Of a stretch of 64,000 nt of DNA, positions 1-64,000 are shown piece by piece. Source of the DNA: a virus; the IMG/VR virus record IMGVR_UViG_3300029267_000581, positions 1 to 64,000 of that record. One strand, 5' to 3'. Numbering within the stretch: the first letter of the stretch is position 1; each line of letters opens with the position of its first letter. The position numbers and the translations under genes were made by a program. The notes beneath the pieces are model-generated. The model ran no database searches, had not been told where the DNA came from, and saw nothing but the letters and a program-made list of their open reading frames with translations.

Positions 1-22
1 CCCAGGGGTGCGTCGACAAGTT

Positions 23-38
23 GATCTGACTCGGATCG
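23..38. repeat. Degenerate copy of the dispersed GATC-bracketed 16-bp element (GATCTGACTCGGATCG)
   Basis: Two mismatches to the exact 16-mer found at 14100 and 57931. Lies in the non-coding left end. Confidence 0.6.
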
Positions 39-158
39 GCGCGGAGTCTACACGCCAGGGCTCACGCCAGGGCTCACGCCAGGGCTCACGCCAGGGCTCA
101 CGCCAGGGCTCACGCCAGGGCTTACGCCAGGGCTCACGCCAGGGTATAGACTCCGCGC
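39..158. repeat. Perfect 12-bp inverted repeat GCGCGGAGTCTA (39-50) / TAGACTCCGCGC (147-158) bracketing the 12-bp tandem array
   Basis: The two arms are exact reverse complements, read directly from the sequence. Confidence 0.9.
51..144. repeat. Tandem array of about 8 copies of a 12-bp unit CTCACGCCAGGG (first copy partial, one copy CTTACGCCAGGG), with no spacers
   Basis: Direct reading of positions 51-144. Confidence 0.95.
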
Positions 159-159
159 T

Positions 160-179
160 TTCCCTGGAATACCAGGGAA
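160..179. repeat. Palindrome TTCCCTGG-aata-CCAGGGAA (8-bp stem)
   Basis: Direct reading. It shares the CCAGGG core with the 12-bp repeat unit. Confidence 0.85.
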
Positions 180-211
180 GTGAAAGGGTGAGTCACTCCC
201 TCTCACACTGG

Positions 212-262
212 GGATTATGTCCTAAAACACGAGACGGGAAACTTTTTTTGAATATCCTACAT
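212..262 (-). promoter_or_regulatory. Copy P1 of a conserved promoter-like element (minus strand: ATGTAGGATATTCAAAAAAAGTTTCCC-N13-GGACATAA), firing leftward toward the repeat array
   Basis: Same architecture (A-rich tract, GTTTCC(G/C), 13-nt spacer, GGACATA) as the elements at 31.3, 41.5 and 51.1 kb. Confidence 0.45.
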
Positions 263-372
263 CGGCCACAACGCCCATACACGAGCCTACACCGCGGCCG
301 TCGTCGCGCGTTACAAAAACTGTACCAACTTGGACAACTTTTTGATGGGGACTGTCGACCCTAGTAGACTAC

Positions 373-472
373 CAGATCCGGTCTAGTGGAGACAAAAGAC
401 CCCACCATAGACCTCATATTTCTAGCAGGAAACACCGGATCTGGGGTGGGTCAGATCCGGTCAGATCCGGTC
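373..472. repeat. Four copies of a 10-11 bp motif CAGATCCGGT(C): 373-383, 452-461 and 462-472 direct, 434-443 inverted
   Basis: Direct reading. Each copy contains a GATC. Confidence 0.85.
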
Positions 473-485
473 TGGAGACGGCAAC

Positions 486-536
486 AAAAAAAGAGGCCCC
501 CCGGCTGCGCTCCACGAGGGAGACAGCCGGGGGGCC
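486..536 (-). terminator. Rho-independent terminator closing the long leftward structural operon
   Basis: Perfect 13-bp GC-rich stem GGCCCCCCGGCTG (495-507) / CAGCCGGGGGGCC (524-536). It is followed on the minus strand by a run of 7 T (plus-strand A run 486-492) and lies immediately after the stop at 542. Confidence 0.85.
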
Positions 537-541
537 AAGCA

Positions 542-901
542 CTAACGCTTCGTGACGCGGGTCAGACGCAAGGTCGTGGTGACGCCAGCTCCAGACGTGA
601 TTGCCTGGAGGAACGCGGGAGACTTGGAATGCACCTTCACGTCATCCATGCCGATGTCCACATGGGTCAGAGAAAGAGATTCCGCAGCCGCGATTGTCGG
701 GAGGAGCTTGTCCCCCGCATACGTGACCTTGATGGCGGTGCCCTTCGTCATGAGAATGGCGCAAGGGTCTGTGCCTGTATTGTGGATCTCCCAACGCCCC
801 TGCGAAGGAAACTCGAAGACCACCCCGAGGTGGTCAACGGCAAGGGTCCGAGATGGGCCGAGGGTGCGTCGGCTGTAGAGAGTGACTTCATCGCTGATCA
901 T
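542..901 (-). CDS. Small hypothetical protein, paralogue A of a tandem pair at the distal end of the tail-fibre module
   Basis: 119-aa ORF. Clearly homologous by eye to the adjacent 118-aa ORF (shared GRWEIHNTG, THVDIGM-DVK and FLQAIT motifs). Confidence 0.7.
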   Translation of the reverse strand: MISDEVTLYSRRTLGPSRTLAVDHLGVVFEFPSQGRWEIHNTGTDPCAILMTKGTAIKVTYAGDKLLPTIAAAESLSLTHVDIGMDDVKVHSKSPAFLQAITSGAGVTTTLRLTRVTKR

Positions 902-910
902 CGCAACCCC

Positions 911-1267
911 CTACCGCTTCGTCACGAGCGTAAGCCGCAGCTCCGTCGTGAGACCGGCCCCGGTGATTGCCTGGAGGAACCCGTTGGCCTTCTTGTGCTT
1001 CTTGACGTCCTCCATGCCGATGTCCACATGGGTCATGGCGAGATGCTCGGCGGTGGTCATGTCGGGGAGAAGCCTATCGTTGGCAAAGACGACAGAGATG
1101 GTGTCGTCCTTCGTCATGAGGAGAGCGCACGGGTTCGCTCCCGTGTTGTGGATCTCCCAGCGACCTTGCTTGATGAACTCGTGAGCGACACCCGCATCGG
1201 TCACAGTGAGTACAGTGGTCGGTCCAATGGTGCGCCGACCGTAGTTGGTAACCTCGTCACCAATCAT
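911..1267 (-). CDS. Small hypothetical protein, paralogue B of the tandem pair
   Basis: 118-aa ORF with AAAGGAGG upstream of the ATG. Paralogous to 542-901. Confidence 0.7.
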   Translation of the reverse strand: MIGDEVTNYGRRTIGPTTVLTVTDAGVAHEFIKQGRWEIHNTGANPCALLMTKDDTISVVFANDRLLPDMTTAEHLAMTHVDIGMEDVKKHKKANGFLQAITGAGLTTELRLTLVTKR

Positions 1268-1293
1268 GCTTACCTCCTTTGATCGGACACCGA

Positions 1294-2955
1294 TCAGTAG
1301 ACGTGGGATGCCTCACGGATTTGGTATCGGAGCCTGGCGTGCAGAAACCGAACCTCGTCGTCAGACGGATTGATTGCTCCAGTCGCCCCTGGGATAACAG
1401 CGGCGTAGTAGCAATAGTTCTCATTGTCGACGATATGCGCCGAAGCCGGAGCTTCGTCTATCGTCTCGTACTGCGCTCCAGGGAAGTTGTACTGCGTAGG
1501 TGTGTTCAACGCCTCGACGATGCCCGTGAGCGGAATCGACTCATCGAACTGCCGCCTGAACAGCCACAACTCGATGTAGGCGTTCGCGTGCATCCCTGTC
1601 TGGTACAGGTACAGGCGAAGCGAGTGGAGCAGACAACCGTGTGGAAGCCCCGTGAGAGGAATGAACAGGGCATTTGTAGCCCTTGAGCCGGAAAGTGCCC
1701 AGTACCAGGGATAGCGCCATCCGAGGTTGTGCTGGAGGTAGTTCGGAGAGGCTCCGGTGATCTGCGTACCACGAGCGGCTGTTTCAATGCCCAGGTAGAA
1801 GTTGTTGTCGGTTGGGGCATCCCATGGATCGGTATTACCCGGACCAGGCAGCATCCCAGAGGCGTCGATTTGCAGGTACTTGTCGATGGCTACGGGGTTG
1901 TTGTAGCACTCGTCGACAACGTCCGAGTAGATGTACCCCTTGCCAGTAGCGACGTCGATGACATCCCCAGGAGCACCACCAGCGAAGAACCCCTTGGCCC
2001 GGAGCATCTTGAGGATCTGCGAGACAGATAGGGTCGTCGGGTCTTCCTTCGTTGCGGTCAACTGGTCGAAGACTGAGGGACCGGACCCAGGGCGAGCACG
2101 AAGGAAGGTGTCGACGACAGCGCCGACGCCAACGTGCCCGTCACCGAACTGAATCCCACCGAAAGGCTCGAAGCGAGCATCACCAGAGGGATCATAGTCC
2201 CAAGCCCTTGCCAACAGACCACCAGCCCCATTCCTCATCTCGGCCACAATTTGCATGAGACCGAGAATAGCCGTACCAATGTTCTGCGCCCCGTAGTCAG
2301 GCCCGAGGAGCGGTGTCGTCCATGCGAACGGGTCGGGAACAACGAAGTCCGAGAAGTAGTCCGCAACGACGGTGAGCTGGTCAGGCCCAGATGCCGTCTG
2401 GAAAAAGCCGATGTCAATCCATCCGGCGGCGGCTGCAACGGGGTCAGTACGAGCGTCGGTCGTACTCTCTTGCAGCTCCCACTCGTCTTCGTTGGTCGTA
2501 TACACGGATGCCATGTAGTGACCAGCGGTGTCGGAGTAGAAGTGCCGAGACTCGTAGTTGTTGTCCTGTCCACCAGGCACACGACGAGCCTGGATATACC
2601 GGATAGTCGAATACGGAGCCGCGGCAACGACGATACTCTTCGTCTTCGTTGCGTTGGGGCCTGTCAGGCGCTTCCCATCTGATCCGTATACGATTGCCTC
2701 GCGGTCGTACAAACCGTCGTTCCACTCCTGCTCGACCTGGATCGTGAGATTTGTAGCTGGACCAAGAATCGTGCATTGGAACGGAGCGACGAAGAACGGT
2801 CTCTTTGCGAGATCGTCCGCTGGGGTCTCGTAGTAGTCCGTGTTGCCCAGGAGAGTCCCCTGGATATAGTCCATCTGTTCGCTGATGCGGCTGATGAGTC
2901 GAGTCATGTCGATCAAATCGAACCGCTGTTGCGAGGTTACTTTGATTTCGTCCAT
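1294..2955 (-). CDS. Tail fibre / distal baseplate structural protein (candidate)
   Basis: 553-aa ORF downstream of the baseplate genes. Assignment is by position only. Confidence 0.55.
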   Translation of the reverse strand: MDEIKVTSQQRFDLIDMTRLISRISEQMDYIQGTLLGNTDYYETPADDLAKRPFFVAPFQCTILGPATNLTIQVEQEWNDGLYDREAIVYGSDGKRLTGPNATKTKSIVVAAAPYSTIRYIQARRVPGGQDNNYESRHFYSDTAGHYMASVYTTNEDEWELQESTTDARTDPVAAAAGWIDIGFFQTASGPDQLTVVADYFSDFVVPDPFAWTTPLLGPDYGAQNIGTAILGLMQIVAEMRNGAGGLLARAWDYDPSGDARFEPFGGIQFGDGHVGVGAVVDTFLRARPGSGPSVFDQLTATKEDPTTLSVSQILKMLRAKGFFAGGAPGDVIDVATGKGYIYSDVVDECYNNPVAIDKYLQIDASGMLPGPGNTDPWDAPTDNNFYLGIETAARGTQITGASPNYLQHNLGWRYPWYWALSGSRATNALFIPLTGLPHGCLLHSLRLYLYQTGMHANAYIELWLFRRQFDESIPLTGIVEALNTPTQYNFPGAQYETIDEAPASAHIVDNENYCYYAAVIPGATGAINPSDDEVRFLHARLRYQIREASHVY

Positions 2956-2962
2956 GCTTTCC

Positions 2963-4699
2963 TCACAGCAAGCCGTAGTCTAGGAGAAGTACCCCACAGC
3001 CTGCCGCGAGGACTTTGTCCAGCGGAGTCGGCCTTTGGAGCATTGATTTGTACGTATCGTCGACAACCCCAGCAGTGACATACGGCGGGGGGATAGAGCC
3101 AAGAAGGGTGCCCAGGAGCCCCACCTCGGGACCGTAGAGCACAACAGGGAACATCGTGAACGCGCCGCCCTCGGATGGATCGGCAATGTAGTAGTCTCCG
3201 TAAGGAGCGGAGTCGACAGCATCGTCTCTGTAGTACGTGGAAGCGTACAGGCTTTGCTCAAAACCGTCTGGATAGGCGGTATGGTCCAGCCACGTCTCCC
3301 AGCACTCGATGGGCGGATCAGGAGAGACCTCGTCGTGCAGTTGGTCCACGCTGTACCAGATGGCGATGCAACCAGGCCAGCGCGGGTCTTCGTCGACAAT
3401 CACATGCGCCCAGAGACGAGGGAACATATACCGGATTGCGAGCTTCACAGTTTGGACTGTTCCACGCATCGTCACCGATGTATGGAATATCATCCGTCGA
3501 AGACCTGCGTCGTCGAGGCTGGGATTGTCCTCCCGAGGAGAACCTGCGTCCATACCGATGTACTCCAGAGACCGGCCCGAGGCACCGAAAGCGAGGAGAG
3601 CGTACTTTACGCGCTCCACAAACCCGGCACACCAGACGTCAGTGATCTCGTCCCCGGAATCGTGCTGTTGGAGAGGAGAGCGGAGCTGTGATCGCCCACA
3701 GATCACCGCAGTACCGGACACCAGATCGGACTCCTGGTACGCAATGATCTCCTTACCGATACGGATGAGAGACTGCCTTGGTGTGTATACCGCGAGAATA
3801 GTAGCCCCTGCCGGGAGAGGATTCAGGAGCCGAATGAGCCTGTCTTTGCCAGCCATGGGGGCGAACCACTCCGCGCTATCCAGCAGCCCTGTCTCCACAC
3901 CGATAGCCTCTCGGGCGGCAATGTAGAGTTGACATGAAAACGCATGGAACGGAATGCTTGTCCTGTATGTCGTGTTGACACCATCGGACGTGCCCCAGAG
4001 CTTGTCGACGTGACAAGGGATTTCGGCATCCTTGAACGTAAGCGTCGAACCGACCCCCGGTATGGGTGCCCCTGGTAGGGAGAACCCACCAGTACCGAAA
4101 ATCGGCAAGTATGTCGGCGTACCAGGACCGTCGATGCTGACTCCCAGCTTTCCCAACTGGGCACCAGAAACGATGTCGTTTATCTTGCCCACGATAGCCG
4201 CCATACCGTAAGCGAATGGCTGCTTAGAGCTGTTACTGAACTCAACCCTACCAAGTTTGCGAAGCTCTTTCAAAGCCTCGCGGAACCGAAGACCGGCACC
4301 TTCCCAGTACGTCGGGGTGTGTACGTCAACAGACGCAAGAGACAGAGCGTCAGATGTACCAACACCGCTGCCCCCAACGAAAAGGTTACCATCCCAGTCG
4401 ATTAGATTGCCCAGGACGTTCACGGTGACCGTGGGATTGCCCGAGGGTTCGTCGTCGAGGAGAAGGTACAGATGCCGAGGGGCTCCACCAGAACCGGGAG
4501 GCGGGGGTGCGGAGACAGGCTGTTCTTGAGACTCTGGCAAAAGAACCTCAAGAACAGTCCTACCAGTTACGGTGTACTCGGCAGTGTTCAACAGATCGGA
4601 GTTGACAGCCATTGCCCTCGTGGCGAATGTGGCGTCTTCCTCAAAGTTGATGCGAACAACGTGAGAGGAGACCTGTTCAACGCTTGCAAGCTGTGTCAT
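2963..4699 (-). CDS. Baseplate- or fibre-associated structural protein (candidate)
   Basis: 578-aa ORF immediately after the baseplate J-like gene. Assignment is by position only. Confidence 0.5.
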   Translation of the reverse strand: MTQLASVEQVSSHVVRINFEEDATFATRAMAVNSDLLNTAEYTVTGRTVLEVLLPESQEQPVSAPPPPGSGGAPRHLYLLLDDEPSGNPTVTVNVLGNLIDWDGNLFVGGSGVGTSDALSLASVDVHTPTYWEGAGLRFREALKELRKLGRVEFSNSSKQPFAYGMAAIVGKINDIVSGAQLGKLGVSIDGPGTPTYLPIFGTGGFSLPGAPIPGVGSTLTFKDAEIPCHVDKLWGTSDGVNTTYRTSIPFHAFSCQLYIAAREAIGVETGLLDSAEWFAPMAGKDRLIRLLNPLPAGATILAVYTPRQSLIRIGKEIIAYQESDLVSGTAVICGRSQLRSPLQQHDSGDEITDVWCAGFVERVKYALLAFGASGRSLEYIGMDAGSPREDNPSLDDAGLRRMIFHTSVTMRGTVQTVKLAIRYMFPRLWAHVIVDEDPRWPGCIAIWYSVDQLHDEVSPDPPIECWETWLDHTAYPDGFEQSLYASTYYRDDAVDSAPYGDYYIADPSEGGAFTMFPVVLYGPEVGLLGTLLGSIPPPYVTAGVVDDTYKSMLQRPTPLDKVLAAGCGVLLLDYGLL

Positions 4700-4707
4700 G
4701 AGACCCC

Positions 4708-6141
4708 CTAGAACGTCAGCGTTCCGTTGCCACGTACAACCCCATAGGGGTGTGTCGGGGCAACGTCGCTAGTGGCTCCGGCGAGAAGCAAGTCATCCAC
4801 CTCGTCGATACCGGGGAGCTGGTGCAGAATCCCGGAGAGACGGTTGTAGCGGGCAGGCTTCCCGATGGGGAGGTCATTCAGGTAAGCTGCCACAGCGTCA
4901 GCCGCGACAGTTCGACCGTAGGCACTATCGAAACCTGACTTGAACGTCAGGGTTGCAGAGACAGTCGGGTTCGTCACAGAGAACGGAGGGCGCACTCGGA
5001 TCGAGTAGCCAACAGGACGCCAACCACGGTTGCTCAGGTCGTCAGGCTCTCCTGTGAGCTTACCGGCTGCGGCCTGTACGAGACCGTCGTAGAAGCTGAA
5101 CTGGCAACGAATCTTCTGAGTGATCGTCAGAGGCGATGCCAAAACGATCTGACCCCGATCACTGTCGACCCAGTAGTCGATGCCCTCTGTCTGAGCCACG
5201 TACCCGGCACCGTTGTCACGTTCAAGTGTCGCATTGACACCGTCGTTCCAAACCTCTAGTGCCTTCTTTGGGAGATCGACATAGAGGACGTTGCCGTTCG
5301 ACTCGTACTCAAACCAGTTTCCTGTGCCGTAGCCGTAGGTTGTGGCGTCGACAGAACCTATGCTCGCAGCCTGTCCTGTACCGTCGTCTATGATTGCGTA
5401 GATTACGCCGACAACAGACGGAGCTGGAGCCGCAAACTCCTCGAAAAGAGCCGCGTGACGAACCCGCTGCCCACCTGTGATTTCCACAGTCGTCAACAGG
5501 TTCTCGATGCCCAGCCAGGTACACTGACCGTGTGCTCGCCTAGCGGCGCGGGCGCGAGTCCGAAGGTTTGCATCAGATTCGCGGTCGTACCCACCAGCAG
5601 ATTCTGATGCGGTGAGGAAGTCAGCGACACCAGCTATGGGCTGCCTGAGTGACAGAGCCGTAGCCGTGGGGATGCCATTGGCTCTGTCACCAGTAGCCAG
5701 AGCAACACCGTACACAAGGTTCGACTCGGCGGCTGTTGCGGGAATCAAGGCCGCCGCCTCCGTTCTGAATGCGATCTCAGACTGGGTAGCCGTCGCTTTG
5801 CGAATGAAGATTGTATCCGGGGGGATACTGATTGCCACCGGCCAGCTCCCGCCGATGGGGCGGAAACGTCCAGACACTCGGGCAGCCGTAGGGGGCTCCC
5901 TGACGGCTTCGTTCTCCATGGCACGCCTGTCGAGTAGGACACCACGGAGACCTTCCAGACTGCCAGCTTTGACAGCGCGGATCATCTCCATGTTGGCACT
6001 CGCGGCGAACATGGACTGCACTACTAGGAACGCTCTCTGAGTTGTACGTGCTGCAAACGGGTATACCACCCCCGTCATGTTGCGGAAGATGGCTTTCCCG
6101 AGAGCAAAGAAGTCTTCGTGAGTCCAAGCTACGAGACGCAT
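4708..6141 (-). CDS. Baseplate J-like wedge protein
   Basis: 477 aa. The segment LDRRAMENEAVREPPTAARVSGRF...ISIPPDTIF resembles the LD..a...G..R..a..A.g.v.f...IP.Gt pattern of the baseplate J family. The position after the gp25-like domain also fits. Confidence 0.6.
   Translation of the reverse strand: MRLVAWTHEDFFALGKAIFRNMTGVVYPFAARTTQRAFLVVQSMFAASANMEMIRAVKAGSLEGLRGVLLDRRAMENEAVREPPTAARVSGRFRPIGGSWPVAISIPPDTIFIRKATATQSEIAFRTEAAALIPATAAESNLVYGVALATGDRANGIPTATALSLRQPIAGVADFLTASESAGGYDRESDANLRTRARAARRAHGQCTWLGIENLLTTVEITGGQRVRHAALFEEFAAPAPSVVGVIYAIIDDGTGQAASIGSVDATTYGYGTGNWFEYESNGNVLYVDLPKKALEVWNDGVNATLERDNGAGYVAQTEGIDYWVDSDRGQIVLASPLTITQKIRCQFSFYDGLVQAAAGKLTGEPDDLSNRGWRPVGYSIRVRPPFSVTNPTVSATLTFKSGFDSAYGRTVAADAVAAYLNDLPIGKPARYNRLSGILHQLPGIDEVDDLLLAGATSDVAPTHPYGVVRGNGTLTF
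5146..5161. repeat. Copy of the dispersed 16-bp element (GATCTGACCCCGATCA, 1 mismatch), inside a coding region
   Basis: Direct reading. Confidence 0.7.
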
Positions 6142-8252
6142 CAGTTTCTCAAAGCTCCTGCGAGAACAACCGTGTCATCGTAGTGCTCGAACTTGACTTT
6201 CGAGGAGTACGTGACGACCGAGCCCTCTTGCTTCACGGACACCCACTCGACAGCGGCGATGCGGGGGTCTTGTTCCAGCCAATTTGAGATGAGACTTTGC
6301 CAGAGTCTCATCGTCGCAGCGCCCCGTGATTTCGTTCCGATTCTCAGCGGGATAACTGCTACCTGATCCGGCGTCACGCCACCGGACCCCTCCAGAACTA
6401 CCGCAAGCTCCTGTTCAAAAGCCTTGACGCCAGAGACCATTGCGAAGTCGTACTCAGCCCAGACGAAGTCGCCTGTGAGAGCATTCACCTCCCAGTCAAT
6501 ACCAAGGAAGAGGTCTTGCAGGGAGACGAGGTCGTGAGTCATCGCGATGTTCAGCAAGTTCTCCACCAGTTCAGCGGGGACCTTGGCATCGGGAGCGGCG
6601 ACGTATATGGTGTCCCCCGGCCCTGCCTGGTAAGGCCCGGACTGAGGGGCAATGTACGGGTAGGTCAACCCGTTGATGAGTGCTATCTCAGGCCAGCGAG
6701 ACCAGAGCCCGAGGAGTTCGGTTGCGATGGAGTAGATGGTGTCTGTGGACTTGACAGTGTACGCACGGAACAGCGGGGCCAGCGTGGTTGGGTCTCGCAT
6801 ACCGAGGACAGCCCTACGGAACGACGACAGCTCTGCTGGTGTACCAGTACCGTCTCCCCGTACCCAACCAGGCAACAGCTTCGCCGCCAGGTAGGACAGA
6901 GGGTGCTGTGACGCCCCTCTCGGTCTCGTGGCCCTCGGAGTCCTGGCACCGTCCACAAACTCAGTGTCACCAGCCAGGAGAGCAGAGGCGAACTCATCTG
7001 ATCGACCGTCGATCAGACTGGCACCACCTGTACGAGAAGTCCTGTGCATGTCAGCCGCCTCTGAAGCGGCGTCGATGCTAGGGGAGAACTCGGGGAGAGG
7101 AGCCAGGTCTGCCGCCATGTGACCGGTGAATACAAGGTCCAATGCGGCTTCAGCCGCCTCGAATACGGAGTCATCCAGAGCAAGCTGGGTAGACTCCCCA
7201 CCGGCTGAACCTGCCTCTGTGAGAGCGTCGTTGACTGAATCAAGGATGCCCTCGGCCCCAGCGTATACACCGAGGATAGCCGTGCGCGTAGGCGGGATGA
7301 TGTACTGCTCCGCAAGGAACGGAACATCAAACTCCTGAGCACTGTTCGGCCTGTTCCTCACAGCCTTCTGGAACTCTTGCCCAAAAGCCATGGAGGCTGG
7401 GTTCTTCAGTGCCTCGTAGGAGGAGGCGGCTGTGTCAGACACAACCTTTGCCCCAAATTCGAGACCTTGGACACCAGCCGACATTGCTGAAATCGACTCC
7501 TGTACCGGATTCATGAATGCGCTGATGAACCCTGTCGACACCTGTGTACCAAGCTGTGATACGAGCAAGATCGACCTGTCGATCAGACGCTTCCAGTTCT
7601 CCGAATTGGCACGAACGGACGCCATGAACTCCCACCAGGGAATCTGCACGGTGTACCGTACAGTCGACAGCACTTGAAGGTCGATGGCAAAGCCGTAACC
7701 CATCGGGCGAGCCGCTGTGCGCGTCTTACGGAAGTTCATAGGAACGACCTGCAAGAACTCGACATCCTTGTGGTTCAGGAACAGCATCGCGACTTCGTGA
7801 GGGCGGTAGCGTACTTCGGCAGCCCACCGAGCGAAGAAGTTATACAGAGCCATCCAGAGTGCATAGCCGTCGTTGTTTCCAAGGACAGCGTCCGCACCAG
7901 GGATGACGTTGGAGACTGCGGAGATCGCGGAGGACACAGAGCTTCCGAAAGCACCGAGGTACTTGTTCAGGTCGCTCCTCTGCGGAAACTGACCGGTAGT
8001 ACCACGGATGGAGATGGTGCCCGTACCAACCTCGTTGACCGAGACGTAGACTCCGTCTGCCTGGTCTGGGTGAACATCGTTCGGAAATGCCAGGTTCGAG
8101 TCTATGTCGGAAGGACCGGGGGCAAACGTGTACTCAAGTATGGGTCTTGAGGCATCTACCACACCGCTCTGGATAGGAACGATGGACAGAGTGTAGATGC
8201 CCGACAGGTAGAACCCTTCCCTGTTTGGCGTGCGATGTTGGATCTGTAGCAT
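6141..8252 (-). CDS. Baseplate protein with a LysM-like segment and a C-terminal gp25/GPW-like domain
   Basis: 703 aa. YTVKSTDTIYSIATELLGLWSRWPEIALINGL...GDTIYV looks LysM-like. The C-terminal WLEQDPRIAAVEWVSVKQEGSVVTYSSKVKF resembles the wEPRi..v.v signature of gp25/GPW. Confidence 0.55.
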   Translation of the reverse strand: MLQIQHRTPNREGFYLSGIYTLSIVPIQSGVVDASRPILEYTFAPGPSDIDSNLAFPNDVHPDQADGVYVSVNEVGTGTISIRGTTGQFPQRSDLNKYLGAFGSSVSSAISAVSNVIPGADAVLGNNDGYALWMALYNFFARWAAEVRYRPHEVAMLFLNHKDVEFLQVVPMNFRKTRTAARPMGYGFAIDLQVLSTVRYTVQIPWWEFMASVRANSENWKRLIDRSILLVSQLGTQVSTGFISAFMNPVQESISAMSAGVQGLEFGAKVVSDTAASSYEALKNPASMAFGQEFQKAVRNRPNSAQEFDVPFLAEQYIIPPTRTAILGVYAGAEGILDSVNDALTEAGSAGGESTQLALDDSVFEAAEAALDLVFTGHMAADLAPLPEFSPSIDAASEAADMHRTSRTGGASLIDGRSDEFASALLAGDTEFVDGARTPRATRPRGASQHPLSYLAAKLLPGWVRGDGTGTPAELSSFRRAVLGMRDPTTLAPLFRAYTVKSTDTIYSIATELLGLWSRWPEIALINGLTYPYIAPQSGPYQAGPGDTIYVAAPDAKVPAELVENLLNIAMTHDLVSLQDLFLGIDWEVNALTGDFVWAEYDFAMVSGVKAFEQELAVVLEGSGGVTPDQVAVIPLRIGTKSRGAATMRLWQSLISNWLEQDPRIAAVEWVSVKQEGSVVTYSSKVKFEHYDDTVVLAGALRN

Positions 8253-8254
8253 CT

Positions 8255-9118
8255 TTACTCCGTCTTGGTCACGTCGGAGAGATTTGTCGCATCCATGTCA
8301 TCCATTGGTACAGGCGACAGCGGTGTGCTGGGTGGAGTCGGCTTGGACGGTCCACCTGTGAAAGCTACCGCAGAAGGCCCGCCGCCAGGGTAGTTCGTAT
8401 ACAGATGCACATGGTTGGCCGGTCCATCAGGGTCGTTGAAATATGCCCTGAAGGTCTCACCGAGAATGACCTTTTCTGCACCGTTACCCATGTCCACACG
8501 AACAGCACCACCATCGTTGAAAACCTTGAGAGCCAGTGTGCCGTCCACGTAGAACTCGACCACCTTATCGTCTGGCACATCAACACGGATGTTGGAATCC
8601 TTGTCGATACGCGCAGTGACTTCGTTGTACTGGACACCCGCACGGGGGCCAGTTGTGGAGTCCTCGGACCACTCGGCAGCATCCTCACCAGCCCGAAGGT
8701 GGTTCAGGCACCCCGAGATGACGGGCCAGTCCCCGTCGACCCAGATGATCGCAACAAGATCACCGTCAGACCCCATGACCTGCTCCCACACCCTGTCAGG
8801 GTCCTCCAAAGAGGGCACATCCTCGGCGGCTGTCAAGCTGACCTCGGATGCGTTGTTGATACCCTGAAACGTGGTCATGAGAGGCACGTTGTGGATGACG
8901 ACGAACTCACGAATGAGCAGGACGTCATACTCAGTGAACATACCGTGAAGGTTGCTTTCAAGCTCCCTACCGGTTTCGTCTTTGTAGTGCTTACCGACTA
9001 CGAGCCCGAGGGTCGGGAGCGCAGGGTAGGCGTTGGCGTCACGAGCACGACGAGCCTGGCTACGTGACAACCATCCCTGCCTACGGAGACCTCCAGGAAG
9101 CCAGTTGCCGTCCATCAT
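8255..9118 (-). CDS. Baseplate central spike (gpV / gp5 OB-fold-like)
   Basis: 287 aa. GDLVAIIWVDGDWPVISGCL resembles the Gd.V.v.f..Gd...p.i.G motif of gpV-type spikes. A beta-rich C-terminus and the position between hub and wedge also fit. Confidence 0.55.
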   Translation of the reverse strand: MMDGNWLPGGLRRQGWLSRSQARRARDANAYPALPTLGLVVGKHYKDETGRELESNLHGMFTEYDVLLIREFVVIHNVPLMTTFQGINNASEVSLTAAEDVPSLEDPDRVWEQVMGSDGDLVAIIWVDGDWPVISGCLNHLRAGEDAAEWSEDSTTGPRAGVQYNEVTARIDKDSNIRVDVPDDKVVEFYVDGTLALKVFNDGGAVRVDMGNGAEKVILGETFRAYFNDPDGPANHVHLYTNYPGGGPSAVAFTGGPSKPTPPSTPLSPVPMDDMDATNLSDVTKTE

Positions 9119-10854
9119 GTACTCCTATCCTCCAGACCGAGTATCCTTGCCCTTTCCGCCGGTACTTCATAGCCACGGGTAAGCGCAATCTCGGTCTGGA
9201 ATGTCCCGCGCTCGGATTCGTACTGCCAGCCGTAGCTGTCGACGTAGTACACCCTGTTAGTACCATCGGCAAAAGTACCGGGGTGTGATCGGTGAGCGAT
9301 CACTATCTTGCCGCCGAGGTACAGACCCCTGATGTACTTCTTGATGCGACCAGATCCAGAGAGGATTTCTGTGGCGTCGAGCCCTGCCTGTTGGAGACGC
9401 TCGTTCCACTCCCTTGCGGCCTCTCTGGAGTAGGAGGCTACGACAGGACCACCTGTGCGCTCCTCGGGAGGGCGCGGGTCAGGCCATGCGTTCGTCCTGT
9501 CGTTGTTGATGCGGAGCCCATGTCTACGTACAGACTCCATGGCTGCGGTCCTGTTGGCGTCGAAACCCGTGAGACCGGTAGACATGCGGAAAGCTGGCCC
9601 GGCCAGAGTAGCGATCTCGATGTATGCCATGTTGTATAGGTCGGCGTCAGAGTAGCCGACCTGCAAACTCGTGAAGTCCTCCGACGACATGACAGGCCCC
9701 TCAAGGTTGAGCAGCTCCTCCGCGAACAGAGGGCGACGCATGAATATCATGGTCGGAGCCAAGTCCTCGAATATCTGCCCATACTCAGGATTAGCTACGC
9801 CCGCAGCCTCGATGAGACCGGACATAGCCTCCTGCGCGTATCCGCCGGTAACGACGTTATCGAACCGACCTGCCCAGGCCAAATGGCCTAGACCGTCGGC
9901 TGAAACTCTGCGAGTGTCGTAGATGACACAGTTGAACAGGGGATTGCTCCACTGGTCGATGAACGACACAAGCGGTTGAGAGAACTGCTGCACCATTTGG
10001 TCTGGTGTAGCCAGGATGTATTCGTCAAGCAGCTCGAATCTCATTCGGATCAACTGCCACAAGGGGATGTTGGTCCGTGGAAGCTCGAACTGCCCGAGGA
10101 GAGCTTGGACGGGGGAATCAGCCGCCGGATCTGGCACGTAGAACGGATCGTCTGGAGCCAGCTCCTCAAGACTGCCAGCCGCCAACCCCATCAACCGCTC
10201 CATACGGGCACGCTCCAGGTCGGCCCTGGAGTCACCCCTGAGAGATGCCGTAGCCTCCCTGTGAGCGTCGGAGTCGTCAGCCCGCAGGAATACCTCGATG
10301 ATGTTGGCGATTGCCCTACCGATACGAGGAGAGAAGGTATCCCGCTCTGCGTCCGTCGAAGTGGAGCCTTCAGTAGCCGCCTCCGCATTCGTCCCCCTGA
10401 GAGCCAACCGGAACATCGTTGCGATGTTGATGAACCGGGAAACCCACGGGTCCGAGATTGCCGAACAGATACGAAAAGCCTTCTCCCAGCCAGAGCATCG
10501 CACGTTGATTGAAGGCATATAGCCTCCAGCCGGAGTTTGCGTCTCCCCGCTGTCGATCTGGTCGATGAAACCAGAGAAGAGTGCTTCAGGCTGTTGCCCA
10601 TCTCCGGGGTCCACGATGACGAAGACCCAATCGTTAGGGCGTAGCACGTCGAGATACCCACGACCTATGCGCCTGATCCGACCCTGTTGGTCTGGTAGGG
10701 CGATAGGGCGTGGATGCAGACCGAATGAACAGGAGGCGTTACCCTGCGTGGAGTTTGACCCCCTGATCTGAATAATATCAGACGTGCAGAAGAACGGTCC
10801 CGCCGCCCACGTCCAGAACATGACATGCACCCTGTGGCGTCCGTAGTAAGCCAT
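9115..10854 (-). CDS. Baseplate hub / tail protein (candidate)
   Basis: 579-aa ORF directly after the tape measure, with a 1-nt start/stop overlap. Assignment is by position only. Confidence 0.45.
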   Translation of the reverse strand: MAYYGRHRVHVMFWTWAAGPFFCTSDIIQIRGSNSTQGNASCSFGLHPRPIALPDQQGRIRRIGRGYLDVLRPNDWVFVIVDPGDGQQPEALFSGFIDQIDSGETQTPAGGYMPSINVRCSGWEKAFRICSAISDPWVSRFINIATMFRLALRGTNAEAATEGSTSTDAERDTFSPRIGRAIANIIEVFLRADDSDAHREATASLRGDSRADLERARMERLMGLAAGSLEELAPDDPFYVPDPAADSPVQALLGQFELPRTNIPLWQLIRMRFELLDEYILATPDQMVQQFSQPLVSFIDQWSNPLFNCVIYDTRRVSADGLGHLAWAGRFDNVVTGGYAQEAMSGLIEAAGVANPEYGQIFEDLAPTMIFMRRPLFAEELLNLEGPVMSSEDFTSLQVGYSDADLYNMAYIEIATLAGPAFRMSTGLTGFDANRTAAMESVRRHGLRINNDRTNAWPDPRPPEERTGGPVVASYSREAAREWNERLQQAGLDATEILSGSGRIKKYIRGLYLGGKIVIAHRSHPGTFADGTNRVYYVDSYGWQYESERGTFQTEIALTRGYEVPAERARILGLEDRST

Positions 10855-13172
10855 CAGCGACCCCTCCTGCCCACACCGGGGATGGCCCCTCGTGCAAGCT
10901 CGTTGACACCGCCGAGTATGTTACTTAGCACGCCGGTAACCTGTCCGCTGATCTCCTGTATGAGTCCTTGCTGTTCGCGGAGATTCTGTATCTGGGCTGG
11001 CCTGTCGGCACCACCAGTTTCGCCGGTTGGCGTGTAGCCCTCCATTGCGGTACGTATAGCGCCACTGATGAGAGCGTCAATCGCTGCCTGCCCGCCACCC
11101 TCACGAAGAGCGGTCAATGCGTCCCCTGTGAGAGACTGGAGAACATCAATCTGCTGACCAACAGCCGAGTCGCGGAGGATACCGGCTGTGATTTGCGCGT
11201 ACTCAAGCTGTTGTCTCCAAGCCTCTTGAGCATGACGCGCCATGGTAGCGGAGATGGCAAGCTGTTGGGCCTCGAATCCAGCGGAAGCCCGCATGAACCC
11301 AAGCTGTTCCCTCATGATCTCTTGCCCCTCCCGGTTGACCGTCTCGATGGTGTCTCGGGTCAGTTCTGCCTCGTCGACCTGAGAAGTGTCGATGCCGAGG
11401 AGAGCTTGGAGCATCTCCTCTTGGGTCATGTCACGTCCCTCGGCATCTGCTTGGGCGAAGACGCCAGAACCCCTCTCGACGATCTGCTCCAACATCTCGA
11501 ACGGGATCTCTTGCCCCTGGCTCTGGAAGAACCGGGTAACACCCTGGGCCATTGCGAACTCGTTACCGCCCGAGGATTGGATGATCTGCTGGAGAGGCCC
11601 CGCGAGAAACTGCATACCCTGTTCACCGAACGGGTCGCGTTGCCACTCAGCCATCCCTTGCATCATTTGCCAGGGGTCATTACCGAACCTCTCACGGTTC
11701 GTCTGCCACAACAGGGCGTTCCCCCAGTCGTCGCCACCCCCGAACATCATGTTGCGGAGAGCGCCGCCACCAGTACCGGCGACAGCATTGACCATTCGAC
11801 CAGCCCCCTCGGTGCCGACACCGTAGCGCCCCATGACCATCCGAGTCATGCGAGACATTTCAGACGCTAGACCTGGAATCTCTGCCTCTGTCACCAGAGA
11901 CGGACCCCCCATGACGACAGACATGGATTGCCCAACAGCGGACGCGAACCGAGGAAGCTGCCGACCGAACCCAGCGGAAACGGCGTCGGTCATGATGCGC
12001 TCAGTGAGAGACTGACGCTGCTCCGCTGAGAACTGACCAGAGCCACCACCTGCCATGAGGAGTCCCCCCATGGCCGCGCCTTGCTCACCGAGGCCGACAC
12101 CGTAGCGCCTGGCGTAAGCCATGCTGGTCCTGAGTGTGTCCGATGTCAGCGGTCCACCGCCGTATCCTTGCAGGAGAGCCGAGAACTCAGGACCTATCTG
12201 CCCAGGACCGTAGCCCATTCCGACAGCTCCAGCCTGCCTGATCTGTCTCAGATTACCGCCGTACTGGGCGACAGACTGCATCGAAGCCATCGTCTGAAGG
12301 TACTGAGGATAGCGTTGCATACCCTCTTGGAGATACCTTTCGGTCATACCTGCGACGACGTTACGCCCAAGCTCAGTACCAACAGCACCGCCTACGGTCT
12401 CCCCGACGCCCAGCTCTCTGCCGAGCCTAGCGCCAACACCGCGGCCCCATACAGCACCCTCGCCGCCACCAGCGACGTTGGCGATCATGCTTACAGGACC
12501 TTGGCCGATGGAGGAGACGAGACCACGAGCAGCGCCGTAGAGCCTCGCCGCGTCGTCGTCCGTCATCCTGCGCTGTCCTTCAGAGTAGCGTGGGTCGATG
12601 CCGATAGCCTCGGCTACACGACCGACGATCCCACCAGCAATACGCCCAGCCGGACCACCAGCACCCTCGAATGGCCCACCCATACCACCCATGAAGTGTT
12701 GCCAGACGCCAGCGGTGTTACCTGCCCCCATACTGAGACCACCAGTGAGGCCGCCGAGGAGCATACCACCACCTAGCGCCATGGGGGCCAAGCCAGCAAC
12801 TAGACCGGCAATAGCGCCCCAAGGCCCGAGGGCTCCCATGATGCCGCCGAGACCACCGCCACCCCCACCGGCACCACCCCCACCGGCACCAGCAGCGGTC
12901 TGACCGCCCATCGTCAACCGTACAGAAGAAGCAGACTCACGAATGTCCTTCATGTAGTCTGCCATGTCCTTGAAGTCCGACTTGATGTCGGATGCCAAAG
13001 ACTTCAGCTCGCGCATGGCGTCCAGCATCTCAGCGGGGGCCTTGGCGAGATCGCCCATATCCAATGCGTCACTGAGCCCGGCTTGAATGTCTGACAGATA
13101 AGATTGGACCGCAGCGTCCAGATCGCCCTGCCCGACGTCAAGTCCAACCTCGACTGTTAGTTCATCAGCCAT
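10854..13172 (-). CDS. Tail tape measure protein
   Basis: 772 aa with a coiled-coil-like N-terminus. It has long Gly/Ala/Met-rich hydrophobic tracts (GGGGAGGGGGGLGGIMGALGPWGAIAGLVAGL...) and follows the chaperone pair. Confidence 0.85.
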   Translation of the reverse strand: MADELTVEVGLDVGQGDLDAAVQSYLSDIQAGLSDALDMGDLAKAPAEMLDAMRELKSLASDIKSDFKDMADYMKDIRESASSVRLTMGGQTAAGAGGGGAGGGGGGLGGIMGALGPWGAIAGLVAGLAPMALGGGMLLGGLTGGLSMGAGNTAGVWQHFMGGMGGPFEGAGGPAGRIAGGIVGRVAEAIGIDPRYSEGQRRMTDDDAARLYGAARGLVSSIGQGPVSMIANVAGGGEGAVWGRGVGARLGRELGVGETVGGAVGTELGRNVVAGMTERYLQEGMQRYPQYLQTMASMQSVAQYGGNLRQIRQAGAVGMGYGPGQIGPEFSALLQGYGGGPLTSDTLRTSMAYARRYGVGLGEQGAAMGGLLMAGGGSGQFSAEQRQSLTERIMTDAVSAGFGRQLPRFASAVGQSMSVVMGGPSLVTEAEIPGLASEMSRMTRMVMGRYGVGTEGAGRMVNAVAGTGGGALRNMMFGGGDDWGNALLWQTNRERFGNDPWQMMQGMAEWQRDPFGEQGMQFLAGPLQQIIQSSGGNEFAMAQGVTRFFQSQGQEIPFEMLEQIVERGSGVFAQADAEGRDMTQEEMLQALLGIDTSQVDEAELTRDTIETVNREGQEIMREQLGFMRASAGFEAQQLAISATMARHAQEAWRQQLEYAQITAGILRDSAVGQQIDVLQSLTGDALTALREGGGQAAIDALISGAIRTAMEGYTPTGETGGADRPAQIQNLREQQGLIQEISGQVTGVLSNILGGVNELARGAIPGVGRRGR

Positions 13173-13993
13173 CTTGCTCCTCTGGCGTCGGCCACTTCTC
13201 AGCGGCAGCGTTTATCTGAGCCAGGATGTCTGCATCCGATTCGATCTGATCCTGATCAGCCTGAATCGCTGCCTCGGCCTGGCGTTCAATCTCCTCGTCC
13301 AGTGCATCGAGATCCTGGTCGGCCCACTCCTGTTCAAACGCATCGAACATGGGGTCACCAGTCCTGTAGATCTCTGTGCCGTTCACTCGGACCTTCCTCA
13401 TTGGAATGCCCGTCGGACCCATCGGGATTCGCTCGTCTTCGATGGCATCCTCAAGGAACTCGATGTAAGCCTGCTCGAACGTGTAGGCGAGGAAACGAGG
13501 GTCGGTAGGAGGCATCTTGTACTTCTGACACAGCCACCTACGCAAGAAGCCCTCGCTACTGTCCAGATTCGCCTGTGCCATCTCCAGGGCTCGCTCCGGT
13601 ATCTCCGCTTGCTCCAGAGCTTCCGGTAGCACCACCAGAGGAGTCAGAGGCTTCCCCTCGACTCTTTGCTTGTCGAAAGGGCGACTCGTTCCGTTCCCGC
13701 AAGTAGTGGGCGTACACCGCCATGACCATCGGGATGTCCTCTTGCTCCATGACGTCGTCCCACCACGAGGGGAAGGATTCGACGAGCACAGACAGGTTGG
13801 CGATGGCGTTGAGAATTGCCCCTGTCTGGTTGTCGGCGATTGGCTGACCCTGTGCGAGACGGGAGATACCAGCCGAGATCGCACCGACATCCCCGAAGTT
13901 CGGCTTCCGCACTGTGAATCCACCCTGGTACTCTCGACCATTGTGTTGCAGATCCACGAAGAACGTGACTTTTCCGTCGTCTGTGATAGGCAT
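13165..13993 (-). CDS. Putative frameshift-extended chaperone (GT-like). It requires a +1 (or -2) shift, with a candidate site CCC UUU CGA C at 13673-13681
   Basis: The only open extension frame (ORF 13165-13941) is +1 relative to the G frame (13993 mod 3 = 1, 13941 mod 3 = 0). Its overlap portion is Arg/Ser junk, but from about 13680 downward it is protein-like. It ends with an 8-nt overlap on the tape measure start. Confidence 0.45.
13556..13993 (-). CDS. Tail assembly chaperone (G-like, short product)
   Basis: 145-aa ORF between tube and tape measure. Its C-terminal 30 aa are low-complexity (SDSSGGATGSSGASGDTGASPGDGTGESGQ). Confidence 0.65.
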   Translation of the reverse strand: MPITDDGKVTFFVDLQHNGREYQGGFTVRKPNFGDVGAISAGISRLAQGQPIADNQTGAILNAIANLSVLVESFPSWWDDVMEQEDIPMVMAVYAHYLRERNESPFRQAKSRGEASDSSGGATGSSGASGDTGASPGDGTGESGQ

Positions 13994-14019
13994 TGCGGCC
14001 CCTTTCCTAGCTGAAACGC

Positions 14020-14081
14020 AAAAAAGGCGGGGCCGACGTGGACGTGGGCTGTGCCCGTTGACGCCCTACGCCGACCCCGCC
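14020..14081 (-). terminator. Rho-independent terminator/attenuator after the tail tube gene
   Basis: On the minus strand, GGCGGGGTCGGCG ... CGTCGGCCCCGCC forms a 13-bp stem with two G-U pairs. It is followed by TTTTTT. Confidence 0.65.
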
Positions 14082-14099
14082 GGGTTGCTACGTCACGCC

Positions 14100-14115
14100 G
14101 ATCTGACTCCGATCA
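14100..14115. repeat. Exact copy 1 of the dispersed 16-bp element GATCTGACTCCGATCA (minus strand TGATCGGAGTCAGATC, whose TGA is the tube stop codon)
   Basis: Identical 16-mer at 57931-57946. Confidence 0.9.
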
Positions 14116-14559
14116 GATGCCGGAGGTTCCTTCGTCGGCGTACTGGATGGCTGTGAACTGGCAGTTGTTGGATACCAGCCCACGCGCCTGAACTGCGATG
14201 TTTCGAGACCTCGGCTTGACCCTGTAGATCTTGCCGACCGGCGTGGACGTGTACGTGTCCCACATCTCCGCAGCCAGCTCCGGGAAGTCGAGCAGCATCC
14301 TCCGAACCTCCTCGGGGGTGCGCCCCGACTTGGGCCAGAGTTCCGCCGCCACGAGATCTTGCTTCGGAACGCGGTAGATGTTGGCCTGCAACGTGACCTG
14401 ATAGCCCGTGATCTCGAACTCGGCAGGCATGAGGTTGTCGAGGACGTTGACCGGCTCTTGCACGATGTCTTCGCCCACGGTGACTCCGAATGCCCAACCC
14501 ATCCTCTTTCCGTCGAGGAGAAGTCGGCATCGTCCACCCGTCAGGATGTTCTGTGGCAT
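14113..14559 (-). CDS. Tail tube protein (contractile tail)
   Basis: 148-aa ORF immediately downstream of the sheath gene. Size and position are typical. Confidence 0.7.
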   Translation of the reverse strand: MPQNILTGGRCRLLLDGKRMGWAFGVTVGEDIVQEPVNVLDNLMPAEFEITGYQVTLQANIYRVPKQDLVAAELWPKSGRTPEEVRRMLLDFPELAAEMWDTYTSTPVGKIYRVKPRSRNIAVQARGLVSNNCQFTAIQYADEGTSGI

Positions 14560-14567
14560 GACTCCTC

Positions 14568-16397
14568 CTAAGCCGCCAGAGCCGTCGGGTATGTCGCCCG
14601 CAGCTCGGTGAAGATGTAGTTGATGCCCATGGTGTATGTGACTTCGGCCCGCACGTAGATCTGGTCACCCGAGATGAACGCGCGGACGTTGCGGAACGGA
14701 GCGACGGTGTTTCCGTCTGCGTCGGTGCCCTCGATGAGGACGAAGTCGGGGCTGTTCTGGTCTGCGAGAGCCCGGAACACCTCGATGGCCTGTCCTTGCA
14801 GGTCTTGAGCTGAGACGTTACCACGCCCCTTGTGCCCGATGTTGGGCCTCTCGAATTTCCGACGGAGCATGATGCACGTCCAGAGGATCGCCTCCACGCC
14901 TTCCAGAAGGATGAGCATGTCGTTGTCCTCGGTCTTGTACGTGGAGATGCCCTTGGAAATCTGGTAGCCCAGGTCACCCTGCTCCACCATGAGGAGCCCG
15001 CCGTAGATTCCCTGCTCGAAGTCGTCGTCATCGTTGACGTCGAAGTCGGTTGCGACGTACCGGACGTCTTGAGCCTTGAGAACCTTCGCAGTCATCGGAG
15101 TCGCGACAGGCGAGCCAGCCATCATGGCAGCGACCGCTGTGGCCGAACCATGACACCCGATCCATGCCTTCACGGCGTCAGGCCCCTCACGGTAGCACTC
15201 ATGGTTCACGACAGACCAATACTGGTTGTTGTAACCAGCAAGCTCCGTGTAGAGCGCCGCCTTCGTCACGGAATTCGTGCAGCCGAACCCCTGACGCTCA
15301 CGCTTGCCTCCAACAGGGTTGACCTGATTGAGATGCGTAGTGAAGTAGCCCTGGACCGTATCAAGTGTGATAGGCCCAGCAATGTCATCGTTGAACGCAC
15401 AGACGAGGAAACGTGAAGGGAACTTCTTGGCAGTCTTGAGAGCGTCCTGAATCGTGGTTGCATCGGAGACCCCGAGGGTTCCACCAGCGAGCCACGTTTG
15501 CGCGAGGGTGTTGGGCTTGAGACCAGCCACCCATGCCGCAGAACAGTACGGGGAGTTGGCGTTGTGCCACTCGACCACATCCCAGGCGACGCCGTGGAAG
15601 GATGCGAGAACCTTGACGTTGACAGCCGAGACCTCGTCGAGATAGTCGGCAAGAGTCGTCGCTCGCTCCTCGCGGAGCAGGGTGGCTGTGTAGACACCCG
15701 TTGCGTTGATCTCCTGGATGACCTCTTCGATGGTCTTGTCTGCTGTGGTGATCGCCAACTGATCATTCGGCGGAGTTGCCGTGACAGTCGTGATCGTTGT
15801 GCCGTCATAGCTCAACGTACAGGTCAGCTCTGCCCCGGTGTAGATGACAGAGATCCACTCGTCAGTGCCGTTGACACCGAAAGCGATGGACTCCTGATCA
15901 CCGATGTTCGGGGCAACAGCGCGACCACACGTCACCTTGATGCCCGTACCGGAGGCTACCACCTTGGCCCAGGTGTGATTGCCCTTCGTCCCCCAAATAC
16001 GGTCCTTGAGAGTCACGCAGTTGGTTGGACCAGCCGCATCTTGCAGCGTGAGGGACGCCTGCGTGCTCTTGTTGGTCTTGATACAGTAGACCTTCTGTGC
16101 GCCGCCAATGGCGACACCACTTTCCTGCTGACCGTCTGCGGCTGGGTCGAAGGCGAAGTTGGCACACTCGGCCAAGTTACCCTCGATGAAAGTGTCGATC
16201 ATGTCCTGCGGATCGGTAAAGGCGTGATAGACCGGAGAAGCTGCCGACTCCTGTGGCTCACCCGCCTCTGCTTCACCAATGATGATGATCGACTGATCAA
16301 CCCCGAGATCGAGGTTTGCCAAACCGCTGAGGTCGTGCCAGGTGTAGGCTCCGGGACGCTGGATATTGCGCCCCTTCCACCTTACTGTCCTCGGCAT
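14568..16397 (-). CDS. Tail sheath protein
   Basis: 609 aa. The N-terminal RPGAYTWHDLSG resembles the PGVY..e.d.s start of sheath proteins. It is followed by the tube gene. Confidence 0.85.
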   Translation of the reverse strand: MPRTVRWKGRNIQRPGAYTWHDLSGLANLDLGVDQSIIIIGEAEAGEPQESAASPVYHAFTDPQDMIDTFIEGNLAECANFAFDPAADGQQESGVAIGGAQKVYCIKTNKSTQASLTLQDAAGPTNCVTLKDRIWGTKGNHTWAKVVASGTGIKVTCGRAVAPNIGDQESIAFGVNGTDEWISVIYTGAELTCTLSYDGTTITTVTATPPNDQLAITTADKTIEEVIQEINATGVYTATLLREERATTLADYLDEVSAVNVKVLASFHGVAWDVVEWHNANSPYCSAAWVAGLKPNTLAQTWLAGGTLGVSDATTIQDALKTAKKFPSRFLVCAFNDDIAGPITLDTVQGYFTTHLNQVNPVGGKRERQGFGCTNSVTKAALYTELAGYNNQYWSVVNHECYREGPDAVKAWIGCHGSATAVAAMMAGSPVATPMTAKVLKAQDVRYVATDFDVNDDDDFEQGIYGGLLMVEQGDLGYQISKGISTYKTEDNDMLILLEGVEAILWTCIMLRRKFERPNIGHKGRGNVSAQDLQGQAIEVFRALADQNSPDFVLIEGTDADGNTVAPFRNVRAFISGDQIYVRAEVTYTMGINYIFTELRATYPTALAA

Positions 16398-17404
16398 TAC
16401 TCCTCCTCTAGTTCGTCGTCAGTTGCCCACCGATAAAGCTCGGCGGAACACTCTAGTACGGTGCCCTGATCGCCCTTACTCGTGTACGCTGTCAACTCTC
16501 CGTTTGCTCCACGGATAGTCGGAGTCCTATCGTATGCAATCCATGTTGTGAGACAATCCACCACAAGCTCGCAGCGATGTCCAACAGCCGGTGCGATGTC
16601 GTTCCAGATACTCTGGTAGCGCACCGAATAGTTGAGATCGGCCAAGCCAGACGACAGAATGCTGCTAGTCTTTAGGGTAAGCTCCCGCCAGACCAACCCT
16701 TTTAGCACGGACGTAACGACTGGGTTCTCTGTGTCAATGAACACGACGAACATGCAGCGAAAGGTGTTACCATACAGGTCACCGCCAGGCAGACCGTAAG
16801 AGGCCCACCTGAAAGCGTAGAGACGATCACCTGCCGCCAACGGAGAGAAAAGCTCGACCTTCTTGGTTGCTGCATCCACGAGGTAATCTTCCCCCTCGAC
16901 AAGCTCCTGCTCAGTACCGGAGGCGGGGTCGAGACGTAGTTCCAGCATACGTGTGACTAGGTCACCTTCTGCCGGAATGTAGACCTCAAACTCGCCACCA
17001 GCGGCGGAAGCCACGATGTCTAGGGGGTCCTCGTAGGTATTTATCTCTTGCTCCACAACGCCGACGTCATCGGCGAGTACAGGAGCCTCAGAGTGCATGG
17101 ACTCGGTTGTGACGAAGATGGCTGGTAGGTGTTGCGGGTCCGATGGGAATTCGAGACCGACCGACGGCGGTTTACGACGCAAGTTCTCGAAGACCTTGTT
17201 GATCATATTCTGATCAAGACCTTGCACAACACGGACCAGAGGCTCTTCCAAACCACCTTTGCCGTATTCACCGTTCCCCAGCTTCTCAGGCAGCTCACTG
17301 AGAGCCGCGTGAATAACGAATTCCGGCAGAACAACGCCAGAGTTTGTACGCTGCGGTTCTGTGAACCTTCGACGCCTTCGACGCCTTTTGCGGGGGTTCG
17401 TCAT
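16397..17404 (-). CDS. Neck / tail-completion protein candidate with a poly-Arg N-terminus (KRRRRRRRF)
   Basis: 335-aa ORF directly upstream of the sheath gene. Assignment is by position only. Confidence 0.4.
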   Translation of the reverse strand: MTNPRKRRRRRRRFTEPQRTNSGVVLPEFVIHAALSELPEKLGNGEYGKGGLEEPLVRVVQGLDQNMINKVFENLRRKPPSVGLEFPSDPQHLPAIFVTTESMHSEAPVLADDVGVVEQEINTYEDPLDIVASAAGGEFEVYIPAEGDLVTRMLELRLDPASGTEQELVEGEDYLVDAATKKVELFSPLAAGDRLYAFRWASYGLPGGDLYGNTFRCMFVVFIDTENPVVTSVLKGLVWRELTLKTSSILSSGLADLNYSVRYQSIWNDIAPAVGHRCELVVDCLTTWIAYDRTPTIRGANGELTAYTSKGDQGTVLECSAELYRWATDDELEEE

Positions 17405-17847
17405 TTCAGAGCCTCCTTGACTATGCGGTCAACCATCGCTTTTACGCCAGGAACGACGTTGGCACCCTTGAATCCAGGGTGTCGCCACGACGAAGGAGGA
17501 CTGTTCTGCGAGACTGTACGAAACTCCGTCTTACCTTGGATCTGCAACGGGATGACCCGAGAGAACTGACCCGCAAGAAGACCAGGCTTCATGTCAAACG
17601 CTTTCCAGCCTTCCTCTAGCAGGATGGCTACCTTGTCCCTAATGGTCGCACCGACCTTCACACCACGGTAAGGCACGATGGCCTTCGTGTAACGCGCTTT
17701 CGCACGCGCTGAAAGAGACGACCTGTTGACAGATTGCTTCCAGGCGTTCGCTATGGCCTGTGACACTCTGCCACGTCGCCGACGTACAGTGGCGCTTATG
17801 GTCTGCATTAGCGACCCTTTGACAGACAGACGCGCTTTGATCGGCAT
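17401..17847 (-). CDS. Head-tail joining / tail-completion protein candidate
   Basis: 148-aa basic ORF in the connector region, with overlapping start and stop codons. Confidence 0.4.
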   Translation of the reverse strand: MPIKARLSVKGSLMQTISATVRRRRGRVSQAIANAWKQSVNRSSLSARAKARYTKAIVPYRGVKVGATIRDKVAILLEEGWKAFDMKPGLLAGQFSRVIPLQIQGKTEFRTVSQNSPPSSWRHPGFKGANVVPGVKAMVDRIVKEALK

Positions 17848-18671
17848 CAGATCTCCTCGATCTCTCTCGGAGGCAAGGAATCAACCTGTGGTTCCTGCGC
17901 GTCTCCCTTCAGAGAGACTTCCTGGTGCAGACGACCAAACAGCCCGTCGGCTCTGCCAGCCATTACCATCTTCGGGAACTCGATGAACTGCTCGGAACCG
18001 TCGTCCGAGAACTGTGTGCTGAACTGACCCCTACCGACAGACGGAATCGACTGCACGAGATAGTAGGGGCGTACTATGAATCTGCCGCTGATCTTCCACC
18101 GATCAGACACTCTGCCAGAGCGAGGGAAGGTCAGTAGGTTCTTTTCAGCATCGAGTACGTAATCCTTGCCACGCTCAAGCTCAATGAGCCTGTCGTGGTT
18201 GTCATAGGATGCGGCATACTCGATGTCTACCGCGTCGAACGGCAGACGAATACCTCCGACAATGGCGCGGTACTCGCGCAAGAGGTCTGTCGTCTGGAAG
18301 TAGCTGGAGAGCCGCACAAGATCACCCTCGACGATCTGCGTGTCGGATGGAAAGGTGATCCGTATGCTCCCTTGAGTGAGAGGAGTAGCGGGGGTCAACT
18401 GCTTTCGCGTCTCAGCCCCCGTAACGACCGCTCGCAGATCCTTGACTGTGGACGACCATAGAAAGGCCAGCCCCGTTCCGTTGCACGACTCACATGCGGG
18501 ATCGGCTGTGCCCGTTCCTCCACTTCTCGATGGGTCAGCGCACGGACAGACTATACGTGGAGTCAAATCCACAGGCTGCCCATGTTGGCGTATCAATAGG
18601 TCAAGGTCCGGTGCAACACTACCGAGGTCGGCCCGCATGAAGTCGATAGGCAACTTTGGAAAATTTACCAT
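17847..18671 (-). CDS. Head-tail connector region protein with a Cys cluster (CPC...CESCNGTG)
   Basis: 274-aa ORF. Assignment is by position only. Confidence 0.4.
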   Translation of the reverse strand: MVNFPKLPIDFMRADLGSVAPDLDLLIRQHGQPVDLTPRIVCPCADPSRSGGTGTADPACESCNGTGLAFLWSSTVKDLRAVVTGAETRKQLTPATPLTQGSIRITFPSDTQIVEGDLVRLSSYFQTTDLLREYRAIVGGIRLPFDAVDIEYAASYDNHDRLIELERGKDYVLDAEKNLLTFPRSGRVSDRWKISGRFIVRPYYLVQSIPSVGRGQFSTQFSDDGSEQFIEFPKMVMAGRADGLFGRLHQEVSLKGDAQEPQVDSLPPREIEEI

Positions 18672-18685
18672 GGTGATGCCCTCAA

Positions 18686-18742
18686 CTCAGAGCGGCCCCA
18701 CCAGTCCGGGCCGCAACAGAAGACCGACAGGACCGCTCTGAG
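18686..18742. repeat. 10-bp inverted repeat CTCAGAGCGG / CCGCTCTGAG in an intergenic gap
   Basis: Direct reading. The loop is about 37 nt and the function is unknown. Confidence 0.5.
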
Positions 18743-18754
18743 GTGAAGGCACCA

Positions 18755-19621
18755 TCAGAGAAGCGCCATCGGAACACGTCTCCACTTGGACTGCAAAGAG
18801 GGGATGAGTCCAGGTGTGTTCTGGTCCCCTCGCAACTCCTTGTGGTGTTGGATGATCCTGGCCGAGAAAGCAGCGTTCTCAGCCGACGCCGTGGTGTTGA
18901 CCGACCTGCTGATACCGTCCACGGAGACCGACATACTGGCGATACCGGCCCCAATTTGCAGATCGCCCAAGATGTTCAACGGGTGGATTGCCGCCTGGAG
19001 CCCGATAGCCCTCACGATACTGGCTGGCAGGTCACGACGCTTCGGGTCAGCCGGTAGCCCGTCGAGCCCCGCATCGTAGACGACCTTGAAGAACGATGGG
19101 GAGTAGTTTGCATTCAGGATACCCTCGAAAAGAAGAGGGTTCACCCCGTTTGCTCCCAGAAAGGAACCCGTCTGTGGGAGAATTTGCAGCGTACCGAAAA
19201 GGGAGGCTTGACCGTGAATCTGCAACATCGACCTCGGGACTTCCCATAGAATCTGTGCCCCCTCGTCCTCCCCGTACTGGAGCGTCAGAGAATGCACCTG
19301 AATCACAGGGTACTTGTCGAGATCGAGGATGTTGTACTCGTGCCAGAGGTCACGGTCGTAATCGTGGTACTCCTCACGTTGCTCATAGGCCCGGATGGAC
19401 ACCTGGAGCACGTCCTCCAAGGCGTCAACAGCGGCTTCTATTGCCTCATTGATGGTGTCAGCCGGGAGGACTTCGTTCTTCTTCTGCGGGTTCGGAAGAA
19501 CCAACGTGCCGTCAGACTCCTCACGATACAGCCCGAAGAAGTGGGTGCGGAGTAGCCACTGATCGTCCAGGTCGCTCAGATGCCTCGGAGCCCGAGGTGG
19601 TCGATCCGTGGCGGCAGCCAT
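18755..19621 (-). CDS. Head-tail adaptor (gp6-like connector) candidate
   Basis: 288 aa. INEAIEAAVDALEDVLQVSI ... LDLDKYPVIQVHSLTLQYG resembles the layout of head-tail connector proteins. The position after the capsid genes also fits. Confidence 0.45.
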   Translation of the reverse strand: MAAATDRPPRAPRHLSDLDDQWLLRTHFFGLYREESDGTLVLPNPQKKNEVLPADTINEAIEAAVDALEDVLQVSIRAYEQREEYHDYDRDLWHEYNILDLDKYPVIQVHSLTLQYGEDEGAQILWEVPRSMLQIHGQASLFGTLQILPQTGSFLGANGVNPLLFEGILNANYSPSFFKVVYDAGLDGLPADPKRRDLPASIVRAIGLQAAIHPLNILGDLQIGAGIASMSVSVDGISRSVNTTASAENAAFSARIIQHHKELRGDQNTPGLIPSLQSKWRRVPMALL

Positions 19622-20094
19622 CAGCCCTCACTCGCTTCCTGTTCGAGTGCCTCCGCGATGGCGGCCTTGAGCTTCTTCTTCGGCATCTTGAGAGCCTTGT
19701 TCTCACTGCGGAGACCGAGGAAGAGGGTGTAGAGCACAGAAGGATCACGCTCGTCGATGTCTGCGAGGACGACGTTGATGATCCTGGCAGCACTTCGATG
19801 ACGCCTGACAGCCTCCAGCGCATCGTCAGAGACGACAGGCGTAGGCTTTGCAGCCGGGGGGAGTACAGGGTCAGCGTCGGGTGCCGCTTCGATGTCAGCG
19901 TCAGAAGGCTCCGACGCCATGCGCTCGACGGTGTACGTCTGTCCGTGGTCGTTCTTGACCTTCTTCGCAAGCTCGTCATCATCGACGACTGCGATACCGT
20001 ACTGGAACTCGACGATCTCTCCGCAGAGACCGACGCTATACTCAGCCGCGCGTGCAGCCGAGGAAGCCAAACGCTTCATTCGGATAGTGTGCAT
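19621..20094 (-). CDS. Hypothetical protein
   Basis: 157-aa ORF sharing a 1-nt overlap with the next gene. Confidence 0.5.
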   Translation of the reverse strand: MHTIRMKRLASSAARAAEYSVGLCGEIVEFQYGIAVVDDDELAKKVKNDHGQTYTVERMASEPSDADIEAAPDADPVLPPAAKPTPVVSDDALEAVRRHRSAARIINVVLADIDERDPSVLYTLFLGLRSENKALKMPKKKLKAAIAEALEQEASEG

Positions 20095-20125
20095 TGTTCA
20101 CCTCTGAAGGGGGCTCGGCAGAGAA

Positions 20126-20186
20126 GGGGGGTGAGGCCCCACCAGGCACAAAAGCGTCTGATGGACCTCACCCCCCAACCCCAACC
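20126..20186 (-). terminator. Hairpin / weak terminator after the capsid gene pair
   Basis: Perfect 11-bp stem GGGGGGTGAGG / CCTCACCCCCC on the minus strand, followed by TTCTCT (a poor U tract). Confidence 0.5.
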
Positions 20187-20218
20187 GAGGCAGGAGACGA
20201 GACGTGATCGGACGACGA

Positions 20219-20755
20219 TCACATATTGATGTCCGGCAGCTCCGTCGGCTTCTCGGCGGTGATGCGGTCAGCGTATCCGTTCGTCACCCATGCGGTGAGA
20301 AACACCGTGACGCCAGGGTTGAAGCTGGCAGGGATCTGAATGGTACAGACCGGGCACTCACCGGCAGGGATGGCCGGAGGAGGAACAGGAGCGGCTGAGA
20401 GAGCATCGGAGACGGTCTGAGTCAACGCGCCTGCGTCGTCGATGGAGACCGTGACAGCCTTGAACTCACCGGCTGCGGTTGCAGCTCCAGCGGCGACGGC
20501 GATGTCTTGCGTGATGGCCTTGGAGTACAAGGCCCCACCGATCTCATAGTCGAACGCAGCCGAGATCTCCATCTGGGTGTTGCCACCACCGCCCGTGTTC
20601 TGGACGACGGTCGGGTTGCCGAGAAGGCGAGCCGAGTCGATCTCGAAAAGCTCGCGGAGCAACTTGACCCAGTTGTAGAACCGACTCCCCAGCTTGAACC
20701 TGCCGAATGGATACGGAGCCGTATCCATCTGCTTGACGCTTCCGGGAGTGGTCAT
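20219..20755 (-). CDS. Hypothetical protein following the major capsid protein (decoration/auxiliary capsid candidate)
   Basis: 178-aa ORF. Assignment is by position only. Confidence 0.45.
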   Translation of the reverse strand: MTTPGSVKQMDTAPYPFGRFKLGSRFYNWVKLLRELFEIDSARLLGNPTVVQNTGGGGNTQMEISAAFDYEIGGALYSKAITQDIAVAAGAATAAGEFKAVTVSIDDAGALTQTVSDALSAAPVPPPAIPAGECPVCTIQIPASFNPGVTVFLTAWVTNGYADRITAEKPTELPDINM

Positions 20756-20766
20756 GCGCTACCCCC

Positions 20767-22224
20767 TTATGGCGTCCGGTAGCCGACGTTGCGGAACTCG
20801 ACCCACCTGTTCGGAATCCTGCACACGAAGGAGATGAACATGACGAGTGCGAACCGCTCCGAGAGGGAGATGTTCGCGAGACCGATGCGAGTGAAGGGGA
20901 GAAGCTGGCTGAGATGCAGCACGTTCTCCGACAGCTCGCCGAGCCAGCACCGCTCGGTGCCAGGCATGTTCTCACCGTTGTCGTCCCAGGTGGTCGTGCC
21001 GCCGGGGGTGACGTTGGCGAGGGAAACACGAGCCACGCAGCCCCAGTCGCTCTCGTTCCCGTCAGCGTCGGTGTCCTTGCGGTAGATCGCCGCGTAGGTC
21101 GGCTGATTGGTGAAGGCAGCGGGGTTGGTGATCGTGACGCGGACGTTCTGCGTCTCGCGCTGGGCGTAGGTGATGGCCTGCGACGCCGGGGTCGACGTGA
21201 CGGGGACACCCTCGCCGTAGCGGTTGCCGTAACTGACCTGATACTCGACGCTGGCCGAGGAGCCGGTGCCCTTGGCGGTGAGCCCGAGGGACTTCCCCCA
21301 CTCGGCAGTGGCGGCTGTCAGCGCGATGGTGACCGTGGGAGCAGGGGACGGCGCGTTGTCGGGGGCCGACGTGACGGGCTGCTCCTTGGTGAGACCGGAG
21401 TAGAGGTACAGGGTGCGCGGGATATACGTCCCGCCAGCGGTCTCGATGCGGTCGATTCGGGAACCGACGACCATGCCCGCGTTGTTCCCCTCGTACTTCT
21501 GCTGGAGGCGGTACGAGGATGCGAAGTCCTCGATGACCTTGTTCGACCCGTACATGCGGTTCGCCACGCCTCGTGCGTCGATGACCACCTGACCGGCCTG
21601 TTTGAGGTGCCCCTCTTCCAGAGGCTCGCCCCAGAGGTTGATCACGGAGTCTGCCCAGGCATCGCGCTCGACGAACGTCTCCAGCCCGTCGATCTCCTCG
21701 AACTCGGCACCGTTGACGCCGAGCTTGGCGTTGCCCTTGAACAGAGCCCGTTCGAGCTGCCCGACGAGCCACATGGTTCCGGTGTCGGTGACCTCTGCAC
21801 GCTTCTCGACGAGAGTGTCCGTGTAGAGGAACGGCATCTCGATCTCGCGGACGTCACCGAGGAACTTGACCAGGGCGACGTTGCGGTCGTAGGCCGCGTC
21901 ATGGCTGAGAGGCAGCTCACCAGCTCGGTAGAAGCCCCCATGCCGCGAACCGACGTCCGTGCGCCGCGCATACTCGATGGCGGTGGAGCGGGCGTTCGGC
22001 TTGGGCAGATCGCGGAAGAACGTGACCTGGCGCATGGTCTCGGTGAGCACGGCCAGAGTGCTTTCGAGGAACTCCAGACGCCAGGCACCGCCACCCGTCT
22101 GGGTCGTGCCGCCGACGTCGTATCCGGCCCCGATGGCCTTCTGGAGTGCGTCGAACTCCTGAGCGGGGACTGCCCCGAAACCGAATCCGGGGGAGCCAGC
22201 CGCGAATGAAGCAAGCTGATTCAT
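20767..22224 (-). CDS. Major capsid protein
   Basis: 485-aa ORF following protease and scaffold. It is preceded by a strong hairpin and GGAGGA. The assignment rests on module order and size. Confidence 0.8.
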   Translation of the reverse strand: MNQLASFAAGSPGFGFGAVPAQEFDALQKAIGAGYDVGGTTQTGGGAWRLEFLESTLAVLTETMRQVTFFRDLPKPNARSTAIEYARRTDVGSRHGGFYRAGELPLSHDAAYDRNVALVKFLGDVREIEMPFLYTDTLVEKRAEVTDTGTMWLVGQLERALFKGNAKLGVNGAEFEEIDGLETFVERDAWADSVINLWGEPLEEGHLKQAGQVVIDARGVANRMYGSNKVIEDFASSYRLQQKYEGNNAGMVVGSRIDRIETAGGTYIPRTLYLYSGLTKEQPVTSAPDNAPSPAPTVTIALTAATAEWGKSLGLTAKGTGSSASVEYQVSYGNRYGEGVPVTSTPASQAITYAQRETQNVRVTITNPAAFTNQPTYAAIYRKDTDADGNESDWGCVARVSLANVTPGGTTTWDDNGENMPGTERCWLGELSENVLHLSQLLPFTRIGLANISLSERFALVMFISFVCRIPNRWVEFRNVGYRTP

Positions 22225-22255
22225 TTCAGAAAATCCTCCTGTAGGACAGCAAAGC

Positions 22256-22288
22256 GGGGGCGGTGATCTGACTTAGATCACCGCCCCC
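22256..22288 (-). promoter_or_regulatory. Perfect 14-bp stem-loop GGGGGCGGTGATCT-5 nt-AGATCACCGCCCCC, 32 nt upstream of the capsid start
   Basis: Direct reading. The loop and inner stem contain a variant of the GATC-bracketed element. No good U tract follows. Confidence 0.75.
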
Positions 22289-22328
22289 ACCTATGCCGAA
22301 GTTTGAACGTGGAACGAGAACTCAGAAC

Positions 22329-22517
22329 CTAGACCCTGCCGCCGGGGCCGAAGGGTCGACCGCCGACCGCGATGCCGGGACCGGCGACCGGGACACGACG
22401 ACGCTCCATGTAGCGACGGGCAGCCGCCTCGGTGCGGGGGACGTTCTCGATCATGACGCCACCGCCTCGGGTGCGGCCGGTGATGCGCTGGACGTGAAGA
22501 AAGATGCTGCGGTACAT
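22329..22517 (-). CDS. Small basic hypothetical protein (62 aa from the internal ATG with AAGGAGAG upstream)
   Basis: Part of the 78-aa ORF. The start was chosen by Shine-Dalgarno position. Confidence 0.45.
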   Translation of the reverse strand: MYRSIFLHVQRITGRTRGGGVMIENVPRTEAAARRYMERRRVPVAGPGIAVGGRPFGPGGRV

Positions 22518-22584
22518 GGTACTCTCCTTGATTGACTCAGGTTTTGTGCGGCCCTGAACAATCAACCGTTCTGCACTAACGCGA

Positions 22585-23274
22585 CTACTCGGCGTCGGGG
22601 GCTCGCAGGGCGGAGGTCAGGAGTTCCCGACCCTTCTGCGACATCCGGGGAACGATCTCATGCACAGGCATGAGACTCGCGGACGACTCCAGGAGGACAA
22701 GATCGTTCCGCAAGTCCAGCTTGGCGGGATCTTCCTCGGAGGCGGCATCGAAAGCCTTGCGAAGCTCGGCGTTCGCCGTCGCCGCGAGTGCGGCGTTGTT
22801 CAGCGGCGCTGCCGGTGCTGGAGGCGGATCGCCATGAGGCTGCGGCTCGGTGATCGACTTCTGCATCGCTGCCGCCTCGGCCTCGCTCATCGCGGGCCGA
22901 GCACCTGAAGCGGGCTGGGAGCCGATGGCGTCGAGCTTCTCATGAAGCAGCTCCACCTGTTCGGACAGACCCACGAGACCCTTGACGAGCAGCGCGGTGG
23001 CTTGGAGGTTGCCGTTGAGGGCGTTCTCCATCACCATCGAGTTGCCATCGAGAAGCTCGATCTGGGCCTTGAGGAACTCGTCTGCGTCGATGTACTGGAC
23101 CAGCTCGTCGGTGTCGGTGCCCTTCTTGAGCGCGACGGACGGAGCCTGATCAGGCTGCTCCTCGGAAGGCTCCTCGATGGGGTCCTCCTCGGGGGCACCG
23201 TCGAGAGGCTCGGACGAAGCGCCTTTCTGGAGCGCATCGAAAGCCTCGTTGAAGTTGTTTGCGAAATCTCCCAT
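22585..23274 (-). CDS. Scaffolding protein
   Basis: 229 aa from MGDFANNF, with GAGGAGG upstream. It is acidic, helical and low-complexity, and lies between the protease and the capsid gene. Confidence 0.65.
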   Translation of the reverse strand: MGDFANNFNEAFDALQKGASSEPLDGAPEEDPIEEPSEEQPDQAPSVALKKGTDTDELVQYIDADEFLKAQIELLDGNSMVMENALNGNLQATALLVKGLVGLSEQVELLHEKLDAIGSQPASGARPAMSEAEAAAMQKSITEPQPHGDPPPAPAAPLNNAALAATANAELRKAFDAASEEDPAKLDLRNDLVLLESSASLMPVHEIVPRMSQKGRELLTSALRAPDAE

Positions 23275-23285
23275 TGGTTTCCTCC

Positions 23286-24116
23286 TCAGAGACCGAATAT
23301 GCTCATACACGCCTCGACCGGCTGACCGGTTGTGAGGTGCATATACAGAGCGCCTTCGGCCTTCGTCAGGTTGCCGCCTCGAAGCTGGGAGATGCTCCCA
23401 AACTGACGACAGACAGCCTCGTGTTGCTCGCCATTCCGTGCAAGCTCATCTCTCAGGTTGAACGGAATCAGATCACCTGCCGAGACGGGAGTAGTCCCGG
23501 AAGCCTTCTGAATCGCACCAACCAGAGACCGAGCAAGCCGGTCCATCACGTCGCCGTCGAATGGCGGCGGGTTGAACTGCTCCGCCGGGACCTCTTCGTC
23601 CAGAGCGATCCCCTTGAGCAGCGCCCGAACAGGGGCGTTGTCGTTCTTGGGATTGCCCGTCACGGCGATGTTGAAAACGGTTGCCTTCTTGACCGTACCC
23701 TTCGGAGACCGCGCACCGACCTTACCTTCCAGGGAAAGCCCGAGGGTGCGTTCGACCTTGTCCTCCTCCAGAGACTTTGCGAGCTTCCAGACCGAGGGGG
23801 CCATTGGCCGCGACGGCAAAAGCTCCAGCTCCGTGTAGAGGCACTTCCCGAAGCCTGGACGGTCACGCAACTCCGCGACCAGGGGGACGCCGATGATCCC
23901 ATCGGGGTCTTGCCGGTGGTTCCAGTTGACCCACCCCTTCTTGAGCAAGGGCTTGACATCAAGCCCTTCCTGCAAGACCCGTTCACCATCGTCGTCAAGT
24001 GTTGGGGCAGAAGCCCACCCGTACAAAAGCATTCGCTCCTTGTCCGTGCCTGCGCCAGCCTTCACCAGACCAACGTCGTCGAAGGCGCAGACAATGTCTG
24101 TTCCGTGCTCGTACAA
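23286..24116 (-). CDS. Prohead maturation protease (HK97/S78-like)
   Basis: 276 aa with a TTG start 7 nt after GAGGAGG. The VNWNH and LGLSLEGK motifs resemble the His and Ser regions of HK97-type prohead proteases. Confidence 0.75.
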   Translation of the reverse strand: MYEHGTDIVCAFDDVGLVKAGAGTDKERMLLYGWASAPTLDDDGERVLQEGLDVKPLLKKGWVNWNHRQDPDGIIGVPLVAELRDRPGFGKCLYTELELLPSRPMAPSVWKLAKSLEEDKVERTLGLSLEGKVGARSPKGTVKKATVFNIAVTGNPKNDNAPVRALLKGIALDEEVPAEQFNPPPFDGDVMDRLARSLVGAIQKASGTTPVSAGDLIPFNLRDELARNGEQHEAVCRQFGSISQLRGGNLTKAEGALYMHLTTGQPVEACMSIFGL

Positions 24117-24118
24117 AC

Positions 24119-27100
24119 TTAGTCCTCCTCATCATCCGTGCGTGGCTTACCTACCGGGGGAAGGGTCAGATTTACCTGCACCGGAGGTGATAGTACCGCC
24201 TTCGTAACAACTGCCCTTCTGGCTTCTGAACTGACTGTACCAGGCTTGGTCTCTGCGGACCTGGACGGGGGTGGAGCTTCCACCTTGGGCAACATACGCT
24301 CGACCTGTATAACGCGCCTCGTCCTGTCTCTGCCACGAGTTTCGACAATGACTGGACGGGTAGACGTAGCAGTCTCCCTCGGCTTCTTCTGGTCCTTGCG
24401 TGGGTGCATAGTACCGCCACGCTCGACGGGCCTATCACCAGTAGCAAGAGACTGAGGGCGTACCACGTCACCTTGCTTGTAGCTCAAAGGCGGCGAAACA
24501 AAGATGGTTCTGTGCTCCATCCTGTCACCTGATCGCTGTTGGATCGCCTCCTGCCCACCAGGGGACTTCATGGCGGCATCCCACAGCTCCAGGAGGTTTG
24601 TAGCCACCCGTGTACGCAGTAGCGGATCGTGTTGTACTGTCTCGTGCGGAGGGGGGCGCTCACCGGGAGGTGTTTGTATGCCCGAAATCTCCTGTGACCG
24701 AGCCTTGGCCTTCTTGCCAGCGGCGCGAACGATCTCACCACCACGCTCGGCTGCCTCGGCTAGCTCCAGAACCTTCGCTGTCGCCTCTCGACGAAGACGT
24801 CTGCTTGTCTGATGACGGGGGTTATACACACCTCTTTGCTGAGACGGCTCGATCTCGCCCTCTTCGTTTACACCAGCCATCGGGAAATCCTGCCCACCCT
24901 CGGTCAGTCGGCGGAAGGCGACCTTGCGTTCGTTACTCCGTGACCAGGCTTCCCTCTCCGGTGTACCAGCGGCAGGAATCTGGGGGGTCTCCCCAGTGTG
25001 CCCCTCGAATCCAGGCGGAATATACCAGTTGGCGGGGTTTGCAGCCTCACCTAGAGCGAACTGCTTTCCGGTAGGAACCCAGCCTTTGCGTAGATTCACG
25101 ATCTCTGTGACAGAAGGAAGAGCGTTGGGGTGCCCAGGTGTGAGAAACCCGTTCATCTTCACGAGCTTGCGAAGCTGGGAAGCGCGTTCGTGCCACTTCT
25201 CGAAATCTTCCTTCTCCACAATGGAGTACAAAGGCTGCCAGGGGTACTGGCGCTCCTCAGAAGAGCCCGAGTGCAACATCTTGTGGTTGTAGACCTCGGG
25301 CTCATTCCAGCTTGCGTGGGCTCCTGGAAGCCTGTACCGCCTACGCATAGTAGGACCAGACTCGACCTTCGGCGGCACAAATGTTGGGTCGGCTGAAGCC
25401 AAACGAGCAAACCGCCTACGCCTCTCGACGTCGGCAGGAAGCTCCTGTCCAGGCTTGGGTCGACTGCGAGCGGCGAACCTTGAACCCTGACCACGGCTTT
25501 CTGCGATCTCTCGCATGACGCGCTTACGAGCGGCTATTGCCGATCTTTGTCGGATCAGCGCGTCACGCTCGGCGTCGGCTAGATGCAAAGGCCCCAAAGG
25601 ACCCATATCCATCGTTTTGCCGTGTTCCTTCAGCTCCTCCGTTGTGACGCCACCGTGCTTCCTCTGGTTGTACTCAGGGGAACGGAGCTTCTCGCGCATC
25701 GCCATGTGATAGGCGACAGGAGCGATAGCACCACGGAAGTCAGCCACGTTACGAGGTTGCTCTTCTGTACTCAGCTTCTCCAGGACATCCCTGCGTATGT
25801 TACCGCGAGAGTCCATCGGAACGCCGGGGTAGTTCTGCATCCCGATTGTGGCTTGCCACAAAGGGGCTACAGTTGGAGGCTTGAGCTTCGGCTTTGCCTT
25901 GTCAGTCCGCATCATCTTGCGAATCTGTTTGTTGGCTCTGTCGATCTGCTCCCGCTCGTACTGTATCTGTTGCCAACGATCCTCGACGTCGCTTTTGTCG
26001 AATCCCTTTCCTTGCTTGTTCCAGGACCGACGAAGCTCGTTCTTGGACTTCGGGTGCGCCGCCAGAGTAGCCTCGTTCCGCGAAAGCTGCTTCACGAGAC
26101 CGTCAATGACAGTGCTATCCACCTCGTAGTTCTGATGCTCCAGTGGAAGACCTGGAAACAGCATGAGGTCTAGCATGGCTAGATCGTCAGCATCGAGCTT
26201 GTGGTGGTCTTCCTTCTCCACACCCCAAGCACGACGACGCTCCAGCGCGTTGATGAGTTCCTGCCGCACCTTCGCTGACATCTCCAACGTGGCTATGTGC
26301 GAAGGGTGTACGACGTGGTCAACTGGTATACGAGCAACGATCTCGTCGTTCGGGTCACCCGTCCAGACAGGGTCGCTGCGCCGCCCACGCTCATCGTATG
26401 TATACCGCCAGCCGCGCATTACGCGCTCCTGGTCCATAGGACCCCTGGCACCGACAGTCTGACCGATGGGAGAACCTTGAGATAGCAGGTTGGTCGTGAG
26501 AGCCGCGTCGGCGTACATATCTGCCGGGAGCCCCATTTCGGCCTTACTGCCCCCATCCTCATCCATACCCTCCGGCTTTGATGCCCCAGTCTGGACTGGA
26601 ATGGACCTCTCAACCATGCCCTCAAGGAACTTTTCCCAAGGCTCCTTGTTACCTTTCTTCGCAGCCTCCAGAGCCTTCTGGCCTTTCGGTTGCTCGGCGA
26701 GGTATTTATCAATATCGTACTTCTTGCCCTGCGCCGCTGTCTTGATGGAATCCCATGAAGGCTTTGCCCTGAAAATTCCAGCCATCCTCTCAGCCTGTTT
26801 CGCAGACTCGACGATGTCTGTCCAGATGCGCCACCGCTTCCAGGAACCCCCACGACGCTCGCGCAACGAGATGTTGGCTTGTCGCCACTCCCCGAGGCGT
26901 TCGCCTGCAAGCTGTAGGGCTTCGATCTCTATCCGATCATGCACCTCTCTGGCTATGTGACCAAAGATCGCCATTGCCGAATGTGGATCTAACCCCTTAC
27001 GGACGTGTTGCTCGTTTTCAGGGTCATACGTGATGAGTGCCTCGATGGCGGCTTCAAGACCAGCCGATATGGCACGCTCGGCGTCCTTCTTGGGCACCGT

Positions 27101-28342
27101 AGTCTGACCCCTACGCTGAAAGGCATTGGCGTAGATGTGATCCATCACACCACGTTGCCAGTAGCTCTTGGCCCACTCACCCTCGGGCACCTCGCCCTCT
27201 ATCGGGACAGAGCGGAGAATGCGATTGCCGTCAGCGTCGATGACAGCGTGACGTGCCCCCATGATCTCAGCCATGAGAGTGTCCCACTGGTCTGCTGTGA
27301 TGTTGTTGTCCCTACCGAAAGCAGCCTTGTTGATACTCGGTCGGCCAGAACTGTACGTGACAGGCAGCTTGAGTTCACCCTTGGCTACAGCCTCCAATGT
27401 GCCGAAATACTGATTCGACACAGAGTTTGGCTCTTGCTGCGGGATCTCCTCGACGAACGGATGTGCCTTATCTGGTATGATCGCTTTCAGATCAGCCGAC
27501 ACCCTTGCCCGCATGTGGTTGTTTACGTGCCACTCCAACATCTTCTGCAACTCTCTCTTCTCAGAGAGGGACAGATCGCGAGCAGCGTTGTAAAGCTCGG
27601 GGCGCGGTGTAGCTCCGACCTTGCGGAACTCCATCTCGCCCTTCTCATTCTTGCCGACAGGGATGGTAGCCAACGGCTCTCTCGACTCATGCGGCTTCTT
27701 GAAGATGTTGTCGTGCAACATCCTACGAACAAGACGCTGTAGGTGCTTCGCCCTCTCATCGTCGGGCATCTGCCCCCAGCCGTCCTTGTACTTTATGATC
27801 TCGGCAGCGTCGTTGGCTACCTCCTCGGCTAGCTGGCTTGCCCTCTCAGACACACCAGTACCAAGGTGCGAGATCTCGTCCTCTTTCTTGAGACGCGCCT
27901 CGACGTACTTCTTGCGCTCCCTGTCCTTTATACGCTTCAGCCTGGCTGCGTCCTCTTTCTCGATACCGTACTCGGCACGTAGAACAGAGTCCAGGTTCTT
28001 AGCGTCAAAGGCCGCAGCCGCCATGTCGGCGACCCCGAGGTTGGCAAGGAGGAGAGCCGCGTTGATGCGTTCGAGTGTGGCATGGCCTTCCTTGTGCCAT
28101 GCGTCCCAATCGTCCTCGTCGATGTAGACGATTGCCGGATACGGTCTATCGTGTTCCTGGAGGCGTGGTGCGTCCTTCACCTCCTCGTGTTCCTCGCGTT
28201 GCTTGACCGTCTTCATGTAGCCCTGGTGGTAGATGCCGGTTGGACCGACACCTGGACGCACCCAGACGCGCTTCGCGACCAGCCCTTTTTGGAGAGCAAG
28301 GCTGGTCAACGCCTGGCTATTTCGCGCACCGAGCTTTAGCAC
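24119..28342 (-). CDS. Very large (about 1400 aa) Lys/Arg/Glu-rich protein of unknown function in the head module (internal/ejected virion protein candidate)
   Basis: 1465-aa ORF. The first 58 codons overlap the S66 gene, so a GTG at 28342 (or the ATG at 28216) is the likelier start. I recognise no catalytic motif. Confidence 0.65.
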   Translation of the reverse strand: MLKLGARNSQALTSLALQKGLVAKRVWVRPGVGPTGIYHQGYMKTVKQREEHEEVKDAPRLQEHDRPYPAIVYIDEDDWDAWHKEGHATLERINAALLLANLGVADMAAAAFDAKNLDSVLRAEYGIEKEDAARLKRIKDRERKKYVEARLKKEDEISHLGTGVSERASQLAEEVANDAAEIIKYKDGWGQMPDDERAKHLQRLVRRMLHDNIFKKPHESREPLATIPVGKNEKGEMEFRKVGATPRPELYNAARDLSLSEKRELQKMLEWHVNNHMRARVSADLKAIIPDKAHPFVEEIPQQEPNSVSNQYFGTLEAVAKGELKLPVTYSSGRPSINKAAFGRDNNITADQWDTLMAEIMGARHAVIDADGNRILRSVPIEGEVPEGEWAKSYWQRGVMDHIYANAFQRRGQTTVPKKDAERAISAGLEAAIEALITYDPENEQHVRKGLDPHSAMAIFGHIAREVHDRIEIEALQLAGERLGEWRQANISLRERRGGSWKRWRIWTDIVESAKQAERMAGIFRAKPSWDSIKTAAQGKKYDIDKYLAEQPKGQKALEAAKKGNKEPWEKFLEGMVERSIPVQTGASKPEGMDEDGGSKAEMGLPADMYADAALTTNLLSQGSPIGQTVGARGPMDQERVMRGWRYTYDERGRRSDPVWTGDPNDEIVARIPVDHVVHPSHIATLEMSAKVRQELINALERRRAWGVEKEDHHKLDADDLAMLDLMLFPGLPLEHQNYEVDSTVIDGLVKQLSRNEATLAAHPKSKNELRRSWNKQGKGFDKSDVEDRWQQIQYEREQIDRANKQIRKMMRTDKAKPKLKPPTVAPLWQATIGMQNYPGVPMDSRGNIRRDVLEKLSTEEQPRNVADFRGAIAPVAYHMAMREKLRSPEYNQRKHGGVTTEELKEHGKTMDMGPLGPLHLADAERDALIRQRSAIAARKRVMREIAESRGQGSRFAARSRPKPGQELPADVERRRRFARLASADPTFVPPKVESGPTMRRRYRLPGAHASWNEPEVYNHKMLHSGSSEERQYPWQPLYSIVEKEDFEKWHERASQLRKLVKMNGFLTPGHPNALPSVTEIVNLRKGWVPTGKQFALGEAANPANWYIPPGFEGHTGETPQIPAAGTPEREAWSRSNERKVAFRRLTEGGQDFPMAGVNEEGEIEPSQQRGVYNPRHQTSRRLRREATAKVLELAEAAERGGEIVRAAGKKAKARSQEISGIQTPPGERPPPHETVQHDPLLRTRVATNLLELWDAAMKSPGGQEAIQQRSGDRMEHRTIFVSPPLSYKQGDVVRPQSLATGDRPVERGGTMHPRKDQKKPRETATSTRPVIVETRGRDRTRRVIQVERMLPKVEAPPPSRSAETKPGTVSSEARRAVVTKAVLSPPVQVNLTLPPVGKPRTDDEED

Positions 28343-28352
28343 ACGAATCGGT

Positions 28353-29369
28353 CTAACCGGTGTGCCCAAATGCGTTACCCTCCCGCTCGTCCAAAACCAA
28401 GCAATCTTCCTTGAAAGTGATCTTGGCGCGAGCCCCTGATGCCAACACCAACCCTGAGTAGTCCGGGGCATGGTGACCGAAAGCGACGTTGCAGAACGCC
28501 GGAATTTGTACTCCAAGCCAGCGCAGGGCGTCTCGAACGAGACCCGCTGTGCTCGGGGGGTCGAAGTCGTATCCTATGCGAGTCATGGTGAGCCTGTCGG
28601 CTATGCCCGGAACAGGGCCAAAGCCGATAGCACCACCACCCTCTGCCACAGCTTCTATGAAAGGAGCCATGTGCGTCAAATCCTCATAGAAGCCGATCCA
28701 ATTCAGATCACCTGCTGGATAGGCGTCCTCGACGAGTAGGAAGCAACGCTGGCTCTTCAGATACCGTAGCGTCAGTTGCCGCACAGGACCGGTTATCTGA
28801 TTGAGTGTCCGTAGGCACATCGGAATGACGGTGTAGGGTTCGCTAGATGGGCGCACGGAGGACACGTTCTGAACGTCCACGAACGCATCCATGCGCTTCT
28901 CGGGGTGTTCAACCCACTCCCGCACACGCTGTAGTCCTTCGATGAGAGCTTCTTGCGATCCCATGAAGTTGACGCCGTAGAAACCCATTGCGAGGGATGA
29001 GATCGTTGCCCACAGGACATACACCGAGGAATCGCTTGCCCCGATGACTATGTTCTCCGTCACACGCTCCTGCGTGATGAGTCCGTTGCACATATGGTGT
29101 GCGATACGCGCCGCGCCTGAACCACCATCAGCGCAGATGATCATTCTCCGATCATCCGAGTCCAGCAACTCCAGGAATTCGTCGGCCAGGTCAGCCGCGT
29201 TCTCTGCATTATCACCACCGTCGGTGACGATAGGAGATGAGTGCGGCTTGATACCGTAGCGTCGGACCTTGCTGCCGAGAGCTGATTTGAACCACGACAC
29301 CCGTTGCTGAAGAGCTATGGGCGACGTTAGACCAGAACCGTGCCAGAGTATGACACCATATTCAGCCAT
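28353..29369 (-). CDS. Peptidase S66 family (LD-carboxypeptidase / MccF-like Ser-His-Glu hydrolase)
   Basis: Compared with E. coli LdcA, the following motifs align. ADGGSGAARI matches RGGYGASRLL. IGASDSSV matches GHSDFTAI (nucleophile Ser). LLVEDAYP matches LVLEDINE (Glu). VAFGHHAP matches LDFGHEQ (His). The start ATG 29369 overlaps the upstream stop by 8 nt. Confidence 0.8.
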   Translation of the reverse strand: MAEYGVILWHGSGLTSPIALQQRVSWFKSALGSKVRRYGIKPHSSPIVTDGGDNAENAADLADEFLELLDSDDRRMIICADGGSGAARIAHHMCNGLITQERVTENIVIGASDSSVYVLWATISSLAMGFYGVNFMGSQEALIEGLQRVREWVEHPEKRMDAFVDVQNVSSVRPSSEPYTVIPMCLRTLNQITGPVRQLTLRYLKSQRCFLLVEDAYPAGDLNWIGFYEDLTHMAPFIEAVAEGGGAIGFGPVPGIADRLTMTRIGYDFDPPSTAGLVRDALRWLGVQIPAFCNVAFGHHAPDYSGLVLASGARAKITFKEDCLVLDEREGNAFGHTG

Positions 29370-30048
29370 CGAGTGCCGCCTCTCTGGCGCGACACTCGTA
29401 ACACACACCGCAAGCTGGGTATATGTCACAGCTATGGGTCATGCTCATATCGACATCGTGGTGACGCCCGAGGGCAACCACGTCTTCCTTGGTAAGCTCG
29501 TTCAGAGGTGCAAGAAACATAGGAGCGCCACGCCCCCATATGGCCTGCCTCTCCGCGTTGAGGTAGTCGGTGAAGTACGCGCAGCAGTCGAGAAGCGTGT
29601 CTGATCTGCTTACGATCACTTCACCGTCTGGATTGTGCTGTTGGAACCCGGTAAGGACTCTTGAGCACCCACGCCGTACCGCCAAAGCCCCAAGCACGAT
29701 CCAGATGATCGTGTAGAGCCCTGGTGCGTAGTCGTCCCAGAGGGTGTCCTGTTTCTGCGCCAAGCCTTCGTCCCCAAGGGAGTCGACAGCACGCTTCTTC
29801 CGGTCACCCTTTTTGTCGAAGATCCGGCACCCCTCGGTAACTACAGAAGGTAGCTGCATCGGGATGACAGTCCAACGAACACCGAGACGCTCCGCATGAA
29901 ACTTCATGGCCTCGATTGCTACTTTCGAGGTCTTTGTCCCCAGGTCGACATGGGCAAGCTCTACTGAGTCAGCCCCCTCGGAATCCACCGTATCGTATGC
30001 AAGGACGGTCGAGTCCAGACCGCCACTGTACGCAATGATAGATTTCAT
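29362..30048 (-). CDS. Divergent QueC-family PP-loop ATPase (QueC-like 1)
   Basis: N-terminal MKSIIAYSGGLDSTVLAY PP-loop and a C-terminal Cys cluster SCDIYPACGVCYECR as in QueC. The P-x-RN and PDC motifs seen in the other two copies are replaced by APGLY and LDCC. Confidence 0.7.
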   Translation of the reverse strand: MKSIIAYSGGLDSTVLAYDTVDSEGADSVELAHVDLGTKTSKVAIEAMKFHAERLGVRWTVIPMQLPSVVTEGCRIFDKKGDRKKRAVDSLGDEGLAQKQDTLWDDYAPGLYTIIWIVLGALAVRRGCSRVLTGFQQHNPDGEVIVSRSDTLLDCCAYFTDYLNAERQAIWGRGAPMFLAPLNELTKEDVVALGRHHDVDMSMTHSCDIYPACGVCYECRAREAALDG

Positions 30049-31310
30049 CAGTCCCCTGCCTTCTTCGCACGTTTCGTCGCAGCCTTGGCTCTCGCGGCCT
30101 CGGCCTCGGCTGCCCTTCGGAGCTGTTCACGCCGCGCTTTCGCTTGCTCCATACGAGCCTCAACTTTATGAACGCCGCGTTCTGCTGCGGCTTGGACCGG
30201 CTGGACGGTTCGTTGCATGGCCCCCTGTTGGGCCACGCCAGCGTTCATCACGCCACTTGCCATCATAGCGCCGGATTGAGATGCTTGTTCAAGACCGTGT
30301 AACATCAGAGCCGCCCCACGCATGGAGGTTGTGGCGATACCGCCTATCCTGACGATTGCGCCCTTACCGCGAACGATGGGGATACTCTTGCCTCCGATCT
30401 TGATCGAACTCCGATCACCCGGTTGCTTCAAGCCTGTGACGGCTTCCTTGAGATCGCTGCCTATCTGGTTGAGCTTCTCTTTCACACCGGGTTCTGCCTT
30501 GGCGATGTACTCGTCAATGACCTTCTGATCGGCTGCGGCCTCTTCCTCCGCCAGCTCCTTCTTCTTTTGCTCAGACTGTTCCGGTAGATCCGGGGCGTCG
30601 AGCATAGAAGGCTTCTTGTCCTTGCCCCCAGCTTTATGTTCCATCTTGAACGTGCCAGGGGCTCCGGGCTTCGCGGCGGCGGCCAACTGCTTCGCTGTCT
30701 TCTTGTACTTCTCTTGCTCCTCGGGTGACATACCCTTTGGCATCTTCACCCCAGGATCGTCCTGCCGGTCTTTCTTCTTCTGGTGACGCTGAAAGACCTT
30801 GCCTCCACGATGAACCTCAACAAGCTCCTCGTGCAAAGCCGATGGGCCAGACGGAGCTTTCGCCGCAGCCGCCTGTTCGGCCTTCTTCTTTGCGATGTAC
30901 TCGGAGACATCGCGGCGAGCCTTGTTGAGCGTAAAGATGCGTACTGTTTCCATCTCACCTTGCCCTTTCGGCCAATCCGGCCAGTCTTTCGGGTAGAGCT
31001 GCGAAACCTTACCCGTCCTGCTCAAGCCGGATGGTGTCCAGGTACACAGGCAGTTGGGATGAGGTAGAACGTGTTTCCACCGCAAGATGGTCTTGATGAG
31101 GTGCTTCCTGTTGTTCAATCGTTCACAGATCGGACAGCAGGCGGGGTTGGCGTCGAAATAAGCATGCTTATACCCCTTGTCGTACCCGGCTTGGAGACGC
31201 GCCCGCACCTCTGGATCACGGTCCCGGACCACAGAAGGATGGTCCGTGCCCCGATTCCCGACGCCTGGACGCCACCCTACAGGCAGCTTCCTTTGTCTTT
31301 TCTTCGGCAT
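30048..31310 (-). CDS. MuF/SPP1 gp7-like minor head protein remnant fused to a long Lys/Ala/Glu-rich tail
   Basis: PACCPICERLNNRK...HVLPHPNCLCTW matches the CxxC...HPNC.C knuckle at the end of the MuF domain. It sits at residues 55-95, so most of a canonical MuF domain is absent. Confidence 0.6.
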   Translation of the reverse strand: MPKKRQRKLPVGWRPGVGNRGTDHPSVVRDRDPEVRARLQAGYDKGYKHAYFDANPACCPICERLNNRKHLIKTILRWKHVLPHPNCLCTWTPSGLSRTGKVSQLYPKDWPDWPKGQGEMETVRIFTLNKARRDVSEYIAKKKAEQAAAAKAPSGPSALHEELVEVHRGGKVFQRHQKKKDRQDDPGVKMPKGMSPEEQEKYKKTAKQLAAAAKPGAPGTFKMEHKAGGKDKKPSMLDAPDLPEQSEQKKKELAEEEAAADQKVIDEYIAKAEPGVKEKLNQIGSDLKEAVTGLKQPGDRSSIKIGGKSIPIVRGKGAIVRIGGIATTSMRGAALMLHGLEQASQSGAMMASGVMNAGVAQQGAMQRTVQPVQAAAERGVHKVEARMEQAKARREQLRRAAEAEAARAKAATKRAKKAGD

Positions 31311-31320
31311 TGCACCTCCA

Positions 31321-31370
31321 AGGTATACTAATATGTATCCATAACTGCTACCTCGGAAACTTTTTTAGCC
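31321..31370 (-). promoter_or_regulatory. Copy P2 of the conserved promoter-like element (AAAAAAGTTTCCG-N13-GGATACATA ... GGAGGTGCAATG)
   Basis: Lies in the 100-nt AT-rich gap upstream of the MuF-like gene. It has the same GTTTCCG-N13-GGA(TA)CATA architecture as P1, P3 and P4. Confidence 0.5.
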
Positions 31371-31410
31371 AAAAAAATTCCCCTGTAAGATCAAGCAGTT
31401 ACCGATAATA

Positions 31411-32046
31411 TCAGTCGTCCTTGTGACACCCTTCGCACTCTCCACACGGGGAACCGTCGGAAAGAGGGGTGTAGCACCGTGAGAGGGCGTCGACAGGAAC
31501 CCCGAGGTCTTGTGCGAGAGTCCTGATCTGTGACCGATCAAGGTCGATCAGAGGTGTGAGCAACTCAGGCCCATCGGAGTCATCAGCGAATGCCTTGTTG
31601 TTGGCGGTGTAGATCCGACGCATCTCCCTGGCCCACTCAGGGCGACAGTCAGGGAAGGCAGGAGCGTCGGAGGCGGTGACGCCGATACAGACATCAGCAT
31701 CGACCTGTACGGCGTACTGGTAGGCGAACGAGCAGAGGATGGTGTTTCGCCCAGGAATGTAGCCCTTTGCGAGGTCTGAGTCGAGAGGAGCCACAGGACC
31801 GTCGCACGGAGGGAAGGGCGGGATGGTGACACGCCGGAGACGTTCGTGCCAGTTGGTCATGTTGATCTTCTTGAGCAGATACACGGCGACCGACAGCTCC
31901 TCGCTGGCTGCCTTGTTGTCGCCGAACTGGACGTACATGGGATAGATCTCGATGCCGTCCTTCGCCAGTTGGTAGAGCAGGACAGCGGAGTCGAGTCCCC
32001 CAGAAAGGAGCAGTACGACCTTGGGATGTTCTTTCGGATCGAGCAT
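31411..32046 (-). CDS. queC: 7-cyano-7-deazaguanine synthase family (QueC, copy 2)
   Basis: Carries LLLSGGLDSAVL, YIPGRN, AFPDCRPEW and CY...CGECEGC, the canonical QueC landmarks. Confidence 0.85.
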   Translation of the reverse strand: MLDPKEHPKVVLLLSGGLDSAVLLYQLAKDGIEIYPMYVQFGDNKAASEELSVAVYLLKKINMTNWHERLRRVTIPPFPPCDGPVAPLDSDLAKGYIPGRNTILCSFAYQYAVQVDADVCIGVTASDAPAFPDCRPEWAREMRRIYTANNKAFADDSDGPELLTPLIDLDRSQIRTLAQDLGVPVDALSRCYTPLSDGSPCGECEGCHKDD

Positions 32047-32750
32047 CAGAAACCTCCTCCGAGGGTGAGCCCCGCCGCCTTGCGGATCTTACAGGGTTCA
32101 CACTCTCCACAGGGCTGCTGCTTCCCGTGTACTTCCTTGGGGAAGTAGCAAGCCCAGGTGTTGTACGACGGAACATCAAGCCGCTCTGCCTCCTCCGCGA
32201 TCTGTGGTTTGATCAGGCTCACTAGAGGTGCGTACAGCTTGACAGGAAACTCATCATTGCCCCGAGCCGAGTCCTCCAGGTCGAAGACCTTTTGCATGGC
32301 GTCCACCCACGCCTGCGTGCAGTCAGGAAAGCTGGTCCTGTCCTGCATACGCGCCGACGAGTTGATGCCGATCCCTATCAGATCAGCCTTGATGAGCCTG
32401 GCATGGTAGTACCCAATCGTGGCGAAGACCGAGTTACGCATAGGAACGAGAGCCGGTGAAAAACCGTCGCCGTATTTGGCTGCGGCCCCACCGGTCAGGA
32501 AGTGATCGGGCAGAGAGACACTGGCCTGTTTGAATCCGAGGAACCTATGTTGGCAATCGGACTCGACCCTCCGAATGTGTCGCGCCACCTCGCGAACGCA
32601 GGACAGCTCGCCTTGGAACCCGAGCTGCCCATAGTCGAAGAACAGTGCTCCGACCTCGTAGTCACAAAACTCCTGCTCTTTCAGGAGCTTGTATAGAGTG
32701 GTCGTCGAGTCTATGCCGCCACTCCACAGAACCAAGGCTCTACGCATCAT
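32046..32750 (-). CDS. queC: 7-cyano-7-deazaguanine synthase family (QueC, copy 3)
   Basis: Carries LVLWSGGIDSTT, LVPMRN, SFPDCTQAW and WACY...CGECEPCKIR. It has a 1-nt stop/start overlap with copy 2. Confidence 0.85.
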   Translation of the reverse strand: MMRRALVLWSGGIDSTTTLYKLLKEQEFCDYEVGALFFDYGQLGFQGELSCVREVARHIRRVESDCQHRFLGFKQASVSLPDHFLTGGAAAKYGDGFSPALVPMRNSVFATIGYYHARLIKADLIGIGINSSARMQDRTSFPDCTQAWVDAMQKVFDLEDSARGNDEFPVKLYAPLVSLIKPQIAEEAERLDVPSYNTWACYFPKEVHGKQQPCGECEPCKIRKAAGLTLGGGF

Positions 32751-33007
32751 CTACCCTTCCACGGCGTGTGGGCAACCTGGATCATACCACGCCCACGGGG
32801 GCGCTTCAGCACCAGCTTGAAGTTTGTCAGTTGAAGCGTTGCCAACGGGATACCCGTCACGATTGACACCGCCTCCTCCAGCGGCATGATGGGCTCTGTC
32901 AGCTTCATCTTGCCGTCTACACGACGCGGCTTGCCACCGTGTAGATCGTTGATTTTCGCCTGTTGCTCAGGCGTGACCTCTATCTCGGTCACCATGTTGT
33001 ACGGCAT
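32747..33007 (-). CDS. Hypothetical protein
   Basis: 86-aa ORF with an ATGA overlap onto QueC copy 3. Confidence 0.55.
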   Translation of the reverse strand: MPYNMVTEIEVTPEQQAKINDLHGGKPRRVDGKMKLTEPIMPLEEAVSIVTGIPLATLQLTNFKLVLKRPRGRGMIQVAHTPWKGR

Positions 33008-33158
33008 TTGTCCAATCTCCTGCTCGGTTGGGGTACAAAAAATATGTGTACGGGCAGGGGAATTCTTTTTCGAGAATCCGGCCCTAGCCAGGGTACTCTG
33101 GAGGGTATGCCGAGGAAGAAATAGCGACCTATAGCCATCAATTTCTTGACAGCAATCG

Positions 33159-33404
33159 CTACTTCTCGCCGTCGGCCTTACCCTTCTTCTGAGCCTTCCG
33201 CTGCGTAGGAGTCATCCCATACGCGGCGAGATGCACAGCCCCACAGAAAGCCTTGGGGTCGCCTGCGAACTTGGACGCCTTCTTGACGCACCATGTGAAC
33301 GGGTGGTCCCCACCTTCGGAGCGCATCTTCTTGGCCCAGCCCTGAATTGCGGGGTCGGATGTGTTCGCTTTGAAGAGACGAACCTGCCCCTCGGTAGCGT
33401 CGAG
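33159..33404 (-). other. 81 in-frame sense codons directly after the TGA of the 309-aa gene. This is a candidate read-through extension, or else a 55-aa gene from the ATG at 33326
   Basis: My own translation of this frame is LDATEGQVRLFKANTSDPAIQGWAKKMRSEGGDHPFTWCVKKASKFAGDPKAFCGAVHLAAYGMTPTQRKAQKKGKADGEK*. The 26 codons before the only ATG are GC3-rich and protein-like, and none of them is ATG, GTG or TTG. Confidence 0.4.
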
Positions 33405-34334
33405 TCAGGAGTGCCCTTTACGGGCGGCCCGTCTATCCCTGTTGTGCTGTCTGACCATCGAAACGAGGGCTTCCTGAGCCTCGGAAGCAGTCTTGACCGT
33501 CTTGCGCCAGGGCTTTGAGGAGTGCGAGATTGTGTACCCACGGTCGTCACGGGTTACCGTCACACCTTGCAGCTTGACGGTAGAACCGGATTTCATCGTG
33601 GCAATGCTCTTCAGCTTGGCCTGGTTGCGTGATGAACTTTCGTTGAGCTTGTCTGCTCCGCTCTTCAGGCTTGACGTTCTGAGAGAGGGCAGATCCAAAG
33701 GAGCGTCCTCTCTTGGCTTGCGGGCCTCTTCGATCATGCGCTTACGTGCGGCCATACCGGAGCCGGGTTCTGGGTCAGCACGGACGAGAACCGTCTGGCG
33801 CTTCCCTGCCTTGTTGGTGATGACCTTTTTGATGAGAGGTCCTTTCATCAGCAAGGCGTCTGCCTGATCGGAGAGAGATCGGAGGTCGTGCCCTTTCCTC
33901 GCCACACCACCTGGAGAATCCTTTGCACGCACGACAGAAGCAGTAGGCTTCGACCGGGCCTTTTCGGCGGCAAGTCGCTTCTTCACAGAGTCCATCATGT
34001 GACGGTGCGACTCGTGAAGGTGGTACGTGGACGCCATTGAAGCCTGCTGCATGGCGTCAAGATCACCAGACTTCGCCGCCGCAGCGTAGGCGTCGTTGTG
34101 TTTGAGATGCTCTTTGTGGTGGTAGTCAGCCGTAGCCGCGTGCTCCTCGGGAGAGGTTCCCGGACGGATCTTGCCGCTCACGCGACGCGGACCACCGTAG
34201 CGACTGTGCGTCATGGTGAGTTCCGCGCCACTGACCTGATGGGGGGCATCCTGTGTACCGGCCCTCACGTAGACAGTTTGCCGTTTTCCGGCCTTGTTTG
34301 TGATGACCTTTTTCTGAAGGTGCGAACGGTCCAT
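33405..34334 (-). CDS. Basic head-module protein with an internal duplicated motif KKVITNKAGKRQTV(Y/L)VRA
   Basis: 309-aa ORF. The motif occurs at aa 8-25 and aa 169-186. Confidence 0.65.
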   Translation of the reverse strand: MDRSHLQKKVITNKAGKRQTVYVRAGTQDAPHQVSGAELTMTHSRYGGPRRVSGKIRPGTSPEEHAATADYHHKEHLKHNDAYAAAAKSGDLDAMQQASMASTYHLHESHRHMMDSVKKRLAAEKARSKPTASVVRAKDSPGGVARKGHDLRSLSDQADALLMKGPLIKKVITNKAGKRQTVLVRADPEPGSGMAARKRMIEEARKPREDAPLDLPSLRTSSLKSGADKLNESSSRNQAKLKSIATMKSGSTVKLQGVTVTRDDRGYTISHSSKPWRKTVKTASEAQEALVSMVRQHNRDRRAARKGHS

Positions 34335-36247
34335 CAGAGTTCCTCCTCATACCCGAGGGCTTTGAGCATGGCGAACTCACCATCGTCGATGACGTTGCTC
34401 TTGAGGCGGATACCGTACTCGAAGTGGAACTGCGCGGCCTGGTTCATGGCCGCGCGTGCATCCTTGACGATCTTGGTGTGACCGCCGTCGTGCGGACAGT
34501 ACACCCTGAACTGGCCTGCGGGAGTCTTGGTGACCGTGGACCCGAGGATGTCGATGCCAGCGGTCTTGGACGGTGACAGAGCGTTGAGCTTGTCTTCCTG
34601 CTCAGTCATGAGAGGCCGACGGGTATCCGGCGGCTCCGCACCCTTCCCTCTCATGGCTTTCTTCGCAGCCTCCAGCTCCATCGGAGTGAAGCCGTCTGCG
34701 GAGGGTCCTGAGATCTTACCAGGCGCTCGCGGTGCGTCAGGAGCGGAGGGACCAGGCCCCTTCGACGGAGCAGCCTTGACCTTCCGCGCCTTCGGACCCT
34801 TGCTGTTCGGCGGTGTCGCCATGGACGGGGCGGAAGGTCCACCCATGCTCATCGGCGGGTTGTCCATCTGCCACGCATACGGACCTCCCATGTCCTTCGG
34901 AGCAGGAGCGACGTCCTTCTCGGTGGGGCCGCCCGAGGCGAAGCCGGGCAGACCGTAGCTCTTGAAGAGCGCGTCGGCCTGGTCCGCAAGCTCCTCGTAG
35001 CCCTTGCGCGTGAGAGAACAGTTGTCGATGACGTTGCCGCCCTTCTTCAGCTCACGGGCGCAGTCCTCACAGTACAGACCTTCGGTGTTGCCCTTGAAGG
35101 TCAGCTTCTTCGTTGCACGGGACTTACAGCCCTCGGTCTGACAGGCACCTTCCAGGTTCTCCTTGACCGTCGGAGCCATCGCGGCACCAGCCGCCTTCTC
35201 CATCTTGGGCAGGTCGTCGAAGTGGATCGCCGCCATGACCGCAGACGGATCACCACTGAATCCGGCGATGATGTCGTGCGCCTTCCTGAGATCGGTCTCG
35301 GCGTAGCACTCGGCGATGGCTTGGAGAGCCAACATGGGAGCCTGCCTGACGGTCGACTCACCGCCGAGACGGTCGAGCATCGAGACGTCCTGGGGGTTGT
35401 GACCCTTCTGCAAGGCGACATCGTTGATGGGGGCGAAGGTGCGGAGGAACTCGATCCAGTTGTCCGTATTGCACGCCATGTCGGCGGCCACACGCTGCGC
35501 GACGTCCCGCTTGAAGTACGCCTCTTGCAGCATGGGGATACCGGACTTCTGCATCTCCAGCGCGTAGGCTGGGGACATCTTGCTGATCTGAACCAGATCG
35601 ACGTAGCCGTTGGGGACAGTGCCGAATCGTCGGTACATATCCAGTGCGCTCGGATCGCGCGGAACGAAGTGCTCGATGTTGGGCCTGTCCTCGGGAGCGA
35701 GGGACTTGTGCAGGTCCATGGTGACCGCCCTCTCCAGGTACGGGAGAACGGCAGCCGCCGAAACACCCTCGGGAGAGCTGATGTTGATGCCACCGGACAC
35801 CTTGTTGGTCGGTGCCTCTGAGGGTTCCGGTGTAGGCTTGGGGACGTTGCCCGCCTCGTACAAGGAAAGCTCCTCGTCCATGGCATCACGGACAGCCTGA
35901 CGCGCGGCCTCCTCAGAGATGGCGTCGATGCCCTTGAGGACGTTGGGGTTGGCCCCTGCGAGACCGTGGAGCTGATCGAAGATCGCCTGGCTGGCACAGC
36001 GAACGACCTCGTTCTTGAATGCCTGGCTGGCCTTGGCCCAGAAGTGCCGCTTGTCGCCGTCGTTGAAGTACCGCTGACCTTCCTGGGTGCGGTACTTGGA
36101 CCACATATACTGGTCCTTGATCGCGTGTCGTGCAGCCCCCTTGAGAAGCGACGCCACGAACCGACGTGCCTGATCGGGGGTGAGGCTCGGCGCGTCGATC
36201 TGCGCCTTGAGGCGCGGCGCGAGCCCGCTGTTGTAGATCGAAAACAT
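34334..36247 (-). CDS. Large head-module protein following the portal (internal/minor head protein candidate)
   Basis: 637-aa ORF. It has a Pro/Gly/Ala-rich linker and shares an (A/S)DQADAL segment with the 309-aa protein. Confidence 0.6.
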   Translation of the reverse strand: MFSIYNSGLAPRLKAQIDAPSLTPDQARRFVASLLKGAARHAIKDQYMWSKYRTQEGQRYFNDGDKRHFWAKASQAFKNEVVRCASQAIFDQLHGLAGANPNVLKGIDAISEEAARQAVRDAMDEELSLYEAGNVPKPTPEPSEAPTNKVSGGINISSPEGVSAAAVLPYLERAVTMDLHKSLAPEDRPNIEHFVPRDPSALDMYRRFGTVPNGYVDLVQISKMSPAYALEMQKSGIPMLQEAYFKRDVAQRVAADMACNTDNWIEFLRTFAPINDVALQKGHNPQDVSMLDRLGGESTVRQAPMLALQAIAECYAETDLRKAHDIIAGFSGDPSAVMAAIHFDDLPKMEKAAGAAMAPTVKENLEGACQTEGCKSRATKKLTFKGNTEGLYCEDCARELKKGGNVIDNCSLTRKGYEELADQADALFKSYGLPGFASGGPTEKDVAPAPKDMGGPYAWQMDNPPMSMGGPSAPSMATPPNSKGPKARKVKAAPSKGPGPSAPDAPRAPGKISGPSADGFTPMELEAAKKAMRGKGAEPPDTRRPLMTEQEDKLNALSPSKTAGIDILGSTVTKTPAGQFRVYCPHDGGHTKIVKDARAAMNQAAQFHFEYGIRLKSNVIDDGEFAMLKALGYEEEL

Positions 36248-36288
36248 TTGCTTCCTCCAGAGATTGCGGCCCCTCGATGAAGTTGCTG

Positions 36289-37791
36289 TTAGAACAAGTC
36301 ACCCTCACCAGAGGGCCATTGCGAATCCCAGTCGCCACCGGCTTCGGCAGCGTCAGTGTCGTCTTCCCCGTCCGCACCCTGTTCGCCCATCGCCCCCTGT
36401 TTCTCTTGCATGAAACTGGGGTCACGAATGATGTCCCCATGCTCGATGGGTTCCATACCGTGTGCTTCGCGGACTTCGTTGATCGTCATGTAGACGCTGC
36501 TCTTCTCGCGGTCGAGCGTCATCCGATCTGATTCCGATTGCCGGTCAAAGCCGGTGAACTGAAACTCGAACTCCCCTTGCGGGTCGAGGACGGGCATGAG
36601 TTCTTGGTTCATGCAGTCCTCTATGAAGTCGACCAGAGTGCGTAGTCCCTTGTCACGCGAGGCTGTCAGCCTTGTTGCCTCCGGGGCCGAGTTGATCATG
36701 TTGCCACCACCTCCGATACCACCACTGCGGTTGGGGAAGTTGATCTCAACAGGATCAATACGGTAGAGGGCAGAACAGAGATTGACGATGTAGTCAAGGA
36801 ACGCACCGAACTCGATGTCTGTTGCCTGGGGGAAGTGGATGAAGTCGATCCTGCCACCCCGAGAGATCGGAAGTAGCGGGAGCTTGTGCTTCCCACGGAA
36901 GGTCGCTACCTGCGCCTTGTACCGAGCTTCGAGAGAGCGAAGCTGTTGCTCGTTGATGTCCGCGCCCGTAAGGGTGAGCATCCCTTTCGGCATCGAACCC
37001 GGCTGAAACTGCCTTGAGTTAGTTTCGTCGATGCCGAGGTGGGCTTGGACCATCCTCATTGCGATCTCGGCCTCTGATTCACCGTAGCCATTCTGCTTCA
37101 TGGCGGTAGTGATGTTCTCAGGGCAGAACATGAACTCCTCGTCACGGAACCTCGTGACGACCTTGCCCTGGTAGACCTGTACGTAGTCGTACTCCTGCGA
37201 CTTGGCCGGATCGACCACTCTGACAGTCGCACCGTCGATGGCGTAGAACTGCCTGGGGCTACCGATACGGTCCAACTCAATGAACCCGCACGGCTGATCC
37301 AATTCCAATCGGTCGCGCACGAACTTCTTGAGAAACGAAGCGAAGCCCCTCTCGTGCTTCTCCCTATGGGGTACGTCTTCACGAGAGCAGTTCTGAATGA
37401 ACTTCGTCATCGCCTCTTCACGCTGCTTCGTCGCGTCTTGGCGCTCTCCAGCGCCCTTCTTGAGTCGCACACGAAAGCCGTTGGCTCGACCCGTTGCCAT
37501 CTCAGAGTCTTCGTCCAGGTTCGGCCTGGAGAAAGGCATGAGCTGACCAATCCGCGTGAAGAAGATTGCTGAAAGGATCGAATCCCTGTGACAGAGGTAA
37601 CGCAGCGTCTCATACCCAACCCGACTAGGCTTCTCCCTGTATGCAGCAGAGGAGAGAGCCCAAACGAACGGGTCTGCGACCATTGGCCCACCGGGACCGC
37701 GTACCTCGTCAATCCCCGGCACCTCGACCTCGGCTTTGAAAAGGTCCAAGCCGTGACCGACTGCCGAGGCCAAATCACCAAGTAGTCCCAT
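36289..37791 (-). CDS. Portal protein
   Basis: 500 aa directly after the large terminase, with an acidic C-terminus. Size and order are typical, and the overall sequence looks portal-like to me. Confidence 0.8.
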   Translation of the reverse strand: MGLLGDLASAVGHGLDLFKAEVEVPGIDEVRGPGGPMVADPFVWALSSAAYREKPSRVGYETLRYLCHRDSILSAIFFTRIGQLMPFSRPNLDEDSEMATGRANGFRVRLKKGAGERQDATKQREEAMTKFIQNCSREDVPHREKHERGFASFLKKFVRDRLELDQPCGFIELDRIGSPRQFYAIDGATVRVVDPAKSQEYDYVQVYQGKVVTRFRDEEFMFCPENITTAMKQNGYGESEAEIAMRMVQAHLGIDETNSRQFQPGSMPKGMLTLTGADINEQQLRSLEARYKAQVATFRGKHKLPLLPISRGGRIDFIHFPQATDIEFGAFLDYIVNLCSALYRIDPVEINFPNRSGGIGGGGNMINSAPEATRLTASRDKGLRTLVDFIEDCMNQELMPVLDPQGEFEFQFTGFDRQSESDRMTLDREKSSVYMTINEVREAHGMEPIEHGDIIRDPSFMQEKQGAMGEQGADGEDDTDAAEAGGDWDSQWPSGEGDLF

Positions 37792-37821
37792 GCTGGACCT
37801 CCATTGGTTGTTACCTCCTTG

Positions 37822-39669
37822 CTACCAGCCCCCGAACCCCCCGGAGGGGTCGAATCCCGCGCCTATGCCGTCGAGTAGTTCCACAACATCCTCGGGAGAG
37901 GGCATCACGTCTATCTGTCCGTCCTTTGGCGCGATGGAGCCTGGTGCATCCAACTCGATTATCCTCTGGTTCCGCATCGCGATGTACTCTAGGCCGATGT
38001 CCGCATAGCCGACGGTGTGGAGCCAGTGGTCAGGCCCGAGGGTTACTGCCTCGTCGATGAGGTCACCCGTCTTCGTAGGCTCTGCCGTGATGGCGACACC
38101 GCGAAAGTGCAGATCAAGAAGGTCCAGGTACTTCATAGGGCGCGGTGCCGCGATTATCCTGTAACCTGACGGCTGCGAAGTGAGCCGTAGGATTGTCTGC
38201 TTCAGTCTGGGAGCCCTGCCCACCGCCACGATAGGCGAGGGGTCTGTCGTCGGGTTCTGCCCGAAGATCGGAGTGGACGTTGCCTGGCGTGTACCGGCGG
38301 CTGGGTACTGACAAGCATAGAAACGCTCGCCAAGCTCCTTGTAGAGCTTCGGATTGCGGTCCTGTCCGTAGCCCGCGTCAGCGATAGCGGCTTCAGCACG
38401 CCACAGACGAATGAACTCAAGAGCGGCTCGCACGGTATCATCGGGGTCGTTTGTGTCTACGAACATCTGCACGTCAAGGATCAGCGGTACGGCGAACTCC
38501 GGTGTCTGCCCTAGAGCCAGGAACCAGTTGGACTTGCCCCAGTCGATACCGATAGCGACCTTTGCGTTCTTGAACCTGTGGTCGAACCTGTTGCGGTCGG
38601 TGATCGTTGACAGATCAGGCTCGACCAGACTGTATGCCAACCCCTCAGCGACACGCCCAGCGTCACCAGCATAGGCTTCTCCGAGGGAGTAGTTGTACCA
38701 TTGCCGCAGTCCTGGTGTTTCCTGGTCTCGGCAGTCAGCCATGATGGTGTCAGCCGAGATCCACGCACAGTCGAGCTGTGACGTGGAGTAACCGGAGGCT
38801 TCCGCACCAGGACGTTCAGGAACCCACTCCGCATGGTCGTTCATACGGTTGAACTCTTTACGGCATTTGATACAGCCGATGATGAACGTACCCGGATCAA
38901 AGTGAGCAGTCTTGTCGTGTGTCTCAAGCCTGCTGATCAGGGAGTCGGGTCCTTTGGTCTGGAGGAGGTTTGCGCGGGTCAATGGCTGGCGGTGACCACA
39001 ACCTGAGCAGGTCCAGACCCATTTCTTATTGTCGGTGGTCTTGATCTGCTCATCCACGCCCATGTTCGGGAAGGAGGGTGTGCTGAACAGACGTAGAGCC
39101 CCAATCTTCGATGACCGCAACGACATCTTGAACGCTGTCACGACGCCAGGTTTCATGCGGTCGTACTCGTCCAACTCGGCGACGTCACACGCAGTGGACT
39201 CACCGATGTCCTCGTTCCAACTGCCTGTCACAATCAGGTTGCTCTCACCGCCGCCAATCTTCGGAGCGAACTGTTTGTGCATCAGGCTACGCCAGTTGAT
39301 GAAGGTGCTCTGTACCGACTCGTCGAAGCGGTCTGGGTGCATCTCCTTACCGACGATGTCGATACGTGTACGCGCAATCTCCTCGGCCTTACGATCCTTG
39401 GGCAGCGTGTAGACCGTCATGGACCGGATGAGAGTTGCGAGGTGAATCATCTTGCTGATGAAAACCTCAGTGAAGCCCATCTGTCTCGCCTTGCGTACAA
39501 CGATGGTCTGAGACCAGTCGTCCATGGGCATGACGTGAAATGGGCGATGCTTGAACGGGTCCTTCTTCGAGTAGAACTGCAACGGAGCCCCGCCCAGGAA
39601 CCTATGTTTCATTGCCCAAATCGAGGGCAAAGCGTGGTCTCCGAGGAGTGTCCTAATGTCGTATTCCAT
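37822..39669 (-). CDS. Terminase large subunit (GpA-like)
   Basis: 615 aa. It has a Walker-A-like KARQMGFTE, a Walker-B-like DVAELDEYD and a zinc-ribbon CSGCGH...CIKCRKEF. It is followed by the portal. Confidence 0.8.
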   Translation of the reverse strand: MEYDIRTLLGDHALPSIWAMKHRFLGGAPLQFYSKKDPFKHRPFHVMPMDDWSQTIVVRKARQMGFTEVFISKMIHLATLIRSMTVYTLPKDRKAEEIARTRIDIVGKEMHPDRFDESVQSTFINWRSLMHKQFAPKIGGGESNLIVTGSWNEDIGESTACDVAELDEYDRMKPGVVTAFKMSLRSSKIGALRLFSTPSFPNMGVDEQIKTTDNKKWVWTCSGCGHRQPLTRANLLQTKGPDSLISRLETHDKTAHFDPGTFIIGCIKCRKEFNRMNDHAEWVPERPGAEASGYSTSQLDCAWISADTIMADCRDQETPGLRQWYNYSLGEAYAGDAGRVAEGLAYSLVEPDLSTITDRNRFDHRFKNAKVAIGIDWGKSNWFLALGQTPEFAVPLILDVQMFVDTNDPDDTVRAALEFIRLWRAEAAIADAGYGQDRNPKLYKELGERFYACQYPAAGTRQATSTPIFGQNPTTDPSPIVAVGRAPRLKQTILRLTSQPSGYRIIAAPRPMKYLDLLDLHFRGVAITAEPTKTGDLIDEAVTLGPDHWLHTVGYADIGLEYIAMRNQRIIELDAPGSIAPKDGQIDVMPSPEDVVELLDGIGAGFDPSGGFGGW

Positions 39670-39719
39670 GCCTGACCTTGGTTGGGGTGTTTGTGTACGG
39701 AACGTACTTGCGGTGGGTA

Positions 39720-40046
39720 CTAAATTGTACGGACGTTGGCGACGTCTGCTTCTGACCAGTCGGACGACTCGTTGAAGTAGGTGCCATTGGCGAGGTAGTC
39801 AAGAACGGTGACCAGTGAGGTAGACAGCACGACCTCACCGTCCTGGAGAAGTGAAACCTCGATTGCATGAAGCGGACACCGCCCGAAGGATGTGCCGCGC
39901 TCCAGCCAGTCGAGCCCCTTTGCGATCTCAGCCAGGAGCTTGTCTCTGTGCTTGATCGGACCCCGATCACGCTCACGCTGCTCCTCGACACACCGCTCAC
40001 AGAGGTACTTCTTGCCGTCTATGACGGTACAGTAACACTCACTCAT
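39720..40046 (-). CDS. Hypothetical Cys-containing protein upstream of the terminase (small terminase candidate at best)
   Basis: 108-aa ORF. Assignment is by position only. Confidence 0.45.
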   Translation of the reverse strand: MSECYCTVIDGKKYLCERCVEEQRERDRGPIKHRDKLLAEIAKGLDWLERGTSFGRCPLHAIEVSLLQDGEVVLSTSLVTVLDYLANGTYFNESSDWSEADVANVRTI

Positions 40047-40503
40047 CCTGCTGTCTCCTTATGTACTCTTGGGCCTTGCCAGGGTCGCCGTCCAACAACT
40101 CAGCGGAGGAAGGCAATCCTTTGGTCACGGAATTCAAGAGCCGAGTCCATGCGTCGGTAGGCTCTTTCTTGGGAGCTTGCTTCTCAGCCAGCTTGGCCCT
40201 CATGCGCTCGACAGGTTCCCATGGCTCAGGGAACTTGGCACTGTCGTTGTCCAGGTAGTCGTCGAGAGGTGACTTGTGCTTGTATCCTCGCCGCTCCATC
40301 TCCTCGACGACCCGGTTATGCCTGGCGATGAGAGGGCCTATGTGCCTCCTCCACCGCTTGACCTCGGGGTGGTTGCTGTATCCGCGCCTGATACCAGCCC
40401 TCTCTTTCATGAGAATGCGGGCGATGGCGTGGATCTCACGGTGTTCCCCGAGCAACCGTTGTCTGTCGAGACAGAACGGCGGGATAGGATGCCACACTCT
40501 CAT
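40039..40503 (-). CDS. Pyrimidine dimer DNA glycosylase-like protein (T4 endoV-related family)
   Basis: From the internal ATG, MRVWHPIPPFCLDRQRLLGEHREIHAI matches the MRLWH...LLGEHRE.H signature. That ATG makes an ATGA overlap with the upstream gene. Confidence 0.6.
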   Translation of the reverse strand: MRVWHPIPPFCLDRQRLLGEHREIHAIARILMKERAGIRRGYSNHPEVKRWRRHIGPLIARHNRVVEEMERRGYKHKSPLDDYLDNDSAKFPEPWEPVERMRAKLAEKQAPKKEPTDAWTRLLNSVTKGLPSSAELLDGDPGKAQEYIRRQQDE

Positions 40504-40877
40504 CGCTTCAGACCGAGGCGAACAGTTGACACCTTGCCGATACCTGGGATGTACTCGGAGGACTCGGTGACGACGATCTGCCTCTTGGATTCCTCGATAG
40601 TCTGCCCAGGATCGAAGTCCAACGCCACACGCTCGCGTGCGTCTCTGGCGTCTTCCTTGTCTGCATACTTGTCGAGGAACTCCAACACCTCCCACTGCGA
40701 GGGGGCGTCGTCCGACACCATACCCTGCCAGATCGGCGGATCGGCGTCAGGGTCCTTGTATGCCATGAAGAAGTAATGGGGATGATCGAACATGCCCCCT
40801 TTGTCGAGCCCCACGACGATCTCCGTGAAGCCTTCACCTGCCGCCCACTCAGACGGCTTCAAACTCACCCTACTCAT
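40500..40877 (-). CDS. Hypothetical protein
   Basis: Start MSRVSLKP with GGAGGG upstream, within the 134-aa ORF. Confidence 0.5.
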   Translation of the reverse strand: MSRVSLKPSEWAAGEGFTEIVVGLDKGGMFDHPHYFFMAYKDPDADPPIWQGMVSDDAPSQWEVLEFLDKYADKEDARDARERVALDFDPGQTIEESKRQIVVTESSEYIPGIGKVSTVRLGLKR

Positions 40878-40878
40878 G

Positions 40879-41055
40879 CTATCCCTCCATTGTGTACTCG
40901 ACATCTGTGAAGATGCCGCCGGACAGGACGATCCGAATCAGATCGCCCAATGCTCTGATAGCCACCAGCGGATTCATCACAATCCGCATGATGGTCTTGA
41001 ACAGGTAGGCTAGAATGCCTAGCCAGTTGAGATCCCACTGTGTCACACCTGGCAC
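40879..41055 (-). CDS. Small hydrophobic protein (58 aa, GTG start), absent from the ORF track
   Basis: My translation is VPGVTQWDLNWLGILAYLFKTIMRIVMNPLVAIRALGDLIRIVLSGGIFTDVEYTMEG*. GAGGAGG lies 4 nt upstream of the GTG. The ORF exactly fills the gap between neighbouring genes. Confidence 0.45.
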   Translation of the reverse strand: MPGVTQWDLNWLGILAYLFKTIMRIVMNPLVAIRALGDLIRIVLSGGIFTDVEYTMEG

Positions 41056-41076
41056 TTGTCCTCCTCGATAGCGCCG

Positions 41077-41523
41077 TCACAGAGCCCCTTGCTCGCAAAG
41101 GATCTCGACGGTACGAGCCTCGCTGTGCTCATTCCTCCAACCAGCCTTCCAGAACTTCGGCTGTGCGTAGAAGTCCTCCGGGGCTCGTAGTGCGTCCTCC
41201 CAGGTGATCGCCGCCAGATCAGCCAACATCTTGCACCACATCTCGACAGCGTCACCTGTGTACCAGAACGGGTTGTGCTGGTCCATAGGTTCAACCTCGT
41301 GAGGTCCCACGACTGTTGCGGTTCTGGTGGTGTCAAACCTAACGGTCGGCACACCGTCGTCGATACCCATAACCGTACCTGGAGAACCCTTGCGGGCGTG
41401 TACGTAAGACCTTGTAGGGAACTTTGCGGAGTACACTGGTATTGTGTCACCGCCACCCTCAGTAATGACGCAGCGCGCCCTAACGCGCGTACCGACTTCG
41501 TATGGGTATTTGTTGCGGCCCAT
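41077..41523 (-). CDS. Hypothetical protein, first gene after promoter P3
   Basis: 148-aa ORF with GGGAGG upstream. Confidence 0.6.
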   Translation of the reverse strand: MGRNKYPYEVGTRVRARCVITEGGGDTIPVYSAKFPTRSYVHARKGSPGTVMGIDDGVPTVRFDTTRTATVVGPHEVEPMDQHNPFWYTGDAVEMWCKMLADLAAITWEDALRAPEDFYAQPKFWKAGWRNEHSEARTVEILCEQGAL

Positions 41524-41542
41524 ATCTACCTCCCTGTACTAG

Positions 41543-41580
41543 AGTATATGTCCACAACAGGCTGCTCGGAAACATTCTTG
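41543..41580 (-). promoter_or_regulatory. Copy P3 of the conserved promoter-like element (GTTTCCG-N13-GGACATATACTCTAGTACAGGGAGG)
   Basis: Nearly identical to P4 over about 25 nt (CCTGTACTAGAGTATATGTCCACA on the plus strand). Confidence 0.6.
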
Positions 41581-41601
41581 AAAAGTAGGTGTTACACCTA
41601 C
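41581..41601 (-). terminator. Palindrome GTAGGTGTaACACCTAC followed by TTTT (terminator or operator) immediately upstream of P3
   Basis: Direct reading. The same palindrome occurs at 51099-51115. Confidence 0.55.
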
Positions 41602-41662
41602 ATATAGGTCAGCACAACAAGGAACGTAATGACTATGGCGGCCCAAGCGAGCAGCCCGAGGG

Positions 41663-41806
41663 CTACTCTAAGGGCGCACTGGTACAGGCCCCAAACCCCA
41701 CGACGCAGCCGCTACAGGTTAGCGCCCCGCATGTGGCTAGCGGTAGTACGACGAACACCAGCAGTAGGCTCAGTGTCACGCCCAGCACTATCTTCCACAA
41801 CTCCAT
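41663..41806 (-). CDS. Small signal-peptide/lipobox-like protein (MELWKIVLGVTLSLLLVFVVLPLATCGA...)
   Basis: 47 aa from the internal ATG, which abuts the stop of the upstream gene. It has a hydrophobic N-terminus and LATC resembles a lipobox. Confidence 0.45.
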   Translation of the reverse strand: MELWKIVLGVTLSLLLVFVVLPLATCGALTCSGCVVGFGACTSAPLE

Positions 41807-41807
41807 G

Positions 41808-42482
41808 TTACCCTCCGTTGCCCCTCTTACGCGCCCTATCGAGAATCTCTCGCACAAGGCGCTCCTCACGAGGTGTCAAGGGTTGAGCATCCAAGGCGTC
41901 CTCGATGGTCGGCTGTGGTACAGCAGCACGTACCTTCGTCGGTACGGCGTTGATGCCCTCGACGATCTTTTCCAGATCACGTTGACGTTGCTTCTCCAGG
42001 GCTTCGATGGATGCGTCGTGGCGCTTCAGAGCCTCAGAGTGACTTGTTGCAGTTGTACGTACAGCGGTAAGCTCGTTGCTTGAGCGAGTCGCCCATCCAC
42101 CTGCGATCACGATAGCCGTGACGATGATGCCCATCAGCCACCATCTCCACTTGGACAAACCCGCAAGCTCACGCTCTTGGGCCGAGATCGCCTTACCATG
42201 CTCTATGACCATCTCACAAGGATCGTGGTCAGACGGGTTCGCACTCTCCAACGCTCCCAGGCGCTTCTGGTTGACCTTCTGCTTCTCCTCCAGACGGATG
42301 ACGCCTTCCTTTGCAACCTTGGCGGCTTCGGCCACAGGCGGCAAAAGGTCGTCCTTGATCGTCTCAACCGCACTCTCGATCTTCACCACTGTATTGCTCA
42401 TGGTGGAGATGTTACGAGTTATGGCTGCCCAGTCCTCAGTAGGGATAGGCGTTACAGATCCATCTCTGTGCTTCGCAGTCAT
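41808..42482 (-). CDS. Membrane-anchored coiled-coil protein (single central TM segment WRWWLMGIIVTAIVIAGGWA)
   Basis: 224 aa from the ATG that forms an ATGA overlap with the upstream stop. Confidence 0.55.
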   Translation of the reverse strand: MTAKHRDGSVTPIPTEDWAAITRNISTMSNTVVKIESAVETIKDDLLPPVAEAAKVAKEGVIRLEEKQKVNQKRLGALESANPSDHDPCEMVIEHGKAISAQERELAGLSKWRWWLMGIIVTAIVIAGGWATRSSNELTAVRTTATSHSEALKRHDASIEALEKQRQRDLEKIVEGINAVPTKVRAAVPQPTIEDALDAQPLTPREERLVREILDRARKRGNGG

Positions 42483-43537
42483 TCTGGCCCACTCCCAACC
42501 CCCGTTGAAGTGACCAGCATCTCCTCGAATTCCTCGACACGGAACCACCTGAGCATCTGACCCATGAGGGCCATACACCGACGCACCTCACGCTGTCTCG
42601 CGCTGTCTGACCTTGCCCCGAGTAGCCACTTTGAGGACCAGACACGGATGCGCCTGATACCGAGGAGAATCGTCTCCAGGAATGCTTCTCGGATGGCTTC
42701 CTCGATACTGTGCCCCTGGAACTTCTGATTCCACCCTGCGAGGCCAGCCGCGAGGAGAACCTTCCCTGAAGGCACGCCAGGGATGAGGTGAGCCCTGTCG
42801 ATGGACCACTTCTGCATGTTCCCAGGACCGTAGGTATGGCCCCAAGGCACAGGATAGCTCACGCGCTTACCCTCGGCGTTGGTGCGCTTCCGCGTGGCTA
42901 CGGAGTACATCTGCATGAACATGATGTCCATGTGAGGGGCGACGTCCGCATTTGGACCAGCCTCAAGGTGACCGGCGAACGTGGTCTGCTCCTTGTGAGG
43001 TTCCTGGTAACACAGCGGGGGTGGGCACTTGAACTCGGTTCTCTCGCGCCCTACGCTGGCCGCACACTCACGCTTGAGATCCACGAGGTAGTCCCCAGCA
43101 AGGTCGAAGGCTGACACCCTACCACGACCTGCGATGGTACGGCCACGGAAGCCCTTGACCTTCGATGCCTTCCAGTTGAACTCCGTGTCTGACTCCTCTC
43201 CTTGCACCACGAAGGGAGCCATACCGACGTAGTGCTCGATGTCGGCGTACATGGTGTCCAGTGTGCGCTTGTCCGGGTACGGCCAGGTCGTGACGGCAAG
43301 ACTGACTGAGAACTCGTCAGCCAACCTGCACAGCCGCTCCCACTGACCCAGTGACCACGTAGGCTTCCACCTGCGAGGAGCGTCGTCGATCATCACTGCG
43401 AACTCTGTGAACCCGAGGTCCCGAGCGGCACGGAAGTAGCCCTCGTTCAACACGGTGCGGGGAGGACAGTCCACCCACAGGCCGAACGTGGCAGTCTCGT
43501 ACTCCTCGTGTAGCTCCTCGTGTGCATCAGCCGTCAT
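42479..43537 (-). CDS. Hypothetical enzyme-like protein (possible glycoside-hydrolase-type endolysin, weak)
   Basis: About 352 aa with alternating beta/alpha-like motifs (FTEFAVMIDD, VSLAVTTWPYP). It lies next to membrane proteins. No firm motif. Confidence 0.35.
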   Translation of the reverse strand: MTADAHEELHEEYETATFGLWVDCPPRTVLNEGYFRAARDLGFTEFAVMIDDAPRRWKPTWSLGQWERLCRLADEFSVSLAVTTWPYPDKRTLDTMYADIEHYVGMAPFVVQGEESDTEFNWKASKVKGFRGRTIAGRGRVSAFDLAGDYLVDLKRECAASVGRERTEFKCPPPLCYQEPHKEQTTFAGHLEAGPNADVAPHMDIMFMQMYSVATRKRTNAEGKRVSYPVPWGHTYGPGNMQKWSIDRAHLIPGVPSGKVLLAAGLAGWNQKFQGHSIEEAIREAFLETILLGIRRIRVWSSKWLLGARSDSARQREVRRCMALMGQMLRWFRVEEFEEMLVTSTGVGSGPE

Positions 43538-43772
43538 CGGACTCACCATCCGACTCACCCTGCTTTTCCAGCCAGCGTGTGACTTGGTCTTGCGCGGTGA
43601 ACAGGTTGGACATATCCATGAGGTAGCGCCTTGAGCGCAACACGTCGTTGACCTTCGTACCACCCTCCTCCTTGCGGCCAGGCCCCCTCAGAGACTCGAT
43701 GCGGTCGAGGAGGTAGTTCAGAGCCGACTCATGCGTGAAGTCGGGAGCGGGGTCGTTCTTCTCTTGTGGCAT
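43527..43772 (-). CDS. Hypothetical acidic protein
   Basis: 81-aa ORF. Confidence 0.5.
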   Translation of the reverse strand: MPQEKNDPAPDFTHESALNYLLDRIESLRGPGRKEEGGTKVNDVLRSRRYLMDMSNLFTAQDQVTRWLEKQGESDGESDDG

Positions 43773-43773
43773 C

Positions 43774-44076
43774 TTATCTCCTAACAGCCCTCTCAGGGGC
43801 AGCTACCACCGGAAGGGTGATCGGTTTCGGATCAGGCACGGATGGACTACGGACCAGGCGCTCCCCCAGCTTGCTCTCAAGCTGTACCAGAGCCTCCTCC
43901 AACGTAGGCGCAGACACACCACTGTCGGGGTGGGTTCGGCCCATGTAGTGCCCCATGATCTTCGTCGGGTACATGACAGCTACCTGCCACGCTATGACCT
44001 TTGGTTCTTCATCCCCTGCGATCACGGGGCTGATCGTCAGGGGGTGCTCTTTTATTGTCTTGATGTCAAGGAGCAT
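43774..44076 (-). CDS. Hypothetical protein
   Basis: 100-aa ORF. Confidence 0.5.
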   Translation of the reverse strand: MLLDIKTIKEHPLTISPVIAGDEEPKVIAWQVAVMYPTKIMGHYMGRTHPDSGVSAPTLEEALVQLESKLGERLVRSPSVPDPKPITLPVVAAPERAVRR

Positions 44077-44100
44077 TACACCCCCTTTCCGGCCTATGGC

Positions 44101-44289
44101 CTATTCGTCCTGCTCACACCCGAGACACTTCGCGCACGAACCAAACGTGTGGTAGTCGAAGCAGTCTCCATCTGGAGCGTCACAAGTAGCACACGCCTCA
44201 ACGAATTGGATCTCACCTCCGCAAGCTGAACAGGTGTCTTTATCCGCCGCGTAGTGTGCCATAGCGGCTTCGTACTCCTCCCAGCTCAT
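44101..44289 (-). CDS. Small Cys-rich (zinc-ribbon-like) protein
   Basis: 62 aa with CSACGG, CATC and CAKCLGC. Confidence 0.5.
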   Translation of the reverse strand: MSWEEYEAAMAHYAADKDTCSACGGEIQFVEACATCDAPDGDCFDYHTFGSCAKCLGCEQDE

Positions 44290-44747
44290 CGTCGGTACTG
44301 CTCGTCCAGGATCGGCCTGAGTGCGGGCGGCTTCCAGCCCTCGGGCTTCAGCCTCTTGCCATCCTCGCGTACAGGACCACCGACCTTCGCCATGTTGCTC
44401 CGGTGTACCTCATCGAAGAACGGAGCGAGGTCTATGCCCATCGCGTTCGTTGTGTTGTGGAGCACAACAATGGTATCACAGATGGCGTCGATGACCTCCA
44501 CCTGTGCCTCTTTGATAGCCTCCATCGAGCCCCCATCCTGCACAGCGGACTCCAGAGCCATCATAGCTTCGTTGAACTCCGCAGCCTCCTCACGGACAAG
44601 CTCACGGAGCAGGTTGTAGTTCATCGCCCAGTTCACAGTCCGTGAGGTATGCAGCCCAACAGCCTCCATGAACTCCCGAACACGCCTCTGGCACCTGTCA
44701 CCAATCTTCATCACAGAATCACCTCGCAACCACGGCTCCCAGCCCAT
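44286..44747 (-). CDS. MazG-like nucleoside triphosphate pyrophosphohydrolase
   Basis: LVREEAAEFNEA ... EVIDAICDTIVV shows the E..EE..E / D..D helix pattern of all-alpha NTP-PPases. Confidence 0.6.
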   Translation of the reverse strand: MGWEPWLRGDSVMKIGDRCQRRVREFMEAVGLHTSRTVNWAMNYNLLRELVREEAAEFNEAMMALESAVQDGGSMEAIKEAQVEVIDAICDTIVVLHNTTNAMGIDLAPFFDEVHRSNMAKVGGPVREDGKRLKPEGWKPPALRPILDEQYRR

Positions 44748-45088
44748 CACCAACCCTGCCTCACGGGGAACACAGGAATGCCATGTTCCCGCTCTTCCCG
44801 TACAAGACTGCACACATCCACGACTGAGATCTGGATGTGTGCGATCTGAGTCTGATCAGGTTGACTCGCCATTCCCTCGACTGCGGCCCTGAGTAGATCG
44901 AGGGCGGCAAGGAAGCCCTCCCACGTCTTCGCCTCCAGCGGTACACGCAATACCTCCGGGGGCGGTGGAGCGGGAGGGCGACCCCTGCCACTGTACTCAG
45001 GCCGAGGAGGGAAGAACCGAGCATCCAGGAAACTTTCTACTTCAGTGTTCCCAGCAACTCGGTCTGGTAATTTCCCTCTACCGGCCAT
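44747..45088 (-). CDS. Hypothetical protein
   Basis: 113 aa from MAGRGKL, within the 137-aa ORF. Confidence 0.4.
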   Translation of the reverse strand: MAGRGKLPDRVAGNTEVESFLDARFFPPRPEYSGRGRPPAPPPPEVLRVPLEAKTWEGFLAALDLLRAAVEGMASQPDQTQIAHIQISVVDVCSLVREEREHGIPVFPVRQGW

Positions 45089-45092
45089 GTGC

Positions 45093-45767
45093 CTAGTCCT
45101 CCAGACGAACCCGAAGCCAGGCCACTGCGACCCGAGCGATGTTATCGATGGAGCCACCATGCTTGATGGTCTTGAAGCTCATCTTGAGGTACTGCTTGGC
45201 GACTTCGATGTCGGCGGCCTCGCAGGCGTAGTCGACCAGAATCTCCGGGCGACGCAACACCTGGGCCTCTGTCAGCTTGCCGTCCGACAGGAACCACTCC
45301 ACCTCCAGAGCTGCACGGAACGCCTCGGCTTCGTAGATCGCTCGCTGGGCACGGTCGGCCAAGTAGCGGATCGCGAAGGACATGCCGTGTAGCTCCGCTT
45401 CGCGGAACTGCTTGACGTGGCGGTGTTCATGGACACAGGTGAGAAGCTGCGACTTCAGGCTGTGTTCCGGGGTTGCCTCACCAGGGTTGTACGGAACGTA
45501 GATGCGGTCGCCGAGCGTGGTCGTGTACCGCTCCATGAACCGTGCCACGTCGATGTGGCCGAGCTTGGCGAGGAACAGTGCAACCAGGCCGATCTCGTCA
45601 CCCTGGTTGAGATTGGTGAGATTGCGGAACATCTCGGACCAATCCTTGTTCCCGGCTGCACGGATGATCTTGATCAGATCATCGTCCTTGTGCAGTACGG
45701 TCGTGTCGTACCGCTCCTCCATGAATGCCCAGAAGTCAGCGACCAGCGATGGTGTCAGCTCCTTCAT
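45093..45767 (-). CDS. Hypothetical protein with an HExxH motif (VHEHRHV), a possible metallopeptidase
   Basis: 224-aa ORF. The motif was read directly. Confidence 0.5.
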   Translation of the reverse strand: MKELTPSLVADFWAFMEERYDTTVLHKDDDLIKIIRAAGNKDWSEMFRNLTNLNQGDEIGLVALFLAKLGHIDVARFMERYTTTLGDRIYVPYNPGEATPEHSLKSQLLTCVHEHRHVKQFREAELHGMSFAIRYLADRAQRAIYEAEAFRAALEVEWFLSDGKLTEAQVLRRPEILVDYACEAADIEVAKQYLKMSFKTIKHGGSIDNIARVAVAWLRVRLED

Positions 45768-46000
45768 TCTGCGCCCCCTTCCATGGTGTCGGGAAGGCAG
45801 GTGTGGTCACCGTCCTCCTCGCCGCAGGTGAAAGGCGAATCGCCCTGGACATCATCGCAGTCCATGACGGTCCTCCAGTGTCCACGGCTGTCGCAGACCT
45901 GAGCCTCCTGACCGTGGCATCGCGTGGCCTCGGAGATACAGGCTCCACAACCCGAGGTTGCAAGAGCGAGCGCCACGACCAGTGTGCAGACGTACTTCAT
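45764..46000 (-). CDS. Cys-rich lipoprotein (MKYVCTLVVALALATSGC...)
   Basis: Signal peptide plus lipobox LATSGC. The ATGA overlap with the exonuclease stop supports this start. Confidence 0.6.
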   Translation of the reverse strand: MKYVCTLVVALALATSGCGACISEATRCHGQEAQVCDSRGHWRTVMDCDDVQGDSPFTCGEEDGDHTCLPDTMEGGAE

Positions 46001-46572
46001 AGCTTCCCCTTCATTGACTTGAGCAGCTCGTAACACCGCTTGGCGTCAGCGAGTGCGTTGTGTTCGTCCTCCAGGGAGATCCCGAAATGGGAGCACACCG
46101 TGGAGAGGCGAGCGTTCTCGATCACGTTTGCTTTTCTCATCGGCCTCACCAGCGTCAGAGCATCCACGTTCAGCCGGGGTCTTTCCCTCGGCTTGATGCC
46201 AGTACGCTTCGAGGCGTTGTCGATGAACCGCAGCTCAAACGGTAGCTGGTACGCCGCCAGGATGCAGCCCTCCCAGAGCTTGAACAAGTGCTTCAACACC
46301 TCAGCTACCGAGTAGCCCCTGTCGCGCCAAAGCTGCGGGTCGTAGCCCGTCAACTCCAAGGCGACCGGGTCTGCCTCCTCCGGGGCGTCCACGTTTCCAG
46401 GCAGAACGTAGTAGAAGTGTTCCACCGCCTTGCCGTCAAGTCCGCCCGGAAGATGGATCATGCCCAACTGGGTGATCTCGTGTCTGTTGCGGAACCCTGT
46501 CGTCTCGACGTCGATCACGAGCCACGGGGCTGCGGTGTCGGCCTTGACCATGGGCCAGGGCTTCGGTTGCAT
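45997..46572 (-). CDS. DnaQ-like 3'-5' exonuclease (DEDDh)
   Basis: LVIDVETTG (Exo I) and EHNALADA (Exo III, H-type). Confidence 0.8.
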   Translation of the reverse strand: MQPKPWPMVKADTAAPWLVIDVETTGFRNRHEITQLGMIHLPGGLDGKAVEHFYYVLPGNVDAPEEADPVALELTGYDPQLWRDRGYSVAEVLKHLFKLWEGCILAAYQLPFELRFIDNASKRTGIKPRERPRLNVDALTLVRPMRKANVIENARLSTVCSHFGISLEDEHNALADAKRCYELLKSMKGKL

Positions 46573-46710
46573 GTGAACCTCCTCGGGGGGCCTCGCGCGA
46601 CGGCGAGCGAAATGAGCCGAAAAAGGGCAAAAAAGCGCCAACAAAATCGGCTCTCATTTGGACTGTTTGCTGAGTTGATCTGAATGGGATCGAATGCCTA
46701 GAAATTAGGC

Positions 46711-46872
46711 TTACTGGTTGGTACGCTGCTCTTCGTCAAGAGCGGTGAGTGATGGGCTGTACTGCCACCCAGAGCGGTGACCACAGCGAACGCAGATGAA
46801 CCTGACATAGACCTTACGCTTCTTTGTGCGCTTCTCGATCTCTGTCTTCTCGTGCTTACAGGTAGGACTCAT
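46711..46872 (-). CDS. Small zinc-ribbon protein (53 aa), absent from the ORF track
   Basis: My translation is MSPTCKHEKTEIEKRTKKRKVYVRFICVRCGHRSGWQYSPSLTALDEEQRTNQ*. It has an ATGA overlap with the upstream stop. Confidence 0.45.
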   Translation of the reverse strand: MSPTCKHEKTEIEKRTKKRKVYVRFICVRCGHRSGWQYSPSLTALDEEQRTNQ

Positions 46873-47249
46873 TTGTCTTTCTTCCGTGCCTTTGGTTTGT
46901 CCGGTCGCCGTGGTAGGCGCTCCAGCATGATGATGTGGAAAGGCTTGGACTTCCCATCCACCGAGAGGAGCACACGCCTACCTGTCTCCGGGATGATGGC
47001 AACGGTGTAGACCTTACCCCCGTGGGTCTTGAGCTGCTCAGACACACGGACTCTATCCCCACACTTGAACAGGTCAATGGCATCCTTGATCGGGATGAGA
47101 TCAGTCAGTGCCACACGCTGTACGTCAAGTGTGCCGCCTGGGCGTACCCAGACATTCCCTTCTCCTGCGGTGTCCCCGGCTGTGGCGTCAGGGACTATGG
47201 TGCCGTACAGCTCCCCGTCTGGAGTCTGTACGAAGTTAGGTTTGCTCAT
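46869..47249 (-). CDS. Hypothetical protein
   Basis: 126-aa ORF. Confidence 0.55.
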   Translation of the reverse strand: MSKPNFVQTPDGELYGTIVPDATAGDTAGEGNVWVRPGGTLDVQRVALTDLIPIKDAIDLFKCGDRVRVSEQLKTHGGKVYTVAIIPETGRRVLLSVDGKSKPFHIIMLERLPRRPDKPKARKKDK

Positions 47250-47473
47250 TCGTCTCCTTCTTTCCAGCCCTGACAGATAGCACAGTCACAGCCCTGTTCT
47301 GGTGTACGAGACATCGGATCTCCAGGCATTACCGACGGATTCTCCACATGGAATTTGTGGAGTACCCTGCGGACATAATCCTGGGCGTACCCGAGGCGGC
47401 GAGCTATCTGCCTGACACTCTGGCGGTCAGTGTAATACCGCAGGACGATTTCCCCCTCTTTCTGTGTCAGCAT
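47246..47473 (-). CDS. Small HTH protein resembling sigma-70 region 4 / LuxR-type HTH
   Basis: LTQKEGEIVLRYYTDRQSVRQIARRLGYAQDYVRRVLHK follows the L..re..v..l.y..g.s..eIA..lg.s...V pattern. Confidence 0.55.
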   Translation of the reverse strand: MLTQKEGEIVLRYYTDRQSVRQIARRLGYAQDYVRRVLHKFHVENPSVMPGDPMSRTPEQGCDCAICQGWKEGDE

Positions 47474-47855
47474 ACTTCTCCCTGTAGTACACGCTCGGTG
47501 TGCCGTACTGTATCTGGTGAGCTTTGTCGAAAACGCTTGCGGCGAACAGCCTTACTCGTTCGGGGATTACCCGTATCTGCACGGGACCGCCGATTGAGTA
47601 GATGGTGTGCCGGTTGCCTGGGTTCTCGTCGTACCTGTCGACCACCTCTCGGATGATGCAGTAGTTACAGGTAAGTCGCCGTAATTCTTGCGCTATTACA
47701 GCCTGACCCACTTCGTCTAGGCCATAGAACAGCGGCAAGCCTTTACGTCTGTCTACGCGCAGGTCTGTGACCACCCTCTGTGCGACCAGCCCACATAGCC
47801 AGCGCGGGTGAACCGTCATAGCCTGCGCCAGAGCGCGGGTGTTGACTGTATCCAT
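47427..47855 (-). CDS. Hypothetical protein
   Basis: 142 aa from MDTVNTRAL, with a 1-nt overlap on the upstream stop. Confidence 0.45.
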   Translation of the reverse strand: MDTVNTRALAQAMTVHPRWLCGLVAQRVVTDLRVDRRKGLPLFYGLDEVGQAVIAQELRRLTCNYCIIREVVDRYDENPGNRHTIYSIGGPVQIRVIPERVRLFAASVFDKAHQIQYGTPSVYYREKYADTERGGNRPAVLH

Positions 47856-48313
47856 CACCTCACCATGTCCATCGGGCACACCAGGACGTCGCCTACGATG
47901 TTCTGCCCTGAGATGAGGCTGGCCCCCGTATTCACGGGCTTACCCTTCAGCAGCCCTTCCTCGTCGACCAACATGATGTTGCGGGAGTCGAGACGGACTA
48001 TCTCGAAGTACCCGCCGACGATTGCGTGGATCTCGTCTCCGGTGAAGTCAGTGCCGTTCTTCGGGGTAATGGACTCGTACTCCCCAAGGCTCTTGTGCGT
48101 GGTCCGAATGACCTTCGCTCCGCTGATTGCCGGACGCTCCGGTAGCGGCTGTGGGGGTGCGTGATCAGCGTCCATGTCGATGACAAGAGGTTTGCCCTCG
48201 GACGCCTCTCGCGCGTGGGTGAGGCACACCTTGTACTCACCCATAGCCGTCTCAACCGCTGCGGCGACAGTCTTCTCACAGTTCACCACAGAGCACTTAT
48301 CTCGTCCCTTCAT
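47855..48313 (-). CDS. Hypothetical protein (the C-terminal half resembles DUF3846-type phage proteins, from memory)
   Basis: 152-aa ORF with the segment GGYFEIVRLDSRNIMLVDEEGLLKGKPVN. Confidence 0.5.
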   Translation of the reverse strand: MKGRDKCSVVNCEKTVAAAVETAMGEYKVCLTHAREASEGKPLVIDMDADHAPPQPLPERPAISGAKVIRTTHKSLGEYESITPKNGTDFTGDEIHAIVGGYFEIVRLDSRNIMLVDEEGLLKGKPVNTGASLISGQNIVGDVLVCPMDMVR

Positions 48314-48328
48314 TGCACCAGTCTCCCT

Positions 48329-48709
48329 TCACCCCTCAAAGCCTTCGACTCGGGGCATGTCCTGATCGCCGTCAGATCGACCGCGATTCTCAACGCACTC
48401 ATCACAGATCTCCGGGGAGCTTTCGTCGCACTCACGACAGAACTCACCGATGCCTGTGAACACAGGCTCACACGGGCACTCGTCGTCCGTAACGCCCACC
48501 GAGCCACACCTACTGCACCTTGGTCGTGAAGCCTGTTTCAGCCTCGCCAAGTCTGCCGCCATGTCAAGAACGCCCGGTATGGCGGCATACATATTGACCG
48601 GAATCCCATCGGGCCAGACCAGCCGAAGCAAGGTCTCTGTGATGGAATCCGCCACCCTGTTTATCGGCACTCGCTCCTCCCGTACAGGTGATCTGACGTA
48701 AATCAGCAC
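48329..48709 (-). CDS. Hypothetical Cys-rich protein
   Basis: 126-aa ORF. Confidence 0.45.
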   Translation of the reverse strand: MLIYVRSPVREERVPINRVADSITETLLRLVWPDGIPVNMYAAIPGVLDMAADLARLKQASRPRCSRCGSVGVTDDECPCEPVFTGIGEFCRECDESSPEICDECVENRGRSDGDQDMPRVEGFEG

Positions 48710-48954
48710 CTATTTTTGGGCGATCTGAATCCGATCACCCTGCCCCTGTTGTCCATTGAACACTGCGGGCACCAACAACTGTGACCCCTGAGCATCGCGA
48801 AGAATCCGATGGTGTATCCCCACCCATCTTCCTCCGCAATCTCACAGGCTGACAGCTCTGGAGCCGCAGGCGATGTGTACCTGTAGGGGGCGCTACGCTT
48901 CCCACAAGCGTCGCAAATGAGCGTAGCGAACTTCCCCTTGACCTCCACAGGCAT
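48703..48954 (-). CDS. Hypothetical zinc-ribbon-like protein
   Basis: 83 aa from MPVEVKGKF, with CDACGK...CWCPQC. Confidence 0.45.
   Translation of the reverse strand: MPVEVKGKFATLICDACGKRSAPYRYTSPAAPELSACEIAEEDGWGYTIGFFAMLRGHSCWCPQCSMDNRGRVIGFRSPKNRC
48722..48737. repeat. Copy of the dispersed 16-bp element (GATCTGAATCCGATCA, 1 mismatch)
   Basis: Direct reading, at a gene junction. Confidence 0.7.
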
Positions 48955-49397
48955 CAGGTGTGGACGCTCCAGTGTGGCCCCTTCGGTGCTCCGATTTCCA
49001 CAGTGAACGTACCGTCGTCCATGCCGCTCCCGTTGTGGAAGATGAGCCCACCGTTGAACCACGGTGCCCACTCGCTGTATACCGAGGTGACCTTCTTGCT
49101 TCCGTCATCCTCGTACCTGATGTGCTGTGAAATCTTCTTACGAGACTCCCACAGCAAGGAGAACGACAGTCGGGCGAAGTCGTATCCGAGCAGAACACGA
49201 ACTCTGTCCTTATCCCTGTAGTTGTGCAGGTACTTGAGCTGTTCCTCGAATAGCTCCAGCAGGTCAATCTGTCGAAGGAAGTTCCTGCGCTGGTCGGTCA
49301 ACTCGGGGTTTTCCGACTGCGTGTCGATCTCCTCCTGTAGCTCCTCGATGTCCTGAAGCACCTTGTGGAAGTATTCCACGTTCTCCACGTACAGCAT
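48954..49397 (-). CDS. Hypothetical protein
   Basis: 147 aa from MLYVENVEYF, with GGGAGG upstream. Confidence 0.5.
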   Translation of the reverse strand: MLYVENVEYFHKVLQDIEELQEEIDTQSENPELTDQRRNFLRQIDLLELFEEQLKYLHNYRDKDRVRVLLGYDFARLSFSLLWESRKKISQHIRYEDDGSKKVTSVYSEWAPWFNGGLIFHNGSGMDDGTFTVEIGAPKGPHWSVHT

Positions 49398-49480
49398 CCT
49401 GTCCTCCCTTTCCTTCGCCGAGACGTTCACGCAGTTCTTCGTTTTCGCGTCTCAGCTTGAACAGTTCCTTGCGGAGAGCT

Positions 49481-49972
49481 TCATTCTCCGCCCTTAGCCA
49501 CTCGTCCATGCGACCATCTCCAAGGTGTCGTAAGACACCGCAACAGCGGCTCCAAGACACTGAGTGCGTCGTCGTGTTCAACAGACTCCAAAGAATCGGT
49601 TATGCGCCAGAGAGCCTGGACGAACAACTCGTCCAGCATCCCTATGACAGCCTCCCGAGACTCGTCGTCCTCGTTGTCTGCAACGGAGAGGTCGTACTCC
49701 TTGTCGAGAAGGAGTGCCAACCACCTATCCCATCCTTGTCTCCTTGCGGTAGTACCGATGGGCTCCAGCTTGACCTTCAGTGTTGCCTCAGTGTCCTCGT
49801 ACTTCACGTTGATGAGCATCACTCGACGACGCTTCCATACTTGGACGTTGCACTCAAGGTCTCCGTCGATACCGGACCACTCACGATGCCCCTTCGCCGC
49901 TAGATGGATCGCCCGAGCCAGAGCTTTCGCCGGGATGCCTATCCACAGGTGAAACTCCTTCTTCTCGTGCAT
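49481..49972 (-). CDS. Hypothetical protein
   Basis: 163-aa ORF with GGAGGG upstream. Confidence 0.5.
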   Translation of the reverse strand: MHEKKEFHLWIGIPAKALARAIHLAAKGHREWSGIDGDLECNVQVWKRRRVMLINVKYEDTEATLKVKLEPIGTTARRQGWDRWLALLLDKEYDLSVADNEDDESREAVIGMLDELFVQALWRITDSLESVEHDDALSVLEPLLRCLTTPWRWSHGRVAKGGE

Positions 49973-50435
49973 CTGTACCCTCCATCAGCCCAATGGTCTT
50001 CTGCGCCTCGTCGTTGTACTCCACGGGTAGGAACCTGTGCAGGTAACCGTGGAGCCTTACGTTCGGATTGCTGGAAGGGCGAGGCCACTTCATGTATGCC
50101 TCACACTTACGTTTTATCCTTGGGGCGCAATCTTCACACCGGACATCGAACTGACACGGCTCTTGCAGCCAGGCTACGAAGAGCGCGTTGACCAGAACCT
50201 CTGCGAGAGCGTGACACGCCGGGTGCATGTGCCCGGTGAGCCAGAACTCGTCTATTCTCTCACGAACATGCAGGAGCCAGTAATGACCCCCACGGGGGTT
50301 TTCAGCTTGCGCTTCCTTGAGTCGATCTAATACAGATCGGAACCATGCGGGCCACTCTGTCAGCGCCCACTCTTCCCCTGCATCTGGAGAAACCAGTACC
50401 AACTCAGGGAGCCTAGCTGCACCTCTTTCAGCCAT
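49881..50435 (-). CDS. Hypothetical protein
   Basis: 184-aa ORF. Its 3' end overlaps the next gene by 92 nt. Confidence 0.45.
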   Translation of the reverse strand: MAERGAARLPELVLVSPDAGEEWALTEWPAWFRSVLDRLKEAQAENPRGGHYWLLHVRERIDEFWLTGHMHPACHALAEVLVNALFVAWLQEPCQFDVRCEDCAPRIKRKCEAYMKWPRPSSNPNVRLHGYLHRFLPVEYNDEAQKTIGLMEGTDAREEGVSPVDRHPGESSGSGDPSSGEGAS

Positions 50436-50761
50436 GATTTCTCCCCATACGCAACTCCTCTACGATGGGTCAGCTTGTTGAAGACCTGCGGAGGGCGAAC
50501 CATGAGTTTCTGCCACGGGTCGTCTACCTCTTCCCAGGACAGCCAGTGCATAGCGTTCATGTAGTGGAGGTGATCGCAGTATTTCTGGCGAGACAGCCCG
50601 CCATGATACCAAATGCTGTCTTTGTAGACAGGCTTCTGCAAACAGAATGGGGACCTACCCTCAGTGTGCCAAACCTTGACGCCGCCGATTTCCTTGGCGT
50701 ACCGCATGGCGCGAACATTGAGAGCGTCCATCTTCTGCAAGTGTACGATCTCCACCCCTAC
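50360..50761 (-). CDS. Hypothetical protein (start uncertain)
   Basis: Only the distal part of the 223-aa ORF is protein-like (VEIVHLQKMDALNVRAMRYAKEIGG...). The proximal part overlaps the better-supported 79-aa ORF. Confidence 0.35.
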   Translation of the reverse strand, partial: VGVEIVHLQKMDALNVRAMRYAKEIGGVKVWHTEGRSPFCLQKPVYKDSIWYHGGLSRQKYCDHLHYMNAMHWLSWEEVDDPWQKLMVRPPQVFNKLTHRRGVAYGEKSWLKEVQLGSLSWYWFLQMQGKSGR

Positions 50762-50798
50762 AGAAAGCACCGGCCTCCAACCGACGCCCAGAATCAAC

Positions 50799-51038
50799 CT
50801 AACTGCCAGCTCGGGGAATGAGGCCCCTTTTAGCAAGCCGTCTGGACAATTCCGAGCTACTGACACTGATGCCTGCACAGTCGGCGCAGGCACAACCAAT
50901 TTGGGGACCGAGATAGATGCACTTCTTTTTGAGCTTCCTACAGACCGGGCACTTTCCGAAGCCCATGGTCGCTCGGGCGTGCTCCCATCTCTCGTGGTCC
51001 ACAGACCTTTTCCGAGACTCCTTCTTGCCACCCGACAT
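50799..51038 (-). CDS. Small basic Cys-containing protein, first gene after promoter P4
   Basis: 79-aa ORF with GGAGGGAGG upstream and CPVCRK...CACADC. Confidence 0.45.
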   Translation of the reverse strand: MSGGKKESRKRSVDHERWEHARATMGFGKCPVCRKLKKKCIYLGPQIGCACADCAGISVSSSELSRRLAKRGLIPRAGS

Positions 51039-51046
51039 ACCTCCCT

Positions 51047-51090
51047 CCTGTACTAGAGTATATGTCCACAGGCGGCTGCGCGGAAAGTTT
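51047..51090 (-). promoter_or_regulatory. Copy P4 of the conserved promoter-like element (CTTTCCG-N13-GGACATATACTCTAGTACAGGAGGGAGG)
   Basis: Near-identical to P3. Confidence 0.6.
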
Positions 51091-51094
51091 TTCT

Positions 51095-51115
51095 AAAAGT
51101 AGGTGTGACACCTAC
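51095..51115 (-). terminator. Palindrome GTAGGTGTcACACCTAC followed by TTTT, immediately after the stop at 51117
   Basis: Same palindrome as 41585-41601. Confidence 0.55.
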
Positions 51116-51116
51116 A

Positions 51117-51899
51117 TCACTCTTGATCTGGGGCAGGAGGCTCTGGTGATCCGTCTGCGATCACCTCGGACTCCCCATCGCTGCCCTCAAGAGCCAAGCT
51201 GGCCTCACGCACCATCCTTGTGACAGCCTGATGACCAGCGGCATTCCGCTCTGTACGCGCCATGTAAGAATAGACCTGCTCCATGGCCTCGGGGTCAGAC
51301 TCGGTGACCTGCGCGACAGTCCTCTGTTGCTGGGCCTGAGCCTGATTCACATTTACCTGCACACCGGGGGCGTCTGACGTCATACCAGACATCCTTGCCG
51401 CCATGTCGAGAAGCTGTGTGTTCATGTGCATGACTGACTCGACATCTCGCACCTCGGGCTCCAGGGCTTTACGCTCCAGAATCATGCGCGAGATCTCATT
51501 ACCCTCAGCATACACGATGGGGCTGTCCAGTTGTCTTGAGGCATCTATGCGGTCAAGAAGACGACCACCGGACTCGGCCAGAAGTTTGCTGGAAAAAGCC
51601 TGAAGGTTCCCAAGGCGGCGGATTAGCTGCCCGTCCTGAATGGACATAGCCGCCTGTATTATCCGTGCCCTTCTGACCTTCAGAGGCTCGATCTCCCTTG
51701 TAGGGTCACCAGCATTGATGTACTTCGATACCGTCGAATGCGAGACGCCAAGCTCTTCAGCTATCTGCTCAGACGAATACTCCTTACAGTACAGGTCGAA
51801 CATTGCCTCGACGGTATCAACACGGATAGCGCGAGTCTTGCGGTCCTTCTTTTTCTTGCGCTTACTCTTTGGTATTTTGAACTTGAACTTTTTGGGCAT
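51117..51899 (-). CDS. HTH DNA-binding protein with a Lys-rich N-terminus (regulator or small-terminase-like, undecided)
   Basis: 260 aa. EQIAEELGVSHSTVSKYI is a clear HTH. Confidence 0.55.
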   Translation of the reverse strand: MPKKFKFKIPKSKRKKKKDRKTRAIRVDTVEAMFDLYCKEYSSEQIAEELGVSHSTVSKYINAGDPTREIEPLKVRRARIIQAAMSIQDGQLIRRLGNLQAFSSKLLAESGGRLLDRIDASRQLDSPIVYAEGNEISRMILERKALEPEVRDVESVMHMNTQLLDMAARMSGMTSDAPGVQVNVNQAQAQQQRTVAQVTESDPEAMEQVYSYMARTERNAAGHQAVTRMVREASLALEGSDGESEVIADGSPEPPAPDQE

Positions 51900-51907
51900 A
51901 GCGCCAC

Positions 51908-52690
51908 CTACGCGATGATGGCAGAGGCTACCACGTTGAACGGGTGGATGCTCTCCTGGCTATCGACATGGACAGTCCCCGAGATGATGCCGTCGATGTC
52001 CTTCAGAGCCGTCACGGCGTCCCGCACAACATCTTCGGCGAACTTCGGGTTGGCGAAGGCATCGGCGACGATCTGTTTCTCATCCGGGCGTTTCACGATG
52101 CCGTACACGGGGCTAGAGCCCGAGGTTCGTAGAGCAGCGATGACGTCCTCGATCCATACGTGGTTTCCTTGCGCGATCTGGACCTCGGCTGTGACCTCAC
52201 ACCTCTGCACATGAGCGGCTCTGTTGTCGTTGAGAGCCAGACTGCACGGACAGACGGACATGACCGGTACTGTGACGTGCATGTACTGGAAGACCATCGT
52301 GCCCGTGAGAGCCGCCTGAAGGACGGACCTATAGTACGCAGGGAACAGGTTGTCTGTGATCGGAGAACGATCATCAGGCACCCTGTAGTCGAACGAGTAC
52401 GCCGCCACGACGTGCTGACTCCCAAGGGCTTTCGCCACGTCGAGAACGAGCTGCTTCAGGATACCCTCCCCGGCCTTGTGCGGGCGTGTTTCCACAGCCC
52501 TAGCGATGCGGCTCAGATGTGTACCTTTCGAGTCCTCGTCAAGACGCACAGTGACGGTGAGGCTGGCGTCGTAAGGGACGTGCTCACCGTCCCTGTTCTT
52601 GAGAAGAAGCGGTGCCTTGACCCCGCTGAAACCGACCATGACAGGTATGCCCCTGTCGTCTCCTTGTGAGTGAATATCTGGCAAGCTCAT
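51908..52690 (-). CDS. folE2: GTP cyclohydrolase I type 2 (FolE2/MptA family)
   Basis: GTHLSRI matches THMSRF. VCPCS is the CPCS motif. AAHVQR matches AHNQR. QESIHPFNVVA matches ESIHNH.A. The start was chosen at MSLPDIH. Confidence 0.8.
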   Translation of the reverse strand: MSLPDIHSQGDDRGIPVMVGFSGVKAPLLLKNRDGEHVPYDASLTVTVRLDEDSKGTHLSRIARAVETRPHKAGEGILKQLVLDVAKALGSQHVVAAYSFDYRVPDDRSPITDNLFPAYYRSVLQAALTGTMVFQYMHVTVPVMSVCPCSLALNDNRAAHVQRCEVTAEVQIAQGNHVWIEDVIAALRTSGSSPVYGIVKRPDEKQIVADAFANPKFAEDVVRDAVTALKDIDGIISGTVHVDSQESIHPFNVVASAIIA

Positions 52691-52698
52691 CAGCCCTC

Positions 52699-53088
52699 CT
52701 ACACACCGCGCCAACCGAGGGCACCGGCGACCCACTGATCGACCTTGATCTCTCCGTGCATCGGTACGTTCACAGCGTTACCGCCTGTCTCGTCGATGCG
52801 AACCATGTACGTGTCATCCCTTGTCGGGTTCGTTATGGCACCTGTATCGAAGTCGTGGTAATACTCGCCAGGTGCGAGCGACGCCGATACCTCGGACATC
52901 TGCTGTTGTCGAGTTGTCCACCCAGCAGCCTTGAACGTGTCGTCGTTGAAGTCGTACCACTGCCCATCGCTTACGCGCTGTATCGAAAGCAAAACAGTGG
53001 TTAGCCCTGTCTGTGCGACCAGAGAACCATCCTTCAGAGCGGAGGTCTGAATGCGCTCCGTATCCCCTCCGAGTATACGAACCTGCAT
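52699..53088 (-). CDS. Hypothetical protein
   Basis: 129-aa ORF. Confidence 0.5.
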   Translation of the reverse strand: MQVRILGGDTERIQTSALKDGSLVAQTGLTTVLLSIQRVSDGQWYDFNDDTFKAAGWTTRQQQMSEVSASLAPGEYYHDFDTGAITNPTRDDTYMVRIDETGGNAVNVPMHGEIKVDQWVAGALGWRGV

Positions 53089-53091
53089 GAC

Positions 53092-53547
53092 TTACTCCGA
53101 CACCGGAAGCAAGACTTCCGCCTCTCCGTAGGTCCCATCAGGATTGATGACGGGCACACTCTCAGTAGTGAGGAAGGCATACAGCTCCGACTTGATACAC
53201 TCGTACATGGTCATGCCGGACGGAGGCGACATAGCGATACGCATGAAACCGTCGTAGGGGACAGTCTCCGTGCCGTCGTCGGGGCACACCGTCTCCAGAC
53301 CGTACCACTTCCCACACTCAGGGCACTTTCTGAGGGACCGTCCATTGTCGAGTGGGTGGTTGCCATCCTCGATCTTGAACTCCAGAGGAGGGCACATGGG
53401 ATTCGGAACAAACTCGTCTCCGTCCATTGTGCCCTCACAGACCCAGATGATGATCCACTGCTCGACGTTATCCTCAACCTTGAATGCCGCCACTTTCGCT
53501 GTGTCAGCGGGCGGCGGCACGATTGGATTCTTCAGCGGGACAGGCAT
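53092..53547 (-). CDS. Hypothetical protein with a CPECGKW...CPDDG zinc-ribbon-like segment
   Basis: 151-aa ORF. Confidence 0.5.
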   Translation of the reverse strand: MPVPLKNPIVPPPADTAKVAAFKVEDNVEQWIIIWVCEGTMDGDEFVPNPMCPPLEFKIEDGNHPLDNGRSLRKCPECGKWYGLETVCPDDGTETVPYDGFMRIAMSPPSGMTMYECIKSELYAFLTTESVPVINPDGTYGEAEVLLPVSE

Positions 53548-54799
53548 CTCTCCTCCTTCTCACCGCACGCTCATAGACCTCAAGCGTCTTGTCAGCGGCA
53601 ACATCCCATGTGAAATCCCGAACACGGCGCAGACCCAGTGCCCTGAGTTCCGCTCGAACCGTGCTCCTTCTAAGAACCTTCAGAGCCGCAAGGATGGCCT
53701 CGGGGCTCTCTGCTGGTATGATCATGGCGTACTCGTCCTCGCCGTCGCAGACGATCTCACCAAGACCATCTACCTCTGTTGCGATGAGAGGACAGCCCAT
53801 CGCCATAGCCTCCAAGGCAACGATACCGAAGGGCTCGTGAGTCGAGGGCATCAGTACACAGTCAGCCGCCGCGTACAGATCGCGCAAAGCCTGTCCGTGT
53901 TGGAACCCGACCCAGCGCAACCTCTCCGGGTGGGCGCTCTCCAACGCCTTTATGCGTTTAGTGACCTCCCACCTATCCTTGTCCTCCTCGGTATTTGCGT
54001 TGACCTCTCCAGCCAGGACTACTTGCCAACCTGGATCAGCGTACTCCAGAGCATCCAGAAGGTACGTGATCCCCTTCATCTCAGCAATTCGCCCAACGAA
54101 CAAAGCGATCAGCCTGCCGGGAACAGGGAAACCCTGAGAGAAGTGCAGAGAATGATCGTACACAGATCGCTCCCCATCCCCTGCGTCGGGATTCCACAGC
54201 TCCGTGTCGATGCCGTTGTAGATCATGTTGATCGGACGCTCCACAAGGAAGTGCTTACGAACTATGTCGACGTAAGCGTTACTGCACAGGATGAACTCGT
54301 CTGGGTCGCAGACGAGGTTACCTTCCTGTTGCATCATGTAGAGGTCGGCCTCACCCCAGCTAGCCGGGTTTGATGCCGGGTCCGAGATCATCGACAGGTA
54401 ACTTATACAGAGGTGCATCGTACCGACCAGAGGGAGCCCGAGGGCGTTCTGGCACAGGCGACCGAGCTGAACAGAGGTCCACTCGTGCATGTGGATCACG
54501 TCCCAGTCGCCACCGGCTCGTAGCCTGTCGGCAATAAGCCGTGTCAGAGCCTTCGCAACCTGGATGTCGTTGATGTACCTGCAACTGATGTCCGGTCGTC
54601 TCGGCTTCCAGCAAATCAGCTTGTCGTCGTGGTGTTTGCGGAAGCCGAGATAGTCCTTTGAACCGTCGAGTGTGCTGGAGGTTACGAGGTCCACGTCCAC
54701 ACCCTTCTTCGCAAGGGCTCTGTAGATCTCGCGGACGTGCATCCCCATACCGCCAAGAATCTCCTCGGGGTCCTCGTAGCAAATGGCAAGAACTCTCAT
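53504..54799 (-). CDS. GT-B fold glycosyltransferase, family 4-like
   Basis: MRVLAICYE...GGMGMHV N-terminus and the EPFGIVALEAMAMGCPLIAT E-x7-E motif. Confidence 0.8.
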   Translation of the reverse strand: MRVLAICYEDPEEILGGMGMHVREIYRALAKKGVDVDLVTSSTLDGSKDYLGFRKHHDDKLICWKPRRPDISCRYINDIQVAKALTRLIADRLRAGGDWDVIHMHEWTSVQLGRLCQNALGLPLVGTMHLCISYLSMISDPASNPASWGEADLYMMQQEGNLVCDPDEFILCSNAYVDIVRKHFLVERPINMIYNGIDTELWNPDAGDGERSVYDHSLHFSQGFPVPGRLIALFVGRIAEMKGITYLLDALEYADPGWQVVLAGEVNANTEEDKDRWEVTKRIKALESAHPERLRWVGFQHGQALRDLYAAADCVLMPSTHEPFGIVALEAMAMGCPLIATEVDGLGEIVCDGEDEYAMIIPAESPEAILAALKVLRRSTVRAELRALGLRRVRDFTWDVAADKTLEVYERAVRRRRDACPAEESNRAAAR

Positions 54800-55317
54800 G
54801 ACCATAGCTCCACTTCTCCTCGTGCGTCCAGCGTTCTGTTCCCAGCCGAGTAGTTCGTCCAGGTAAGACGCAAGACACGCGAAGATGGTCCTGTTGCGGG
54901 TAGATACGCCTCTGTCAGAGATATATCCGCCCCACCACTGCTGAACACTTTGTGGCTGAGATTCAGCGCAGCCGCCGCCTTGGTGTAGATGGCATTGTAC
55001 GAGGTAGAGATCAGGTTACCATGCCCACCAAGAGACATGGAAGAAGCCTCAAGAGAACTGCGCCCAACGACAACAAGAGCGCCAGCCATACCGCCAGCAA
55101 GTTCTGTCACACGGGCTGATCGAAGATGGATCACCGCAGCCACGATGTCGTAGGGCACCGAGATGTCCCAGTCGGAAGGCCCACCGGGCAGCGGTGGAAC
55201 TACCAGTGACGTATTGCTGATCGTCATGTTGTACGGACGTCGGTGGTGTTGTTCGGCAAGTACGTTCGACAAAGCCGAGTGGAGTGTAGGGTGCTCCAGA
55301 TATGACTGTAGCCTCAT
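54796..55317 (-). CDS. Small beta-rich protein, tandem paralogue 3 of 3 (fibre-tip/accessory candidate)
   Basis: 173 aa. It starts MRL, carries an N-terminal (E/D)(Q/D)HH motif and overlaps its neighbours by ATGA. Confidence 0.6.
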   Translation of the reverse strand: MRLQSYLEHPTLHSALSNVLAEQHHRRPYNMTISNTSLVVPPLPGGPSDWDISVPYDIVAAVIHLRSARVTELAGGMAGALVVVGRSSLEASSMSLGGHGNLISTSYNAIYTKAAAALNLSHKVFSSGGADISLTEAYLPATGPSSRVLRLTWTNYSAGNRTLDARGEVELWS

Positions 55318-55793
55318 TTCACCACCACGCTTCCGTAGCAGACCAAGTTCTGATTGAATGGACGGATGTTGTAGAACGCAAAGACGAGGTTCGTTCCTGA
55401 TATGTAGACATCGTTGAGACGGATGCTACCACCGAAATCGGTGTGACTCAGGTACGTGTCCCCGTGCAGACGTGAGTACCCACCCACGTAACTCTGCGTA
55501 CCGGACGGATATGGGCGAATCCCGACAGACGAACTCTTGGCAGCCGTGTTGAACGCCTGGAAGAACAGACCGGTATGCCCCTGAATGTCTACACTGACGC
55601 TCCCACGAAGAATGCCCCTGACACTACGACAGCCACTTTTGCCAAGAGCTACGTTGTAGATGTATGTGCCAGGAGGAATCGACAGACTGTTCACAATGAT
55701 GCGGAAGACCTCGGTGGTTGGATGATGGTCTTCCGCACCGACCCCCATGATGAGGTCGTGATCTGTAGCAACGAAATCTCCTTCTAACCTCAT
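55314..55793 (-). CDS. Small beta-rich protein, tandem paralogue 2 of 3
   Basis: 159 aa with MRLEGDF...AEDHHPTT...PPGT. Confidence 0.6.
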   Translation of the reverse strand: MRLEGDFVATDHDLIMGVGAEDHHPTTEVFRIIVNSLSIPPGTYIYNVALGKSGCRSVRGILRGSVSVDIQGHTGLFFQAFNTAAKSSSVGIRPYPSGTQSYVGGYSRLHGDTYLSHTDFGGSIRLNDVYISGTNLVFAFYNIRPFNQNLVCYGSVVVK

Positions 55794-56305
55794 GTCACCT
55801 CCGCATGACCCTTCACCGATAGTGTAGCACTACCGCCGAAATAATTTTGGAAGGTAAGCCGCAATGTCGAACCGATTATCTGGGCGTCCTTCAGCGCAAT
55901 GTACCTACTACCGGGGTTCGTCACAGTATCGAAGATCTTATGCGTCAGGTTCGTAACCCCCACAGCCTTCGCATAGGTCACGACATAAGACTTGTAGATG
56001 CTTCCGGTGTTTCGGACGCTGTGGCCTATTGCGTCTGAAAGCGTAGTTGTTACGTACACAATGGCGCACTCACGCCACTTCGTAGCTGACCCACCACCCG
56101 AGATTGCTGGCCCCTCCAGGTACACCCTAGCCAACCTGAAATCGGAGTGGGGCAGAGTGACGTCCAGATTGAATGACGTACCTGGAGGCAGCGATGTCGT
56201 AGTGTCCGAAAAGCTGACGTAATTCGGAGCAGGATGGTGGTCGTCGACAGTGATCGCTGACAGATCAGCATGATCCCGTAGGTTGAAACCACCAGGCAGC
56301 CTCAT
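55790..56305 (-). CDS. Small beta-rich protein, tandem paralogue 1 of 3
   Basis: 171 aa with MRLPGGF...VDDHHPAP...PPGT. Confidence 0.6.
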   Translation of the reverse strand: MRLPGGFNLRDHADLSAITVDDHHPAPNYVSFSDTTTSLPPGTSFNLDVTLPHSDFRLARVYLEGPAISGGGSATKWRECAIVYVTTTLSDAIGHSVRNTGSIYKSYVVTYAKAVGVTNLTHKIFDTVTNPGSRYIALKDAQIIGSTLRLTFQNYFGGSATLSVKGHAEVT

Positions 56306-57930
56306 GTCAGCCTCACTCCCCAGACCTCGATGTCGTGCGTATTCGACCCGAGGTGGTCGGTGAAGTTGTAGTGGAACTCTTGCGTACCGTCCTCATCCTC
56401 GTAGGTGAGGTCAAGCCATGCCTCGTAATCACCCTCACGTCGGACGAGGATTGCCTTCGGGTCCGTGGTGTAGTCATCTCTTGCATACACCGTCAGCGTC
56501 CACGACAGAGCAGAGGTCTCGACCCGTACTCGCTTGAGCAGAACCTTGTCCTCAAACCCTGTGATGGAGTTGTTGCCCTCGGCCACTCCGGTATCAGTCA
56601 CATTGACCAGTTCTGCGCCTGGTACACTCATGGTCAGTCCTCCCGCCCCGTCAGAGACGGGCACAGTACCAGCGGGTCCGGCTGTCGTCAGGGCCTCGAT
56701 GTGAGCACCCGCCACGGAGACATGCTCCGTTCCGTTGACAGTCTTGGTGCCAGACAGCTCACCGATGAACGCATTGAGGGTTGATCCGACAGCGATCACG
56801 TAGGCTGTCGTCGCCGCAAGTCGAGCGATGACAAGCTCCATGGAGCCCCCACCAGCACCGACGTTGAGACCCGTACCGTTGCCAACACCGCCACCAGTCT
56901 CGAGGATATGCGCGACATAACCCTCGGTCGTACCCGTCGAGAACCTGGCGATTGCAGTACCAGTACCCTGGATGTAGATGTCCTCGCACTTGACATGGAC
57001 ATGGCCTTGTGCCGATGAGGCGTCACCGATACCAAAGCCGTTTTCAAGGTAGGTCTGCTTGACCTCGTACATGAGCACAGAGCCAACACCGACGTTGAGA
57101 GCAGCGATGGCTGTACCAGTGACCTCGACCCGATCTGCCTCAAACCGGGATGTCCCCGAGCCCGAGAGCTTGGAGACTGCGAACCCAGAGGTGACCTTGT
57201 AGACCTCGCGAACCTTGCAGTCTACGTTGTCGTTCAAGGTGATTGTCCCCTCGATGCGGGCGGCTGGAGCCCACAGGGACACCCACGACGGCAGCGTTAT
57301 GTTCTCGGCGTAGATACCCGCGTCGATGACGCAGACCTTGAACCGATTGGTCGAGCTTGGCCCCTGCGCGACAGCCGCCGAGATGGCGCTCGCTATCGTC
57401 TCCTTCGCATAGGAGAATGACCTACCGCTGGCGGCGTCGTCTCCGTGCTTCCCGACGAAGTAGACCTGATCCGCAGACCAGGCTCCAGCGGGGGTCAGCA
57501 TTGAGAGCCCACCGGCCCCATCGGCAGTGGGAACCTGTCCAGCTACCGCGCTGGCTGTTGCGAGGTTCTCCACGCTGATCTCGTCAGTCCCCCCATCGCT
57601 GTGCGAAGCGGCGTGAGCCAGCGGAGTCTGGGGGTCCGCTAGGAGCCCAGCAAGGTCTGTGACGTCGATCTCGTCGACACCCCCATCCTCGTGCGTTATG
57701 GCGTGGAGTCCCACAGGAGCAGCCCCCATGTTGAGATTTCCAGCACCATCAGAGACCGGGACAGTACCAGCAGCACCCGAGGTGTTCAGCTCTTCGATGT
57801 CTCGGGCGAAGAGGTCCGTTGCCCTCATGAGGAACTCAAGGAACATGCGCTTGTCTATGTACGGAACCTTAGTCACAGCGGAGGATAGCCGCTGCAACAT
57901 ATCTTCAAGGATTGAATCGCGAATGCCCAT
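56302..57930 (-). CDS. Tail fibre/tailspike with repeated H..DGG.DEI motifs and a beta-helix-like body
   Basis: About 542 aa from MGIRDSIL. LHAITHEDGGVDEIDV and AHAASHSDGGTDEISV are followed by Gly/Thr/Val-rich repeats typical of beta-helix spikes. Confidence 0.6.
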   Translation of the reverse strand: MGIRDSILEDMLQRLSSAVTKVPYIDKRMFLEFLMRATDLFARDIEELNTSGAAGTVPVSDGAGNLNMGAAPVGLHAITHEDGGVDEIDVTDLAGLLADPQTPLAHAASHSDGGTDEISVENLATASAVAGQVPTADGAGGLSMLTPAGAWSADQVYFVGKHGDDAASGRSFSYAKETIASAISAAVAQGPSSTNRFKVCVIDAGIYAENITLPSWVSLWAPAARIEGTITLNDNVDCKVREVYKVTSGFAVSKLSGSGTSRFEADRVEVTGTAIAALNVGVGSVLMYEVKQTYLENGFGIGDASSAQGHVHVKCEDIYIQGTGTAIARFSTGTTEGYVAHILETGGGVGNGTGLNVGAGGGSMELVIARLAATTAYVIAVGSTLNAFIGELSGTKTVNGTEHVSVAGAHIEALTTAGPAGTVPVSDGAGGLTMSVPGAELVNVTDTGVAEGNNSITGFEDKVLLKRVRVETSALSWTLTVYARDDYTTDPKAILVRREGDYEAWLDLTYEDEDGTQEFHYNFTDHLGSNTHDIEVWGVRLT

Positions 57931-57946
57931 GATCTGACTCCGATCA
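57931..57946. repeat. Exact copy 2 of the dispersed 16-bp element GATCTGACTCCGATCA. On the minus strand it reads TGA-TCGGAGTCAGATC-ATG and links the two fibre genes
   Basis: Identical to 14100-14115. Confidence 0.9.
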
Positions 57947-59674
57947 CAGGTTGTTCGCCAGCACGTTACCCGTACCGGTGTCTGTGTAGGTTCCGGCAGA
58001 ACCATTCACGATGTCACGGAAGTTGTTTCCGGTGCAGATACAGTAGTTACCGGATACTCCGATCAACACCGCAGGATTCACACCGACGCCACCACCGACA
58101 TTGTCGCTCTGCCCGACGTTACCCTCGACAATGCTGGCTTCTGTGAGGTTCACGTCAAAGCCGGCTATGCCGCTTCCGCTACAAGTAACAGTGTTTTCGC
58201 AGAACTTGATCCTGTCACCTGTGCGAATCTGGGCGATGTTACCAAACGACCCAGACTTCAGGATGGCAGCCCCGATGCACGATGAGTAGGAGGCTGTGAG
58301 GGCAGCCGCATTGAAACCACTGAGATCAGTGAAGCTGCCACCATTCACGTACATTGGGTTTCCGAATGCCGTCTCAAACGCGAGAGTGCCTTCTGTGGAT
58401 AGACACTCGACGACATGAAATGCTCCAGTCTCGTGTGAACCGCTGAACGAGTCTTGCTTGTAGTGGACGAAGTTCTGCCCACCGACGAATGAAGGATCTG
58501 GCGCACCAAGGCTCTCACAGTTGAGGCACCAGGAGTGTCCATCATACTGCGTCCTGAAAGCCGACGTGACAGCAATGGCGTATGGGTCGAAGCCTGCCCA
58601 GGAGTTCTCGTACTCAACACGGACACGGATGCAGCGAGAGTCGATACCCAGATCCACCATCGAACCCGGCATCTGAAAAACAACCCCTGTTGGGTCGTCT
58701 GCGCCGAGGAATGTCAGATCGCGAAGACACGCTCCAGTGCCGAGCGTGGCTGCACGGGGATCGTCGTAGACAGTCTTGATCGTGACGCACTCCATCCCAG
58801 CCCCGACGACGTTGACGCCCGCAGGAATCAACAATGGACCGAAAGGCCCACCACCAGCCGCAAGGTCGTAAGAACCTGGACGGATGTAGATGTCCGTGCC
58901 AACAGCCACGCCCTCAATTGCTGCGCGGAGAAGGGCTCCGTTCGTCCCATCATACAGGAAGTCGCAATCCGAGGCCGAGTCTCCCATCGCAGAGTTGCCG
59001 ATGATCAGAGTTGGGGCCTGTGCCCCACCACCACCGCCACCAGGAATCGTGACATCGACAGCACCCGCACCGGCTGACGTGACAGTGACACCCGCACCGA
59101 TGAAGTCTATGACAGTTGTGGCGGGGTCGATCTGTATGCCCTCGTCCTGTACCTCAAGCGGACTGCCCCCTCCTCCAGGAGCGATGTCCTCGCGGATCTG
59201 CTTGAGTATCCGGTACAGCTCTCGCTGTGCTCCGTAGGGGTTGTCAGGCCCGAAGTGATCGAGCCAGTTTGCGAAGTCCCTCTCGTTGTAGGCTGGCAGA
59301 TCCCAGTCCCCGAGATTCCCGCCGCCGGATGCAGCTCCGAGAGACGGGTACGACACACCGGCCACGGTGACTGCATACCCCTCGGAGTCATCGCTGAGAC
59401 CGTTCACTCGCAGAGAGACGACGTACCGCCCATACACGTCGGCGTTGAGCGTGCAGGAGTTACCTGTCGCTCCAACGAGCGAAGCTGCCGAACCTGGGGG
59501 GCGTTCGATGAGTGTCCACTGCCACTTGTACGCTCCGATGTCACCATCGGCTGAATTTGCAAACTCGATCTCATCCCCGGCACCTGCGTAGATGGTCAGA
59601 CCACGAAGCGCCTTGCCGGGGGTGGACGACAGCCCTGAATTCGACTGCGAGATCGAGATCTCGGCCTTTGCCAT
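57944..59674 (-). CDS. Tail fibre/tailspike with an N-terminal Ig/PKD-like segment and a beta-helix-like body
   Basis: 576 aa. PLEVQDEGIQIDPATTVIDFIGAGVTVTS is a fibre-like motif, and the protein has poly-Gly linkers. Confidence 0.6.
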   Translation of the reverse strand: MAKAEISISQSNSGLSSTPGKALRGLTIYAGAGDEIEFANSADGDIGAYKWQWTLIERPPGSAASLVGATGNSCTLNADVYGRYVVSLRVNGLSDDSEGYAVTVAGVSYPSLGAASGGGNLGDWDLPAYNERDFANWLDHFGPDNPYGAQRELYRILKQIREDIAPGGGGSPLEVQDEGIQIDPATTVIDFIGAGVTVTSAGAGAVDVTIPGGGGGGAQAPTLIIGNSAMGDSASDCDFLYDGTNGALLRAAIEGVAVGTDIYIRPGSYDLAAGGGPFGPLLIPAGVNVVGAGMECVTIKTVYDDPRAATLGTGACLRDLTFLGADDPTGVVFQMPGSMVDLGIDSRCIRVRVEYENSWAGFDPYAIAVTSAFRTQYDGHSWCLNCESLGAPDPSFVGGQNFVHYKQDSFSGSHETGAFHVVECLSTEGTLAFETAFGNPMYVNGGSFTDLSGFNAAALTASYSSCIGAAILKSGSFGNIAQIRTGDRIKFCENTVTCSGSGIAGFDVNLTEASIVEGNVGQSDNVGGGVGVNPAVLIGVSGNYCICTGNNFRDIVNGSAGTYTDTGTGNVLANNL

Positions 59675-59693
59675 CTATCCTCCTATCTCGGCT

Positions 59694-59710
59694 TGATCGG
59701 CGTCAGATCA
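59694..59710. repeat. Inverted-orientation copy of the dispersed element (TGATCGGCGTCAGATCA). The QueE stop codon lies in its arm
   Basis: Direct reading. It has 1 mismatch to the exact 16-mer when reverse-complemented. Confidence 0.7.
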
Positions 59711-60379
59711 TGGCATGTTCACGAACTTGTGCCACTGAATAGACAACCGGGGCATGAAGCCGAGAGCCATCTGAATGTGTTGTGAGCATCTGAGAGCCAT
59801 CGGGAGGCTCGACTTGATGCCGTCATCCCGCCACTCTGGCTGGATGCAGATTGTCTTCGTCATGACTCTTTTCAGCACCGCGCTCTTCGCGTCAGCGTTG
59901 GGCAGTATACTGAGAATGGAGTCCACAACAGCATCGTTACCAGGCCAACAGCCCGGCACGACGTATTTCAACTCGTCGATGTCGCCGCATCCAAGAACGA
60001 CGTCGGAGTCATGTTTCGGTGAGCACACAACGTGAGCGATACCTTTGAAGTGCCCAAGTACACCCCTGACAGCCCCGTTGGTCTCCAGCATGAACATACC
60101 AAACGTCTCGTTGCGCCACGCGGCTAGAACCTTCGCAAGTTCGATGTCCATGTGTAACAGAGGCTCCCCGCCAGTCAGCATGACAGCGGGGTACTTTCGC
60201 GGGAGGCGTTCTGCGAACTCGTCAGCGTCGAGAATGTACCTCGGGCGTGCAAGGTGTTCGTCACAGAATGGGCACGCGAGGTTACACCCAGCGAAGCGCA
60301 ACAGGCGTACAGGCCAACCTGACATGGCCCCCTCTGCCTGGTACGTGTCCACGATTTCCGATAGCTTGTATTTGCCCAC
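59708..60379 (-). CDS. queE: 7-carboxy-7-deazaguanine synthase (radical SAM QueE)
   Basis: EIVDTYQAEG, FAGCNLACPFCD and LTGGEPLL. The GTG start at 60379 lies 5 nt after GGAGG. Confidence 0.85.
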   Translation of the reverse strand: MGKYKLSEIVDTYQAEGAMSGWPVRLLRFAGCNLACPFCDEHLARPRYILDADEFAERLPRKYPAVMLTGGEPLLHMDIELAKVLAAWRNETFGMFMLETNGAVRGVLGHFKGIAHVVCSPKHDSDVVLGCGDIDELKYVVPGCWPGNDAVVDSILSILPNADAKSAVLKRVMTKTICIQPEWRDDGIKSSLPMALRCSQHIQMALGFMPRLSIQWHKFVNMP

Positions 60380-60461
60380 ATTACCTCCAATGGAACACGT
60401 AGGGGGCGCAGCCAAAGCCGCGCCCCCTACACGTAGTTTGCACAAAGCGATCCGACACAGA

Positions 60462-60842
60462 TCAGATGATGACCAGTGCGTCGATGTCGTCGGCGAGGGT
60501 GTTCAGATCCGCATCGACGCCGATGGTGAACTTCTCGTCGCCGAGAGTGATGCAGTCGGCGGCGGTCCAGGCGGCGGCAGCCACAACCTTCATGGCCGAA
60601 GCGGCGGGCATCCCCTTGATGTGGAAAGCCATCGCGTTCTGGGTGCGGTTGAACAGAATGACTCCGCGAGGGTCACCCTGCGTCTCCACGTCGAGCAGCG
60701 CCCCTGTCCCCGCGATGCCGGTGATGAACTCGACCTGACCGACGTTGGTCAGTGCCTTCATGAGAGGGCGAACGTCGGCATACGGCTTGACGGTGTCGGC
60801 GTCCATCGAGTTGAGAACGTCGCGCATGATGTCGTCGGACAT
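60462..60842 (-). CDS. Hypothetical protein between QueE and the ParB-fold gene
   Basis: 126-aa ORF. Confidence 0.5.
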   Translation of the reverse strand: MSDDIMRDVLNSMDADTVKPYADVRPLMKALTNVGQVEFITGIAGTGALLDVETQGDPRGVILFNRTQNAMAFHIKGMPAASAMKVVAAAAWTAADCITLGDEKFTIGVDADLNTLADDIDALVII

Positions 60843-60882
60843 TGTATCTTCCTTTTCTGAAGGGTTTGCGACCCTGTTGTAC

Positions 60883-61734
60883 TTACTTGTCTTTGCCGAA
60901 GTATTGCTTTATCAGCTTTACGACAGCGCCCGCACGGGTTTCCTCGGCCATGGCTTCACACAGGTCTTCGAGCATGTCTTCGATTTCGTCTGTCCCCGGA
61001 AGGGACAACATGATGGGCATACCCCGAGATGACTCTTTGAGCTGCGTAGAACCACCACCTTCGGCCTCAGCACCAAATCCTCCGATGGAGCTGAAGTCGA
61101 TGTTGCTGAACATATCTTCGTCCGTACCTTCGTCGGAACCTGACCCTGCACCTCCTCCCAACGAGCCCATAGGGGCGAGCGGCTTCAAAGTGCCAGCCTC
61201 GTCAGCACCCACGACGCCGAGTAGCTCTTCCAAAGCATCCTTGTCGCGTGCAGTAGCCGTCGCGATCTCGTTGATCGGAATCTGATCGTCTCGCATCTCG
61301 CGAAGGACCTCGAAAAAGCCCTTCTCGTCCAATTCAGCACTTACGTTGAAACTGAACATAGCAAGGTCGGCGTCAGCCGGAGACACAGATTGACCTTGCT
61401 TGTCAGTGAGAACAACGACCGGAACGGTATCGTATCCACGAGTGCTCAGTTCGTCGATACGGTGGTGCCCGTCGATAAGCTCCCACTCACCAGACGTCTT
61501 GCCTGGAATGACAATGACTGGATCACGAGGTCCGAGCCTGCCGATGGAGTCTTTGAGAGCCTGGAGCTGCAAGTCATCCATCTTACGAAAGCGTGTCTTC
61601 CGCTGCTTGATTGACTTGATGTAGACCTCACCGATCTGCAAGCCGGTCTCAAGCTCGACAAACTCATTCACAGCGAGTTTGCGAGCAGCCTTACTCGTGG
61701 TCTTCTTTTTCTTCTTTTTGCCCGCCTTCTTCAT
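60883..61734 (-). CDS. ParB/Srx-fold N-terminal domain protein (DGHHR motif) with an acidic Gly-rich C-terminal half
   Basis: PVIVIPGKTSGEWELIDGHHRIDEL follows the ParB-like nuclease-domain pattern. It has an ATGA overlap with the DpdA-like gene. Confidence 0.7.
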   Translation of the reverse strand: MKKAGKKKKKKTTSKAARKLAVNEFVELETGLQIGEVYIKSIKQRKTRFRKMDDLQLQALKDSIGRLGPRDPVIVIPGKTSGEWELIDGHHRIDELSTRGYDTVPVVVLTDKQGQSVSPADADLAMFSFNVSAELDEKGFFEVLREMRDDQIPINEIATATARDKDALEELLGVVGADEAGTLKPLAPMGSLGGGAGSGSDEGTDEDMFSNIDFSSIGGFGAEAEGGGSTQLKESSRGMPIMLSLPGTDEIEDMLEDLCEAMAEETRAGAVVKLIKQYFGKDK

Positions 61735-62774
61735 CTGACCCTTCTCCGTGGGGGTGCCACAACAGCGTGCCGAGGATTCCAGTTGTCCTCACCCTCGCCC
61801 AACTGCTCCGCCCAGTTGATACCTTTGTTCCGCCAGTACGCAGTAAACCAAGACTCCATGTCGGCAAAGACCTTGGCCTGGTCGAGGAAGATTGCCACGT
61901 TGTTTATCTTCCTCTTACCATCTGCATCCTTACGGCCAGTAATATCCAGAAGACTCAGGCGGCACCCATGACGCTGTAGCTTGCTGAGATTCTTAGCGGC
62001 GGCTGTCCAACCTTTGCGCTGGACGAACCCCCTACCTAGATCAACCCGCACAAGCTCTCCTCTGGTACGGTCAAAAGCTAATGCACCCCCGAAGTGGAGC
62101 GCCTGTTGCCAGGAGACAGAGTCAACACTGTAGAAGGGCACAGCCTTCAAGGCCGATGTCCGAGTAACTGCGTACCCGTGAATCCTGACGTCATTGTGGT
62201 AGCACTCTAACGCCAAGTCCTTCATCTCTGTGTAGTATGCCTCCTGGGTTCCCCACTGTTCCTTTATCAGCTTCTTGCTGTAAGCCATGGAGACACCGAG
62301 ATAGTGGCACCACTCCTCCGAAAGAAGGCTCCACACACTCTCCGTGCCGTGCCAAGCGAAGACGACAGGAATACCAGTCTGGTCCTGAAAGGGCAGAGCG
62401 TAGTTGTCCCGCCAGTCGTCGATGACCTCCTGCCCGTAGATGTCAGGAAGGTCCAACTCAGCAACAGCCTTCAGGGGAAAGCCCTGCTCGTGTAGCCAAA
62501 GACAGCTCCCGAAGTGGGAGCGCACTACTTCCGTGGCCTCGGCGACGGTGGGGAGCTTGTCGTGCTTGTAGTAAGCGGAGCGAATGATGAATGCGCCCGA
62601 GTCAACGAAAAGTGATCTGGGGTAGATCGCATGGCACGCTTTGGCGATGATCCTGGCCCGAGCACCTGGCTTGCCGTTGGCAGTGAGTAGGAGCCTCACA
62701 GAAAAGTCCGTTTTGCCGACATTCTTGTAACGAGACACCACGGGCGATGCCTCGTCCGCGATGTAGACTTTCAA
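61731..62774 (-). CDS. dpdA: DpdA-like DNA guanine transglycosylase (TGT superfamily)
   Basis: FVDSGAFII matches the DSGGFQ/DSGAF catalytic region of TGT/DpdA. RIHGYAVT...FYSVDSVSW resembles the second TGT Asp region. The portion of the ORF upstream of 62774 overlaps QueD and is Arg-rich junk. A TTG at 62774 is the only candidate start. Confidence 0.7.
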   Translation of the reverse strand: MKVYIADEASPVVSRYKNVGKTDFSVRLLLTANGKPGARARIIAKACHAIYPRSLFVDSGAFIIRSAYYKHDKLPTVAEATEVVRSHFGSCLWLHEQGFPLKAVAELDLPDIYGQEVIDDWRDNYALPFQDQTGIPVVFAWHGTESVWSLLSEEWCHYLGVSMAYSKKLIKEQWGTQEAYYTEMKDLALECYHNDVRIHGYAVTRTSALKAVPFYSVDSVSWQQALHFGGALAFDRTRGELVRVDLGRGFVQRKGWTAAAKNLSKLQRHGCRLSLLDITGRKDADGKRKINNVAIFLDQAKVFADMESWFTAYWRNKGINWAEQLGEGEDNWNPRHAVVAPPRRRVR

Positions 62775-63124
62775 AGGCTCCTGCCGATCTCGGTCTCGGC
62801 GTAAGAGTTGCCCCCTTCGTACAGCCGAACCCTGACGCGATGGATGTGCTCTCCGAGCGACAGAGCGTTCATCGCAAGGAACCTCGACAGATTCTCGGCT
62901 GTCGGAATACTCGCAGTGAGAATCTCGTTGAGATCCTTGTGGTCGAGCTGCTTGACCAGGGCTTTCACATCGTGGAAGTCCACGATCATGCCGTTCTCTT
63001 GGACCTCCCCCTCCACCCTGATGCTGACACTGTACGTATGTCCGTGAACTACCCCGCACTTGTCGTGACCGGGGAGATGATGGGCGGCGTCAAACTTGCC
63101 CTCCCATGTGACTGATGTTCTCAT
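62771..63124 (-). CDS. queD: 6-carboxy-5,6,7,8-tetrahydropterin synthase (QueD/PTPS)
   Basis: FDAAHHLPGHDKCGVVHGHTY is the QueD signature. AGGAGG lies upstream of the ATG at 63124. Confidence 0.85.
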   Translation of the reverse strand: MRTSVTWEGKFDAAHHLPGHDKCGVVHGHTYSVSIRVEGEVQENGMIVDFHDVKALVKQLDHKDLNEILTASIPTAENLSRFLAMNALSLGEHIHRVRVRLYEGGNSYAETEIGRSL

Positions 63125-63132
63125 GCGGCCTC

Positions 63133-63513
63133 CTAGAACAGTGTGGTCAGCGTTGCGACCACAAGCTCTGATCGTTGTAAGATCGAAACGGCACAATAGG
63201 CCAGGACAGCCACCTCGGCTAGAAGCACAAGCCGTATGATGATCGCCCTTTCGAGTGGGATGGCACCAGAACCACCAGCCACCTTGACGCCATCAGATGC
63301 CGCCAAAGACGCTGTGATCATCAGGCCCCATCCGAGCCACCCGCACACAAACGAAGTGATACCACCGAACACAGCCAGCGCAGGAAAAGAAATGAGCCCC
63401 TTCCACTCTGCGATGTCGGTGATACCGATCTTGCGCTTCCACCGTAGTATGAGGTCCACGGTAAAGCATATTGTGGCCGTTATGGCGACAGTCAGCTTTA
63501 CTGCCTCAACCAT
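63133..63513 (-). CDS. Integral membrane protein (about 4 TM segments)
   Basis: 126-aa hydrophobic ORF. Confidence 0.55.
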   Translation of the reverse strand: MVEAVKLTVAITATICFTVDLILRWKRKIGITDIAEWKGLISFPALAVFGGITSFVCGWLGWGLMITASLAASDGVKVAGGSGAIPLERAIIIRLVLLAEVAVLAYCAVSILQRSELVVATLTTLF

Positions 63514-63928
63514 CCCCGACCCCCAGCAGTTCGTCGATACGACGTGTTATCTCCGGGCGAGCCTGCTCACGGATAGCCTCCTGGATACCCTCGGAGATGC
63601 TGCCGATGGCGAGATGGAGCTTACGCTTCCAGTATTGCCGGGCTTGGGCCAGGTTCTTCTGGTGGATGCGACAAGCCACCCTCTCGGGAAGATCGCGATG
63701 CACAAAGATCTCACCAGGGGGCTCTTCACCGTGCTCCATACGGTAGCGTGTACGCTTCATCGCCTCCGCACCCACCTCGATAGCGTGTGCGGAAACAGCC
63801 GCGTCGATCAAGCTCTTCCACCTATGAGGCTTCTGCTTGGACTTCGACGTGTACGACTTGGCCTCTTCTTGCCGCCTCTTCCGAGCGTTGGCCCGAATAC
63901 GTTTTCTATCATTGCGGCGTCTCGACAT
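63506..63928 (-). CDS. Hypothetical basic protein
   Basis: 140 aa from MSRRRNDRK, within the 153-aa ORF. Confidence 0.45.
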   Translation of the reverse strand: MSRRRNDRKRIRANARKRRQEEAKSYTSKSKQKPHRWKSLIDAAVSAHAIEVGAEAMKRTRYRMEHGEEPPGEIFVHRDLPERVACRIHQKNLAQARQYWKRKLHLAIGSISEGIQEAIREQARPEITRRIDELLGVGDG

Positions 63929-64000
63929 GGTAGTAAACCTTTCGCTCGATACGATGCACCAGGACACCCGCCTTCTTCCTTGTTCGGAATACGGCAGGGA

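Follow-up and report, generated by a model that had tools for sequence, protein, structure and literature searches.

Does the DpdA encoded by this phage act on DNA by itself, or does it work with the ParB-like protein whose gene overlaps its own? The main papers on phage 7-deazaguanines treat DpdA as the sole DNA-acting component, and a ParB-like partner was not examined in them. In bacteria, DpdB of Salmonella Montevideo is a ParB-fold ATPase whose ATPase activity is needed for preQ0 insertion by DpdA; dimeric, with the ParB fold in its N-domain, it is encoded beside DpdA (PMC10164549). The original prediction was that the phage protein has a ParB/Srx fold, is expressed in a coupled manner with a DpdA-like enzyme and may be a counterpart of DpdB. 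The evidence below leads us to favour, with some reservation, the reading that this stand-alone member of the ParB superfamily cooperates with the phage DpdA.

The ParB-like protein and its operon

Within the window (the whole 64,000-nt stretch that was analysed), the locus contains the following features.

60883..61734, minus strand: ParB-like (DGHHR) gene, 283 aa (open reading frame; Pfam ParB_N and PHROG matches; family profile; AF2 model; dN/dS)
61731..61734, minus strand: ATGA shared by the stop codon of DpdA and the start codon of the ParB-like gene (direct sequence reading)
61731..62774, minus strand: DpdA (DNA-guanine transglycosylase family), 347 aa, TTG start (phrog_887, 5.9e-12; DpdA profiles; TIM-barrel model; motifs)
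62771..62774, minus strand: TTGA overlap of the QueD stop and the DpdA start (direct sequence reading)
62771..63124, minus strand: QueD (Pfam PTPS, 2.3e-24, and TIGR03367; 117 aa as called in L003)
60462..60842, minus strand: 126-aa open reading frame between the ParB-like gene and QueE (open reading frame list)
59708..60445, minus strand: QueE, radical SAM 7-carboxy-7-deazaguanine synthase (Pfam, PHROG, NCBIfam)
61273..61287, no strand assigned: one GATC-N7-GATC palindrome copy inside the ParB-like gene (palindrome search)

Direct reading of the sequence confirmed both the ParB-type core of the 283-aa open reading frame (...GEWELIDGHHRIDEL...) and the overlap of its ATG with the DpdA stop codon; a Shine-Dalgarno sequence (GGAG/AAGGG) lies 6–14 nt 5' of that ATG. 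The phage carries the preQ0-type synthesis genes FolE2, QueD, QueE and QueC, and its genes run in the order canonical ParB, RecA, SbcD, SbcC, four small open reading frames and QueD-DpdA-ParB-like. The order QueD-DpdA-ParB-like-X-QueE is retained in relatives at 58% and ~42% identity, including those without fibre genes. The 126-aa open reading frame had no match in Pfam, PHROG or NCBIfam. Its homologues were found only in L001–L008 and L035–L037, with conservation only in the window's own six-lineage clade; being confined to this clade and unrelated by hhalign to the downstream open reading frames of other clades, it was rejected as a general third partner.

The upstream neighbour, at first called only DpdA-like, proved to be a true DpdA relative. 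A 47-sequence profile of it matched the DpdAs of phages 9g (7e-25), CAjan (8e-22), BCD7 (5e-63; given as DpdA in the supplement of PMC6884629) and Rosebush (2e-14), in addition to the phrog_887 match listed above. The model is a confident (beta/alpha)8 TIM barrel (pLDDT 89), and the alignment contains the invariant motifs DSG, H142, H199 and SxD. No Pfam family matched, TGT included. Foldseek of the model against the PDB returned generic TIM barrels only (E ~1e-3), with no TGT or DpdA as top match, and the alignment profile had no match among PDB sequences. Since the PDB fold and profile searches were uninformative, the identity of this protein as DpdA rests on the profile matches to published phage DpdAs.

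The ParB-like protein itself is divided into the following parts.

61678..61734, minus strand: Lys-rich N-terminal tail, residues 1–19, MKKAGKKKKKKTTSKAARK (sequence; lower model confidence)
61345..61677, minus strand: ParB/Srx N-terminal domain, residues about 20–130 (invariant residues; Noc/ParB box alignment; pLDDT >90)
61459..61473, minus strand: DGHHR motif, residues 88–92 (reverse complement GAC GGG CAC CAC CGT)
61222..61326, minus strand: helical region resembling the ParB HTH, residues 137–171, ...IPINEIATATARDKDALEELLG (model; alignments)
61021..61209, minus strand: acidic, Gly-rich disordered linker, residues 176–238 (pLDDT 40–53; length varies among relatives)
60895..61020, minus strand: C-terminal strand-helix-helix tail, residues 239–280, SRGMPIMLSLPGTDEIEDMLEDLCEAMAEETRAGAVVKLIKQYF, ribbon-helix-helix-like (pLDDT 90–98)

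The predicted ParB/Srx fold was borne out by several comparisons. With the single sequence, Pfam ParB_N gave E = 1.4e-5 at 25.5 bits, below the curated cut-off of 26.3, and PHROG ParB-like families matched with a best value of 1.5e-11. The profile of the 42-member family matched the solved structures of Noc (3e-11) and ParB (1e-9), and the NCBIfam ParB and Noc models were matched by 32–36 of the 42 members. The AF2 model (pLDDT 82 overall, >90 over residues 20–175) retrieved ParB, Noc, PadC and KorB as best Foldseek matches, and also Srx, SerK and SbnI, at probability 1.0; the alignments cover ~145 columns of the N-domain plus HTH structures of ParB. The three boxes of the N-domain are recognizable as RKTRFRKM (box I-like), DGHHR (box II-like) and LAMFSFNVSAE (box III-like). 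Invariant in the family alignment are G68, D88–R92, P105 and N130, among them the nucleotide-pocket residues G89, R92 and N130, which align with GERR and EN of Noc/ParB. The ParB N-domain is thus more than a chance motif.

In the model, the HTH-like region consists of helices 137–149, 154–161 and 165–171, and it aligns with the HTH of Noc and with that of the phage's own canonical ParB; a Pfam search of the protein returned no HTH_ParB match. The tail contains helices 249–261 and 267–278 and gave weak profile matches to the ribbon-helix-helix antitoxins VapB15 (E = 0.03) and VapB11 (E = 0.32). The Lys-rich character of residues 1–19 is maintained among relatives in the alignment. The protein is under purifying selection: against an 88%-identical relative, dN/dS was 0.07 overall, 0.06 in the N-terminal part, 0.15 in the linker and lowest, 0.02, in the C-terminal tail.

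Pairing of DpdA with ParB-fold proteins in viral loci

When 50,697 cultured-phage records were searched by tblastn with the ParB-like protein, and viral contigs by a single-sequence scan, no match was obtained, and a word-indexed protein search returned 3 proteins only; relatives surfaced only through exhaustive HMMER searching and alignment-based locus scans. Pfam ParB_N misses Rosebush gp1 and all five cultured-phage genomes tested, so that Pfam alone undercounts ParB-fold partners. Partners were scored with an iterated local profile, which converged after one round.

Adjacency to DpdA is conserved, and the type of C-terminal tail correlates with DpdA. In the DpdA-centred sample (69 non-redundant relatives from viral metagenomes, 18–36% identity), a ParB-fold gene was immediately adjacent in 44 (29 downstream, 15 upstream) and lay within 4 kb in 9 more, a total of 53/69; the two adjacent slots hold the ParB-fold gene in 44 of the 53 DpdA loci that have one. 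When sampling was centred on the ParB-like family, 19 of 39 non-redundant members were found directly after DpdA, and these members cluster on the family tree (4–5 label changes vs 13–16 in shuffles). A type-1 tail was present in 17/17 full-length DpdA-adjacent members vs 0/16 non-DpdA members, and in a tree restricted to the core columns each switch of context is accompanied by a switch of tail, the independent tail/context co-transitions in the sign test (1–3 events) being too few for significance. The pairing thus recurs in most of the distant relatives of this DpdA, which indicates that the ParB-fold protein is probably a helper subunit. ParB N-domains adjoin many unrelated phage DNA-modifying enzymes (PMC12783734), and adjacency alone therefore leaves the mechanism undefined.

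DpdA relatives that have no ParB-fold neighbour formed 16 clusters. All of the examined queries from these (9/9) have an additional module that corresponds to the C-terminal portion of phrog_887. In BCD7 (757 aa), L106, L118, L125 and L109 it is fused to DpdA, and in L095, L110, L123 and L145 a downstream gene of its own encodes it. Because the examined ParB-less DpdAs have this extra C-terminal module, the sequences suggest that the DpdA catalytic core may generally need an accessory part.

The family also has a sister group of 16 non-redundant members with no DpdA nearby, which follow SbcD/SbcC. SbcC lies directly upstream in 15 of 20 DpdA-less loci, in some of them abutting or overlapping the ParB-like gene. 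Among the genes upstream of the non-DpdA members, SbcC was the sole shared family; the others had no Pfam or PHROG match, and none came to light as a hidden divergent DpdA or another enzyme. DpdA and QueC were absent from seven genomes, at least 90% complete, that bear sister-group relatives; the family core accordingly has a role independent of DpdA. These findings favour an alternative in which the ParB-like protein is a replication/recombination core gene, a ParB-like factor acting with the SMC-like SbcCD nuclease and RecA, alongside which the deazaguanine genes were inserted by chance. Canonical ParB, RecA, SbcD and SbcC indeed stand shortly before QueD-DpdA-ParB-like in the window's genome, with SbcCD only four small genes upstream, so that the synteny could partly be inherited rather than functional. 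However, SbcC is near DpdA in only 2 of the 69 DpdA-centred loci, against the 53 with a ParB-fold neighbour; the DpdA-linked subclades L017, L020, L023, L039, L046 and L050 have no SbcC nearby; and the tail type changes according to whether DpdA is present. We consider this explanation unlikely for the DpdA-linked protein of the window.

Published activities bear on whether the partner is needed. The DpdA of 9g (with Gat-QueC) and the DpdA2 enzymes of nt-1 and VH7D modify DNA in E. coli without a ParB-like protein (PMC6884629), and the gene adjoining DpdA in 9g, CAjan, RHEph04, Me-ZS1 and BA3 encodes a sliding clamp, not ParB. DpdA1, DpdA3 and DpdA4 of Cellulophaga phage phiSM showed no activity in E. 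coli when produced by themselves. The ability of 9g DpdA to act alone, the existence of the DpdA-less sister group and the presence of a canonical ParB in the window's genome count against an obligate role of the ParB-like protein.

Relation to known ParB-fold systems

The suggestion that the protein is a phage counterpart of DpdB holds for its position and not for its family. It occupies the same functional position as DpdB, in a gene adjoining and translationally coupled to dpdA. The adjacency counts, the tail correlation and the Rosebush gp1/gp2 pair described below point strongly to a functional partnership, by the logic that also applies to bacterial DpdA and DpdB. It is not a homologue at the family level. 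DpdB (~45 kDa) has DGQQR as its motif (DGQHR/DndB subgroup), and its C-domain, which is homologous to SspE, is large and alpha-helical (PMC10164549); the 283-aa window protein combines DGHHR with an HTH-like region and a tail of RHH-like character, and after residue 175 it contains only the disordered linker and the ~42-aa tail, with no SspE-like C-domain. The DGQHR, DndB and DpdB models left the ParB-like protein unmatched in NCBIfam and PADLOC at E ≤ 0.1, and those in NCBIfam matched 0/42 family members. The remote-homology comparison with DpdB, DndB and ParB that had been proposed as a check placed it nearest to Noc, ParB, KorB and PadC and not to DndB or DpdB. We judge the ParB-like protein to be a real and probably functional DpdA partner, analogous but not orthologous to DpdB.

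The CTP-dependent clamps ParB, Noc and KorB provide the best profile and fold matches, with SspE not among these, and they share the domain order of the window protein: N-domain, HTH, flexible linker and small C-terminal domain. Unlike in these clamps, the HTH domain is truncated, the canonical GERRxRA is replaced by DGHHR, and box III E-N has become F-N, with F129 at the place of the Glu; box I, RKTRFRKM, does not have the catalytic Gln of canonical ParB CTPases. Given the change of GERR to GHHR and of the box III Glu to F/S, ParB-like CTP hydrolysis is not to be assumed.

Closer in genomic setting are pairs in cultured phages. In Mycobacterium phage Rosebush, dPreQ0 takes the place of 28% of the G (PMC6884629), and its gp1, annotated as a ParB-like partition protein (ParB fold, phrog_723, 4e-65), overlaps gp2 (DpdA) by 4 nt. 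Bipper gp1/gp3 and CRB2 ORF1/ORF2 are pairings of the same type, and CRB2 ORF1 was proposed as a possible dpdB homologue (PMC6392294). In all three phages the ParB-fold gene is on the DpdA strand, within a FolE/QueD/QueE/QueC cluster, and the gp1 proteins of Rosebush and Bipper have a layout like that of the window protein, with an N-domain, an acidic linker and a short strand-helix-helix tail. They differ in having the two genes in the opposite order, the ParB-fold gene lying upstream. Rosebush gp1 has AGNHT as box II in place of DGHHR, lacks an HTH-like region comparable to residues 137–171, and becomes recognizable as similar to the window's family only with one round of profile iteration. 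The DpdA-associated ParB-fold proteins of the Rosebush gp1 type are an unnamed family in print, and, judged from sequence, the window protein fits them in adjacency and predicted architecture.

The ParB N-domains fused to, or encoded beside, phage DNA methyltransferases and CmoX are likewise small modules that accompany a DNA base-modifying enzyme (PMC12783734). The module of the window differs from these in being a separate protein with its own tail, and the enzyme it accompanies is a transglycosylase, whereas theirs transfer methyl or carboxymethyl groups. Placement with ParB-methyltransferase proteins of phages had been named in advance as an argument against a modification partner. This argument does not apply here, since the matches of phrog_498 and PADLOC MTase_II to the N-domain reflect the shared ParB N-domain only.

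A possible helper role and its alternatives

If the ParB-like protein works with DpdA, the following sequence of events may be envisaged. QueD, DpdA and the ParB-like protein would be made from one transcript by coupled translation (QueD-TTGA-DpdA-ATGA-ParB-like). The N-domain, which keeps the glycine, arginine and asparagine of the nucleotide pocket (DGHHR; FN130), would engage DNA together with the HTH core, probably as a nucleotide-regulated dimer like ParB, Noc, KorB and DpdB. The DpdA-specific tail could couple this DNA-bound module to DpdA, or could supply DNA specificity. As the outcome, the exchange of guanine for a preQ0-type 7-deazaguanine would be stimulated and directed onto phage DNA. 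The fold, the motifs, the gene overlap, purifying selection, the conserved adjacency to DpdA and the tail correlation were observed; a physical interaction of the two proteins, nucleotide use, stimulation of DpdA and any site specificity enter the scheme as inferences.

The HTH-like and RHH-like segments might instead be taken as a hint that the protein regulates transcription, either of the modification operon or of other genes in the phage, similar to KorB or DndB and without action on DpdA. KorB is among the structural matches, and the ParB-fold DndB regulates the dnd operon (PMC5699537). However, the gene lies mid-operon and its translation is coupled to that of the enzyme. The pairing persists whichever gene comes first and in operons of widely differing layout, and the pocket residues of the N-domain never vary, a constraint for which a simple repressor would have no need. 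A purely regulatory role is quite improbable.

A restriction-modification-like pair, in which a ParB-like nuclease attacks unmodified (host) DNA and DpdA modification shields the phage DNA, would suit the logic of a modifying enzyme that is accompanied by another protein acting on DNA. A weak match to ParBc_2 'ParB-like nuclease' (E = 0.013), the nuclease labels of PHROG families and the location of the sister group beside the SbcCD nuclease agree with such a pair. Examination of the protein identified no nuclease motif or metal-binding site, and its best profile and fold matches are the clamp-type ParB, Noc, KorB and PadC and the kinase-type SerK and SbnI; we regard a nuclease role as very improbable.

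Although the ParB fold and the many dispersed palindromes (TGATC-N7-GATCA, 77 copies in the genome, regularly spaced ~1.1 kb apart, unlike a centromere) might recall a classical ParABS centromere-binding protein for a plasmid-like prophage state, this can practically be dismissed, with no ParA-type ATPase (PF13614, PF01656) in the complete 87-kb genome, no GERR patch in the ParB-like protein, and, at 69594–70784 of the genome, a second, canonical ParB that has a complete HTH_ParB domain and the motifs GFRRFEA and LLENLGRE. The original prediction had proposed that the palindromes might be recognized by the DGHHR protein; on sequence grounds, the canonical ParB appears an equally good or better candidate binder.

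The cooperation of the ParB-like protein with DpdA can be extended to a much more specific and, in our estimate, rather improbable model. Here the DGHHR protein would act as a clamp or loader on DNA, gated by nucleotide and nucleating at the 77 palindromes, its DpdA-specific RHH-like tail would carry or activate DpdA, and 7-deazaguanine would be written processively and on phage DNA only. Most phage DpdAs would then be two-component enzymes with a shared ParB-fold core, the tail being exchanged to match the partner.

The two-component reading, if true, would explain why several phage DpdAs are inactive alone. Should a ParB-fold helper be required by most DpdAs outside the Queuovirinae, this would give a concrete cause for the failed E. 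coli reconstitutions of several phage DpdAs. The principle of the bacterial DpdA-DpdB pair would then reach phages through a different branch of the ParB superfamily, and the long-standing matter of what ParB N-domains, fused or stand-alone, do beside DNA-modifying enzymes would gain a tractable case of two small proteins. The perfect correlation of tail type with DpdA singles out the tail as the first target for mutation.

Gene order and identity of the two products

The gene of the ParB-like protein directly follows that of DpdA, a DNA-guanine transglycosylase (61731–62774, minus strand):

60883–61734, minus strand: ParB-like ORF, 283 aa, containing GEWELIDGHHRIDEL
61459–61473, minus strand: DGHHR motif, residues 88–92 of the ParB-like protein

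Coding-strand bases 61731–61734 are ATGA, so the ParB-like start codon shares bases with the DpdA stop codon, and the Shine-Dalgarno sequence of the ParB-like gene (GGAG/AAGGG) lies within the 3' end of the DpdA gene. DpdA itself starts with TTG and overlaps the QueD stop codon as TTGA; QueD, DpdA and the ParB-like gene are thus linked in series by 4-nt overlaps. The ORF, its DGHHR motif and the overlap of its ATG with the DpdA stop, as originally noted, were all confirmed in the sequence.

No Pfam TGT match was obtained for the product of the upstream gene; in PHROGs it matched phrog_887 (5.9e-12), which carries the annotation queuine tRNA-ribosyltransferase. With a profile of 47 sequences centred on this protein, the DpdAs of BCD7 (5e-63), 9g (7e-25), CAjan (8e-22) and Rosebush (2e-14) were matched; the supplement of Hutinet et al. 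2019 (PMC6884629) names BCD7 YP_007005872 among the DpdAs. The predicted structure of the upstream product is a confident (beta/alpha)8 barrel (pLDDT 89), for which Foldseek returned generic TIM barrels only, a caveat on the DpdA identity.

With HMMER run exhaustively against 1.84 billion representatives, 110 relatives of the ParB-like protein were recovered, ~60 of them 200–285 aa long. G68, D88-G89-H90-H91-R92, P105 and N130 (within DLAMLSFNVSAE) are invariant in a 42-sequence family alignment. As a single sequence, the protein matched Pfam ParB_N at 1.4e-5, 0.8 bit below the cut-off, several ParB-like PHROGs families (best 1.5e-11) and, weakly, the NCBIfam models Noc, ParB, SerK and SbnI; its sole PADLOC match was to a methyltransferase model, in the ParB N-part of that model. 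Compared with solved structures, the 42-sequence profile matched Noc (3e-11) and ParB (1e-9), as well as SerK, Spo0J, SbnI, sulfiredoxin and KorB, with DGHHR falling on GERR (box II) and FN on EN (box III) of the solved ParB-type proteins. The AlphaFold2 model (mean pLDDT 82) is confident at residues 20–175 and 240–280 and disordered at ~176–238; Foldseek aligned it with ParB, Noc, PadC and KorB over ~145 columns, comprising the N-domain and the subsequent HTH helices. In an hhalign comparison with the phage's own canonical ParB, IPINEIATATARDKDALEELLG aligned with the HTH of the latter. Relative to an 88%-identical relative, dN/dS was 0.07 overall (N-terminal part 0.06, linker 0.15, tail 0.02).

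NCBIfam matches among the 42 family members were to Noc (36), SerK (33), ParB (32) and PRTRC ParB (24), also to RepB and SbnI. No member matched a DGQHR-type model (0/42), and the ParB-like protein itself had no DGQHR, DndB or DpdB match among these models. The remote-homology comparison hence did not bear out the suggested kinship with the DpdB family, profiles and fold pointing to Noc/ParB/KorB/PadC instead. Membership of DpdB/DndB was rejected on motif, model match and C-domain, and membership of canonical ParB on arginine patch, catalytic Glu and ParA partner.

Conservation of the pairing with DpdA

The gene order QueD-DpdA-ParB-like-124/126 aa-QueE-...-FolE2 is kept in three related loci (L001, 58% identity; L007 and L008, ~42%), even where the window's two fibre genes are missing. 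When viral and metagenome contigs were scanned with the family alignments, 87 loci were obtained, 55 of which carried strong family members: 26 directly after DpdA, 20 without DpdA in the 1.1 kb or more of sequence available upstream, and nine undetermined. DpdA-adjacent proteins clustered on a tree of 39 non-redundant family members, with 4–5 label changes vs 13–16 in shuffles.

A second sample was centred on DpdA and comprised the best 80 of 237 loci (18–36% identity to the window's DpdA), which formed 69 clusters at 90% identity. ParB-fold genes were sought with a ParB profile iterated once, which converged and captured Rosebush gp1.

Position of ParB-fold genes relative to DpdA (69 clusters)
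Immediately downstream: 29/69
Immediately upstream: 15/69
Elsewhere within 4 kb, same strand: 9/69
None found: 16/69

Where a ParB-fold gene was present, it occupied one of the two adjacent slots in 44 of 53 clusters. ParB homology began ahead of the DpdA stop in most downstream cases, indicating that the genes overlap. SbcC was near DpdA in only two loci of this sample. Two ParB-fold genes stood in tandem after DpdA in L029, L130, L141 and L150.

Several DpdA-ParB phages (L017, L020/L021, L023, L029) carry a glycosyltransferase gene (370–420 aa) directly upstream of DpdA, and the one representative tested, from L029, weakly matched Pfam Glycos_transf_1. Such an enzyme may further decorate the modified base or the DNA. 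The window has a comparable gene:

53504–54805: GT4 gene, within the transcription unit that holds DpdA

Intein (HINT) insertions were seen in a helicase of one related phage (L032, 6257–8086; Pfam ResIII, PT-HINT, Intein_splicing) and in the SbcC-like gene of L001 (2319–4412; Hom_end_hint).

Nine queries from the 16 ParB-less clusters were examined. Five were long DpdAs (L094, Bacillus phage BCD7 gp021, 757 aa; L106, L109, L118, L125) and four were short DpdAs followed by a ~250-aa protein (L095, Bacteroides phage BS162P1; L110, L123, L145). The extra part, about 200–400 aa as a C-terminal fusion or a separate next gene, matched the C-terminal third of phrog_887 (positions 330–500) in every case, so that another accessory module, fused or split, stands where ParB is absent; judged by sequence, it looks like a split/fused accessory domain. 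Two of these modules weakly matched a small-terminase PHROG. In E. coli, 9g DpdA (together with Gat-QueC) and the DpdA2 enzymes of nt-1 and VH7D are active without any ParB (PMC6884629). In 9g (L179), CAjan (L180), RHEph04 (L183), Me-ZS1 (L184) and vB_VpS_BA3 (L185), the gene after DpdA is not a ParB gene but that of the polymerase sliding clamp; in Queuovirinae-like phages the order is always DpdA, sliding clamp, polymerase, the clamp gene being immediate or after 1–2 small ORFs. DpdA therefore adjoins some DNA clamp (beta-clamp or ParB-fold) in most phages examined.

The closest described case is Mycobacterium phage Rosebush, in whose DNA 28% of G is replaced by dPreQ0 (PMC6884629). Its gp1 (ParB-fold, phrog_723 at 4e-65) overlaps gp2 (DpdA); Bipper gp1 is also ParB-fold, and both gp1 proteins combine an acidic linker with a strand-helix-helix tail. 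A dpdB-like role for Rosebush-type gp1 has been suggested in passing only (PMC6392294). The word ParB is absent from the two main phage papers; DpdB is missing from one and has a single mention, for bacteria, in the other. The ParB-like protein is proposed here to have a function analogous to that of bacterial DpdB (PMC10164549), but it belongs to the Noc/ParB-like part of the superfamily. Of the predicted phage counterpart of DpdB, the conserved pairing with DpdA stands; the DpdB/DndB motif, model match and C-domain do not.

Sister group, partition and palindromes

A sister group (L009–L022, L042–L055) has a different, longer C-terminal domain (KK.P.lK.vvL...). Its genes lie right after SbcD/SbcC in 15 of 20 loci without DpdA, directly 3' of the SMC-like SbcC and sometimes abutting or overlapping it, and its product may be a ParB-like factor acting with SbcCD. 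Seven genomes at least 90% complete with sister-group relatives had no match to the DpdA profile, phrog_887 or QueC, evidence that the ParB-like core is not dependent on DpdA. The minus strand of the window's genome carries canonical ParB, a 139-aa ORF, RecA, SbcD, SbcC, four small ORFs and QueD-DpdA-ParB-like, so the place of the ParB-like gene could partly reflect ancestral synteny.

The phage genome is complete (87,079 bp, direct terminal repeats). A role as a classical partition protein is unlikely, as the complete genome has no ParA-type ATPase and encodes a second, canonical ParB:

69594–70784 of the genome, minus strand, outside the window (L181:5594–6784): canonical ParB, 396 aa (ParB_N 5e-15, HTH_ParB 7e-9)

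This protein has the motifs GFRRFEA and LLENLGRE and Lys-rich tails; its gene lies upstream of RecA-SbcD-SbcC.

The 16-bp palindrome proposed as a recognition element is GATC-N7-GATC, consensus (T/C)GATC-kGAnTCm-GATC(A/G), for example:

14100–14114: GATC-N7-GATC
57931–57945: GATC-N7-GATC
61273–61287: GATC-N7-GATC

It occurs 77 times in the genome and 53 times in the window (44/53 inside ORFs), vs 1–6 copies at any other GATC-GATC spacing. Copies are spaced far more evenly than random (CV 0.53 vs 0.99, P<5e-5; median 1.13 kb, minimum 251 bp, maximum 3.96 kb), and enrichment was found only in the window's own six-lineage clade, not in other DpdA-ParB phages. Its binder may be either of the two ParB proteins (DGHHR or canonical) or another HTH protein. 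TTAA, by far the most avoided 4-mer, is absent from the 87,079 bp vs ~165 copies expected from base composition. As neither G nor C occurs in TTAA, modified guanine could not shield this site; its loss suggests purging under pressure of a host TTAA-specific restriction enzyme.

The C-terminal tail and its association with DpdA

The last 45 residues (SRGMPIMLSLPGTDE...AVVKLIKQYF) show the order typical of ribbon-helix-helix proteins (strand, helix, G/T-x-S/T, helix), and the tail profile weakly matched two antitoxins of that fold, VapB15 (E=0.03) and VapB11 (0.32); this is suggestive of a ribbon-helix-helix-like tail. The tail profile detected it in all 17 full-length DpdA-adjacent family members (two more are cut by contig ends) and in none of 16 without DpdA, including L016, L018 and L022, which the first tree placed in its DpdA-linked half. 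On a core-only tree (148 columns) the context label changes three times, and at every change the tail shifts the same way; these amount to only 1–3 independent events, too few for a significance test. In more remote ParB-fold proteins next to DpdA, different short tails take its place, many strand-helix-helix-like and others CxxC zinc-ribbon-like, giving a picture of a common core with apparently swappable tails.

We conclude that DpdA and the ParB-like gene form a genuine, conserved pair, in which the DpdA-plus-ParB-fold principle takes a phage form. On balance, we favor the reading that the ParB-like protein engages DNA and serves DpdA as an accessory partner, analogous to DpdB but from the Noc/ParB side, with the DpdA-specific tail as the probable coupling element. 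Its mechanism and its necessity for DpdA are what we infer: the protein would engage DNA as a DpdA accessory, and the tail would couple the two. The tail correlation provides a clear, testable handle on the DpdA-ParB-like pair.
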